A stretch of 64,000 bases of DNA, taken from positions 12,338,001-12,402,000 of the forward strand of contig OY740784.1 of the NCBI GenBank assembly GCA_963514005.1. Direction: 5' to 3'. Below the pieces are notes generated by a model. It saw only the letters and a program-made list of their open reading frames with translations. It made no database searches and was not told the origin of the DNA. This document shows, piece by piece, positions 1-64,000 of this stretch (its first letter is position 1; every line of letters begins with the position of its first letter). The stretch is from Raja brachyura (Eukaryota). The translations under genes and the position numbers were made by a program.

Positions 1-230
1 TGAACATGATGCCGTTAAACTAATTGCCTCTCTCTGCACATGATTCATATCATTCTATTGCTTCCATATCTACATGCCTGTCGAAAGTCTCTTAAATGAT
101 ACTATCATATCTGCCTCCACCACCTTCCCTGGCAGCTCATTCCAGGCACCCACTACTCTCTGTGTAGAAAATGTCTCTCACACATTTCCTTTAAACTTTG
201 CACTGCTCAGTTTAAAACTATGCCCTTGGA
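1..230 (-). mobile_element. CR1 LINE 3' fragment
   Basis: Reverse complement of the CR1 ORF2 C-terminal region (RVVGAWNELPGKVVEA-type motif) seen in other copies in the window. Confidence 0.7.
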
Positions 231-439
231 ACCTTGCGTCCAATTCATGGGTGTTCGACACGTTATTATTCAACCTTTTGCATCTCCACAAATAGTCTGC
301 TCGTTATTCTTTCAGCACTAATTTCTCGCTGTTCTACATTTTGCATTGTCCGTGGTCCAGGCTTGCAATAGAAATACTGGAGAGGTTCTTAGTGCTTACT
401 CTTTTGAAGAATAAATCAGACAACAATTTTCTAACCAGT

Positions 440-585
440 TCCTGATTTGTACGGGTGTCAGGGGTTATGAGGAGCACGTGGGAGAATGGGGTTAGGAGGG
501 AGTGAGAGATCAGCCACGATTGAATGGCGGAATAGATTTGATGGGCTTAATGGCCTATTTCTGCTCCTTTCTCATGATCATATGA
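440..585 (+). mobile_element. CR1 LINE 3' end fragment
   Basis: Tail 'gatcagccacgattgaatggcgg...aatggcctatttctgctcct' resembles the CR1 tail at 21935-22005. A similar fragment lies at about 1065-1265. Confidence 0.65.
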
Positions 586-734
586 TCTAATAACCCCACT
601 CTTGCAGAAATGAGGAGGGTGTCATCCTCCTCCTCCTTCTCAGCAAGGTTTGATGGAACAGCACCTCAGCAAAAGTCAGTGGTGTGCAATATACTTTGAA
701 GGAAGAGCCAGAAATCATTTCCAAGTGATTAACA

Positions 735-1060
735 AGGAACTGCAGGTGCTGGAAAATCCAAGGTAGACAAAAGTGCTGGAGAAACTCAGCGGGTGCGGCA
801 GCATCTATGCAGCGAGGGAAATAGGCGAGGAAGAGGAGGGGCCAGAAGGCTGAGGGAGAGCTGAGGAGACAATAAGAGTTACCGGAAATTAGAGAAGTCA
901 ATGTTCTTGCCGTTGGGGTGTAAACTGCCCAAGCGGAATACGAGGTGCTGCTCCTCCAATTTCCGGTGGTGTTCACTCTGGCCATGGAAGAGACCGAGGA
1001 CAGAAAGGTCGGATTCAGAATGGGAGGGGGAGTTGAAGTGCTGAGCCACAGGGAGATGAC
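735..1060 (-). mobile_element. Penelope-like element fragment (terminal repeat plus GIY-YIG C-terminal coding remnant)
   Basis: 'aaggaactgcaggtgctggaaaatcc...' terminal repeat followed by the reverse complement of VAQHFNSPSHSESDLSVLGL...EEQHLVFRLGSLHPNG, homologous to 25325-25485. Confidence 0.75.
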
Positions 1061-2021
1061 AAGTGAAATGGCTGTGGAGACCGGCAGATATATATTTCTA
1101 AGGCGGAGATTAACAGACTCTTGATTAGTGCGGGTATCAGGGATTATAGGGGCGAAGGCAGGAGAATGGGGTTCAGAAGGAACGATAGATTAGCCATGAT
1201 TGAATGCCGGAGTAGAATGGGCGCTGGATGGCCTAATTCTGCCCTTATCACTTATTAACTTACGAAGTAGTGCTTCTCAAATCTGATTATTAAACATACT
1301 AAAAATATCAACGCTGGGTTATGTGGCTCAGATATATAAAGCTTCAAATGCTAAAGTTCAAGAAGAAAGTTTCTGTTCGGATTGCCAATTAGTCTTAACA
1401 TAATAATATTTTTGTTATTTCATATGCATGTAATTATGACGGAGATATTACATAACCACTTGGAAATATACAGACTTTGTCCATGTCCAAGATAACAGCC
1501 GAGGAGACTCATCAGAGTGTGACAATTGTATTTCATTTTAAAAGCAGTTGTGGGTTCGTTGCCTGCAGAGTCAGAAGGTCCTGGCTCAAATGTAACTAGA
1601 TATACGAGAACAAAAACTTGGGTTGACAGAGTGTAGAAGTGAATGAGGCCTTGCCTGCTCTTGCAGGTAGAACTAGAAGATTCCACAGCACTATTTCAAA
1701 GAGAAGCACGTATATTAATTCCATCTGGTGCTTTTTCAGAGTAATACACTTTCTGTGTATGCAAACTAGTTGCTGCCTCTGCACTGCATCAGTATCATTA
1801 TCACAGATACGAGAGGTTAACTTGCAAGTTAAACTAACAAAGTGCTTTATTTAAACAAATAACTTAAGAGAGACAAATATCATTGTTCTATTTACCTCTT
1901 TAACACAGATAGCAGACAGTTTCCTTTATCACCTCATTGTTTTGCAAAATATACACAAGTTCTGTTAGTCGCATGCTATATACTCCTATGACCATCTCCC
2001 AGCCATCTACAGTGTAGTCTT

Positions 2022-2112
2022 AAAGATAGACACAAAATGCTGGAGTAACTCAGAACAGGCAGCATCACTGGTAGGAATGGGTGACGTTTCAGGTCGAGAC
2101 CCTTCTTCAGAC
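2022..2112 (-). mobile_element. Penelope terminal-repeat fragment with hammerhead core
   Basis: Minus strand reads GTCTGAAGAAGGGTCTCGACCTGAAACGTCACC at about 2080-2112. Confidence 0.7.
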
Positions 2113-2424
2113 AAGACATCTGATTAGTCTCGTTTGTCATTAGTATCAACTGCACTGCCTCAGGTTTAGGTTTATTAATATCAAGCGTACTGAGGTACAA
2201 TGAAAAGCTTTGTTTTACATTCAATCCAAACAGATAATATACTATACATAAATAGAATCAAGCCAAACTCAAACACAACAGGTAGAACAAAGGGAAAGAT
2301 ACAGAGTGCGTAGTTTCATTCTGAGCATTGCCGACACCTGTTCCATAGCCAAAGTCCAATGTCTGTAATGGGGTGGAGATGAATCGAGTAGTACACTTCC
2401 AAAACAAGTTGAAATGTCACATGG

Positions 2425-2631
2425 GTTACACAAAAAGCTGGAGAAACTCAGCGGGTGCAGCAGCATCTAAGGAGCGAAGGAGATAGGCGATGTTTCGGGT
2501 CTGAAGAAGGGTCTTGACCCGAAACGTCGCCTATCTCCTTTGCTCCTTAGATGCTGCTGCACCCGCTGAGTTTCTCCAGCTTTTTGTGTAATCCTCGATT
2601 CTCCAGCATCTGCAGTTGCTTCTTTAACACT
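2425..2631. mobile_element. Fold-back Penelope terminal-repeat insertion with 16-bp TSD
   Basis: Inverted arms of about 75 bp surround a hammerhead core. TTGAAATGTCACATGG is duplicated at 2409-2424 and 2632-2647. Confidence 0.85.
2497..2532 (+). ncRNA. Minimal type I hammerhead ribozyme motif (Penelope-associated)
   Basis: CTGAAGA (2501-2507), extra A, stem II GGGTC-TT-GACCC, GAAAC, GTC cleavage triplet (2526-2528). Flanks GGT/GCC can form a short stem I. Activity is not established. Confidence 0.65.
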
Positions 2632-2840
2632 TTGAAATGTCACATGGTTGGCCTTGCACCACCAATATTCCAAATCTGACCCAGCTCTTTCTCTTTATAT
2701 CTACTCCATGGACATTCCGGGCATTGTTTATATAAACTATTTTCCAATCCACATCGCACCTTCTCCCGATCACGTAGAATGCCTTTTCACCAACTCATAT
2801 TGCCGTCCAGTATTCTTGCAACAACAACAACTATACTTAA

Positions 2841-2960
2841 GGGCCTGTCCCACTTGGCCATCATTTACGCGACAGGCCGCGATGGTCACGCAACTGTCGC
2901 GCGCGTCATCATGCGCCTTCATCCGTCAGCATGGCCGTCTGGAGCACGTGACGTCATTTG
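2841..2960. mobile_element. PIF/Harbinger-like MITE, left end only
   Basis: TTA followed by AGGGCCTGTCCCACTT, the same terminus as the complete copies. Confidence 0.65.
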
Positions 2961-3124
2961 AATACCCAGTTTATGATATTTACCCAGTTTATGATATTTA
3001 TGGTGATTTTCTAAAATGTTCCTGTTTCTTGAGTGGTGCTAGCAATTGGAAAACTGCAGATGTAATGCCCTTATTCAAAGAAAATAGGTGAATGAAAAGT
3101 AGCAAGCTGCAGACCAAATTAATC

Positions 3125-3350
3125 TGTAGGAAGGAACTGCAGATGCTGGTTTAAATTGAAGATAGACACAAAATGCTGGAGTAACTCAGCGGGCCAGGCA
3201 GCATCTTTGGAGAGAAGGAATGGATGATGTTTCGGGTCGAGAAGGGTCTTGAAGAAGGGTCTGAAGAAGGGTCTTGACCCGAAGCGTCACCCATTGCTTC
3301 TCTCCAGAGAAGCTGCCGGTCCCGCTGAGTTACTCCAGCATTTTGTATCA
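3125..3350. mobile_element. Fold-back Penelope terminal-repeat pair
   Basis: Minus copy followed by plus copy. The junction has a stuttered 'gaagggtct' unit three times, and the hammerhead core is mutated (GAAG instead of GAAA). Confidence 0.75.
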
Positions 3351-3569
3351 CTTATCTGGTTTGCTCTTCCATTTCTACCCAATGCACCCCTTCTCATGTA
3401 ATTCGTTCATCCAGCTGTTGGAGATACAACATTTGTCTTTTTAACCTCTTCCATACCCACAATCCAGGGACCCAAGCAGACATTGCATGTGAAGCATTAA
3501 TTCACTTTTGCACTTTCCGGTTTAGTATATTTTGGTGTTCACCACGTAGCTTTCTCTACAAAACTGTGC

Positions 3570-3935
3570 AATGTTAAAAAATGCGTGCGCTTATATCCAT
3601 GACGTGTAAAAGGCGGGCCAACTGCATATGGGCGGCGCGCGGCAGCGCACAGTTACGTGCGGTGACGTAATCATGTGTCACCGCGCACTACACGTACGAG
3701 GTCAGAGCGTAAGCGCGGGACCGCAATATGTATGCGATACGTCACGCCGGAGGCGTGCAAAGATTTTGTGGAACTACAAAATCCTGGAGTGCCGTGCGAT
3801 ACCGCGTGAAACTCCATGCCCCTCCGTGCTTCTCCATGCGACCGTCCCATGCCACCACACGCTACCCGTGCGTCTCAATGCGACGATGAGATCACGTAAA
3901 TGGCGCGCAAATGACGGCCAAGTGGGACAGGCCCT
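3570..3935. mobile_element. PIF/Harbinger-like MITE (right TIR) inserted in a decayed Penelope fragment (about 3370-4020)
   Basis: Ends AAGTGGGACAGGCCCT+TTA with a CpG-rich interior. The flanks resemble the Penelope coding region at 25080-25330. Confidence 0.65.
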
Positions 3936-4373
3936 TTACTCCTGTTGGCTACCCAACATTTCCAGCCTGGTTTTGGACATCTGTAGAGCTTTCCATGTCT
4001 GTATACACTTTTCATGAGATACTTCTGGCTCCTGAAGTGGCTGGACCAACAGCCACCAAAAACAATCCAAAATCCATGCAACTGCAGTAATCTGACAACA
4101 ATGCCATGAATGAAGTATTGCAACGTTCTCTCTTGATTGCAAGGCTTAACCTCCATTTCTAGAGGGTCACATGGCAGTTGTAATGCATTCAATGGATTAT
4201 TTAAGGATTTGTTTTTGAGGGCTTTGTGGTACAGTACAATTGCCTGCTCTTGAGAGCAATGAGATTCAATAGCATGATTACTTTCAGCTGGTCCAGTTAT
4301 TTTATAGATCCAGCTCGATATAAAGTGGTCAAATTTTCACTCCAATGTCTACATTCTTTATGCAGGTTACTTA

Positions 4374-4779
4374 AGGGCCTGTCCCACTTTCACGACTTAA
4401 TTCAAAACTTCTGCCCTAAAAAAAAAATCAAGATCGTGGTAATCTATGAACTCCTACGACCTTCCACGATTATGTTCACGAACTACTACGAACTCCTACG
4501 AGTAAGTCTACGAATTCCCACGACTATTTCGATGCCCTCCTTATGAGTAAAAAGTTGCAATTTCTTTCATCCCGACCATTTTTTAAACTCGTGGACATTT
4601 TTTATCGGGCTGGAAAAAACGTCCCAACTTACCTGATGCCACGAGTACCTACGGCTATAACGGGCCGCTAGGATATATCTACGACCTCCTATGGAATCGT
4701 CACAAACATTCTGCGAGTTTGAATCACGGGGAAAACTCGGGAGAATTCGTGAATAACTCGTGAAAGTGGGAAGGGCCCT
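4374..4779. mobile_element. PIF/Harbinger-like MITE
   Basis: TIRs AGGGCCTGTCCCACTTTCACGA and TCGTGAAAGTGGGAAGGGCCCT. TTA TSD at 4371-4373 and 4780-4782. Confidence 0.85.
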
Positions 4780-6169
4780 TTAGCCAGAGATCCAGCTTCT
4801 TGGCCGGCTTAATATGTTCAATGATACTCTGAATTGAATCAACCAGCACGTCCACGTGTTTCATTAGTTATCAGGGGTGCAGGCACAACATCTAAACGTC
4901 ATAACTTTACCAACCAGCACTTCTGACACCACGCATCCTTAGAGAGTGATAAGTTAAACCAACAAAGTGCTTCCCGAAGCAAAAGTACAGAGGTAAATAT
5001 TATTTATCCACTATGTGAAGCCCGCACACAGACAGGCAGGCAGCTTTTCTACAGGGAGACAGACTTTCTGGAACCTTTCTCTCAAAACACTACTGCAATA
5101 GACCAGCTCTGCCATTTAGGACTGAAATGTTGAGACGGGCTGTAATCCTTAAAGGAGTCCACACCCAAAATTACTGGAGCTATGTATTTTCTGATTACAC
5201 TTGAGTATTTCACTCATTAAATAGTACTTTGGGTCATTCGGAAAAGGCAATCACTGAAAAATGCAAAACAAATACAACTTTATACAAATTGTCACGTTGA
5301 TCGACATGACCGGCATGTATGAAATTCCCTTGTAATATTCCGAAACCACCAATGCCATTTCACAAAAATGGTTTTGATTGTGCAGAATAGTTTTTATTTG
5401 TATTTTCTGACTCTTTATACTTTGGACGCAGCAGCAATATCACTTCTGATTATGGAGTTAGTTATTGTCCTCAGCATGAGTTTGTATAATCAGTTTAGAT
5501 AGTACTTTGGGTTTTTGTTTTCTCAGTTCAGCACACAACCTGGTGTTACAGGTTTCAATGAAGTTCGCCAGGTATATAATTCAGAGAGCATGCAAGCCAT
5601 GCTTTTGCAGTAGGAGCAATTCCTGGAAGTACATGCATGCACAAGTGCTGCAACTCCGCTATGAATAGACTGCAAGCTGAATGAGAGCTAAATACTGCTT
5701 TTAGCACATTCCCACCCCCAGGACATGGTGCTGAGGGACTCGCTGAAATTGGTGCTGGTGCCACAAGGGCTCTCTGGCAAAGTGCAAGCAAGAGTAAACC
5801 ACAGGGCTCTTTGAGCCTGGTCCACTCTTGAGTAAGATCATGCAGGATTTGATCCTGGTATCAGCTCGACCTTTATGCCTTCTCTCTGCAATGTTTGACT
5901 CCCATGTCGTTGAATAATCTGTCAGCCTTAGACTCAACTATTTTCAATGATTCAGCATTTACAGTTCTCTAAGGTGGAGAATATCAAAGAATGATGACCA
6001 TGAGGTAATTCCTCTTCATCTCCAAGTTAAATGGGTGACATTTTGGTCGAAAACTGCAACCTCCATCATCCCTTTCCTGTCCTGGTCTAGATTTCTTTAT
6101 GAAAAAAAACAGACATCTAATATGTTTTAATAACGTCTAATTTTTCTAAATTTCAACGAACAATGGTCA

Positions 6170-6886
6170 AGGGGCTGTCCCACTGCAGCGACCTAATTGG
6201 CGAGTTTAGAAGAGTTTGAAAAAGTGTCATGTTGAAGACCTCCTTCGACTATGTAGAAGACCTACTTCGACCTCCTTCGACTATGTTGAAGAGTATCTAC
6301 GACTACCTTCAACTACCTTTGATTACCTTCAACTACCCTCGATTACCTACGACTAACATGCCGACCTACTACAACCTACTTCGACTAAACCTACGAGTAA
6401 AAAAAGTATTGATTTTTTCCATGGCGACCTTTTTTTACTTGCGGGCATTTTTCAACATGTTGAAAAATACGCCACAACCTAGCTGAGGCCTCGAGTACGC
6501 GGGGAATAGCCTCAAGCACGAAGGAGAGTTCCAAAGACCTCCTGGGACCCAAGGATCATTTTTCACACAGAGAGTGGTAAATCTGTGGAATTCTCTGCCA
6601 CGGAAGGTAGTTGAGGCCAGTTCATTGGCTATATTTAAGAGGGAGTTAGATGTGGCCCTTGTGGCTAAAATCAGGGGGTATGGAGAGAAGGCAGGTATGG
6701 GATACTGAGTTGGATGATTAGCCATGGTCATATTGAATGGTGGTGCAGGCATCGAAGGGCCGAATGGCCTACTCCTGCACCTATTTTCTATGTTTCTCTG
6801 ACCTCATGTCAACCATGCCTCGAGTATGAGTCGAGGGCAAAGTCGCCTGAACTCGCGGATTAGGTTGCCACAGTGGGACAGCCCCT
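6170..6886. mobile_element. PIF/Harbinger-like MITE containing a CR1 3' fragment (about 6550-6800, +)
   Basis: TIRs AGGGGCTGTCCCACTG and CAGTGGGACAGCCCCT, flanked by TCA/TTA. The internal CR1 tail is nearly identical to 21775-22020. Confidence 0.85.
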
Positions 6887-7202
6887 TTAGATTTCACAAG
6901 CTTTTCATTCAAGGAATCAGCCTAATGTACTTCCTCTGAACCATCAGCTCTGTAAGTGTATCTTCTAATTAAATAAGGAAACTAAAACAATATACAGTGC
7001 TCCAGCTACGGTACTTCAAGTCAATCATAGTGTGTTCTCAACTACACATAACTGAGCCGATCAGTGTGCACCGTTGCTAGTTTTATAAATTATATTTATT
7101 TGTGTGAAAAATCTTGAATTTACCCACAAACTAATAAGGGCTTGGTGTGATAGGTGTCAAACAGCCTTTCTGTCAAATTTTGACAGAAAGGCTGTCAAAG
7201 AG

Positions 7203-8118
7203 AGCCCCCTCCTCTACTCCCTCTTCACCTGTGACTGCACACCTGTACATGGTACTAACACCATCATCAAGTATGCAGATGATACAACGGTGATTGGCCT
7301 CATCAGCAACAACGATGAGTCGGCCTACAGGGAGGAGGTCCAGCACTTAGCAGCATGGTGCGCTGACAACAACCTGGCCCTTAACTCCAAGAAGACCAAG
7401 GAGCTCATTGTAGACTTCAGGAAGTCCAGGGGCGGCACGCACACCCCCATCCACATCAACGGTACGGATGTGGAACGCGTTTCTAGCTTCAGGTTCCTGG
7501 GAGTCAACCTCTCCGACGACCTCTCTTGGACCCACAATACCTCAACTCTGATCAAGAAGGCTCACCAGCGTCTCTTCTTCCTGAGGAGACTGAAAAAGGT
7601 CCATCTGTCTCCTCAGATCCTGGTGAACTTCTACCGCTGCACCATCGAGAGCATCCTTACCAACTGCATCACAGTTTGGTATGGCAACTGCTCTGTCTCC
7701 GACCGGAAGGCATTGCAGAGGGTGGTGAAAATTGCCCAACGCATCACCGGTTCCTCGCTCCCCTCCATTGAGTCTGTCCAAAGCAAGCGTTGTCTGCGGA
7801 GGGCGCTCAGCATCGCCAAGGACCTCTCTCACCCCAACCATGGACTGTTTACCCTCCTACCATCCGGGAGGCGCTACAGGTCTCTCCGTTGCCGAACCAG
7901 CAGGTCCAGGAACAGCTTCTTTCCAGCGGCTGTCACGCTACTCAACAACGTACCTCGGTGACTGCCAATCACCCCCCCCCCCCCCCCCGGACACTTATTT
8001 TTATTTATTCAAATCATTTGCTGTTTCGCTCTTCCAGGGAGATGCTAAATGCATTTCGTTGTCTCTGTACTGTACACTGACAATGACAATTAAAATTGAA
8101 TTTGAATCTGAATCTGAA
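7203..8118 (+). mobile_element. Rex1/Babar-like LINE, 5'-truncated, RT C-terminal ORF intact
   Basis: ORF 7104..7961 contains SPLLYSLFT, KYADDTTVIGLI, KTKELIVDFRK and AHQRLFFLRRLKK. The 3' tail is a (GAATCT)-like microsatellite. Confidence 0.9.
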
Positions 8119-8336
8119 ATTTTACGTTTTCTTCACTTATTTTTTCTGTTTTACCTGTACTTTCTTTTGTTCTCTTGCTTTTTGGATATGATGCTATTTT
8201 AATCAAAATATTTTGATAGAGTTTCTGATTTAGATCCTGCACCCCACCACCTTCCTTCTTTTTATTCATTCAAAGGATGTGAGCTTTGCTGGCAATGGTC
8301 ACCTTTGTATTTAAATTTATTAAGAACATTCAAATC

Positions 8337-8632
8337 AGGGTGGCACAGTGGTAGAGTTGTTGCCTTACAGCACATGCTGCGCCAGAGACACGGGTTCGAT
8401 CCCGAGTATGGCTGCTATCTGTACGCAGTTTGTACTTTCTCCCCGTTACTGCGTGGGTTTTCTCCGAGATCTTCGGTTTCCTCACACACTTCAAAGATGA
8501 ACAGGTTTGTCAGTTAATTGGCTTGGTATAAGTGTAAATGTCCCTAGTGTGTGTGTGTAGGATAGTGTTAGTGTGCGGGGATCGCTGGTCGATGCGGACT
8601 CGGTGGGCTAAAGGGCATGTTTCTAAACTAAA
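8337..8632 (+). mobile_element. tRNA-derived SINE
   Basis: Box A-like TGGCACAGTGG and box B GGTTCGATCC, with a CR1-like 3' end and (CTAAA) tail. Related copies at about 22760-22900 (+), 26205-26527 (-), 47330-47580 (+) and 56497-56642 (+). Confidence 0.8.
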
Positions 8633-9819
8633 TTCAAGTTACGCTACTTTGCACATTGCTCCAGTTGGCATGATGCATTTTCATTGTTGAATACACAAGC
8701 CGCAGGTCCTTCACTGGGGGCTCTTACAGTATGCAATGTTCGGCTAATTACCTTACAATATGACATATCTCTCGAGGCAATTCTAAAGTAAGAATGTCAT
8801 GAATTACTATGCTAACTGCAAAGTGATAGTTACTGTCTGCACAATGATGGTTCCCGGTTCCATCCTTTTCACCTGACCTTGCTTGCCTAATTACTTGTCC
8901 ATCATTTAGCTCAGTGGCAGCTATAATTTCCTTTCCACTGGTTTCAGAACCCCTATGTCAAAGACTTCATGCCAATGCCAAAACTTGTTTCTTGAGAGCT
9001 TCTTTGACTATCCTTACTGACCTTTGGGCTGCGCCATTAGATGCCGGATGGTAAGTTGGCACGAAGGTATGCTTGATTGTCCTATCTGGGACACATGACC
9101 ATAAACTCTCTCTTGATATCATTTAGCTTCATGAAACGCTATGTGCCCCTGCCACTATCATTTGCACTAATGTTTCGGGTCGGACCAGACAGCTGGTAAT
9201 CTCTGAACCTTTTCAAAACTTTACGATAGCATTTCTTTTATGCTACAGAAAACATGAAGTTCTGTTCCAATGTGCTAGTGGTTCACGCCAAACACAGAAC
9301 TACATTCAACAATGCTCCCTATCTTGGTTTGCATTCCAAGGCTGCCCTGGGTTCCCTTGCCTATCAACATATTTTCTAATATATGCTCAGTTCTGCAGAA
9401 TTAATTTTCCCCCCTACTTCTCCTCCCTCTTCAACAAATTAGGTACAACAAATCCTCCATATTATTATTTTTATCTACAAATTTGATGCAGAACGTTGCA
9501 ACACAGGTTACTTGATTGAAACATCTGTACAAAAGGTCAATGATGATGTTTAAAATACCCTTGGCATAATTGCAGGACCTGTGTTAGTTATTTCTGACGT
9601 ACCAATTTGTCCATTTTTAAATATCCCAAAAGGTGACCATCATCCATCAAGCATTTTCCCATCTTTGAATTCTTTACTCACTGCCCTGTTTTGTTTTAAG
9701 TATTGTGATTACAAAAAACACCTATTTTGATGCAGCATGCTTACCAATGTTTATTTACACTTTAAAAACACCTATTAACTCAATGCAAAATTACTGCCCT
9801 GTAGTTATTGTTCCTGGCA

Positions 9820-10075
9820 CATTTAAAAGATTTAATAGGAATCTGAGGGGTAACTTTTTCAAACAAATGGTGCTGGGTGTATGGATCAAGCTGACAGACG
9901 AGGTAGTTGAGGCTGGGACTATCCCATCGTTGAAGAGACAGTTAGACAGGTACATGGATAGGACAACTTTGGAACGATATGGATCAAGCGCAGGCAGATG
10001 GGATTAGTTTAGCTGGGACATGTTGGCCAATGTGGGCACGTTGGGCCTCAGGGCCTGTTTTCACTCTGGGACTCT
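9820..10075 (+). mobile_element. CR1 LINE 3' fragment
   Basis: RFNRNLRGNFF...VVEAGTI...QLDRYMDR motif in ORF 9705..10007. Confidence 0.75.
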
Positions 10076-10111
10076 TTAATAAAATTTGAAGAATGAGAAT
10101 GATGTGCTTAC

Positions 10112-10177
10112 CTTATTTGCCCCGGTGACGAATTGCTTGCTGCTTGATCTGCTAAACTGTGGGTGAAGAGCCACTAT
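10112..10177 (-). CDS. VPS41: VPS41 coding exon, IVALHPQFSRSSSKQFVTGANK
   Basis: Matches human IIAVHPHFVRSSCKQFVTGGKK. T-rich tract plus TAG acceptor at 10178-10180, GTAAGC donor, 66 bp. The next exon was not found in 1-10111. Confidence 0.94.
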
Positions 10178-10222
10178 CTAGAATATAAATAAAAACAAAA
10201 TCCAACTGAGAATTGCTTCACA

Positions 10223-13200
10223 ATTGGCCCACCCTCCCTTTTGCAAGATTTGTCAAGGGAGCGAAGCTAAATGTATATTAACAACAACGGAAATCAATAA
10301 ATTTGTAACTACCACCATTAGGTGGCTATTTTGTTACAGTGTCGTTAGTTTTAGACACTGTAATACCACTTTTAAAATTTTTTTTGTCACATTAGTTCAC
10401 ACTTTGTCTTTTTGCTTAAGGACAATTTTAAAAGGGATGTACCAACAGAACTTAATAGCCGCGAATGGTCTCCCAACATCCAGATTTCTGAGGTATTTTG
10501 TTGCACCGTGTGACTTAAAGGTATCAAAGTAATTTAAAATGCAAGACGATAAACAAAAGAAATTTGGAGGAATCACATTTTGCAGTTGTAACATGAGGGG
10601 TGCTAATGAACCAATTAAAAGGGGTAAGATTTTCGCACAATTGTAATCACTTAATTCAGACATTTTTCTTACAAGAAACACACCTGAAACTGCAAGCTCG
10701 GACTAGATTGAAGGCAAATTGGATAGGTCAAACATATTAGTCTTCATATATTTCTAAATCTAGAGGCACGGCAATTATTACTCGTAAAGGTATACCATTT
10801 AAATAAAAGAATATCACAACAGATAAAGGGAGATATCTCATAGTTACCGGAGAGAGCCACTCTACCCCAATCACCATGGTAAATATTTATGCGCCTAATT
10901 TTGATAATCCCAAATTTTTTAATAAAATCCTGAATATAATTTCAGAGTTTAATTATCAAATTGTGATAATTGGGGGAGACTTTAATTGCGTTTTAGATCC
11001 TTACCTGGACAAATCTGTACAACAAGAGGCGTAACATAAATTCTAAAACTAGTGAACTCCTAAATACATACATAAAAAACACAATTATAACAGATGTTTG
11101 GAGGATCGCTAACCCAGCTGGAAGGGAATACCCATTTTACTCAACGGTACTCAAAACTTATTCACGTATCGACTACTTTTTAGTGGACACAAAATTAATT
11201 CCTAACACAATGAACCCAAAATATCATAACTGCATCATCTCTAAATGCTCCCCGTTAACTTTTCTTTTTAACTGCAAATGCCTAATAAAAAATCGTTTTG
11301 GAGGTTTAATCCTCAAATCCTAAATGATCCACAAGGTGGTATATATCTAAAACAACAGATGGAACTTTTTTTTTGAGACCAACGACACCCCAGATATTTC
11401 ACCCTCTTTACTATGGGAATCTTTTAAAGCATTTATCAGAGGATCTATAATTTCATATCAAGCTTTTGAAATTAAAAAGAACAAGAATGAACAAATGCAG
11501 TTAGGAGAACGAATTAGACAATTAGACCTAGATAATGCTAAAGAGCCAACTATAGATAAACATAATAAAATAACAATATTGGAATTTAAATTAAACAGAA
11601 TATTATCTGCAAAAGTTATAAGAATATTTCAAGTTACAAAACAGGAACATTTTGAATTTGGTGATAAACCACATAAACATTTGACACGTCAACTGAAAAA
11701 ACGGGAAAAAGATTATAAGATTTTAAAGATTAAATCAGATAAAGATGAATTGTTAACATTACCTAATGATATTAACAAAAGATTTGCTCAATTTTATCAA
11801 CATTTATATACATCTAAAGCGTCAGCAGATAGTACTAAAGTTATAGAGTTTTTGGATAACTGTAATCTCCCAAAACCTAATCTGCTGGAACACGAGGAAT
11901 TAGGAGCGCAGGTCTTAATTAAGGAAATAGAAGAAACAATAAACTCACTGAAGAATGGCAAAACACCAGGATCGGATGGATTTAGTAATACATTTTATAA
12001 AGATTTTATGAGATAATTTCACCACGTTTACATAAAATGTATACATATGCTTTCAAAGAGCAAACATTACCAGAAACATTAGCGGAATCAACGATTACAC
12101 TTATACCTAAAAAAGATAAAGACTTAGAAGACCTTGGCTCATACAGAGCCATCACACTGTTAAATACAGATCAAAAAATATTAGCGTCAACATTAGCAAG
12201 AAGATTAAGTAAATATGTTAGCAAATCAATAAATGCGGATCAAGCGGGGTTTATACCCAAGAGATATTCATGCAATAAATTGAGACGTCTGTTTAATATA
12301 ATGCATTCATATAAAACTGAAGAGCAAGACATCAATTATTTCATTGGATGCAGAAAAAGCATTTCATCAAGTGAAATGGGACTTGCTCGTTAAAGTATTG
12401 GAAAAATTTCAAATGGGAGAGAGTTTTATCTCATGGGTAAAACTATTATATGACAGGCCGTCTGCTAGAATATTAACTAATAACATGCTGTCTCAGAAAT
12501 TTCAATTATCCAGGGGCAATAGACAGGGATGCTCACTATCACCTCTGCTATTTGTTCTTGTAATAGAACCTCTAACTGAAATCATTAGAACACACCCGAA
12601 TATCCATGGTTATAATACAAAATACTCAAATAACAAAATATCATTGTATGCAGATGATGTACTACTGTATATTGCAAAATCGCAAATCAGTATACCAAAT
12701 ATATTAAATCTAATAGAGGAATTTGGATCCTTTTCAGGATACAGAATAAATTGGAATAAAAGTGAAATTATGACTATCAAACCTCAAGACTCGACACACC
12801 TGTTAAAATTGCCTTTTAAAATTGCTACAGAAAATTTTAAATACTTGGGAATCGAAATCACCAGAAAATATAAATCTTTATTTAATGCAAATTATATGCC
12901 CCTACTTACTAAATTAAACGCCCTGATTAAATTTTGGAAAACTCTTCCGATATCTTTAATAGGCCGAATAAATGCAATAAAAATGATCTTCCTACCACAA
13001 ATTTTATATTTATTCCAATCAATACCAATATACTTACCTAAAAAGTTGTTTTTTTAAACTGGATTCTGATATCACAAATTTTATATGGGACTACAAATAC
13101 CATAGCATTCAAAGAAGACTTTTGTACAAACCTAAAGAATTTGGTGGATTAACACTCCCTAATTTTTTGTATTGTTATTGGGCAGCAAATGTCAAAAATG

Positions 13201-14614
13201 TGGACAAATCTGTTGGACAAATCTGCCCAGCGGGTGGATTGGATAGTAATGGAGAGAGAGGATTGTTCCCCTTTTAGTATAGGAGCGATCCTTCTCTCAC
13301 GAATAAAATTGAATAATACAATATACAGTAAAAATCCAATTATTCATAGTACTATTAGAATTTGAAAACAAATAAAATTAACCCTTAAATTAAGAAATCT
13401 ACCGCTTCTCTCTCCCATAGTTAATAATCCGTTGTTTAAACCATCCACTATTGATAAATCATTTAAACATTGGGAAAGAATAGGAATTAAAACGTTTGGA
13501 GACATGTATGAAAATGGAAATGTTTTTATCATTCCAACAACTACAACTTAAATACAATCTGAGAAGTAATCAATATTTTAAATATTTTCAAATCCGTGAT
13601 TATTTGAAAAAATATACACAAGAATACCAAAATTTGACTCCAGACCTATTAGACGAAGCTATGAATAGAAAGGCAGACTCAACTAATTTAATGTCATACT
13701 TGTATGATATCATCCTAAATATAGAAATACCATCATCCGATAGAATTAGAAGAGATTGGGAACAAGAACTAGCTATAAAAATCTCGAAAGAGAGTTGGGA
13801 TAAACACTTGCTATATGTGCGTAAATGCTCGATCAATGTAAGACATATTCTAATCCAATTTAAAACCCTACACGGATTATATTATTCGAAAACTAAAATC
13901 AGTAAAATCTTTCCAAATGTTTCCCCCTTTTGTGATAAATGTCTATCTCCAGAAGCAACTATAGCACGTTCCTTTGTTTTTTGCATAAAAATCCAAAAGT
14001 TTTAGAAGGAAATCTTTGAAATTTTTACAAAATTATTTAAAATAAAACTGAAACTGACCGCAGAATTGATTATTTTTGGAACAATGGAAGTCGGCTTTGA
14101 GCTGACTCCATCCCAAAAGAGTTTGCTTAATTATGGCTTAATAATGGCAAAAAAAAACCCATACTTAAATTCTGGAAAAACATTCCCACACCAATGGTAA
14201 AAATGTGGATTTCAAATATGTCCGAAATGCTACACCTCGAAGATATGAGATTCGTCCGACCAGGCAAATTAGACCAATTCCAAAAGATTTGGTCTTCATT
14301 TATTGATTTATGACAACCATAGGGTGTAACATAACTTTGAAAATAAACTGTTTCAGGACCTGGTGAGGGGTGTGTAAAGATATGAAGTAGGAACATCCCT
14401 TTTATCTCATCTTATTTTCTTATATTTTCTTCTTTCTCTTTCCTTTTTTTTAGTTTTTGTGTTTTTTATTCTTTCTCATGTTCTACGTCTCTACGCGTTC
14501 TTCCTTTTCACTTTTTCACGCACTTACTATCTTAACTAACTTTCTCTATTTTTCTTCTTCTTAATGTTTAAAACAAGAAGTGGTGCAGGAAATGTATTAT
14601 GTTATTAAAAAAAA
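10223..14614 (+). mobile_element. L1-clade LINE, 5'-truncated (no ORF1), complete but disrupted ORF2 (about 10539-14340), antisense to VPS41
   Basis: APE endonuclease motifs (QETHL, NIYAPN, GGDFN, SRIDYFL), RT motifs (GKTPGSDGF, DAEKAF, RQGCSLSPLLF, LYADD) and a C-terminal Cys motif (CDKC). A8 tail at 14607-14614 and TSD GAGAATTGCT(T/G)CACA at 10208-10222 and 14615-14629. Several stops and frameshifts. Confidence 0.93.
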
Positions 14615-15639
14615 GAGAATTGCTGCACATGGCACAATTTTTGTCTGGTTCACTCTCGAGAAATTTGGGGACTTTGGGGAAGTGTGACTGTGGGAAATTG
14701 TACAAGGAATTACCCATCTTTGGTCCAATAAGGATTATATGCCATTCGAGGACTACCTAATCCAGCACTTCCTCCATTTGTGAGCCCAGTACTCCCCTCT
14801 TTTCTAAAACTTGTTCTGAACAACCCTCTGATGCTGAGCTTAATTCATCGCAATTACGCCACACAGCAAAATTGACTACATAGTATCCACATGAGTGTAA
14901 AAAGATATCTGTGGTCTAAACTGTGTAGAAAATACTTATGGATTTTAACTCTCCAAATCTGTTTTCAGCAATCCCTGTAGCTCGCTCCATTCATGATTTG
15001 TTTTGAGTTACTTTTTAAAAAAAATGGCATTAAATATACAACTGTCACTTAAGGTACAGTTTACAGTTATGGACAATTTGTATCTCAGTTACAAATAAAT
15101 CTTAAAAATGCACATTCACTTCTCAGATAACAGATTTTCCTGTAATAAGGTTACCATCAGAGAAAATAATCTCATACAAATTAGTCCTGAAGCTATGCAG
15201 TAAGCAGGTGGTTAGAGAAGCAAAATTATTTCTAGCAAGGTATGTATATGAGCAGATTTATGTTTACTGAATTTCCTTGATTTAATCGCCAAATTTCATG
15301 CTTCTTCTACTACTACACTGTGGTTACAAATTAGCTTTGCCTCAATAGATTTCCAGCTTTTCACAAGATTGAAAAATCGATAAAACTCTTATGAGCCTCA
15401 GGGGTGCAATGATGAATGGCAGACGCAAACTGCTTCCAAGAAATTCCTAACATAGGGAGGTTCCAAACTCAATAGCTTTGATCTGCCTAACCAATAGCAA
15501 GGAGGGGAGGCAAAATAAGAATTGATGCCAATTTGCACTATTCAGCTTACTGCCTAACACATGGGACAATGTGGATGAACAAGAAACACAGCGAAATATT
15601 TTAGCAATGGCGCTTACCTATTCAAAAGGGCCAAGAGAG

Positions 15640-16645
15640 AGTCAAGAGTGTTTTATTGTCTTTGTCCCGGATGGAAAAATTAAATTCTTACTTGCAGCAG
15701 CACAACAGAATATGTAAACATAGTGCACTGTAAACAGTATAACACACACACACACACACAATTCAAATAATAGTCTATGTAGTTTAGAGCTCATTTGAGG
15801 TTCTAGCATTTAGTAGCACAATGGCAGTGGGGAAAAAGTTGTTCCTGAACCTAGATGTTAGTTTTCAGGCTCCTATACCTTCTTCCCGAAGGCAGGGGTG
15901 AAATGAGTGTGTGGCCAGGGTGGTGTGGGTCTCTGATTATGCTGGCTGCCTTTTTGAGGCAGCAGTAAATCCCTTCGATGGTGGGGAGGTGAGAGCCGGT
16001 GATGGGCAGGGCGGTGTTCACAACTTTTTGCAGTCTTCTTCGCTCCTGGAACCAGTCATTATGCTCTCTACTGTGCACATGTAGAGGTTCAAGTGAATCC
16101 TCTCCGACATAACAAATCTCTAATCTTCTCAGGAAGTAGAGACGTTGATGTGCTTTCTTCATAATTGCATCAGTGTGCTGGGTCCAGGAGAGATCTTTGG
16201 AAATATACATGTCCAGGAATATTTGAAGTTTTTGACTCTCTCCATCATCCCGATTGTGGTTCCTTATCCTTCCTCTTCCAAAGTCCATTATCAGTTCATT
16301 GGTCTTCCTAACTTTGAGAGCCAGGTTGTTGTGCTGACACCATTTGGTCAATCGGTCGATTTTACTTCTACATCTGACTCATCACCATCTGTAATTCGTC
16401 CAACAACGGTGGTGTCATCGGCGAACTTGAAGATGGAGTTCGCACTGTTTCCTGCTAAACATTCGTGAGTATAGAGTGAGTCGGGGAGGGGGCTGAGAAC
16501 ACAGCCTTGAGGTGCTCCCATGCTGACTGTTGTTGAGGAGGAAGAGTTTCTGCCAAATTGAACAGACTGTGGTCTGTCGATGAGGAAGTCGAGGATACAA
16601 TTGCAGAGGACTGCGCAGAGACCCAGCTCAGTGAGTTGGTAATGA
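15640..16645 (-). mobile_element. Rex1/Babar-like LINE fragment, decayed
   Basis: ORFs 16348..16665 ([20 protein letters not shown]) and 15851..16351 (AHQRLYFLRRL, LPSGRRYRS). Confidence 0.88.
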
Positions 16646-16649
16646 GCTT

Positions 16650-17250
16650 CTTTTTTTTGTATCAAAAGTAATTTATTTAATTATTATCATGATACAAACA
16701 AAACCATGGTGACACACCCACCACCATATTACAACGTAACCCCAGTAAAGGGGCAAGCATGTGGCTTGGGCAAAGCCCTCTTCCGCCTGGGGCCGTGACT
16801 CGTGGATGGTCAGCTTGGCCAGGCTTAGGAGCAACCCAACCAGGACATCTTCGGCCCTGCCAACTCCCTAGATCCCATCATCAGTCCTTCAGTCACTGAC
16901 AGCAGAGCGACTCCTACCCTTGCGGACCCTAGGTGGAGTGGCGGTGCTCCTTGCCCTCCGGGCCCTGGCTACAAGGGACGCTCGACTGGTCCCTCTACCC
17001 TCTGCAGGAACAACGCTGCTCTTGGTCTTGGCGTCCTCCAGGTTGTCCAAGAAGGACCTGAGCTGATGCCGGTTGTTCCCCTTCACCGCATGCACCACCT
17101 TGCCCCTCCCCCTCATTTTGAGGTTGAGGTTCAGCGAGCCCGTGTAAGTGCTGATAGAGAGAAAGGTGAAGACTAGTTCCTGATACGACTGGGGGAAGAA
17201 GGGGAGAAAGAGCGGAACTACGGGATACAGAGAAGACACGTGTGAGGGCC
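16650..17250 (-). mobile_element. Putative internally deleted Tx1-like LINE remnant
   Basis: Poly-T run at 16650-16658 (A tail on minus). The minus strand reads DVLVGLLLSLAKLTIHESR, resembling Tx1 ORF2 C-termini, next to a GC-rich segment resembling an ORF1 end. Confidence 0.45.
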
Positions 17251-17325
17251 TAGTCTTTCTGTCAACATAACAACAGTACAACATTTAATTGCAGAATTAT
17301 TTATTTTTAACAAAAATACACTTAC

Positions 17326-17388
17326 TTTTATAGGGCAGTCAAAGCTTTCATGAAATCCTTCTCTGGTGTACAATCCAACCACTTGGAC
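17326..17388 (-). CDS. VPS41: VPS41 coding exon, VQVVGLYTREGFHESFDCPIK
   Basis: Embedded in ORF 17218..17424. Matches human VQVFGLYSGEEFHETFDCPIK. CAG acceptor, GTAAGT donor, 63 bp. Confidence 0.95.
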
Positions 17389-17749
17389 CTGTTTGGCAAA
17401 CGAAAAACATGAGCACAAAACCAAAATATAACAGGAAGTCTGCGCATGAAGAATAAAATACAGTATAGGCAGCCAATATCACAAGTAAAAGTAGAAGATG
17501 CACAGCAGGCATGTCAATGTCTTAACATCTTTACAGAGTAAGCATAAGTCAATAAATAATATTTTGTAAGAACTGTCGTGATGTTGAATCTACTCTAGAT
17601 ATTAACCAATTTTCTCTCTTTGGAGCTGCAGTGGTTCCCAATATTCTCTGCACTTAGCCTGAGTAATCAGAGCTCTTTTAGGAATGAATCTCAAAGGAAG
17701 ATCCGTTATTCCATCTCTTGTAGCTATGAAGATAAAATGTTAAAATCTT

Positions 17750-17985
17750 AGACACAACGTACTGGAGTAACGCAGCGGGTCAGGCAGCATCTCTGGAGAA
17801 CATGGATAGATGACGTGTTGAGTAAGGACCAATCTTCAGACTGAGCCTGGCAAGTGATATAGGTGAGGGGGGGGGGGCAGATGGTTTGGACAAAGGCTAG
17901 AGAATGAAAAGACAAAAGACTGTGAGAGAAGGAGAGAAGAGGGGTGAACTTTGTAGCCAGGGGAAGGCAGCTAGGTGACGCGATG
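17750..17985 (-). mobile_element. Penelope terminal-repeat fragment
   Basis: 'ctggagtaacgcagcgggtcaggcagcatctctggagaa...tcttcagactg' with a degenerate hammerhead core. Confidence 0.65.
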
Positions 17986-18850
17986 GAATGAAGGGCCCAT
18001 TTCCGGGCTGTATCTCTAAACTGAACTAATTAAGGTTAGAAGATACTCAAAGGCGCACAGGAAGATTTATTTTGGTTGGATTCTCCTCTCAATCAACACA
18101 ACTGTTTCAATTGTTGTTGACCTTTGTCACGTGCACAATGACCTACTACATTGGCTTGGCATACTGTGATTCTAATAGGCTTTGAGATATCCAAATAATA
18201 ACAAATACAATTCACTCCAGCGTTTTCAATTTTACTTTGAACAAGTTGCCCCTGGATCACACTTAACTGCCTGTTTGCTGGTGACCACAACTGTTGCATA
18301 ATTTGCTTGCATCAAATTACAAAGATTTACAGTGCCCTCCATAATGTTTGGGACAAAAACCTACAATTTATTTATTTGACTCTGTACTCTAGAACTTGAG
18401 ATTTGTAATAGAAAAAAAATCACACTTGGTAAAAGTGCACATTGTCAGATTTGAATAAAGGCCATTTTTAAACATTTTGGTTTAACCTTGTAGAAATTAC
18501 AGCTGTGTTTATACATAGTCCCCCTATTTCAGGGCACCATAATGTTTGGGACACAGCAATGTCATGTAAATGAAAGTAGTCATGTTTAGTATTTTGTTGC
18601 ATATCCTTTGCATGCAATGACTGCTTGAAGTCTGCGATTCATGGACATCACCAGTTGCTGGATGTCTTCTCTGGTAATGCTCTGCCAGGCCTGTATTGCA
18701 GCCATCTTTTGGCTTATGCTTGTTTTGGGGGCTAGTCCCCTTCAGTTTTCTCTTCAGCATATAAAAGGCGTGCTCAATTGGGTTCAGATTGGGTGATTGA
18801 CTTGGCCACTTAAGGCTTAACCATTTTTTAGCTTTGAAAAACTCCTTTGT

Positions 18851-19397
18851 ACCCCCACAATTAAAATGTGGGCGGCAGAAATGTTGGAGACGTTACAATT
18901 AGAAAGAATCAGATTTGTCCTACTGGACAAATATAACTCTTTCGAACAAATATGGTCTCCATATATACAGTACCTAGAGAAGTAGCTGCTCTTGACAACA
19001 CAGCTTGACGGGTACCCTGCGGGACTTGATGAGAATAACATATTCTTATACTAGGATTAATAAGCATGTCTTCATTGATACTATTATTTGTAATAGTTTT
19101 AGATAAAACATATTTGGTTGTTTTTCATTTATATATATATATATATAATATTTTTTCATTTTCTGTTAACCTTATTTCCTTTTTCTATTTTCTTTTTCTC
19201 TTTTATATAATCAAATTATTATTTAATCACTCTCTTATTGATTTAAAACTACTCTATCTCTATCTTTTTTTCCTAAAAAATAGAAGATAATAACTTTCAA
19301 TGGGTTATTTAAAAAAAAATTTTGGAATTAAGTTGATGTTTGTAAAGCTGTTTACAATATTGTAAATCGATTACTTCTAATAAAAGAAATTAAACAA
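18851..19397 (+). mobile_element. L1 3' fragment inserted in the Tc1 transposase
   Basis: Encodes PTIKMWAAEMLETLQLERIRF...IWSPYIQYLEK*, homologous to 14185-14310. AATAAA and an A-rich tail, with a perfect 15-bp TSD GAAAAACTCCTTTGT at 18836-18850 and 19398-19412. Confidence 0.9.
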
Positions 19398-20415
19398 GAA
19401 AAACTCCTTTGTTACTTTAGCAGTATGTTTGGGATCATTGTCTTGCTGCAGAATGAACCGCCGGCCAATTATTTTTGAGGCATTTGTTTGAACTTGAGCA
19501 GATAGGATGTGTATATACACTTCAGAATTCATTATGCTACTACCATCAGGAGTTGTATCATCAATGAAGATAAGTGAGCCAGTACCTTCAGCAGCCATAC
19601 ATGCCCAGGCCATAACACCCCCACCATCGTGTTTCACAGATGAGGTGGTATGCTTTGGATCTTGGGCTGTTCCTTCTCTCCTCCATACTTTGTTCTTGCC
19701 ATCACTCTGATATAAGTTAATCTTCGTCTCATCAGTCCACAAGACCTTTTTACCGAACTGTGGTTGCTCTTTTAAGTACTTCTTGGCAAACTGTAAACTG
19801 GCCATCCTATTTTTGTGGCTAACCAGTGGTTTGCATCTTGCAGTGTAGCTTCTGTATTTCTGTTCATGAAGTCCAATGACAGTGGTCATTGACAATTCCA
19901 CACCTGAAGAGCGTTTCTGATCTCTCCGACAGGTGTTTGGGGATTTTTCTTTAGTATAGAGAGAATTCTTCTGTCATCAACTGTGGCGGTCTTCCTTGGC
20001 CTGCCAGTCCTTTTTGTGATTAGTAAGCTCACCAGTGCTTTCTTTCTTCTTAATGATGTACCAAACAGTTGATTTTGGTAAGCTAATGTTTGGCTGATGT
20101 CCCTAAGTTTTATTCTTGTTTCTCAGTCTCATAATGGCTTCTTCGACTTTCATTGGCACAACTTTGGTCCTCACGTTGTTAAACAACAATAAACGTTTCC
20201 AAGGGTGATGGAAAGTCTGGAGGAAAGACTAGGTGCTGAGAGCTCTCTTATTCCTGCATGAAGGAGGCAATTAAACACACCTGAGCAATTACAAACACCT
20301 GTGAAGCCATGTGTCCCAAACATTATGGGATGGAGGTGGGGGGGGGGGGGGGGGGGAGAACCTTGTATAAACACTGCTGTAATTTCTACATGGTGAAACC
20401 AAAATGTATAAAAAG

Positions 20416-20784
20416 TAAGTTTATTGGCCAAGTATTCACATACAAGGAATTTGCCTTGGTGCTCCGCCCACAAGTAACAACATGACAAACAATGGCAGTT
20501 ATGAATGACTCCGAAAACATTAAACATTAATAATAATAAAACATTAATGATAAAACACCATTGATTAAGCATGTGAACCAACAAAAAAACAGATTAAAGG
20601 GAGGCTACAGATTTTTGGCTGTTGAGTGGAGCAACTACTCGTGGATAAAAACTGTTTATATGTCTGGCTGTGGCAGCTTTGACAGTCCGGAGTCGCCTTG
20701 CAGAGGGAAGTGATTCAAAGAGTTTGTGGCCAGGGTGAGGGGGGTCAGGGATGATCTTGCCCGCTCGCTTCTTGGCCCTTGCAA
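20416..20784 (-). mobile_element. Rex1-like LINE 3' fragment inserted in the Tc1 right TIR
   Basis: Minus strand reads KIIPDPPHPGHKLFESLPSARRLRT then a 3' UTR ending CAATAAA. It interrupts sequence that matches the left TIR. Confidence 0.75.
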
Positions 20785-21316
20785 GATAAAGGGTATTACC
20801 AAAAAATACCCTTTAATAAAATCTGACAATGTGCACTTTAACCACATTTGATTTTTTTCTATTGAAATTCTCAAATTGTGGAGTACAGAGGTAAATAAAT
20901 AAATGATGGGCCTTTGTCCCAAACATTATGGACGACATTATAACCAATCTTTATGGCACCATTTCCTCAGGCAGAATTAAAGGAAGATGATCTTTTTGTG
21001 GAGTGAATGGCAGTGATGAATAATGTTACAGAGAGAAAGCTCGAGTCGAAGTGAAACTATATGAGGATAAAAACTACCCCAGTTAGGGGTAAAGACCAAG
21101 CAAACCAACAATTAATTAAATCTATTATCTGCCCAACTTGATCAAAAATATAACATCTTTAGCTAAACTGTTAAATAATGGAAAAGTATGATGTGCATTG
21201 CATGACTTCATGACTAAAATTAACTCAAGGATAAGTTGTTTTTTTATCAGTACTGTTGAAAACTGCCTTCTATCAACTCATCCACATGAACTAAGAATTG
21301 ACCAGTCATTGACTGG

Positions 21317-22027
21317 GTACACCAGTCATTGAAAGTAGGCATGCAGGTGCAGCAGGCAGTGAAGAAAGCAAATGGTATGTTAGCATTCATAGCGAAAGGA
21401 TTTGAGTATAGGAGCAGGGAGGTTCTACTGCAGTTGTACAGGGTTTTGGTGAGGCCACACCTGGAGTATTGCGTACAGTTTTGGTCTCCAAATCTGAGGA
21501 AAGACATCCTTGCCATAGAGGGGGTACAGAGAAGATTCACCAGACTGATTCCTGGGATGTCAGGACTTTCATATGAGGAAAGATTGGATAGACTCGGTTT
21601 GTACTCGATGGAATTTAGAAGATTGAGGGGGGATCTTATAGAAACCTACAAAATTCTTAAGGGGTTGGACAAGCTAGATGCTGGAAGATTGTTCCCGATG
21701 TTGGGGGAGTCCAGAACAAGGGGTCACAGTCTAAGGATAAGGGGGAATTCCTTTAGGACCGAAATGAGGAAAACATTCTTTACACAGAGAGTGGTGAGTC
21801 TCTGGAATTCTCTGCCACAGAAGGTAGTTGAGGCCAGTTCATTGGCTATATTTAAGAGGGCGTTAGATGTGGCACTTGTGGCTAAAGGGATCAGGGGGTA
21901 TGGAGAGAAGGCAGGTACGGGATACTGAGTTGGATGATCAGCCATGATCACATTGAATGGCGGTGCAGGCTCGAAGGGCCGAATGGCCTACTCCTGCACC
22001 TATTTTCTATGTTTCTATGTTTCTATG
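21317..22027 (+). mobile_element. CR1 LINE 3' fragment with intact ORF2 C-terminus (young copy)
   Basis: ORF 21329..21928 has LYRVLVRPHLEYCVQFWSP, RLRGDLIETYKI and TRGHSLRI. Tail is (TTTCTATG)n. Confidence 0.92.
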
Positions 22028-22149
22028 ATGGATACAGTATAAGGAACAACCTCTTTTAGCAAAAGTCCAATTTGGAAATTCCCCCGGTTGTGTGTGCAAT
22101 TACCAAATGATTGTTAATCTAACGATCTTTGTGACACAAGATAAAATAA

Positions 22150-24420
22150 ATGAGGGCATTAGAAATAGAATACACGGACCTCCACAAAGACGCTATAAAA
22201 TAAGGTATTCTCAGCAAATTTGGAGACTCCGGAATAAAAATGGAAATAGTAAGGTGAATATAAATAGTTTGGGAAAAATGAATACAAGCTGGGGTGAAGT
22301 TAATTTTCAATCCAAGGATGTAGTATTTCTCCAGAGATTGGATCTAGATTCATTGCTGCTCCTTGAATATTATATATGGGTTCCTGGGCTTCATAAAAAT
22401 ATAGAATAGAAAAGCGAAAAGTCAGTGACAAACCTTCATAAAATACTGGTTCAACTACAACATGAACACTACATTCAATTCAGATCATGGCGCTTTAGAA
22501 AGGATATGAAGGCCCTGGAGAGAGTGAAGATTTACCATTACAGCTCTTGGTATGCTGACTTTTTATTAGAAGGAAAGATTAACTTATTTGCAGAGTGGAG
22601 AAGTTCAGATGAGATATAACAGACATTTTCAAAATAATGAGAGGCCCCTTCAGAATATACTGTAGGGTGAACATATAAAGAGAATTGTTTCCACTGGTGG
22701 TTGAGTCGAGAACAAGCGAATAGATTTAAGGTGATTTACAAAAGAATCAAAGATAACAGGCGCAACAGTGCGACAGTTCCAGTGACCCAATTGTAACCCT
22801 GACCTCCAATACTGTCTGCGTGTAGTCTGTACGTGTTTCCTATGACCACGTAAGTTTCCTGATGCTCCGGTTTCCTCAGACCTCCCAATGCTGTCTGCAG
22901 CTTAGAATATTCATCGGTCAATGCAAGTTAACGTTGTAAGTTAACCCAGAGTAAAAGGACCCTGAGGGGGGGGGGGGTTATATACAGGCCTCCGAACCAT
23001 AGGCAGAATGTAGGATATAAATTATAGATTATTTTCTAAGGCGTAGACTATTTTTGAAATGGGCAGTGGATTCAGAAATCGGTGCAATGAGACTTGGAAG
23101 TGTTGGTGCTGGATTCCCATAAGGTTAATTTGTAAGTTGAACCAGTAGTAAGGCAAATACAATGTTTGCATTCATTTCGAGAGGACAGGGATATAAAAGC
23201 AGAGATGTAATGCTGAGGCTTTATAAGGTATTGGTCAGATCGCATTTGGAGTAATGTAAGCAGCTTTGGGCCCCATGTCTGAGGAGGCATGTGATTGCTT
23301 TGGAGAGGAGGTTTAAGATAATGACCATAGGGCTATGATACGATGCGATAGAACTTCATTTATCCCAGGAGGGAAATTGATCTGCCAACAGAGTACACAA
23401 AAAAAAACAGAATACACAAAACACATGAAATTAAAGTGACGAGTGGAACGGCTTGGTGATGTGCAAAGATTGGGGGGGGGGGGGGGGGGGGGGGGGGCAA
23501 CAAGTGGAGTCAGTCTCAGTCTGCCCCACGACTGAAGGGGGAGGAGTTGTACAGTTTGATAACCACAGGGAAGGAGGATTTCCTGTGGCGTTCTGTGCTG
23601 CATCTTGGTGGAACCAGTCTGTTGCTGAAGGCACTCCTCAGGTTGACCAGTGTCATGGACGTGGTGCTCATTATAACCATATAACAATTACAGCACGGAA
23701 ACAGGCCATCTCGGCCCTTCAAGTCCGTGCTGAACAACTTTTTTTCCCTTAGTCCCACCTGCTTGCACTCATACCATAACCCTCCATACTCATCCATATG
23801 CCTATCCAATTTATTTTTAAATGATACTAACGAACCTGCCGCCACCACTTCCACTGGAAGCTCATTCCACACCGCTACCACTCTCTGAGTAAAGAAGTTC
23901 CCCCTCATGTTACCCCTAAACTTCTGTCCCTTAATTCTAAAGTCATGTCCTCTTGTTTGAATCTTCCCTATTCTCAAAGGGAAAAGCTTGTCCACATCAA
24001 CTCTGTCTATCCCTCTCATCATTTTAAAGGCCTCTATCAAGTCCCCCCCTTAACCTTCTGCGCTCCAGAGAATAAAGACCTAACTTATTCAACCTATCTC
24101 TGTAACTTAGCTGTTGAAACCCAGGCAACATTCTATTAAATCTCCTCTGTACCCTCTCTATGAACCTCTCTCATTGAAACGTATCAAATAATGAAAGGCC
24201 TGGATAAAGTGGATGTGGAGAGTGGAGTAGTCTAGGACCAGAGGGCATAGCATCAAAATAAAAGGATGTACCTTTAGAGGAGGAATCTCTTTAAACAGAG
24301 CTGGTATAAACAGTAGTTTTAAAGTGGAGATTGACAGGTTCTTGATTAGACAGGGTGTCAAAGGTTACTGGAAATGACAGGAAAATGGGGCTGAGAGGGA
24401 AAGACAGATCAGCCATGATT
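22150..24420. mobile_element. Cluster of LINE/SINE fragments: CR1 (+) 22150-22740, SINE 22760-22900, CR1 (+) 22990-23310, Rex1-like (-) 23340-23665, CR1 (-) 23673-24157, CR1 (+) 24160-24420
   Basis: CR1 ORF2 motifs in ORFs 22425..22619 and 23516..24040, and the Rex1-type SFFPVVIKLYN-like end in the same minus ORF. Confidence 0.75.
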
Positions 24421-24504
24421 TCACATTTTCATTATTCCTTCTAAACTCCAGCAAGTACAGGCATCAAATACAGCCGTTAAACGTTCATCAGACGTTAAAA
24501 CCAA

Positions 24505-24728
24505 TCATCAAGTACCTGGACAGTAAATTGGACTGGTCCAGGAATGCTGAGGCCCTGTACAAGAAGGGACAGGGCCAGCTGAGCTATTTGAGAAGCTCTG
24601 CTCCTTCAACATCTGAAGTGAGATGCTGCAGATGTTCTACCAATCGATGGTAGCCAGTGCCATATTCTTCGCTGCCGTGTGCTGGAGCAGCAGGGCGAAA
24701 GCTGCGGATGCCAATAGGATCAACAAAG
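24505..24728 (+). mobile_element. Rex1-like LINE internal fragment
   Basis: KLDWSRNAEALYKKGQ and MLQMFYQSMVASAIFFAAVCW motifs. Confidence 0.7.
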
Positions 24729-25755
24729 ACTCTATCCCCAACCAATTCCTCCGTCTACACCGCATCTGCGCCCAAAATGAGTTGTTCCATACCAGGACAT
24801 TCGAGATGTCCTCGTTCTTTAGGGTACAGGGATTCCCCTCTCCCAGTATAGATGAGAACCTCACTCGTGTCTCCTCGGTACCCTGCAGCTCCGCCCTTGC
24901 TCCCCATCCCCCTTGTCGCAACAGAGACAGAGTCCCCCTAACCCTTACCTTCCACTCCATCAGCCGTCACATAATCCTCTGAAATTTCCACCATCTCCAA
25001 TGGGATCCCACCATCTCCACCCCTTTCCCTCCTCAACCTAGTAAAATCATCCCTTCCCATCCAAACCACCCCCTCCCCAGCTGCCTTCCCCTGCAACCGC
25101 AGAAGATGCAACACCTGTCCCTATACCTCCTCCCTCGACTGTCCAGGGATCCGACAGCCCTTTCAGGTTAGGCAGAGGTTCACTTGCACCTCTTCCAACC
25201 TCATTTACTGTATTCGTTGTTCAAGATGTGGACACTTATACGTCGGCGAGACCAAACGCAGACTGGGCAATCTGCTGTTTCGCTGAACACCTTCGCTCAG
25301 TCCGCCTGAACCTACCCGATCTCCCGGTTGCAAAACACTTTAATTCTCCTTCCCATTCCCACACAGACCTTTCTGTCCTCAGTCTCCTCCATTGTCAGAG
25401 CGAGGCTAAACGCAAATTGGAGGGACAGCAGCTCATATTTCGCTTGGGCAGTGGTATGAATATTGTTTTCTCTCACTTCAGGTAGCTCTGGCATTTCATC
25501 TCTCTCTATCCCTCCGCCACCCAAGTCACACTAGATTCTCTTTTTCATCCAACAAACAGCTTACTATGGCCTGTTTCCTTAATCATCGTTACTTTTTTGC
25601 ATATCTTTCGTTCATCGTTCTTTATCTCTCCATATCAACGTCTATACCTCTCATTTCCCTTATCACAAACCAGTCTGAAGAAGGGTCTCGACCCGAAACA
25701 TCACCTATTCCTTCTAACCAGAGATTAGTAACTGCAGTGTTTTGTGTCTATCTTC
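24729..25755 (+). mobile_element. Penelope-like retroelement 3' part: RT thumb remnant, GIY-YIG endonuclease, terminal repeat
   Basis: SIPNQFLRLHRIC, C-x-C motifs, NLIYCIRCSRCGHLYVGETKRRLG (GIY-YIG), FAEHLRS, PVAKHFN and a hammerhead-like core at 25675-25702. Frameshifted. Confidence 0.88.
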
Positions 25756-26204
25756 AGCCATGATTGAATGGCGCAGCAGACTCAATGAGCTGAAAGGCCT
25801 AATTTTGCTCCTATTGATGAACGAAAGATATGCAAAAAAGTAACGATGATTAAGGAAACAGGCCATAGTAAGCTGTTTGTTGGATGAACCTTAACGTGTA
25901 GGAGAGCGGCAGAATCAGGGTGGAGGGGGAGGGGGAGTTGACGGGAATATGGAGAAAAATAATGTGATATTAGTGCAAGTGGATTATGATGATCAGCATG
26001 GACTTGAAGATCCCGTTCTCAAATTATATGACTCCAGGTACATTTTATGCAGTAGATGATTATTATCAGGGATAATATGGTGGCTGTTAAGGAGGATTGG
26101 AGAGCCAAGGAGAAAGTATTGGATTGAGCAAGCAGTTTCACTGCACTTACAGAGACAAGCTATAGACACAAAGAATTCAAAAACCATCTTCTGAACTATT
26201 TAAT

Positions 26205-26527
26205 TTAGTTTAGTTTAGTTTAGTTTAGAGATACAGATCAGAAACAGGCAGAATCAGGCCCTTTGGCCCACCGAGTCAGCACCAACCAGAGGTCTCCTCA
26301 CATTAACACTATCCGCAACCAGGACAATTTACATTTATACCAAGCCAATTAACCTACAAATCTTTACGTCTTTGGAGTGTGGGAGGAAACGAAAGATCTC
26401 AGAGAAAACCCACGCAGGTCATGGGGAGAACGCACAAACTCCATAGAGACACGAACCAGTAGCCAGGATCGAACCGGGATCGAATCCTAAGGCAGTAGCT
26501 CTACCACTATGTTACCATGCCGCCCAT
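26205..26527 (-). mobile_element. tRNA-derived SINE
   Basis: (TTTAG)n tail at the left. Reverse complement of the 8337-8632 family, including box B. Confidence 0.8.
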
Positions 26528-27649
26528 TCTATGAATATGGCCACACGAAATGATAGACTGGGAGCCAAAAGCAAAGGGGAGATACTAAAATGACAGCTTT
26601 GTACTTTTTTTGAATACCCGTTTTCAAACAGAGCCTTTACCAAAATTATTGACATTAGTACAAAATACAAAAGTAGGAGAAATAGAAAAAAAAAAACAAT
26701 TACTGTAGAGAACTCCAGAAAAGAGTTAATGGCTTCATATTATGTTATGCATGTTGATACAATTATAACTTAGTTAAACTTATTTTGTTAATGAATGGCT
26801 GATCACAATGGCACCTTTAACCTATTAATTGGTTTGATTATTCACTCCCTGTAATACTGCCGAAATCAAGTCATTAAAACTTAAAGTTGGTGCCATATTT
26901 ATACTGAAACATCTCAATGGTGCCACACTGTTCATCTTTACGTATTTAGCTCCAGATTAAAGCTGACAAGAAGCGTTGATTGATCCAGACTTACTTTAAT
27001 CCAGGCCTTTGAACTAAGGAATATACAGAATTGAACTGAACCACTATTAGCAATGTAGCAAAATCAATATTAAATAAGCATAGACTTAAAAAACATACTG
27101 GAGTACATCATTATTGCAAGTTTTCAATCTTCTGTAATATTTGCACCATGCACTTATTCCAAATGTAACTTGATATAATTTCCTAATTGGGCCAAAGGAA
27201 AGTTGTGGTGAATGTAAGGAGCACATTGGAGCAGCCTCTTAGATGCAGATGTAGAGATTTCTTTTTGCAATTAAACTGTGGCTATAAAATACAACACAGA
27301 CTCTGGAACCACATTCTGCTTACTTACTTGAATATTTTGTGCGGACAGCCAATGATATTCACATTGTTCACAGGCGTTTCAGTTTGACAAGGGTCCAAAC
27401 ATTGTAAAAGGCTAGTATCCATCAAGGCTAGCATGTACCGCACAACTTAAGTCAGGCTAAACCTTTAAAGTGATGTGCATCATGGCTGGTATAGGTGCTG
27501 GCTATGATGTTGGAAATTAATCTGAAATGGGAAACTATGACGAAGGGCAGAGTCCCAGCTTCACAGTGTCCTCTGTTGCTGTTTGAACTCTTCCAGCTAT
27601 TTCTGTTGTGTTTTTAGACATGGCAACGCAGTTTCTCTTTCATTTGTCA

Positions 27650-28960
27650 TCTATCTATATTACTAAAAGTCTGATCTTGATCACTTCCTGTTGTTCTGTA
27701 TATTGATTTTAGAAAAAACGCTGCCATTTATGGCTGTGATTTTTTGCCATCTTACTCAGAGTACCCCATCCGCTGCGCAGGACAAGATGATTTTTCCCAT
27801 CGATGAAAAATAAGAGTTATTAGTGTTTTAAAAAAATGTTGCGATTCTCTCTTCTGAAGGCCACGACCTTTCCAGAGGGACTATAAAACCCAGAAATGTT
27901 GAGTGCCGCAGTCAGTCTCTGCAAGATGGGGGAGCGAGAGGGTCACGTCTCTCAGTCTGAGCTGTGAATAACACTTAACACATGTCTACTAAACTGTGGG
28001 TGGTTTTACTGACCTGTCAGTGCCCTTAATATGGTTTGAAAATATAGTTTGTTAATGCTAAAGCTGTGTGGCCTTTGGTTTGGAAATGCTAAAGCTGTGT
28101 TGCCTTTGGTTTGGAAATGCTAAAGCTGTGCTATCTTTGGTTTGGAAATGCTAAAGCTGTGTTGCCTAATTAAAGTTGCCTTGCCTAATTAAAGTTGCCT
28201 TGCCTTCTATATAATTAAAAGTCTAATCTTGACCACTTCCTGTTTGCGCTTTATATTGATTTTAGAAAGAACGCTACCACATACGGCTGTGATGTTTGGC
28301 CATCTTACTCATAGTCCCCCTCTGCTCATCAGGTGCTGAGGATCTTTCCCATCAATGAAAAATAAAAGAGTTATTAGTGTTTTAAAAATGTTGAGATTCT
28401 CTCTCCTGTCAATCACACCGTGAAGGTCACTCCCCTTCTGGTGGAGGGTGGGGGATGGAGGGACAATAAACCCAGAAGTGTGGGCGTGGCTCAGTCTCCG
28501 CAAGATGGAGGAGGGAGAGGTCACGACTCGCTGTCTTTAGTGGCCTTGCACCCTGCTTGAAATGCTATGAAACTGCTCTTGAATTTGGTGGCCTTGCACC
28601 CTGCTTGGAGTGGTAAGAAACTGCACTTGAATTTGGTGGCCTTGCACCCCGCTTGAAATGGAATTTCAAAGAATAGCCGCGAGTCAACTGCTAGCCCACC
28701 AGCCATGAGTGAGTGACGGAGCTGCCAGCACCACAGACTGAGCCGCCAGCCCAATAATCCATTCGGCCCACAATGTCCATACTAGCCTTCTCGAAATCAG
28801 TCCCTTCAGCCACAACACCCATACTAGCGCTCCAGAAAGCCCCCCCCCCCCCCCCCCCCACTGGCCACCAATATTGGAATTGGTGGAGAGGTGGAATATT
28901 GGGTTGGGGGACCAGCCCTCCCATGTGATGCTGGGACCCAACGGGTCCCACTTAGTCTAG
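27650..28960 (+). mobile_element. Non-autonomous Helitron with two tandem 5' modules and internal minisatellites
   Basis: Starts A|TC, ends with hairpin TGGGACCC-AAC-GGGTCCCA (28932-28950) then CTAG|T, with no TSD. The 5' module is repeated from about 28206. Confidence 0.82.
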
Positions 28961-29518
28961 TATGCCATAAAGCTTTACAGGAAAATATTTCTAAGTGGAA
29001 GCCATATGTAATAGGAGAGATATCATATCCAGAGACATTTACAAGGCCCTCCAGATATCACATCCAGAGACATTTACAAGGTCCACATGCACAGATAAAT
29101 CTCAGGTGCACTTTGTCTTGGACATGCCACCGAGAACAAAGGGGGACCCGGCATGGGTGGGTGGGGGGGGGGGGGGGGGGGGGGAGCCACCGAGAACAAG
29201 GAGGACCTGGCGTGAAGGGGGCGCTGAGTACAAAGGGGGAACTGGGGGGGGGAGAGGAAGGAAGAGGGACTACATTGAATACTTTGTCAGTGCCCTTTAC
29301 ATGGCAACTCTGCATATGTGCTGTATGCAAACAAAGAATCTCACTGCACCAAGTACACGTGACAATAAAGTATCAATCTATCAGTTGGTCTTGCATATAG
29401 GTGTGAGGGCTTCAAGCTCTGGGCCATGGATACTGTTCTGAAGGCAGGTCAATGACCTCACATTGATAGCAGCCTAGAAAGCTACCTTCAAAATATCCAA
29501 ATTCAGAAAACACCACCA

Positions 29519-30167
29519 GGGGGCGCCGCACGATGACTGCCTCGCTAACGGTCTGTCTTCATCTTTTTCCTCCTTTATGTTTTTAGTTTGTTGTAAAATA
29601 ATGTTTTAGTCTATCTTTAGTTTTGTATTATGTGGGTGGTAGGGGAAACTTGTCTTATCTCTTTCCTTCGACGGAGATGCGACTTTATCCCTCCGGTCTG
29701 CGGCCTAACATCGGGGGGTTGGCGGCCTCTTGCTGGGACTTCTAGAGCTCCAAAACCGCGTAGGCTGCGGACTTTAACATCTCAGAGCGGGCGATCCCTT
29801 TGCCAGGGGTCGGCCTTTGGTATTCCAACCTGCGGGAACTGCAGACTTTCACATTCAGTTAGCGACCGACTCCGGGAACTCCAAACCGCAGGAGTTCGAC
29901 CACCCCAATGTGGGAGCTTAGAACGCCCCCGACGTGGGAGCTTGATCGCCGGCTGCGGATGGTTTGACTCGCCCGACCGCGGGAGGAAAGGAGGAAAGAA
30001 GATAAGACTTCATTGCCTTCCATCACAGCGGGGAATGTGGAGGAGCCACTGTGGTGGATGTTTAAGTCAAATGTTATGTAGTTGTGTGTCTTGTTGCTTT
30101 TTTGATATGGCAAACCTAATTCCTCGTATGTTGCAAAACATACTTGGCTAATAAATTCAGATTATGA
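29519..30167 (+). mobile_element. Non-autonomous SINE-like retroelement with Rex1-type 3' tail
   Basis: G-rich start, CpG-rich body, tail 'aattcctcgtatgttgcaaaacatacttggctaataaa'. Flanks ACCACCAG/ACCATCAG look like a TSD. Confidence 0.6.
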
Positions 30168-30384
30168 TATACCATCAGCTTCACACTGCCAAATCTTGGC
30201 CCACCCACCTACAGTATACATCAAACATTCATACCCCCCCCCCCCCCCCCCCCCCCCCCCCAACCATCATACAATGAGTACCACTTGCTCTAGCGCTACG
30301 TCTCCAAGCACAGCAGGCACATTACACAGATCCTAGCATACCACAAGCATTTTGTCATCTCTTACCAGATGAGATGGCACAAAA

Positions 30385-30985
30385 CCATATAACATATAAC
30401 CATATAACAATTACAGCACGGAAACAGGCCCTCTCGGCCCTTCCAGTCCGTGCCGACCATTTATTTTCCCCTAGTCCCATCTACCTGCACTCAGACCATA
30501 CCCCTCCATTCCCTTCCCGTCCATATACCTATCCACTTTACTTTTAAATGTTAAAATCGATCAGCCTCCACCACTTCTGCTGGAAGCTCATTCCACACAG
30601 CCACCACTCTCTGAGTAAAGAGGTTCCCCCTCATGTTACCCCTAAACTTCTGTCCCTTAATTCTCATGACATGCCCTCTTGTTTGAATCTTCCCTTCCCT
30701 CAATGGGAAAAGCTTATCCGCGTCAACTCTGTCTATCCCTTTCATAATTTTAAAGACCTCAATCAAGTCCCCCTTAACCTTCTGTGCTCCAAAGAATAAA
30801 GACCTAACTTGTTCAACCTTTCTCTGTAACTTAGTTGCTGGAACCCAGGCAACATTCTAGTAAATCTCCTCTGTACTCTCTCTATTTTGTTGACATCCTT
30901 CCTATAATTAAGCGACCAAAATTGCACACCATACTCCAGAATTGGTCTTACCAATGCCTTGTACAGTTTTAACATTAACAATTTA
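30385..30985 (-). mobile_element. CR1 LINE 3' fragment
   Basis: ORFs 30763..30981 and 30551..30766 (LVRPILEYGVQFWS, TQRVVAVWNELP). Same subfamily as 23673-24157. Confidence 0.88.
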
Positions 30986-31185
30986 ACATATCCGGATGCC
31001 GATCTACAGACCTGCGTGCGCGAGAGTTAAAAGGACAATTGGTGACCCTATCGGGGACACTATCTGGGCTGAATCAATTGTTGGTAGCATCCTTGTTCCT
31101 AATCCGCCTTCATACTACAAATTCTCTCACCCCACAACTTTCTCAAACTTACAAGCTGCAAATGAAGAAAGCATCTACCTTTTAT

Positions 31186-31565
31186 GTGTAGGAAGGAACT
31201 GCACACTGAAGAAGGGTTCCAACCCGAAACATCACCTATTCCTTTTCTGCAGAGATGCTGCTTCACCCGCTGAGTTACTGCAGCGTTTTGCGTCTATCTT
31301 CAGCATCTACCTTTAATCTCGACTGTTTAACCCCTAAGCCACATACTTTTCACATACTGATCTGTATCACTGCCTGGATTTAAAGAGTGATGATGACCCC
31401 CAAGGGCATGCATCTTGAGCTGCTCATTACTCTTTTTGGGTCGAGACCCTTCTTCAGACTTCACCAGTCTAAAGAAGGGTCTTGAACCGAAACGTCACCT
31501 ATTCCTTTTCTCCAGAGATGCTGCCTGACCTGCTGAGTGACTCCAGCGTTTTGTGTCTATCTTAG
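31186..31565. mobile_element. Two fold-back Penelope terminal-repeat fragments (31186-31290 and 31437-31565)
   Basis: Each has a short minus piece abutting a plus copy. Cores are CTGAAGAAGGGTTCCAACCCGAAACATC and CTAAAGAAGGGTCTTGAACCGAAACGTC. Confidence 0.7.
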
Positions 31566-31646
31566 GAACTCATCAATGATCTACAATATACCTACTTGAA
31601 AAGATCAGTTATGAAATAATATGGCTGCATTGGAAATTCTCTAGGC

Positions 31647-31882
31647 CAAGGGTTCCCAACCTGGGGTAAATGTACACCCGGGGTGTGAATTTCGCCTACC
31701 CAGGGGGTAAACATTTGTTGATCCTGGATTTGTAGATATTTTTTCTCATTGACTGACTGTGTTTGGTTCTGGTATACCCGTATCTGTTCATCATTAGATG
31801 TTCATAAATAAGTGAAATAACATTGTTATGTGCTATTAAAGTTGCCAGGGGTAAACGGGACAAAAAAGGTTGGGAACCCCTG
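31647..31882. mobile_element. hAT (Charlie-like) MITE
   Basis: TIRs CAAGGGTTCCCAACC and GGTTGGGAACCCCTG. 8-bp TSD CTCTAGGC/ATCTAGGC. Confidence 0.85.
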
Positions 31883-32228
31883 ATCTAGGCTATGTATCAA
31901 AAAATGAAATGTGCATTTAGACAAGGTTTTACAGAAGTGGTACGCTTTGAAATATTTGGAAGGCTCACTAATTTCTGGACTTACGCAGATCAAAAAGGGT
32001 TCAAGACATGAAGAGATGGAGATTATGGTGAGCTGAAATATTTCAGAAATTTGGTTTCTGTGCTTCAAGCTTCAGGGAGGCGGACAAAGACTTGATAGTT
32101 CTAGGTCAAAAGTAAATGTTGATCAAGGGACTGCTGAAAAAAAGTGAGTTCCTTCAAAAGTTTTAAAGAATATGGTTTCTCTCTGAAACAAATCTACAAT
32201 GCTGATGAAACAGCCATGTAGTATCAAT

Positions 32229-32815
32229 GTGTAGGATGGAACTGCAGATGCTGGTTTCAACCAAAGATAGACACAAAAAACTGGAGTAGCTCAGCGGGTC
32301 AGCCAACATCTCTGGAGAAAAGTACTAGGTGACATTTTGGGACGAGACACTTCTTGGTTACTTGGTCCTCCAAAATGTTCCAACTGGAATTTAAACTGGA
32401 TTTGGTGAAGGGAGGGGTTAAGCCAGAGAGGGTTATTGGGAAGAAAGTGCCACTTTAAATTTAGTTGCATCTGGCTGGGCAACCGTGGTTTGGTGGAGAT
32501 TATTCCATGCTTTAATAGTGAACAAATTGCTGTACACATCCGTCTTTGAGGCTGGGACCACAAATTGGATCGAATGCCCTCGTCTGCTCCTAATTGGTTT
32601 GGGGTTGGTGTAGGTCTTGTGATCTACGTCTAGCTGACCATTTAACATTTTGTAAAAACAGGTCAAACGGTGAGCTTTACATCTGTCTTGGAGAGGGTTC
32701 CACCCCAGAGAATTCAGAAGTCTAAAGTACCATCTTGACCCGAAATGTCAAGAAGGTAATTTTTTTCCCACAGATGGTGTCTGACCCGCTGAGTTTCTCC
32801 AGTTTTGTGTGTCCA
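32229..32815. mobile_element. Fold-back Penelope repeat pair interrupted by a minus-strand LINE 3' fragment (about 32360-32725)
   Basis: Minus arm at 32229-32355 and plus arm at 32735-32815. The insert encodes LLNSLGWNPLQDRCKAHRLTCFYKMLNG...RGHSIQF...AWNNL. Confidence 0.7.
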
Positions 32816-33214
32816 TCATGTGGTACCATTGTCTTCCAAAATTAACATTAGCATGTGCAAAGAAAGCAGCACCTAACTTTAATCAAGATTTGTCTTAGTG
32901 TCAATGCAGCATATAACATTGTCAGTGGTTGTTGGCAAATACAATGAGTCAAGAGCTTTCAAGAATCCATCCACATGTAGAATATAAAAAAAACTTAATG
33001 ATTGGGTGGAGGGAGGAATCTTTTTACATTGGTTCCACCATGTTTTAATGCCAGCAATAAAGGCACACTTCAGATAAACAGGAAACCCAGAAGATACAAA
33101 CGTAATTCTTATTCTTGATAACTACAGAGTCCATCTTTCAGAGTTTGAGTTAGTGTCTGGTAATATTTTCCCAGTTTTCCTGTTCTGCCAGTCAAACATT
33201 TCTTGTACCTCATT

Positions 33215-33810
33215 AATAGACAATAGGTGCAGGAGTAGGCCATTTGGCCCTTTGAGCCAGCAATGAGCTTATTCAATGTGATCATGGCTGATCATCCACA
33301 ATCAGTACCCCGTTCCTGCCTTCTCCCCATATCCCTTGACTCCGCTATCTTTAAGAGTTCTATCTAACTCTCTCTTGAAAGCATCCAGAGAACCGGCCTC
33401 CACCACCCTCTGAGGCAGAGAATTCCACAGACTCACAACTCACTGTGTAAAAAAGTATTTCTTCATCTCTGTTCTACATGGCTTACCCCTTATTCTTAAA
33501 CTGTGGCCCCTGGTTCTGGACTCCCCCATCATCAGGAACATGTTTCCTGCCTCTAGCGTGTCCAAACCCTTAATAATTTTATATGTTTCAATAAGATGCC
33601 CTCTCATCCTTCTAAATTCCACAGTATACAAGCCCAGCTGTTCCATTCTACCAACATATGACAGTCCCGCCATCCCGGGAATTAACCTTGTGAACCTTTC
33701 CCTGTGCTCCCTCAATCGCAAGAAAGTCCTTCCTCAAATATGGAGACCAAAACTGCACACAATATTCCAGGTGTGGTCTCACTAGGGCCCTGCACAACTG
33801 CAGAAGAATC
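33215..33810 (-). mobile_element. CR1 LINE 3' fragment
   Basis: ORF 33440..33721 (RFTRLIPGMAGLSY, RRMRGHLIETYKI). Further CR1 pieces lie at about 34670-34970 (+) and 36085-36210 (-). Confidence 0.88.
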
Positions 33811-36256
33811 ATGGAATTCTCCTAAGCATGAAAATGCTTCACAAGAAGGATTGCACATACACTGATGAACAATGAGGTTAGAATTGAAGAATTTAAAACC
33901 AATAGCATCAAATATGTAACATATAATTTAGCCTGTTTGTAGAATTCAGTTATGAATTAATCTTTGAGGAGAACCCGGAGAAATGTTTTACTATCTGTTA
34001 TGTTTAAGAGTAATTCTTCTGATGAAGAAGATTTTGAAGATTTCAAAGGAAGCAAAGAGATGCCAATTCATAAAATCCTGCACCGCCTCGTGTTTTCTGA
34101 ACCCTGAAACTCACTCACTGAACTTATAAAACATAAAATGGAAGAATAAGGCTGCAATTGTCAAATTCACCAATGTTAATCATGTTAATGTTAAATGATG
34201 AACGTGTCACCCAAAATGTTGCTAATCCTAACCAGGCCACTGCATTAGACAAGGATTCTGAAGATGATGTTAACCAATCTGATCAGCCAAAATCCCGTAG
34301 ATAAATGTTGGGCTTCAATGTTGGACCTCTAGAATCAATCGAGTTCTACAAGAAGAATTCCAGTTATTCTGCTCAGGACTTCATTTTTTTTAAAGAAAGG
34401 CTGCTTTGTTTTAGGCAATCAGATATCCAAAAATTGGAGCAAAGTGATTCCCCAGCATATGTGATATCTTCAGGTTCTGTAACCTCACCCGACACCATAA
34501 ACAGTTAGTTGGATATTTCCTTCCTGATGCAGAAGTGTTCAAAATGTTATATGGCAGCACATTATAACAATATCTAAAAATATATGAATAAACAATAATA
34601 TCCAAAATGCACAGTGTCATTTTAAGTTATTGTATGCAGCATATTTGACAGTACTGTACTGTATTAATGAAGGGGGGACCTCATTGAAACTTACAGAATA
34701 GCGACAAGATTGGATAGAGTGGATGTGGAGAGGATGTTTCTACTGGTAGAAGAGTCTGCGGCCAGATATCAGAGCCTCAGAATTAAAGGACGTGCCTTTA
34801 GGAAGGAGATGAGGTGGGATATCTTTAGACAGAGGGTGGTGAATCTGTGGAATTATTTGCCGCAGAAGGCTGTGGAGGCAGAATAAGTTAGGAGGGAGAG
34901 ATAGAACAGCCATGATTGAATAGATGGGCCGAATGGCCTAATTCTCCTCCTATCAGCTATGAACTTATAATGCTTTACAGCAACAAATGAAACAACTCAT
35001 CACTATCTTAGAATACTGTACTTTATCTCCTGTCTGCTATTACCTTTGTTTTTTGTTTACCAACACTAGCAATTATGCTAGCTGCTGTTTACTAGATATT
35101 GAAGTTACTGTATATTATCCATACAGCACCATTCACTAATTTGATGTATTTTCACCAACCAAATGCTTATAAATCTATTCAAATCCTTCGAATGGACTTT
35201 GCACTATTTAAAGAAATGCTAATACCAACCAGTAAATGGTTAAACATTGTCCTCGATATAGATGTAAAGCCAGCTGATTTGGATATTAATTTTTCATTTC
35301 TATTTGGAAAATATAGCTCTTGCTTTCTTCTGTGCTACAAAATACATATTTCCAATGGAGTTCCAACTGTATCTGACCAGAATTGTATCATTTACCTTGC
35401 ATATTTTCTTAGCATACTTTAAATGGTCTGAGGATTCTGCAGTCAGAAAACTAGAGTAATCGACGGGTGATGGCACTGAATTAACACTGAGGGATCGTAA
35501 GTTCAAATCCTGCTGTGGTAACTTGTGAAAATGAATTCAATAAATCTGATAATGTCCCGGGCATTGTAAAAAAAAATGAATAGAACTATCAACAAATCAC
35601 AGCAGGGGAGGAACCTACCTTGCCCCCATATGATTTTGCTAAGGATTAATTCCAACCTTACACCATATTTTATACCTTTAGGACAAGTCGGGACAAGCAA
35701 TAAACATGGTTACAGAGTGCGGCATGCATCCTAACAACAAATAATGTAATTTCTGATGACAAAGCATCGCATACCTCTGTGTGTTCTCAAAATTCCAAAG
35801 TCAGAATGAAATAGGCCCTGCTCGTGTATAGGCATTATTTGTTAATGATGATATGGAGAATTAAAGTAACTATTTTCCTGAAATAACTCTCTAAAATAAC
35901 ATTAAAATAATCAATAATAATTCTTTTATCAAGATGAACTGGACTTAACATACTTGCATGGGAAAATAAAATCTGTGTTTTCTTCCTTCATGTTATACAG
36001 GGCAAACAATAAACCCCAGTCAGGGACCCTAAAAGTCCTTCCAGACGAGGCAGCAATTAACTTGCACTCCTTCCAATCTAGTCATAGATTTATAGAGAGA
36101 AACAGTGTGGAAACAGGTCATTCGGCCCAACTTGCTCACACCGGCCAATATATCCCAGCTACAATAGTCTCACCTGCCCGCGTTTGATCCATGTCCCTCC
36201 AAACCTGCTTCATTAATTTTTAAGGTCTCCCCCAATCATACATATTCCCCTTGTTA

Positions 36257-36630
36257 AGGGCATGTCCCACTTGGCGATTTTTTCGGCGACTGCCGCCGTC
36301 ACATCAGTGTCGCCAAAAGATTTTGAACATTTCAAAATCCAGCAGTGACGAAAATATGTTGCGACACTTGAAAAAACACCGCGCGTCATACGTCATCACT
36401 CCGCGTCACTGCTGTATCACGCTGCAAATTTTTCGGTGACCTGATACGGCAGTCAATGATGTAGGCTGCTACTGAAAACTAAAGGGCCTGTCCCACTTAC
36501 GTGTCCTTGGCACGCAAGTTATGCGACCTCGTGGTCGCGGTGAGCAGAAACTGTCGAGCGAAGGTCGCGCGCGATTACATGCGTACGCGCAGCCGTCTGG
36601 GGTGCGTGACGTCATTTGAAGAATATCGTG
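36257..36630. mobile_element. Two truncated PIF/Harbinger-like MITE left ends (about 36257 and 36484)
   Basis: TTA-AGGGCATGTCCCACTT and TAA-AGGGCCTGTCCCACTT, with no right TIRs found. Confidence 0.65.
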
Positions 36631-36923
36631 CCAAATATAGGATGAAATCCTCACTGAGGTGTGTCTCTGCTAGCTGAGCCATTGTGACATATCATTTGAA
36701 ACTGGTGGTTTTAACTTCAAAGTCTTTTGACTTAAACAGTAGGAGTGGAGAATGTCGAGAAATAGAGCATGAAATGTTCAGATAAGGTAATCCTGGTCTC
36801 AATAGGAAAAATGTCAACCGGAATATGTGAAAATATAATCGTTATCGCGTAGCGTTTTCGCGAAAATGTAAAGACAACCACATATATACACGCACACTAA
36901 CAAAATCAGAGTTTTAATAATTA

Positions 36924-37119
36924 CTAGATCAAGTGCAGACCCATTGAGTCTGGTCCCCCATTGTGCGGCTGCGGGGAGGGAGGGGGCAGCATGCGGCGTC
37001 ACACTCACTAACTACCCCCGCCCCCACATACACGCTAACGACCCCCTTGATATTATATTATTATTAATTTGCTCCCTTTACCCATAACGGCCCAATCTAC
37101 TGACGTATAGCCCCCAACT
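36924..37119 (-). mobile_element. Helitron 3' end
   Basis: Minus strand reads CAGACTCAATGGGTCTG (hairpin), CACTTGAT, CTAG|T, the same geometry as 28932-28961. Confidence 0.6.
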
Positions 37120-39434
37120 GGGGGGAGGGAGAGGGGGGGGGAGAGGGGAGGGGGGAGAAGGGAGGGGGGGAGAAGGGAGGGGGGGAGAAGGGAGGGGGGG
37201 AGATGGGAAGGGGGGAGATGGGAGGGGGGAGAAGGGAGGGGGGAGAAGGGAGGGGGGGAGAAGGGAGGGGGGGAGAAGGGAGGGGGGGAGAAGGGAGGGG
37301 GGGAGAAGGGAGGGGGGGAGAAGGGAGGGGGGAGAAGGGAGGGGGGAGAAGGGAGGGGGGAGAAGGGAGGGGGGAGAAGGGAGGGGGGGAGAAGGAGGGG
37401 GGAGAAGGGAGGGGGGGAGAAGGGAGGGGGGGAGAAGGGGGGGGAGAAGGGAGGGGGGAGAAGGGAGGGGGGAGAAGGGAGGGGGGGAGAAGGGAGGGGG
37501 GGAGAAGGGAGGGGGGGAGAAGGGAGGGGGGGAGAAGGGAGGGGGGGAGAAGGGAGGGGGGAGAAGGGAGGGGGGGAGAAGGGAGGGGGGAGAAGGGAGG
37601 GGGGAGAAGGGAGGGGGGAGAAGGGAGGGGGGGAGAAGGGAGGGGGGAGAAGGGAGGGGGGGAGAAGGGAGGGGGGAGAAGGAGGGGGGGAGAAGGGAGG
37701 GGGGGAGAAGGGAGGGGGGGAGAAGGGAGGGGGGGGAGAAGGGAGGGGGGGAGAAGGGAGGGGGGGAGAAGGGAGGGGGGGAGAAGGGAGGGGGGAGAAG
37801 GGAGGGGGGGAGAAGGGAGGGGGGGAGAAGGGAGGGGGGGAGAAGGGAGGGGGGGAGAAGGGAGGGGGGGAGAAGGGAGGGGGGGAAGGGAGGGGGGGAA
37901 GGGAGGGGGGAGAAGGGAGGGGAGAGAAGGGAGGGGAGAGAAGGGAGGGGGGAGAAGGGAGGGGGGGAGAAGGGAGGGGGGGAGAAGGGAGGGGGGGAGA
38001 AGGGAGGGGGGGAGAAGGGAGGGGGGAGAAGGGAGGGGGGAGAAGGGAGGGGGGGAGAAGGGAGGGGGGGAGAAGGGAGGGTGGGGAGAAGGGAGGGGGG
38101 GAGAAGGGAGGGGGGAGAAGGGAGGGGGGGAGAAGGGAGGGGGGGAGAAGGGAGGGGGGGAGAAGGGAGGGGGGGAGAAGGGAGGGGGGGAGAAGGGAGG
38201 GGGGGAGAAGGGAGGGGGGGAGAAGGGAGGGGGGGAGAAGGGAGGGGGGGAGAAGGGAGGGGGGGAGAAGGGAGGGGGGGAGAAGGGAGGGGGGGAGAAG
38301 GGAGGGGGGGGAGAAGGGAGGGGGGGGAGAAGGGAGGGGGGGAGAAGGGAGGGGGGGGAGAAGGGAGGGGGGGAGAAGGGAGGGGGGAGAAGGGAGGGGG
38401 GGAGAAGGGAGGGGGGGAGAAGGGAGGGGGGGAGAAGGGAGGGGGGGAGAAGGGAGGGGGGGAGAAGGGAGGGGGGGAGAAGGGAGGGGGGGAGAAGGGA
38501 GGGGGGGAGAAGGGAGGGGGGGAGAAGGGAGGGGGGGAGAAGGGAGGGGGGGAGAAGGGAGGGGGGGAGAAGGGAGGGGGGGAGAAGGGAGGGGGGGAGA
38601 AGGGAGGGGGGGAGAAGGGAGGGGGGGAGAAGGGAGGGGGGAGAAGGAGGGGGGGAGAAGGGAGGGGGGGAGAGGGAGGGGGGGAGAAGGGAGGGGGGGA
38701 GAAGGGAGGGGGGGAGGAGGGGGGGAGAAGGGAGGGGGGGGAGAAGGGAGGGGGGGAGAAGGGAGGGGGGAGAAGGGGAGGGGGGGAGAAGGGAGGGGGG
38801 AGAAGGGAGGGGGGGAGAAGGGAGGGGGGGAGAAGGGAGGGGGGGAGAAGGGAGGGGGGGAGAAGGGAGGGGGGGAGAAGGGAGGGGGGGAGAAGGGAGG
38901 GGGGGAGGAGGGGGGAGAAGGGAGGGGGGGAGAAGGGAGGGGGGGAGAAGGGAGGGGGGGGAAGGGAGGGGGGAGAAGGGAGGGGGGAGAAGGGAGGGGG
39001 GAGAAGGGAGGGGGGAGAAGGGAGGGGGGGAGAAGGGAGGGGGGGAGAAGGGAGGGGGGGAGAAGGGAGGGGGGGAGAAGGGAGGGGGGGAGAAGGGAGG
39101 GGGGGAGAAGGGAGGGGGGGAGAAGGGAGGGGGGGGTAGGGAGGGGGGAGAAGGGAGGGGGGAGAAGGGAGGGGGGGAAGGAGGGGGGGAGAAGGGAGGG
39201 GGGAGAAGGGAGGGGGGGAGAAGGGAGGGGGGGAGAAGGGAGGGGGGGAGAAGGGAGGGGGGGAGAAGGGAGGGGGGGGAGAAGGGGGGGGAGAAGGGAG
39301 GGGGGGAGAAGGGAGGGGGGGAGAAGGGAGGGGGGGAGAAGGGGGGGGAGAAGGGGGGGAGAAGGGGGGGGAGAAGGGGGCGGGGGGGAGAAGGGGGGGG
39401 GGGAGAAGGGGGGGGGGGAGAAGGGGGGGGGAAG
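37120..39434 (+). repeat. Polypurine minisatellite, unit about GGAGAAGGGAGGGGG (15 bp), roughly 150 copies
   Basis: About 2.3 kb of almost only G and A (about five pyrimidines seen). Unit length varies with G-run length. Confidence 0.97.
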
Positions 39435-39449
39435 CAGAGGGCGAGGAGG

Positions 39450-41750
39450 AAGGCTGTTTTTCAGGCTGGAGGCTTGTGAGTAGTGGTGTGCCACAGGGAG
39501 CGATGCTGGTCCCATTGTTCTTTGTCATGCATGTCAATAATTTGAATGGGAATGTGCAAGACATTATTTTTAGTTTAGTTTGAAGAGTTAGCCTGGAAAC
39601 ATGCGTTTTTGTCCACAGAGTCCACTCCGACCATTGATATCCCATTCCCAAGATGCGAGGGTGCATTTGGAATTTGTAGAATGCCAACGAGATGCTTGTT
39701 GAGAACAGCTCATGGCCGAGCATACTGTGGTAACTAGATTCATGCACCTGTCTAATTGCTTCTTAAATGTTGCGATAGTCCCTGCCTCAACTACTTCTTC
39801 CGGCTCGTGCCATTCACCCACTATCCTTTGCATGAAAAATGTACCTCTCAGATTCCTACAAGATCTTTTCCCCTTCACCTTGAACCTATGCCCTCTGATT
39901 CTTTATTGTCCCACTCTGGACAAGAGACAGTGCGTTCATTCGACCTATTCTTCTCATGATTTCATACACCTCTATAAGATCACTCCTCATCCTCCTGTCC
40001 TCCAATGAACATCCTAGCCTGCTGAAAATGTCGCTACAGCTGTCCCTCGAGTCCTGGTAACATCCTCGTAAATCTTCTCTACACCCTTTCCAATTTAACA
40101 ACATATTTCTTATAACATGGTGCCCAGAACTGAGCACAATACTCCAAATGCAGTCTCATCAAATTCTTATATAACTGCAACATGACATCCCAACTTCTAT
40201 ACTTAATACCCTGACTGATGAAGGAAATATGCCAAAAGCCTTATTGATAACCCCATCTAAGTGGCATGCCACAGCACCTTCAAGGAAGTATGCACCTGCA
40301 CTCCCCAGAGCCATACCATTCACCGTGTAGGTCCTGGCCATGTTAGACTTTCCAAAAGACAACACCTCACATTTATCTGTATTAAATTGGTGTCAAGTTG
40401 GGAAAAGGGAAAGTACAACAGGATCTGAAGTCAATGAAACTAAGCATGCAGGTACAGCAGGCAGTGAAGAAAGCGAATGGCATGTTGGCCTTCATAACAA
40501 TGAGTATAGGAGCAAAGATGCCCTTCTGCAGTTGTGAAGGGCCCTCGTGAGACCACACCTGGAGTATTGTGTGCAGTTTTGGTCTCCAATTTTGAGGAAG
40601 GACGTTCTTGCTATTGAGGGAGTGCAGCGTAGATTCACAAGCTTAATTCCCGGGATGGCGGGGCTGTCATATGCTGAGAGAATGGACTTGTATATTCTGG
40701 AGTTCAGAAGGATAAGAGGGGATCTTATTGAAACATATAAGATTATTAAGGGTTTGGACACGCTAGATCAGGAAATGTCCCCGATGTTGGGGGAGTCCAA
40801 AACCAGGGGCCACAGTTTAAGAATAAGGGGTAACCCATTTAGAACGGAGATGAGGAAACACGTTTTCTCACAGAGAGTGGCGAGTCTGTGGAATTCTCTG
40901 CCTCAGAAGTCGGTTCTCTGGAAACTTTCAAGAGAGAGCTAGATAGGGCTCTTGAAGATAGCAAAGTCAGGGGATATGGGGAGAAGGCAGGAACGGGGTA
41001 CTGATTGGGGATGATCAGCCATGATCACATTGAATGGTAGTGCCGACTTGCAGGGCCGTATGGCCTACTCCTGCACCTGTTGTCTAAATTCCATCAACCA
41101 TTCCACAGCCTACCTGGCCAATGATCAAGATCCTGCTGCACTTTTTGACAACCATTTTCACTACCTGCAATACCACCCATTTTAGTGTTATCTGAAAATT
41201 TGCTAATCTTGCCATGTACATTCTCATCCAAATCATTGATATAGATGACAAACAGTAATGGGACCAGCACCAAACACTGAGGCACACCACTAGTCACAGG
41301 GCCCCAGTCTGAGAAGCAACCTTCCACCATCACCCTCAGCTTCCTTCCAGGAAGCCAATTCTCTATCCATTCAGCTATCTCACGTTGGTCCCTTGAGTTA
41401 GCTAGAATTCATGGGCCTGAGACTTTATTCCTTGTAGCCCAACAGGCTCAGGGGTGATCACAGAGAGGCATATAAACTCATGAAGGGAATAGACATGGTG
41501 AATGCACAAAGTATTTTACCCATGGTAAGGGAATCACAAACTGGAAGGCATAGGTTTAAGGTGAGAGGGAAAAGATTAACTAGCAACGCAAGGGGAAACA
41601 TTTGCACACAGAGGGTGGTAGGTATATGGAATGAGCTGCCAGAGGAAGTAGTTGAGGCAGGTATAGTGACAACATTTCGAAGACACTTGGACAGGTACAT
41701 GGATAGAAAAGGTTTAGAGTCTTATGATCGGAAAACTGTCAAATGGGTCT
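39450..41750. mobile_element. CR1 cluster: (+) 39450-39570, (-) 39700-40390 continuing at 41085-41390, nested (+) 40395-41085, (+) 41400-41750
   Basis: RT motifs (VTSGVPQCLVLVPLLFVIYINDLD, KISKFSD) and ORF2 C-terminal motifs in the listed ORFs. Confidence 0.85.
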
Positions 41751-41930
41751 GTTTTCTGTGTGTCTCTGAGACTCCATGTAGACATTTCTACTTTAATCAT
41801 CGCTGATCCTGGATTCATGGAGTAATGTTGAGAAAAGCAACCATAGAACAGGGGTAAAAAAAAAACACAGCAAATGCAATAAGGAAACATGGGAGACACC
41901 GTAAAAGGTGCAGACTAGGGTAAATCCTAC

Positions 41931-42005
41931 CTTGCCATCTTCTGAACAAATTCCAATATATTCTCCACTTTCATCCAAGCTAATTTGATTCACCTTCACA
42001 GAGCT
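41931..42005 (-). CDS. VPS41: VPS41 coding exon, SSVKVNQISLDESGEYIGICSEDGK
   Basis: Embedded in ORF 41793..42038. Matches human SPVKINQISLDESGEHMGVCSEDGK. TTTCAG acceptor, GTAGGA donor, 75 bp. Confidence 0.96.
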
Positions 42006-42586
42006 CTGAAATGCAGTAATTAAAACAGAACATGTCACTGATTAGTGGATCATGATACAGTCTCATTCGTCTCATTGGGCAATCCTCCGGACACATTTAG
42101 TGTAAAGCTAGGAAAGAAATCTGAAAATAGGTCAATTGAACATTTTCATATGTTAATGAAATTACAACATTTGTAATTGATGTATATAATCTAATGCTAT
42201 TCAAAATTAAAATCAGATGAGATAAAACCAAATTCTAGATTAATCTTACTTGATCAGCGTTCTTATCTATATTCAGTGAATGCTGGCACTCTTTCACACA
42301 GATTTTAACACAATGTATTTATATTAAATTGGGAAATTACCTAGATGGTGACAAAGTGCTTTCAAAACCCAAATGGCGCATGATGTCTGAAATCGAACTC
42401 AACTCATCAAGCCAATGACTCCAGCCACGCACCTAAGTCCTTGAATCATAAATTCTCATCAAAGTGGCTGCACAAAGGGTGAAAACTCTGCATTGCTTTG
42501 TGGTTAAATAGAACATATCAATCGGTTGATGAAAGAAAGGTATCATAGAGATCAGAAACAGAGTAGGAAAAGCTAATCAGGAAATA

Positions 42587-43290
42587 ATGAAGAAGGGTCT
42601 CAACCTGAAACTCCTTCTCTCCCGAGATCTGGCCTGTCCCACTGAGTTACTCCAGCAGTTGGTGTCAGTCAGGAAACAACGATGCTCGTGTGCAAGATGA
42701 ATAAAAAACGTGACACATTTGACTTGGAGCAACACCATACAATTATCTTCCACACACTCAGCTTAGGGATGGAGGTAAAATGCCCAAGTTTTCTCAGCTC
42801 ACAGGTATCCTTTTACAACATGGGCTATTAAAAAAAGGGATGAAGGGAGGGAGCTTTCCATTATTAGCTATAAAATATAAAGCATGGCAATAATTCGTTC
42901 CCCAATATTATGATGTATCCAAGAGAGTTAGAGTTAGAGAGTTTCGGGCTAACGGAGTCAAGGAAAATGGAGAGATAGCAGGAACGGGGTACTGATTTGG
43001 GATGATCAGCCATGAGCATATTGAATGCTGGTGCTGGCTCGAAGGGCCGATTCCTGCACCTATTTTCTATGTTTCCATTAACCGGGATTGTCTTAATGTG
43101 AACAAGTTAGAGATGGTAGGGTATTTTCAAGTGCACAAAAGAGAGCTGTAGATACAAGGAACTGCAGATATTAGTTCTGCTAACAATTTAAAAAAGCCAT
43201 ACGATGTTGGAGTAACTCAGCGGGTCAGGCAGCATCCCTGCGGAACATTGATAAGTGACATTTCAGGTCCTGACCCCTCCTTCAGACAGT
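42587..43290. mobile_element. Penelope repeat (+) 42587-42665, CR1 tail (+) 42925-43080, Penelope repeat (-) 43157-43290
   Basis: Sequence similarity to other copies within the window. Confidence 0.65.
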
Positions 43291-43539
43291 TTGTGCCAAT
43301 ATGCTCTATTTGAGCAAGGGCATACTGTACCTAATCTTCGAAAATGTAGGCATTCAAGTGGTGAAAGTGCCAGCAGGAAAGTATTTTTGAGATAGTGGCC
43401 ATAACTGTGTAAATTTAATTGAGTTGTGGAAAGGGATAATGAGGGTCCAGAAATTAAGGTTCTGAGTGAAAAAGGCCAATTTCAAAATTATACAACAGAC
43501 CTAGCAAAATTCCGTCAGAATACAGCTACTGATCGGTAA

Positions 43540-44091
43540 TGGGCCTGTCCCATTTAGGTGATTTTTTCGGCGAATGTCATAGTCGGAGCAGGTCGCCGAA
43601 AAAACGGTGACTGGACATCCCCCCATGACAACGTCTACAACAACCTACCACTTAGTCGACCTCAAGCTCTGGCAAGCTACGAACAACCGGCGACCCATCA
43701 ACGACAACCTATGTCCACCCGCAACAAGCTACGACAAGGTACAACCCTGTCGGCGACAACTTAAGACAATTCAGTCGCCGCTACCTGTCGCCGGTTGACG
43801 TAGGTAATCGCCAATGGAATTCACTGGTCAGCACCGGCGACAACCTACATCACCTGGCGACAAACTGCACCATCCTGGCGACAACCTACGACAGCACCTA
43901 CATCAGGAGACGTCAAGCTACGGTCATTGGCATCAAGCCAACTGTCGCAGAAAAGTTTTGAACATTAAAAAATCCAGCGGCGACCAGAAAAACGCTATGA
44001 CTCTTTGGGCGACTGAGGAGGCTACTCACGACCATATAGGCGACACCCCGGCAACCATGTGCCGAAAAATCGCCTAAGTGGGACAGGGGCA
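43540..44091. mobile_element. PIF/Harbinger-like MITE
   Basis: TIRs TGGGCCTGTCCCATTTAGGTGATTTTT and AAAAATCGCCTAAGTGGGACAGGGGCA, flanked by TAA/CAA. Confidence 0.8.
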
Positions 44092-44263
44092 CAAGTCTAC
44101 ATCCATGGGAGTCATTAGGAAATGTAATAGTGAAAGTTCAGGCCCAACATATTCCAGTAAGAGTCAAAGGTAAGGACAGCAAGCCCAAGGAGCCCTGGAT
44201 AATGAAAAAAATGTGGCAAATATTTAAAAAACTGAAAACGAAGGGGGGAGGGATCCTTTAGGT

Positions 44264-45133
44264 CAGGGATCGGCAACCTTGTTCTGCGTAGGGGCCAGGA
44301 CGCATGTCTGTGAGTGGATGGCGGGCCACATCTATCACGTGTACACATGGATCCCGCGCCCATCACACCCCGGATGGCAGGCATCAAACCACATAGATCC
44401 CGCCCCTTCGAGGATGCCATGCGGAGCACTGGACCCTAGTTACGGGCAAAGATGCTTACGGGCGCTCACGAACGTGTCGCACCCACGGACCATTGCCTTG
44501 GCTCTGTCCTGAAGGTGATGGCTCAAATACTCATACTCACTCATCCCCGGTCTATTGACAACCCTGATCCCGACTGTGTGTTTAAGAAAGAACTGCAGAT
44601 GCTGGAAAATCGAAGGTAGACAAAAATGCTGGAGAAACTCAGCGGGTGAGACAGCATCTATGGAGCGAAGGAACAGGCGACGTTTCGGGTCAAGACCCTT
44701 CTTCAGACTGGTCTCAGAGCAACATCAGCCACTTCTGAAGAAGGGTCCCGACCCGAAACGTCGTCTATTCCTTCGCTCCATATTTGCTGCCTCACTCGCT
44801 GAGTTTCTCCAGCTATTTTGTCTTCCTCCGATCCCGACAGTGAAGCCCAAACACAGAAGGTGCGTGTCCGTGCCGGCAGCTTTGCGCAGGATGCGGTACA
44901 GCCAGAGCTTGACGCTCCTCTGCAGCTCCGCGCTCCTCGGCGGTTCGGCCATTCCGGCCGCCAGCGCAGGCCTCCTTGTGTCCTTGCATCACCGCCCGTG
45001 GGCCCGGGACGTAACAGAGATTAAGGAAGTCGGCGGGACAGATAAATACGGGGGGGAAAAAAAACACCCGCGGGCCGGACGATTTCAGGTTAGGGGCCGC
45101 ATTTGGCCCGGGGTCGTAGGTTGCCGACCCCTG
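44264..45133. mobile_element. hAT (Charlie-like) MITE
   Basis: TIRs CAGGGATCGGCAACC and GGTTGCCGACCCCTG. 8-bp TSD CTTTAGGT/CTCTAGGT. Confidence 0.87.
44578..44828. mobile_element. Fold-back Penelope repeat insertion with two back-to-back hammerhead cores
   Basis: Minus core at 44679-44706 and plus core at 44735-44762. Flanks GATCCCGAC(T/A)GTG are duplicated. Confidence 0.82.
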
Positions 45134-45893
45134 CTCTAGGTGTACACAAAGTGTACAGTAATTATTAAAAATAAATTAGGAGGGCAATGGGGAGGCTTGC
45201 AATATCACTCACAGACAAGGTCAAGGTAAATCCCAAAACATTTTATATTGGGAAGAGGGTAACCAGGTAAAGAAAATGGTTCATTAGGGATCAAACCACA
45301 ATTCTGTGCCGGGAGCCCGATAACATAGGGAAGGACAAGGACATTGTAGTTGGAGAATTCTGGAAGGAATCATTAAAAGAGGCGTAATAATTTTAGTAGT
45401 CTTAAGATAGATAAACCCCCCACAGCCTGATGTGATGTATCCAAAGCTGCTGTGGGAGGAGGCAAAGGGGGAGATTGTGTATTGTGGGGACAGAGATTTT
45501 TTTTATTTTAATTTTTATTAGCCACAGGTGAAGTGCAATATGACTCGAGGACATCAAAAGTGGTTCCTTTATCCAAGAGAAATAGGCCCAAGCCAGATTT
45601 GTAGATTTAACCTCAGTGCTAGGGAAGTTATATTTAAAAAAACTGTGAGGGAATGGTTTAATGTGCACTTGAAAAGACAGGATTAATAAAAAATAAAATG
45701 TTTTTACTTTGGGAAGATCTTGTCTGACTAATTTGATTGCACTTTTGAAGAGGCAACAAAATCTATTCATGAGGGTAGTACAGTTGAACAATCGGCATTT
45801 GACATGGAAAACTAGTCCCAAAGGTTAGAATCCAAATTGAATGCCAAACTGACTTTGTGATAAGAGGCTTTGGGATGGTGGAAGGTTGTTTTA

Positions 45894-46190
45894 AGGCCCT
45901 GTCCCACGATGCGAGATTACCCAAGAGCTCTCCCGAGTTAAAAAAAAAAATCAAACTCGCGGTGAGTACGTAGAATGTACGTAGCGGGTACGTCGGAGCT
46001 CGTGAATGTCTCGTAGCGGCTCATAATGCTAATGGCAGGTACTCGGGAAACGCGGAAACTCGTGAAGTTTTTTCAACTGTGAAAAATTTCCAAGAGTTAA
46101 AAAATACTCGTGATGAAGTGCCACGAGTTTGATTTTTTTTTTAAATCTCGGGAGATCTCTTGGGTAAACTCGCATCGTGGGACAGGGGCT
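45894..46190. mobile_element. PIF/Harbinger-like MITE
   Basis: Long TIRs AGGCCCTGTCCCACGATGCGAG... and ...CTCGCATCGTGGGACAGGGGCT. TTA TSD, and the CR1 sequence resumes across it. Confidence 0.88.
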
Positions 46191-46714
46191 TTAGTGATTA
46201 GAAATCTGTGACCGACCGTGCACCACAAGGATTGGTGCTTAATTTTTACCCCTCATATACAATAATGATTTGGATGTGAATCTGGAAGGCATGATTAGTA
46301 AATTTTCAGATGACACAAATATTGGTGGTGTTATCTCACTGCTACATCAGGAAGAAGGGCCAGGGAACTCAGAACCATAATCTCCAGGTTCAAGAACAGC
46401 ATCCTCCCATCAACCATCAGTTTTTTTGAACTACCCGAACACAATCCTACCGCACCAATCTGCTACGGACTGCAGCCAGGAATGAGTGGGTTAACATATG
46501 ATGAACATCTAACGGCACTGGGCCTCTGCTCGCTGGAGTGTGGGATGATGGGGGACCTCACTGAAACTTACCGAGTAGTGAAAGGCCTGCATTGAGTTGA
46601 AGTGGAGAGGATGTTGCCACTAGTTGGAGAGTCTAGGACCAGAGATCATAGCCTCAGAATTAAAGGAATTCAGTGCCACTAAAGGCTGGAGATACTGTAA
46701 TTGGATATCTCTAA

Positions 46715-47034
46715 AAGCCCTGTCCCACGGTGCAAGTTCATTCCAAAAGCTCTCCCATGTTTAAAAAAAAATCAAACTAGTGGTAAGAACGTAGCGGGTA
46801 CGTCGGAGCTCGGGGACATCTCTTAGCGGCTCATAACGCTAACGGCAGGTACTCGGTAAGACTTGCTAACGGCACGTAAGCACGGGAACACTCGTGAAGA
46901 TTTTTCAACATGTTGAAAAATGTCCACATGAGCCCAGAGTACTGACGAGTGGCCATTACCGTAAATCTCCGCGTTCGAATCAGAGAAAACTCGGGCGAGC
47001 TCTTGGAATGAACTCGTACCGTGGGACAGGGCTT
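46715..47034. mobile_element. PIF/Harbinger-like MITE
   Basis: TIRs AAGCCCTGTCCCACGGTGCAAGTTCATTCCA and TGGAATGAACTCGTACCGTGGGACAGGGCTT, with TAA/TTA flanks. The interior resembles 45894-46190. Confidence 0.85.
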
Positions 47035-47589
47035 TTATGCAGAGATAGATAGATTCTTGATTAGTACAGGTGTCAGGGGTTCTGGGGAGAAGGCAGGAGA
47101 ATGGGGCTAAGAGGGAAAGATAGATGACCCATGATTGAATGGTGGAACAGACTTGATGGGCCGAATGGATTAATTCTGCTCCTATCAGTTATGAACTTAC
47201 TATGGTGGCTCTAAGTAACACATAGTTACATATTCTCGATTTTTACTGGTTCTCGGATACAGAGTAAAAAATACATTTCAATTTTGGTCCCTGTTGTAAT
47301 ATGCCACATACAGCAGGCCTCACAAACAACAGTTTGCACACTCCCTGTTATCACATGGGTTTCTTTCAGGTGCTCCCATTTCCAGCCACTCCCGAAGGCA
47401 CGGAAGTGACCAATGTCAATTGGCACGAGTGTGTGGGTGAGTGGTCGAAACGAGGAAGAGCTGATCAGAAAGTGTGGAGAGTTGATAAAATGTATGAAAA
47501 ATGGGATTAGTATAAATGGGTGGTTGAAGGTTGGGACAGAGTCAGTGCCTGTTTCTGTGCTGTATTTCTCCATGATTTCTCCATGATCA

Positions 47590-47905
47590 GTCTCTGGAAG
47601 GGTTCCAACCTTAAACATCACCCATCCATGTTCTCCAGAGATGCTCCCCGACTTGCTGAGTTACTCCAGCACTTTATTTAAGAAGGAACTGCAGATGCTG
47701 GAAAATCAAAGGTAGACAAAAATGCTGGAGAAACTCAGCGGGTGAGGCAGCATCTATGGAGCGAAGGAAATAGGCAACGTTTCGGGTTGAGACCCTTCTT
47801 CATTGCCTATTTCCTTCGCTCCATAGATGCTGCCTCACCCACTGAGTTACTCCAGCACTTTGTGCTTTTTGGTCAAGATTCCAGCTTTTGCAGTTCATTG
47901 TGTTT
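47590..47905. mobile_element. Triple Penelope terminal-repeat structure (+/-/+)
   Basis: Plus copy at 47590-47672, minus copy at 47677-47801, plus arm at 47802-47905. Confidence 0.72.
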
Positions 47906-48034
47906 CCTTTCAAATACCTTTGGGACTCATCACAACAGCAGCACTTCCACAGCTTTGGGAGTTCAGAATTCAAAGTGAAAACTGCATCAGACAGTGGAGC
48001 ATCTAAGATTCTGAAAGTGCATTTGAAGATAGAT

Positions 48035-48632
48035 TGGAGCGGCCTTTACTGGAGTCGGGTCTAGAGGATCAGCAGCGGGTGCAGCGTGGATTTTTCCTTC
48101 GCGGAGCGGACAAACATCGCCAGAGAGGAGTGCTCTGATCGATGACCTGGTGACTTTGGCATCATGGGGCTGTGTTCTGTGGAGCTTCTAGCCACGGGCG
48201 TGGCGTAGACTTACCATCCGGAGTCTGGGACCTCTTGCCGGGGATCGCGGGAGAAGAGCTCCGACCGCCGGCCTGCGGCCTACAACGTCCTGAAGCCGCA
48301 GTCTCCGGTAGGAAAGTGCCATTTCGGGCACTCCAAGCTGCAGAATGTGTTTGACTGTCCCAACATCAGAGTTTTGATCATCCTGACGAGAGGGCCTGTA
48401 CATCGGGCCGTCCGTAGTGGCGACTACGGAGGGTTTATGGCCCCGACCACAGGTGAACAAAGGAGGAGGACTGGCTGAACCTTGTTGCCTTGCACCACAG
48501 TCAAAGAATGCTGTGGTGGATGTTTATGTTAAATCTTATTGGGTATTGTGTGTTCTTTTTCATTGTACCGCTGCTGGCAAATTCATTTCACTGCACCTTC
48601 GGGTGCATGTGACAAATAAAATTGACTTTGAT
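48035..48632 (+). mobile_element. Non-autonomous SINE-like element related to 29519-30167
   Basis: Shares 'ccgg(c/t)ctgcggccta' and 'ctgtggtggatgttta' blocks. Tail is 'atttcactgcaccttcgggtgcatgtgacaaataaa'. Confidence 0.55.
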
Positions 48633-49099
48633 CTACACCAAGGAGCAAGTCTGAGAAGTCGGTTAATATTCCAAACTTGGCCATCCTTCCAAATTTGAGT
48701 TAAATATATTTTTCAACTCAGCCATAAAGTTTACTATGATTTTCCCATCAATGGTAAAATGTCCAAAAGAGAATTTGCTGGCCATTTCATACATTTGTTG
48801 CAGGCCACAAATGTGAAAATACAATATTCCAGAGATATCTGGATCTTTACAATTTTACACTGAACATACTAAAAAGTTGAAGCAAGATACCTCCCTTAAG
48901 AAACGTGCACGCTGATATTTCCCTTTGGGTTTGTTGATGCTGGACTGTTTCTGATGTGAATTATCAATCTGCTGGCACACAGGCAAAGTGGAAAACCTAA
49001 CGTTATTGCATTAATATTATTAATGCAGCCTTCCACTTCTGATCAAAGAGATTATTATATTCTCCAGCATTACGTTAGTCATAAATGCTATCTTCTGCA

Positions 49100-50545
49100 T
49101 TTTCATAAGCTCCTAAATCACCGGATCAGAATTAGGCCATTGGGTCTATCAAGCCTACTCTACCGTTCAATCATATCTTTGCCTCTCGCCCCATTCTCCC
49201 GCCTTCTCCTTATAATCCTTGACACCCTTACTAATCAGGAAGTTGTCAATCTCTGCCTTAAAAACTACCCAATGGCTTGGCCGTCACAGCTTTCTGCAGC
49301 AAAGAAATCCACAGATTCGCCACGCTCTGACTAAAGAAATTCCTCCTCATCTCCTTTCTAAAGGTATGTCCTTTTATTCTGACACTGTGCCCTCTGGTCC
49401 TAGACTTTCCTACTAGTGGAAACATCCTCTCTGCATCCACTCTATCCAGGCCTTTCACTATTCGGTAAGCTTCAATGAGGTCCCCCTCTCATCCTTCTGA
49501 ACTCCAGCGAGCAAAGGGCCAGTGCCATCAAACGCTCAACATACATCATCCCCAGGACCATTCTCATAAACCTCCTCTGGACCCTTTCTATGCCAGCACA
49601 TCCTCCCTCAAGTAAGGGGCCCAAAAAGCCCAAAAGAGCATTTTAACTCAATTCCAATTTGGTGGCAATTTCATACATTTGTTGCAGGCCACAAATGTGA
49701 AAATACAATATTCCAGAGAGATCTGAATCTTTACAATGCAACACTGAAAATACTCACAATATTCCAAATGTGGTCTAACCAGTGCTTTATAACACTTCAG
49801 CATTACATTCCTATTTACATATTCTAGAAATAAACGCTAACATTGCATTTCCCTTCCTTACTACCAATTCAATGCAAATTAATCTTTTGGGAATCCTGCA
49901 CCAGCACTCCCAAGTCCCTTTTCACATCAGTTTTCTGAATCCTCTCCCTATTTAGACAGTCTACGTGGGTAGGAAGGAACTGCAGATGCTGATTTACACT
50001 GAAGATAGATACAAAATGCTGGAGTAACTTAGTGGGACAGGCAGCATCTCTGGAGAGAAGGAATGGGTAATGTTTTGGGTCGAGACCCTCCTTCAGACTG
50101 AGAGTCGGGGAGAGGGAAACGAGAGATATAGAAGGGTACAAAGAGCACATCGAGTGTGAAAAGGACAGATCACAGCAGATGATGATCAAGGATATATATA
50201 CAATGGTTCATTGTCGGCAGAGGGGAAGGTGGCAATGAGTGTACAAACAGTAAAATTAATCGGGGTAGTGAAACTAGTAAAACTAGGGTGGGGAGGGGCA
50301 GAGAGAGAGAGGGAAAGCAAGGTTAGAGAAAATTAGAGAAATCAATATTCATACCGCTGGGTAGTAAACTGCCTTCTTTAGCAACGTCACGTGCGGCACC
50401 TTATCAATGGCTTCCTGAAAATCCAGGTAAACAACATCCACCAACTCTCCTTTGTCTATCCCGATATTTACTTCATCAAAGAATCCCAAACAATTCATCA
50501 GCTAGATCTTCCCTTCACAAAACCATGCTGACCGGCCTATTTTAG
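49100..50545 (-). mobile_element. CR1 LINE fragment interrupted by a Penelope 3' fragment (about 49965-50375, -)
   Basis: ORF 49258..49458 and RT remnants near 50380-50545. The Penelope repeat has a hammerhead-like core at about 50068-50097. Confidence 0.8.
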
Positions 50546-50649
50546 GTTGGATGAGAATGGAAATTATCAAAATAAATAAAGACTATGCAACTCCATCAGC
50601 TAAATCTCCTCAAGCTATGTCCCTCACTTGAGAGCAACCCTGGTGAACC

Positions 50650-50742
50650 TGTTTAAGAAAGAACTGCAGCTGCTGGAAAAATCGAAGGTAGACAAAAATG
50701 CTGGAGAAACTCAGTGGTTTCTCCAGCATTTTTGTCTACCTT
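50650..50742. mobile_element. Very short fold-back Penelope repeat insertion lacking the hammerhead
   Basis: GAAGGTAGACAAAAATGCTGGAGAAAC and GTTTCTCCAGCATTTTTGTCTACCTTC form a perfect hairpin. Flanks TGGTGA(A/T)CCT are duplicated. Confidence 0.75.
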
Positions 50743-52740
50743 CTGGTGATCCTCTGTTTTCTTGTGGTTCTCGGTCTAAAGCTGCAGAACCCAAACTGCA
50801 GAACCTTTCCAGCATTTTCTGATTATTTTAGATTTCCAATTTATATAGCCTTGTTTTTAAAAGCATTGAACAATTCACAACAAAAATATTCATCAGTTGG
50901 AGAAAAGACCATTTCATTCTTGCATCTTTCTATTAACTGGACAGGGGGAAACAATTAAAGAACACAATCCATATTATTGCTTTCATATGTTTATCATAGA
51001 AAATCTAGCATTTCAAATTTGGACAATACATTCCCTTTCTATCTACGTGCAATATGTTACTGAATTTCTATCACTCCTTTCATATTAAAGCAACTTGAAG
51101 ATCAGGTACAATATTAATTCAATTTCCACGACAATTGCTCCGTCTCTCATTTAAACATCTTGATTCCCCCAAATGTAGTGTTTTTCTAACTCTTCACAAA
51201 TGCTTATTTGTTTTATGACTGTTAGCTTGACAAAGGAAGAGACTTGAAATATTACAATAGATTCCAAAAGTGACGATATTGTTGAACAACTTAATTGATT
51301 TTAGGGCACCCTTGGGTCTTGAAAGATGCTACATTAAGTTCCTCCTGAAAGCACTGCAAACCTTTGGTCACAGGGTGGCACTATTGCACCTCGAAGTGCA
51401 GCCTTGTGTACCTGTTGTCTCTGCAATCAAATCTGGACCAAAAATTCAACTAAAAACATTGTGAAGGTGTCTTATAGGTCCATGCATTTATGTTATCTAG
51501 TTCCTATTAAACCCCGACTAAATAATGCAGCTTTGAAACATTAAAAAGTGCAGAACATACTTGTTCCCTCCTCCCTCATAACTGTTTTCCCCACTTAAAA
51601 CTTCATTTCAATGCCTCCAAACTTCTATTCCCCGCTCCCGCACAACCTTTCCCCCTCACAGTTCCTTGTTTCCTTGCTCAGACTGTTGGTCACTCCGTTC
51701 ATAGTGGAGGCTCTTGACACGAGTCAAGTTTGCAGTTTGGATGAAATATTCGGGTCATGTATTTCCTATTGCACTGTAAAAGACTGGCAGGCAACTCAAC
51801 AGTGCACCTGCTAGAAATCTTATAAAAGCCAAGTGCGCAGCCCACACAGTATATGTCATATCTGTTTCCGATAACATATCCAATAAAGTGATTCCGCCAC
51901 CTCACCAGAAGCGAACACATGGGAATAATACCTGCTTCCTCCTGTAGGAGATGCACAAGTTATTCTTGGTCATCACTTGACATCACTAAAGTTGATAAGA
52001 CAAATAATTTTGTTGCAAAAAAAAAATACCCAGTGCAGAATTCATGAGACTTGACAGATAAACCCCTAAACCTAAACCGTAAAATATGGACAAAATACCC
52101 TTATGTGTGGATTCTGTCAGCTTTTCGATTTCCTAACTATTAGGAGGACCTTTTAAAATCATATCCTTTTTGGTAATGTCGTCTCCCCTAGCATCCATCA
52201 CACCAGCGTCCACTGCTCAGATACCCAACAGAAGCTAAAGTGATCAATCAGCTAATGGGTCATTTGTAAAGCTTGCCTTGCTAACAAATAGGTAATTGAT
52301 TCTTTTGCAAATGTTGCATCCCAATGGAAAATCTGCTTTGGAAGCGTATAATGCGGAAAAAAAACTAATATCTCAAAAAGGAAAGTGAGTGACTAAAGTG
52401 AATGAAGCAGCATGCTATTCTGTTTATTTTGAATGAGTTTTACAGTGCTATTAATCTCACAGTGCAAAATTAAACCATCCCTTAATACCGTTAACATTTG
52501 GTTAAATGTTATGCCAAAAATACCACTTAAACATATTTTAAATAATTAGCTTGGTATCATTACATGGAGGACATCAATGAAGATTGTATGGTGATCCTTG
52601 CCAATATTGTAGTTATTCTTTGTAATATTTATTCTTGATTTGTATTGGCTCTCCTTTCTTCAATCAATGTAAGCAATTAGTGATGCAGGGTTTCAGTCCA
52701 ATAGAACTAGCAATCCCTTGCCTCCACATGCAAGGCTTTA

Positions 52741-52957
52741 AGGGCCTGCCCCACTTGGGTTCCATTTCGCTAGACATTACACTTTTACATTCACTAATGC
52801 ACTCCTCATTACATTTAGACGTGATGAGCATTACGCGCGCATGGTGATGTAGGCAGTGACACGCGGTTGCGCGCGGCGCCCCAGGATTTTGGGATGTACA
52901 AAATCTTTGCGCACCATCTGCGTGATGCGCAAATGATGCCCAAGTGGGACAGGCCCC
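52741..52957. mobile_element. PIF/Harbinger-like MITE
   Basis: TIRs AGGGCCTGCCCCACTTGGG and CCCAAGTGGGACAGGCCCC, with TTA TSD. Confidence 0.85.
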
Positions 52958-54189
52958 TTACTCTATGATTTCTTCCAGCAGTATATTTTTTTGCTCAAGG
53001 TTCCAGCATTTGCGGTCTCTAGTGCCCCTGAGCAAAGAACTAGCAAACCAACTAAGAAGTGGGAAAACGCTAAATTGTCCATTTTGGCAGGAAAAATAAT
53101 GGACACATTATTGTCATTTTTAAGCACTGATTTGCTAAGGGATGATATCATATCTGCTTCCACCGAGATCTGCTGTTATAAAATAATTGAATATAGATTA
53201 AAATAATTTAACAGTAAAAATTTGGAATAAAACAAAAATGATGGGTGCACTTTGGAGGTCAAGCAGCATTAGTGGAGAAATGCCAGAATTGTGGAATATT
53301 TAGAAAAGTTAATTTTAAAATTTTTTAAACTAATTTATTTATTTGCACCATGTTTTAAAAGAAGACAAACGATCAATTTATAATACCATACAGTGCTGGG
53401 AGGGAAGGGAAGCCCAGAGCGCTTATACAAAGTCCGCTCCCATCTTAAAATGAGCGTTAATGGCAAATCAGGGGGTAGGAGAAATAAAAAAAGACAAGAA
53501 TAAACAATAATACAGTTTAAGAATGAAAATTAAAAATATGAAATTAAAAATATGAAAATGAATAAAATAATAAGGTATAGTATGAGATAAGAGTCAACAG
53601 AAGTAGTTTGAGCTCATAAAGAGCATTACAAAAAGCTGGAGATCAGAATTCAGGACATGATGAGAAAATTTTTAAGCTCAATCTTAAAGGTGGCTAAGGA
53701 GGTGTGAGACTTTAATGACAGAATTGATGAGTTCCGAGTCTTCAGTAGTCCTTACATCTTTACCAGCTTACAGTAATGTGCTCCAGAATAATGAAATATC
53801 CATTCCCTTGTTATGTTGTCTCCCATTTTGTTTTAAGCCTAAGTATATCAACTTATTTTTCCACAAGAGAAGGCAATAAATGAGTCAAATAAATTTAAAT
53901 GGAAATTCTGCTAAGATAGAAATAAAAGTACTCCGTCCAACGCTAAGTAATGCTTTTACAGTCTTTCCCAATATATGTAGTGTTTCTTTTCTCATTTTTC
54001 TCAGTGATGTGAGGAGTCAAAGCTTCCTATTCAACCCAAAACTGCAAACACCTTCAGGTCCCAAAATATCCTTGAAACTGCTGCAAAGGCCTCTGATTTG
54101 TATATATCCACAAATGAAAAATCATACGTAGAACTAAATAAATTGGCAGACATTACTGGGTTAACATTGGTCATACCACTTCCTCTACC

Positions 54190-55295
54190 CTGACCCTCAA
54201 CACTGGTGTCCCTCAGGGTTGTGTGTTCAGTCCCTTGATCCATTTCCTGTACATCCATGACTGTATGATCAAGCACAGCATCAGCTCAATCTTCAGTTTG
54301 CCGATTATACTACTGTTGTTAGTTGGATCAACAGTGACAAAATGAAGTACAGGAAAGAGACCAAGCACCTTGAGACTTGGTGCAAGAACAACGAACTAGC
54401 CCCGAATGTCAGAAAGTCAAAAGATTTGATTGTTGACCAAAGGAAACGAGGGGGTGAAACACAACTCTGTTCATATCAATAGAGATCCGGTAGAAATGGT
54501 CAATAACTTTCTTGGCATCCACATCATCAGCATTCTAACTTTGTCCTTTCACACTGAAGCAGTGATCAAGAAAACAAATCAGTGCATTTACTCGGGTAGT
54601 GTCTGAGAAGATTCAGCATGTCCATGAGAACCGTTTCAAAATTCTACTAATGGGCTACATTCTGACAGGATAATTTGGTAACTGCTCTATTGAATGCCTG
54701 GACCTACAGACAGTGGGAAACAGCCCATTCCATCACACACTCATCACTTCCTTCAATCCCGTTCATCTTCACAGTGTGTTGCACCAGAAAAGCTTAAAGT
54801 ATTGTCAATGATACCCACCAGCATGGCCATTCCATGTTCTCTCTTCTAACATCTACGATAAGATACAGGAGCTTGAAAGTCCAGATGTCCAGACTTAACA
54901 GCTTCTTCCCCATGGCTATCAGACTCCTGAGCCAATCACATATTGCAAATCTGAAGACGTCACCCATTTCTTCCCTCCAGAGATGCTGCTTGCCCCGCTG
55001 TTACACCAGTATTTTGTGTCTATCTTCAGAGTAAACCAGCATCTGCAGTTCCTTCCTACACATCTTGCAAGTGTACGTATAGTTGCTGCCATGTACACTT
55101 GCTCTTAATGCTGTCTTATTTGATTATTCCTTTACTCTAATATCTGTCTGCGCTACTTAAGACCACACTACACTCTTACACCATTCTGCTGTTTTGCACT
55201 AGTCATTGCATTTATCATTACTGCATGTACACTGTTTATTTTCTGAGCTTCATGTGAACAAAGAATTTCATTGCACCTTGGTGTGTATGACAATA
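54190..55295 (+). mobile_element. Old Rex1-like LINE fragment with a Penelope repeat (about 54950-55062) in its 3' UTR
   Basis: TGVPQGCVFSP, FADYTTV and RYRSLKVQMSRLNSFFPMAIRLL remnants, with many stops. Confidence 0.78.
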
Positions 55296-57209
55296 CATGC
55301 AGCTGAATCCAAATCCGCAATCTGATGTTTGTTCAGAAATAAACTGGCTCCTCACTGAAGCTTTAAAGACAATCAAACAAATCTTGAAATATTTGAATGA
55401 ACTCAAGTTTGGTCTAAGATGTTGCATACAGCTGACTTTAAAAATGAGTTTTAAAATCAATGGCTGCCTCTACAAAATCATTTTATTTTTCAACATGATT
55501 TTAAAAAGGGCAGCCAATATTCTAAAACTAAAAGAAAATCTTATGAATTAATACCATTCTGAGGGAAAGTAATTAACACCAGTTAAAATGAATACCTAAC
55601 TTCTAATTCACAAGTTTGGTTTAATTAATCAGGCTAAATTAAATCAAATCCTTTGCATTCTCTTCTCACTGGACTGAACATTACAATCACAATCACAATC
55701 AGTTTCATAAAGTGCAAATGAAATGAACTTCCTTCTAAACAATGTCATGATTTTTATCTTTAATAATGGAAAACTCGTTTTCTAAAAGGATTAGCAGACT
55801 CAACACACATTGCATGATAATGCAACATCACAATGAATCCCATTATTTTTGTCATCTAAAAGAAAAATTATTTTAAAAGGAGCGAATGGAATGTATGCTT
55901 ATGATTAACTAAAATAAATACAGAAAGTAGCTTTACTAGAAACAAATTCAGCAGATATTTAAATGTATTTTTAAGTTCTTTGAAACGCAAGGCTTTCAGG
56001 AAAAAATACATTAAAAAAAGATGGAGCAAAGGACACACAGATTCTGAACATTCAGTTGAAATTCTATCTCCATTAGTTGAGAAGTTAATGATAAGGAACA
56101 GAGTGGAACTTGAGAATCTCCAAAGCCATGAGTGAAATGACAATAAATGGTCTCCAGAGTCCAATCTGGATTATTTCTCTTCACTCTAAAAATGCATGTC
56201 CCAATTACATTTCCACACATAACTGACAGAGAATTACCCCGTCATCTTCATTCTGGCCAGGACTCAATATTAATCCATTTAGAATAAAGAGGATAAATGG
56301 AGGGAATTGTTGCCAATGGTGTCTCATCAATCTGAAACACACTTCCTCTGACATACTCACTATTTCCTAATTTTTTTTATAAATTTCAGATTTTGAGCAT
56401 CATAAATGTTTTGCATTTATTTATTTATTGTACAAGCCAAATTTAGACATTGGAAGAAACTAATACCAATTTGCGTTCATAGTGCCTTCAGCATTAAGGG
56501 GCGGCACACTGATGTCGTGGTAGAACTACTGCCTTACAGCACCAGAGACCCAGGTTCGATCCTGACTACGGGATCGCTGGTCGGTGTGGATTCGGTGGGC
56601 CGAAGGGCCCCTTTCCGCACTGTATCTCTAAACTAAACTAAATAAGAGATTCTAAAATATATCAGAAGAACAGAATTAAATAAAAACTTAAAGTTAAAAA
56701 AAATCACTTATTACCAGTGATCTAAACCTTGGCCAAAGATTACGTGAAAAAGAGTTTAATAGAGAAGGAGGTGCAAATGGACTGTATTCAAAATATTTTT
56801 GTCTGGAGATAACATTTCTCTCCTAATGACTTTCCAATAATGAGGCATTGTTAGAATTTTGTCAGAATAAGGCATGGATTCAAACCTTTGCTTTTCCCAT
56901 AGCAAATCTCTGCTGAGCAGTTAAAGGATCATAAGAGCATCAAAGGTGGAAAGGAAAATAATTAAAAACAGCCGTCGATTGGGACCTTTCTCAAAAAGCT
57001 TTGTGCAGTAGGTTCTGGAGCAGAATGTGAAGAGAGCTCAGAGTAAGTTGTTTGCTCATCCTTTCCAAAGGGACAAAAGAACGACATGGATTTACGGAGC
57101 AGGAGGTAGTAAAAACAAGGGGGGGGGGGGGGGGGGTTAAAAGATGGACAGCAGAAAAGTTAAAAACCTGTCACTTGCAGTTTTTGCAATATTACTACAC
57201 CACACTTAC

Positions 57210-57287
57210 AATGTCGAAGTGTTGCGTCACATCTCCCTGGATATCCAGCAAATAGACTTTGCCATGGTGTGTCCCCAGCGCTAAAAA
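57210..57287 (-). CDS. VPS41: VPS41 coding exon, FLALGTHHGKVYLLDIQGDVTQHFDI
   Basis: Matches human FLALGTHYGKVYLLDVQGNITQKFDV. Polypyrimidine tract plus CAG acceptor, GTAAGT donor, 78 bp, in frame with the previous exon. Confidence 0.96.
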
Positions 57288-57569
57288 CTGGAACAGAAAA
57301 ACAGCATAGTGAAAGATATTGAAGATATACGCAATCTTCATCCATTATTATCAACAGAAGTCGTTTATTGTGCTTCATTGAGAAAGCTTACAGGCAACAA
57401 TTATTATTCCAAACCACTTCATATGAAAAATAAACATTTGCTCCCATTTCTTTATAAATCTGGAACGCTGCACAAAACCATCCAGGCAAATATATGCCAT
57501 GGGAAATATTTTGCACTATAGGTGCAATTGGATAGTTACTATCAGCCATGAAGAGATCTAACACTCTTG

Positions 57570-58750
57570 AAGACAAGAGAAAGCAGGTGCTGGAATCTGG
57601 AACTAAATGAAACGAAAGGTTACTGCAAGAACTCAGCAGGTCAAAGTACAACTGTGGAGTCAAAAGGTCCATGTCAATATTTCAGGTCTAGGCAAGGCAT
57701 CAGGACTGAGGAGAAAGACTGCCAATATAGGGAAGTATCAGGAAGGGAAAGTTGCCATTAACCTGGAAAGAGTGCAGAGAGATGTTAATGAGGATGTTGC
57801 CAGGGCTTGAGGGACTGAGCTGCAGGGAGAGGTTGGGCAGACCAGGTATGGTATCCCTTGGAGGGCTGTAGGGATGCAATGTGAAATAGATTGAGTGAAC
57901 GCCGAGTTTTTTTTCCAGGGTAGGGGATCAAGAATTAGAGGGCTTAGAGGTTTAAGGTGCAAGGGAAAATATTTAATAGGAACCCGAGCACAGAAATATG
58001 GAACGAGCAGCCAGAGGTAGCAGCTGAGGCAGATACAATAACCACAATGAAAAAACATTTGAACAGGTACATGGGCAGGAAATTTTTAGAGGGATATGGT
58101 CGAAAAGCAGGGAAGCTTAGATGGGGCATCGAGCTTAGATGGGGCATTTGGTCAATATGGATGAATAGGCTTGGAGGGCCTGAGAAAATGAGAAAAAAGG
58201 GACTTACATTCCCACTTACATGCTGACCTGCTTAACCTTGGCCTTCCCCATTGCTATGAACAGGCCAAACACAAATTAGAGCAGCAACATTACATACTCT
58301 GTTTTGGTCACTTGCTATGAACATTAGGTTATTTCCAACTTGTGTAACCCACACCTCCAGTGTTCTTCTTCTTCTTCTTCTTCTACACACACACACATAT
58401 ATACAATCACACACCTACCTGTCCACCTAGGTTTCTTCTTTGTTCACTCTTCCTATCCCCTCTGCCCTCCCACTTCCTTACCTGGATCCATCTTCCCATC
58501 ATTACCGCTCCACCCACCCCCACCCCCCCATCCCCCAATCTAGTTCCACCTATCGCCTACAAGTATCTGCCCCATCACTACCTAGTACCACTGCATACTG
58601 ACAACCTTTCCTCTCCCTCTCCTGATGGAGGGTCACAACTCAAAAAATGTCTTCACACACTTTGCCTCCACAGATGCTGTTTGACACGCTCGAGTTCTTC
58701 CAGCGTTTTCTTCTTTACGTCTAATATCCTCTGTAAATTCCAATGCTGCT
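57570..58750. mobile_element. Decayed Penelope (-) 57570-57720, CR1 (+) 57750-58190 and Penelope (+) 58200-58750 fragments
   Basis: CR1 motif IWNEQPEVAAEADTITTMKKHLNRYM. Degenerate 'cctgatggagggtc...' repeat. (CTT)n/(CA)n microsatellite at about 58363-58400. Confidence 0.6.
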
Positions 58751-60736
58751 AACCGCGACATTGGTTCTAACCATTTAATATCAACTATTAACATATTTTT
58801 AATATACAAGGGCTTGCATGCCAATATTATGTATAATCAGCTAAGAGGAGAAATATACAGATATAAAACTTTCTTTTTCACAAATAATAGCAAATCCACA
58901 CCACAGTGGAGCGGCATAGATTCTAAGCTTCAGCAGCTCCAGGGCACAGCAGAACTAATGCTCCTTCGAGAATCGCCATGAAATAAAAGGGTAATATCAA
59001 AGTCCCCAACCCTCAGCTATCTATCTCTGCAGATGAGGTGTAGAGAGATCCTTTCACATCCTGACTCATTGACGGATTTAACTCGCCCTAATCAAAACAA
59101 CGTCAGTATTTGAATTTTGTGCATTGTTGTCGCTATATCCATGATATATCACAGAAGCTCAGAAGAATGAAAGGGGAGAACTTTACATATTTATTGTTCC
59201 ATGTACCCAGCACAGAAAATCATATCTCCAGAACATTTGCCAATGATTGACATACTTTTAATTTAAATATATTTTTTATTTGAAAGTACTTCACAACCCT
59301 TCAGAACTAAAGAAATGCAAAAATAGCAACCAACTCAATGATAATACTTTCCCTCCTAAACCAGCAGACTGCTACCAAATATACTGTTCCCCAGTATGTA
59401 CTCGTGAATTCTGTTTACATCTACCGTGCATGTTAAGCATAATTTTGCTTTATCCTTATTAGAAGTTTCTTTCCTAATTACCCAGCAAATGTTAATTTTG
59501 GTTAAGAAAAAGGAACAGTTTCACCTCAATTCAACGGCATTTCTCCCTCAAAATGAAGCTTTGGGCCAATGTTGATTGTGCAAGTACTGGCTACCTGTCA
59601 GAATGAGTCACAAGGAAGCCTCATCTGCTGACAACAAATTGTTTCTTTTCAGCTTGTGCACACTCGTTGATGAACTGTGGCAGCAAATTAAAAGTGCAGC
59701 ATTAAAACTGGAGGAAGATACACATGTACAGCATGGATGAGAGAATGTCTGCAGCTTTATTTAGCAGAGTTATAGCCGTGTGAAATGTAATTGTTCAAAA
59801 CAGCTGAAAATGCCGAGCTCTGGGAACACGTTGAAGAGAGGGGATAAAAAAAAATGCATAACACATTCAGAATTTTAACAAACGTATTAAATACAATTTT
59901 AAACATTGAGTTTAAAAAATGGAACAGTAAACAGGAAATCAATACATACGAGTTCAATGTATTAACCAAATTCTGGGGCAACTCAAATTACAGTCATTTT
60001 GAGCATCCGAGCATGCTTGATTGGAGACTCTAATGAAATGCTCATATTTACAGGCACTACCAAGCATGTCAGTCAACCGGCACCATCTAAAAAAATAACC
60101 TTCCATTAACTTTAGGTTTAAAAAGGATTTATCAAGATGGAATTGCTAAACTGAAAATTAAATTCAGGCACTTATAACATGAACCTGCATTAAAGAGTAG
60201 GAAAGGAGGAGGAGGTGCGTTGCAAATTCAGCCCGGCAATGTCTTTCACCCCTGCAAGGTTGCTATTTTTTCTGGAAGGAGAAAATCCCCCGGGTAAAGA
60301 AAATCAATACTGGTTAATAAAACATCAGGTGTGCAGACATAACTAGGTATGACTATTCCACTGCACAAGCCTGCTTGACTGCACCAGGTGCCATGACGAT
60401 TAGTCATCTAGTACAGACTGATGCTTGTGAAAATATGATGTTTTAGAAAGAAAAGTGGCTGCTTGAAAGAGGGGAAAAAATAAATTTTGAATAGATACTG
60501 AACGTTCAACTTGAAAAAACCCAGATGCTTTAAGAATGCATAATCACCATTGCTTGATATGAATCATGAGAAGGACCAGCAATGCATATGATTTTTAATT
60601 TTTCACCATTAGCATTCATTAGCTCTGTAATCTGCTTAACATGTTTTTGTTTCCTTAAAGACCTTATTGGATAAATTAAAATCTTTTTAAGATTATAGAC
60701 CTTTCTAAAAAAAAACCTGCTTTACAAAGAGAGTAC

Positions 60737-60844
60737 CTTATCGTGCACGATCATACAACTTGCTGCATCTTTCTGTAGGATTTCTGTCACTCCATTACCC
60801 AGTCTTTCATACTTGAGCTTTGGCTCCTCTTCGCTTTCTTCCTC
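60737..60844 (-). CDS. VPS41: VPS41 coding exon (equivalent to human exon 3), EEESEEEPKLKYERLGNGVTEILQKDAASCMIVHDK
   Basis: Manual minus-strand translation closely matches human VPS41 as recalled (EEESEEEPKLKYERLSNGVTEILQKDAASCMTVHDK). CAG acceptor at 60845-60847, GT donor at 60735-60736, 108 bp, phase 0. Confidence 0.96.
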
Positions 60845-61616
60845 CTGTGTTTAAATGAAATATAAAAAACAACAGCTAAATGAACTGATAATTTCCAGGT
60901 TTTACTCTCTTAAAACCACAAAAACAATTACCTTGGAACTACTGTTATCCCAGGACAACCATGAATTATTGATTGTCTGCCAAGATTCCACCTACGGGAA
61001 ATTAAAGTGGCAGACCAACTACTTATAATTTTTTGAGTCACCGAATGTGCCCTGTTTGATTACATGCAGGGATATTTTTGTTAACATGGCTACAAAAGTG
61101 ACTCGTACTACCCGCATGGTTTTCAGAAATCAGCTAAAGCTAAAAGAATTTACTCACCAAAAACAACTAATCACATCATGACACTGCTCCTTTGTATAAT
61201 ATTTTTCTGGATCGGAGTGATGGATGACTGTGCTGGGGAGGAGAATATTCTATTTTTCAAACAACTGACAATGCCAAGCTCTAAGATTAGAAACAAAAAA
61301 AAGGCCAGGGGAGCTGTCTATTCCCACCACCCCCTCGGGTCATCATCTAAGGGGTTGTGATGGCTTGAGGACTGAATCCCTAACCTAATGGCCCCTTATT
61401 TCAAGGATTTTCAATAGCCAAAACAATGCCAAATGGAAAATCTAGTCTAAAATGTTAAATTAGTGCAAAACTGGAATATTTATTCTCCTTATAGTAACAA
61501 AGGCTAATTTGATATGATTCCAAAAACTACACAGGATTATTAAGTTTTTAAGAGACAAGATAGGAATAAATGCTTTCCACTAACAGGCAAGTCAGTGACC
61601 AGAAACTAACATAAGT

Positions 61617-61910
61617 TTGAAGAAGGGTCTCAACATGAAATGTCACCCATTTCTTCTCTCCAGAGATGCTGTCTGTCCCGCTGAGTTACTCCAGCATTTT
61701 GTGACTACCTTCTTCTTCTTCTTCTTCTTCTTCTTGCGTATGGCGTGCACAGCCTAAAGTTGTAGTACAACTTGTTCTATTTGATCTTATTTGATTGTGC
61801 ACGCCGGGTTGATTGCATTTGTCGAAACAGGGCAGACCACGTGAAGGTTGCAAACTTCCACCCCGTGTCTACCTTCGATTTAAACCAGCATCTGCAGTTC
61901 TTTCCTACAG
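61617..61910 (+). mobile_element. Penelope terminal repeat interrupted by a minus-strand (GAA)n-tailed retroelement end (about 61712-61864)
   Basis: The repeat resumes after the insert, GTG(A/T)CTACCTTC is duplicated at both sides, and a (CTT)n run marks the tail. Confidence 0.72.
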
Positions 61911-62118
61911 ATTTACGCTAACATGCAGAAAACCCAGCGGAAAAATGAGGATTATTATATTTTATTGTGACAAAGCAACTTACGATCCAGAATTCATACC
62001 ATGAAATGTTCGTGGAACCGATTCAATACTAATTATTTACAAGAGGGAAAATAATAAAAATTTCCCAAGAAAGCAATCAGCAAAGCTATGTGAAAATGCT
62101 ACAAGAATGGGCCAAATG

Positions 62119-63145
62119 TAGGTATGTTACAAAACTTACCTTTAGCGGCGCTGCACTTCTGCCGCTCCCCGTGTGCGCGACTTTCGCGCCTTGCAGAGGG
62201 GGGCGGGCTTAAAGTGCCGTTTTTCCACAGGCCTGGATAATCGATGAATGTCGGGCGATTTGGTTGCTGAAGAAAAATCGCTCCGACATTTCATCAATGA
62301 AGGTTTTTTTTAAATTACTCTAGTTAATAAATAATCTAGAGTAATTTAAAAATCACCTTCAAAAGCCGTGACCGCAGACAACCGGAAGCATTTTGCGTAG
62401 GGAAGAAAAAAAGGTAAATATTTTATTTTTATATTAAAAGTTGGTTTTTCGGGAGGCATTAATAATATTTTTATGTTGCGAAATGGGTTCCCCAAAAAAT
62501 GTATGAACCCCCAGTATTTTTCCCCCCGACTTCACCGCTAACCGCAACGTTCCAATCCACCGCATTCCGCTAAAACCCACTCGCTAGTTGATTTAAATGG
62601 CCATTAATTTACAGGCATAAAACACTAAATTTGGCCCAGAAATTCATGAAAATGAGATTTTAAAATTATGTTATATTGTGGATTATTGTGTGAATGTTAT
62701 TTGGACACTTAGGTAATTTTAAAAAAGTTTATCTTTACTTAAGAAATTGATAGATGTTTAGATCTACTCATTGAATTTTGTAATTAGCTACAATTAGATA
62801 ACTAACTAATTATATGCTTTAATTTCAGGTCATCCAAGTAAGATTGTTTAATATTTGTTTCAGAATGCTTCAATCTATAATAACTGAAAATTTCATTGAG
62901 TTCTCTTAATTTTTAAGAATGTTATGGACATTTAACTTTTCCAGATCACAGCTTTTGAGTTAAGTCAATTGCAAGGCAATGGGAAGCAAGATGCTCATTT
63001 CCGAGTATGAAAATGGCCATAACTTTCTTAATACTGAAGATATGAAAGTAAATTAGGTGTCAAATTAAACTTCTTTTTATGCTTTATCTGATGGGATAAA
63101 TTGCAGACTTGATTTTTAAAATCTCAAAATTTTGTAACATTGCTA
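62119..63145. mobile_element. Non-autonomous TIR DNA transposon with 7-bp TSD, superfamily unassigned
   Basis: TIRs TAGGTATGTTACAAAA and TTTTGTAACATTGCTA (14/16 match). CCAAATG is duplicated at 62112-62118 and 63146-63152. No ORF. Confidence 0.78.
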
Positions 63146-64000
63146 CCAAATGATGTCAATAAATCGACAAGTGCAATTGGTTGACTAGTCTCCTGTAAAG
63201 AGGGCTCCGAGCAAGTAAGATGCATGCATCATATTTTTTGCACAACATGAATTGCACTAGACCAACTTCTTCCACGCAACACATTCTTCTTTTGTAACTA
63301 TTTTTAATCTAAACGCTGGTAAATAATGAATAAATAACATAGTAAATAGGGGGGGGGGGGGGGGAAATATGACCACATGAGTGGTCTCATCAAGATAGCA
63401 CTTGATGCTCATTTGAGGTACTAAACCCAACCAGTTCAGACCAAATTTTATTTTGTGAGGAAGAGGTACATCACATAATCGTCTTAACTTCAGGATGTCC
63501 TAAACCACTGTACATCATGGTTTTTTGAAGTATTGTCACTAACATATCACAAGATTTTCCATCATAGTGAACAATGCCATTCAACCCATCATGCCGACAT
63601 TATCATCCTTTTAAAAGTGTCATTAAATTAGTTACTTTTCCCTGTTTTTTTTTTCCAGAACACTACAACTTCACTTCTTTCAGAAATCAATATCCCTTAT
63701 CTCTCTCAGAGATAGTCCTGAGGATTGTGATCCTTTTACCACCTTCACTGTGAAAATCAGTTACAACACAAGCTTCACAAACGGAAGGCATTTGCAAACT
63801 AGGCTGCACACTCTCAGTTTTTAAATATGGTCCTCAAGGTTCCATTATGTGCACGCACCAATGCAGCCCAAAATTGTCCATGCATTTTCTTATGTCTGAC
63901 TGCATGCATGGATGCCTGAGGAACCAATGCCAACATGATCAAACTCAAACTGGATTGCTTATAAATCGGGGTGTTCCTTATTTGCCCAATGGAAACTTCC

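Follow-up and report, generated by a model that had tools for sequence, protein, structure and literature searches.

A 207-bp fold-back in a ray genome, built from two Penelope-like end pieces and probably the product of a single insertion

The insertion at positions 2425-2631

Within the window, i.e. the whole 64-kb stretch of DNA that was analysed, positions 2425-2631 hold an insert whose left arm is the reverse complement of part of its right arm (Table 1). A sequence-only reading had described it as a 207-bp insert of two inverted Penelope pLTR pieces bounded by a perfect 16-bp TSD, and both statements proved to be exact. The arms are 97-99% identical to an intact copy (L246), and both derive from a young Penelope-like element that is intact elsewhere in the genome. 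The short arm stops at the short 3' site and lacks the CUGA half of the hammerhead. Past the ends of the insert the target continues to match the element, for two bases at the short and three bases at the long end, as would be expected if both target ends had acted as primers.

At element position +95 the short arm carries a C (2425-2431) and the long arm a T (2588-2594). The same difference occurs in L002, L004, L006 and L007, giving five copies in all with different junctions, although this set is biased, as the four were picked by their similarity to the copy at 2425-2631. Short ends frequently finish in a run of C, whatever the long arm has there, and the run and the mismatch at +95 may stem from slippage or from bases added as synthesis starts.

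Table 1. Positions of the parts of the insertion and of related copies in the window
Feature	Position	Strand	Remarks
Left TSD, 16 bp	2409..2424	+	Last 2 bases also match element +96/+97 (short end)
Short arm, inverted pLTR, element +19..+95	2425..2501	-	98.7% to parent copy L246
Inversion junction, GTC microhomology (3 nt) common to both arms	2499..2501		
Long arm, sense pLTR, element +2..+134, with tail	2499..2631	+	97.0% to L246
Tail, ~37 nt, between short and long 3' sites, on a single arm only	2595..2631	+	
Right TSD, 16 bp	2632..2647	+	First 3 bases also match element +135..+137
Minimal type I hammerhead core, CTGAAGA...GAAACGTC	2501-2528	+	Predicted cut after 2528
5'-truncated copy of a related subfamily: ORF C-terminus (P0001), 3' UTR, arm, tail	723..1061	-	Hammerhead deleted
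Older fold-back	3125..3350		Core mutated, GAAG in place of GAAA
Sense short arm and inverted tail tip	about 31186..31301		13-bp TSD, intact core
Sense arm, only +1..+27 inverted	about 31434..31565		No intact core
Decayed head-to-head arms ~365 nt apart	32229..32815		Weak 9-bp TSD
Fold-back, long and short arm, ~20-nt filler	44578..44828		Cores on both strands; 13-bp TSD, 1 mismatch
Fold-back inside older solo copy (about 47580-47905)	~47676..47864		Arms begin at +5 and +32; no intact core
Small true hairpin without any hammerhead	50650..50742		11-bp TSD, 1 mismatch

Related copies in the window

Seven further loci had been listed as sharing the fold-back design, each with a hammerhead core and its own TSD, and were checked for arms, core and TSD, which makes eight loci with 2425-2631. 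Several are fold-backs. The copy at 31186 (~31186-31301) forms no hairpin, as its left part is just an inverted tip of the tail, ~19 nt long, for which there is no partner, and 47590 represents two nested insertions. The core is intact at three of the eight loci and absent or broken at the other five. A TSD of at least 11 bp is present at five of the eight, while none was found at 3125-3350 or at the locus listed as 31437-31565 (~31434-31565). The GGGT preceding CTGA at 3257, which had been attributed to the inversion, is rather a local tandem repeat of the start of the core; the inversion point of this fold-back lies near 3240. About ten more copies within the window are solos. The copy at 723-1061 ties the pLTR to an ORF inside the window, and a Pfam search with a 60-aa ORF fragment from the window gave no match.

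The parent element

The genome of 2.7 Gb, in which the window occupies C4:12338001-12402000, contains 48,087 exact matches to a 27-nt stretch of the arms. Intact parent units were reached by walking out from the 723-1061 copy, and element position +1 was set at the A three bases ahead of the CUGA core. One unit (L246) measures 3982 bp, lies in partial tandem and has its ATG at +167, an ORF of 1191 aa and a 3' UTR of 240 bp; at a further locus (L249/L250, C18:46359000-46378999) four units of 3965 bp form a tandem array. The parent unit thus spans ~3.97 kb, with the hammerhead at +4..+31 and 3' ends at ~+97 and ~+132. Pfam matches in the ORF, both under the curated cut-offs, are RVT_1 at residues 675-843 (E 5e-4) followed by GIY-YIG at 1095-1128 (E 0.002). 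The parent accordingly shows the features of an EN+ Penelope-like element (PLE): a single ORF with RT and C-terminal GIY-YIG, subject to these matches lying under the Pfam cut-off, the partial-tandem pLTR layout of L246 and L249/L250, a hammerhead in the pLTR and an optional tail of 30-40 bp. By the order of its domains and by its motifs, it is putatively assigned to the Penelope/Poseidon clade. The short start site at +93..+98 reads TAACCC in the young subfamily, and this motif is absent from older subfamilies. It equals one vertebrate telomere repeat (C strand), a likeness that is probably due to chance.

The hammerhead motif and its predicted folding

A minimal type I hammerhead motif is indeed present at 2501-2528, with CUGANGA, helix II, GAAA, NUH and a palindromic helix III (ACGT) that lacks a loop. 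Helix II, proposed to comprise five base pairs (GGGTC/GACCC), has 4 bp around a 4-nt loop in the computed fold. The suggested Rfam comparison was run, and no hammerhead model matched at E values up to 1; the scan returned 12 matches, all below the gathering score, of which 11 were to miRNA hairpin models. The inversion junction at 2497 had also been thought to lengthen stem I, and it does raise the number of possible pairs from two to four, but the same junction forms a 77-bp stem that buries the core. An improved ribozyme is therefore not what the computed folds suggest: even the construct proposed for transcription, 2490-2540, misfolds by 10 kcal/mol. For a transcript of 2425-2631 a hairpin of -161.4 kcal/mol was computed, with the hammerhead-compatible fold 32 kcal/mol worse and the pair probabilities of helices I and II rounding to 0.000, so that this fold is predicted to be inaccessible. 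The native context disfavours it as well, by ~10 kcal/mol as computed for a single RNA without protein. Thus, the hammerhead is predicted to be a passenger that is unable to fold in a transcript of the hairpin.

The motif resembles the minimal hammerheads of metazoan PLEs, as described in the accessible text of PMC4209133, in its conserved core, the unpaired base before helix II, and the lack of a helix III loop with palindromic positions 15.2-16.2. In contrast, helix II (4 bp) and the native helix I (2 bp) fall short of the 7-8 and 4-5 bp stated there for Schistosoma. Dual motifs on opposite strands, separated by 100-700 bp, are mentioned in the same text, along with many solo motifs.

Products in the sampled regions

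The sample comprised 86 of the first 100 listed matches of the 27-nt arm stretch (distal C1), 58 random 10-kb stretches and the window; it comes mostly from the first 4 Mb of contig C1, and all fractions refer to the sampled regions. Arms were paired up to a gap limit of 160 nt, and copies less than 150 nt from a locus edge as well as duplicates were removed. Among 93 young insertions not chosen for their junction, the commonest product was the solo stub, with 67 solos (41 from ~+1 onward, 26 extending upstream into the UTR or ORF) next to 21 fold-backs and 5 insertions with partial inverted pieces. The fold-back share of 23% is, if anything, high, since the matches listed past C1:2.93 Mb were all forward ones, a bias towards fold-backs. 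An ORF-less hairpin of about 90-300 bp had been proposed as the dominant product; this does not hold for its frequency, which is just 21/93 and at most 26/93 if partial inverted pieces are counted, nor for its size, as fold-backs span 153-2243 bp and the largest hold ORF sequence in both arms. Foreign filler of up to 148 nt separates the arms of some fold-backs; at L140/L141 (C1:1207522-1207789), where the filler has this length, both arms begin at +1 with a G in front. Two long copies at L152:2968-3216 have the opposite arrangement to the usual head-to-head one: their tail ends face each other, short end against long end, with a few bases between them. The family also shows nested insertions (47590-47905; L187).

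Junctions and shared templates

The 21 fold-backs have 17 junction types, 15 of them singletons. The junction of 2425-2631 exists in 706 exact copies in the genome, and inspection of 30 such loci by eye assigned 16 to the young subfamily, 11 to older arm types and 3 as partial. Among copies with this junction the tail can be on one arm or the other (10 vs 3). Occurring on several subfamilies and haplotypes and with either tail side, this junction has likely been re-made by microhomology. The commonest junction, with 1237 copies, joins two ~+1 ends over a five-base quasi-palindrome. Both states of its central base occur (12 vs 7), a pattern that annealing of two ends across a mismatch would produce. 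Breakpoints had been expected either to define subfamilies or to be unique to each copy. They are not all unique, as they recur at microhomologies, but neither do they define subfamilies.

The arms of one insertion, in contrast to the scattered junctions, belong together: in 61 fold-backs they have 18 variants in common where 2.0 were expected and 5000 shuffles gave a maximum of 7, and the variant +84C occurs on both arms in seven of seven fold-backs that are spread over six junction types. This suggests that the arms were paired by their template while the junctions were made anew. Conversion between the arms after insertion could be a partial source of this concordance. The three bases from +93 differ between the arms in 13 of 52 readable pairs, for which a single shared template alone does not account. 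Of the 30 fold-backs with asymmetric arms, 20 have a short arm that extends further 5' than the tail-bearing arm, and 10 have a long arm that extends further; in the former 20 each arm thus contains sequence missing from its partner, and neither can have been copied from the other.

3' ends, their pairing and target sites

Solos end at the short site (~+97) in 52 of 66 cases and at the long site (~+132) in 14, and the short site, being their usual 3' end, is accordingly regarded as a start site. One short and one long end are combined in all 21 fold-backs not chosen for their junction and in 63/64 across all sets, where independent draws from the solo ratio would yield this pairing in 33% (binomial P 1e-10). 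Of 61 fold-backs, 52 are flanked by a TSD of at least 8 bp (mode 15); in a control of 2000 mismatched flank pairs, 0.7% had such a TSD. The TSDs are AT-rich (62% vs 53%). CR1 sequence lies at the target in 23/197 sites as compared to 107/3000 random mid-chromosome positions. A same-locus control, which may include the same CR1 copies, gave 22/195 sites vs 205/1950 positions (P 0.71), and a target preference for CR1 was dropped.

5' ends and the putative RNA start

Almost half of the arms (54/114) begin at -1..+4. Starts around the predicted cut (+30..+35) number 5/114 and those at +6..+29 20/114, which is the same rate, at low power; hence no excess of breakpoints at the ribozyme cut site was found among the 114 arms, which suggests that the templates were mostly uncut. 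Uncut RNA is also the main template of an anole element according to the accessible part of PMC11167929. The base in front of +1 is non-native in 4511 exact copies, and a hand count of the first 100 listed gave 52 G, 37 A and 11 T, set against ~27 G, 37 A and 37 T as expected from base composition, not from other truncation points. In only three copies (L137, L025, L280) a lone extra G before +1 is resolved by the TSD. As known from other reverse transcriptases, a copied cap would yield G. The +1 context agrees with the initiator consensus (YYANWYY), and four of the five bases of the downstream promoter element are matched at +29..+32. An internal Inr/DPE promoter has been described for the Penelope element of D. 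virilis in the accessible text of PMC2377424.

The run-off cluster near +1 likely marks the start of a capped RNA. A spliced exon as its source is less likely than an RNA start: the sequence upstream of +3 does resemble a 3' splice site, but no common sequence is found upstream of truncated copies. A barrier to the reverse transcriptase is a further possible cause. Element sequence is present in contigs of four runs whose RNA status is uncertain; no start, end or GT..AG joint was seen among the matches listed.

Discussion

The insert at 2425-2631 arose, with good probability, in one insertion event that placed two end pieces of an EN+ Penelope-like element head to head; both nicked strands likely served as primers, and the product is likely immobile as a unit. 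All steps of the mechanism are read from genomic end-products. Each of two nicks ~15 nt apart would give rise to a cDNA, with synthesis starting at the short site from one nick and at the long site from the other, in both cases on the same RNA or on RNA from the same source locus. The cDNAs would frequently run off at +1..+4, three nucleotides before the CUGA core, their 3' ends would anneal via a few bases (here GTC at 2499-2501), and fill-in by repair would leave the hairpin and the TSD. The accessible text of PMC11167929 describes a protein of the anole element that nicks and extends both strands, with two internal RNA start sites that bound the tail. It might further be speculated that the Penelope protein acts as a dimer, one subunit always using the short and the other the long site of one RNA, both running off the capped end three bases before the hammerhead core; we hold this reading tentatively, at slightly less than even chances. 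If it were true, a single rule would explain tail, inverted pLTR and stubs alike, and the core promoter and the hammerhead would occupy overlapping sequence.

That a single primed cDNA folds back on itself at a microhomology and copies itself, with an endonuclease resolving the product at the short site, appears unlikely. Self-priming has been proposed in PMC3846280, and in PMC8557442 that the endonuclease resolves the tail, as far as the accessible sections of both go, and snapping back would account for the shared variants and palindromic junctions. It is compatible with the copy at 2425-2631 and with the 10/30 asymmetric cases in which the long arm reaches further 5', but is unable to yield the 20/30 in which each arm has private sequence, so that it is excluded as the sole route. 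It is also at odds with the foreign fillers of up to 148 nt between some arms and with the short site being the usual 3' end of solos (52/66), hence a start site. Still more improbable is that these hairpins are two independent solo insertions at one site or arose by a later inverted duplication in repair, the least likely of the explanations considered. The family does include nested insertions (47590-47905; L187), but a single TSD bounds both arms in 52/61 fold-backs, long and short ends are strictly paired, and the arms have variants in common.

The sequence-only reading had left two options for the hairpins, a retrozyme-like non-autonomous family or a recurrent product of integration, and the latter is favoured by the 17 junction types in 21 fold-backs with 15 singletons. 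We consider it quite improbable that the hairpins form a retrozyme- or MITE-like mobile family whose members would be transcribed and then re-inserted whole by the Penelope protein. The fixed outer ends, the clean TSDs, the two junctions with 706 and 1237 exact copies and the 10:3 skew of the tail side at the first of these would suit such a family, and non-autonomous pLTR derivatives do exist according to the accessible parts of 10.64898/2026.07.22.740005 and PMC8557442. However, junctions cut across haplotypes, subfamilies and tail side rather than forming a fixed inherited structure with diagnostic variants, identical junctions sit on different subfamilies and haplotypes, and variants cut across junctions. 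Furthermore, 15/17 junction types are singletons, no tandem arrangement is seen, and the core is absent or broken at 5/8 window loci and predicted to be buried in 2425-2631. Non-LTR retrozymes, as presented in the accessible text of 10.64898/2026.07.22.740005, are similarly short, ORF-less and pLTR-related and have a type I hammerhead, but they consist of head-to-tail tandem units with a complete hammerhead in each, whereas the ray units are head to head and the core is intact at only 3/8 loci. Some re-mobilised hairpins are possible among the 706- and 1237-copy junctions. The insert at 2425-2631 is thus likely to be neither a new mobile RNA nor an improved ribozyme, but a pointer to the way in which PLEs integrate.

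The preferred reading, priming from both target strands, has a parallel in the twin priming of L1, where both strands prime on one RNA and produce an inversion with microhomology at the junction. With L1, the internal site used by the second primer varies, and the two pieces derive from non-overlapping parts of the RNA; in contrast, the ray arms begin at two fixed sites, separated by 35-40 nt, and cover one and the same stretch.

Among EN+ PLEs the layout is already known: the accessible text of PMC8557442 and of PMC3846280 (Adineta Pen2a_Av) describes insertions with an adjacent inverted 5'-truncated copy, a one-sided tail of 30-40 bp and a TSD. The ray insertions share with these the head-to-head inverted pLTR, the overlap at the junction, the tail at one end, the TSD and a parent with RT and C-terminal GIY-YIG, but differ in that the arms are often cut down to ~100-130 nt with no ORF; the copy at 2425-2631 is the shortest form of this published layout. 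TSDs of the ray fold-backs are also longer (mode 15 bp) than the 8-10 bp of the Adineta examples in the part of PMC3846280 that gives them. The strict pairing of a short with a long end was counted here and is not stated in the accessible sections of PMC8557442 and PMC3846280, and the former calls the origin of inverted pLTRs and one-sided tails in PLEs undefined. A literature search, in which subscription journals were thinly covered and which did not extend to Repbase reports or supplements, yielded no description of twin priming or ORF-less hairpins for PLEs.

Close to the ray element is also Poseidon PAc of Anolis carolinensis, which according to the accessible text of PMC11167929 likewise has two internal start sites that bound the tail and AT-rich targets. 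Nicking and extension of both strands and an uncut main template are described there for PAc, where we deduce them from genomic copies. The ORF of PAc begins inside the hammerhead, with the start sites within the ORF, whereas the sites of the ray element lie in the 5' UTR and the ATG is at +167; fold-back products and run-off at the edge of the hammerhead are not described for PAc in that text. Drawn from a family whose young copies number in the tens of thousands, the counts agree with the two start sites and with the extension of both strands that were found in vitro for the anole element. For annotation it matters that these hairpins score on miRNA models and resemble MITEs or retrozymes, yet are retrotransposon stubs.

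Other repeats in the window

An older 5'-truncated copy of the same Penelope family lies at 24725-25714 (+), comprising ~780 bp of ORF sequence (70% identity) and, after it, the UTR and the hammerhead, and a short inverted UTR piece is found nearby at 25817-25878. The fold-back at 3125-3350 is enclosed, together with a CR1-like scrap, by an element at 2840-3932 that has terminal inverted repeats and TTA on both sides and that we take to resemble a PIF/Harbinger non-autonomous transposon. The 3' part of a LINE, presumably CR1-like, occupies ~21300-22020 (+) and contains an open frame of 208 codons. At ~37100-39450, repeated low-complexity matches correspond to a G-rich tandem array with a period of ~15 bp.
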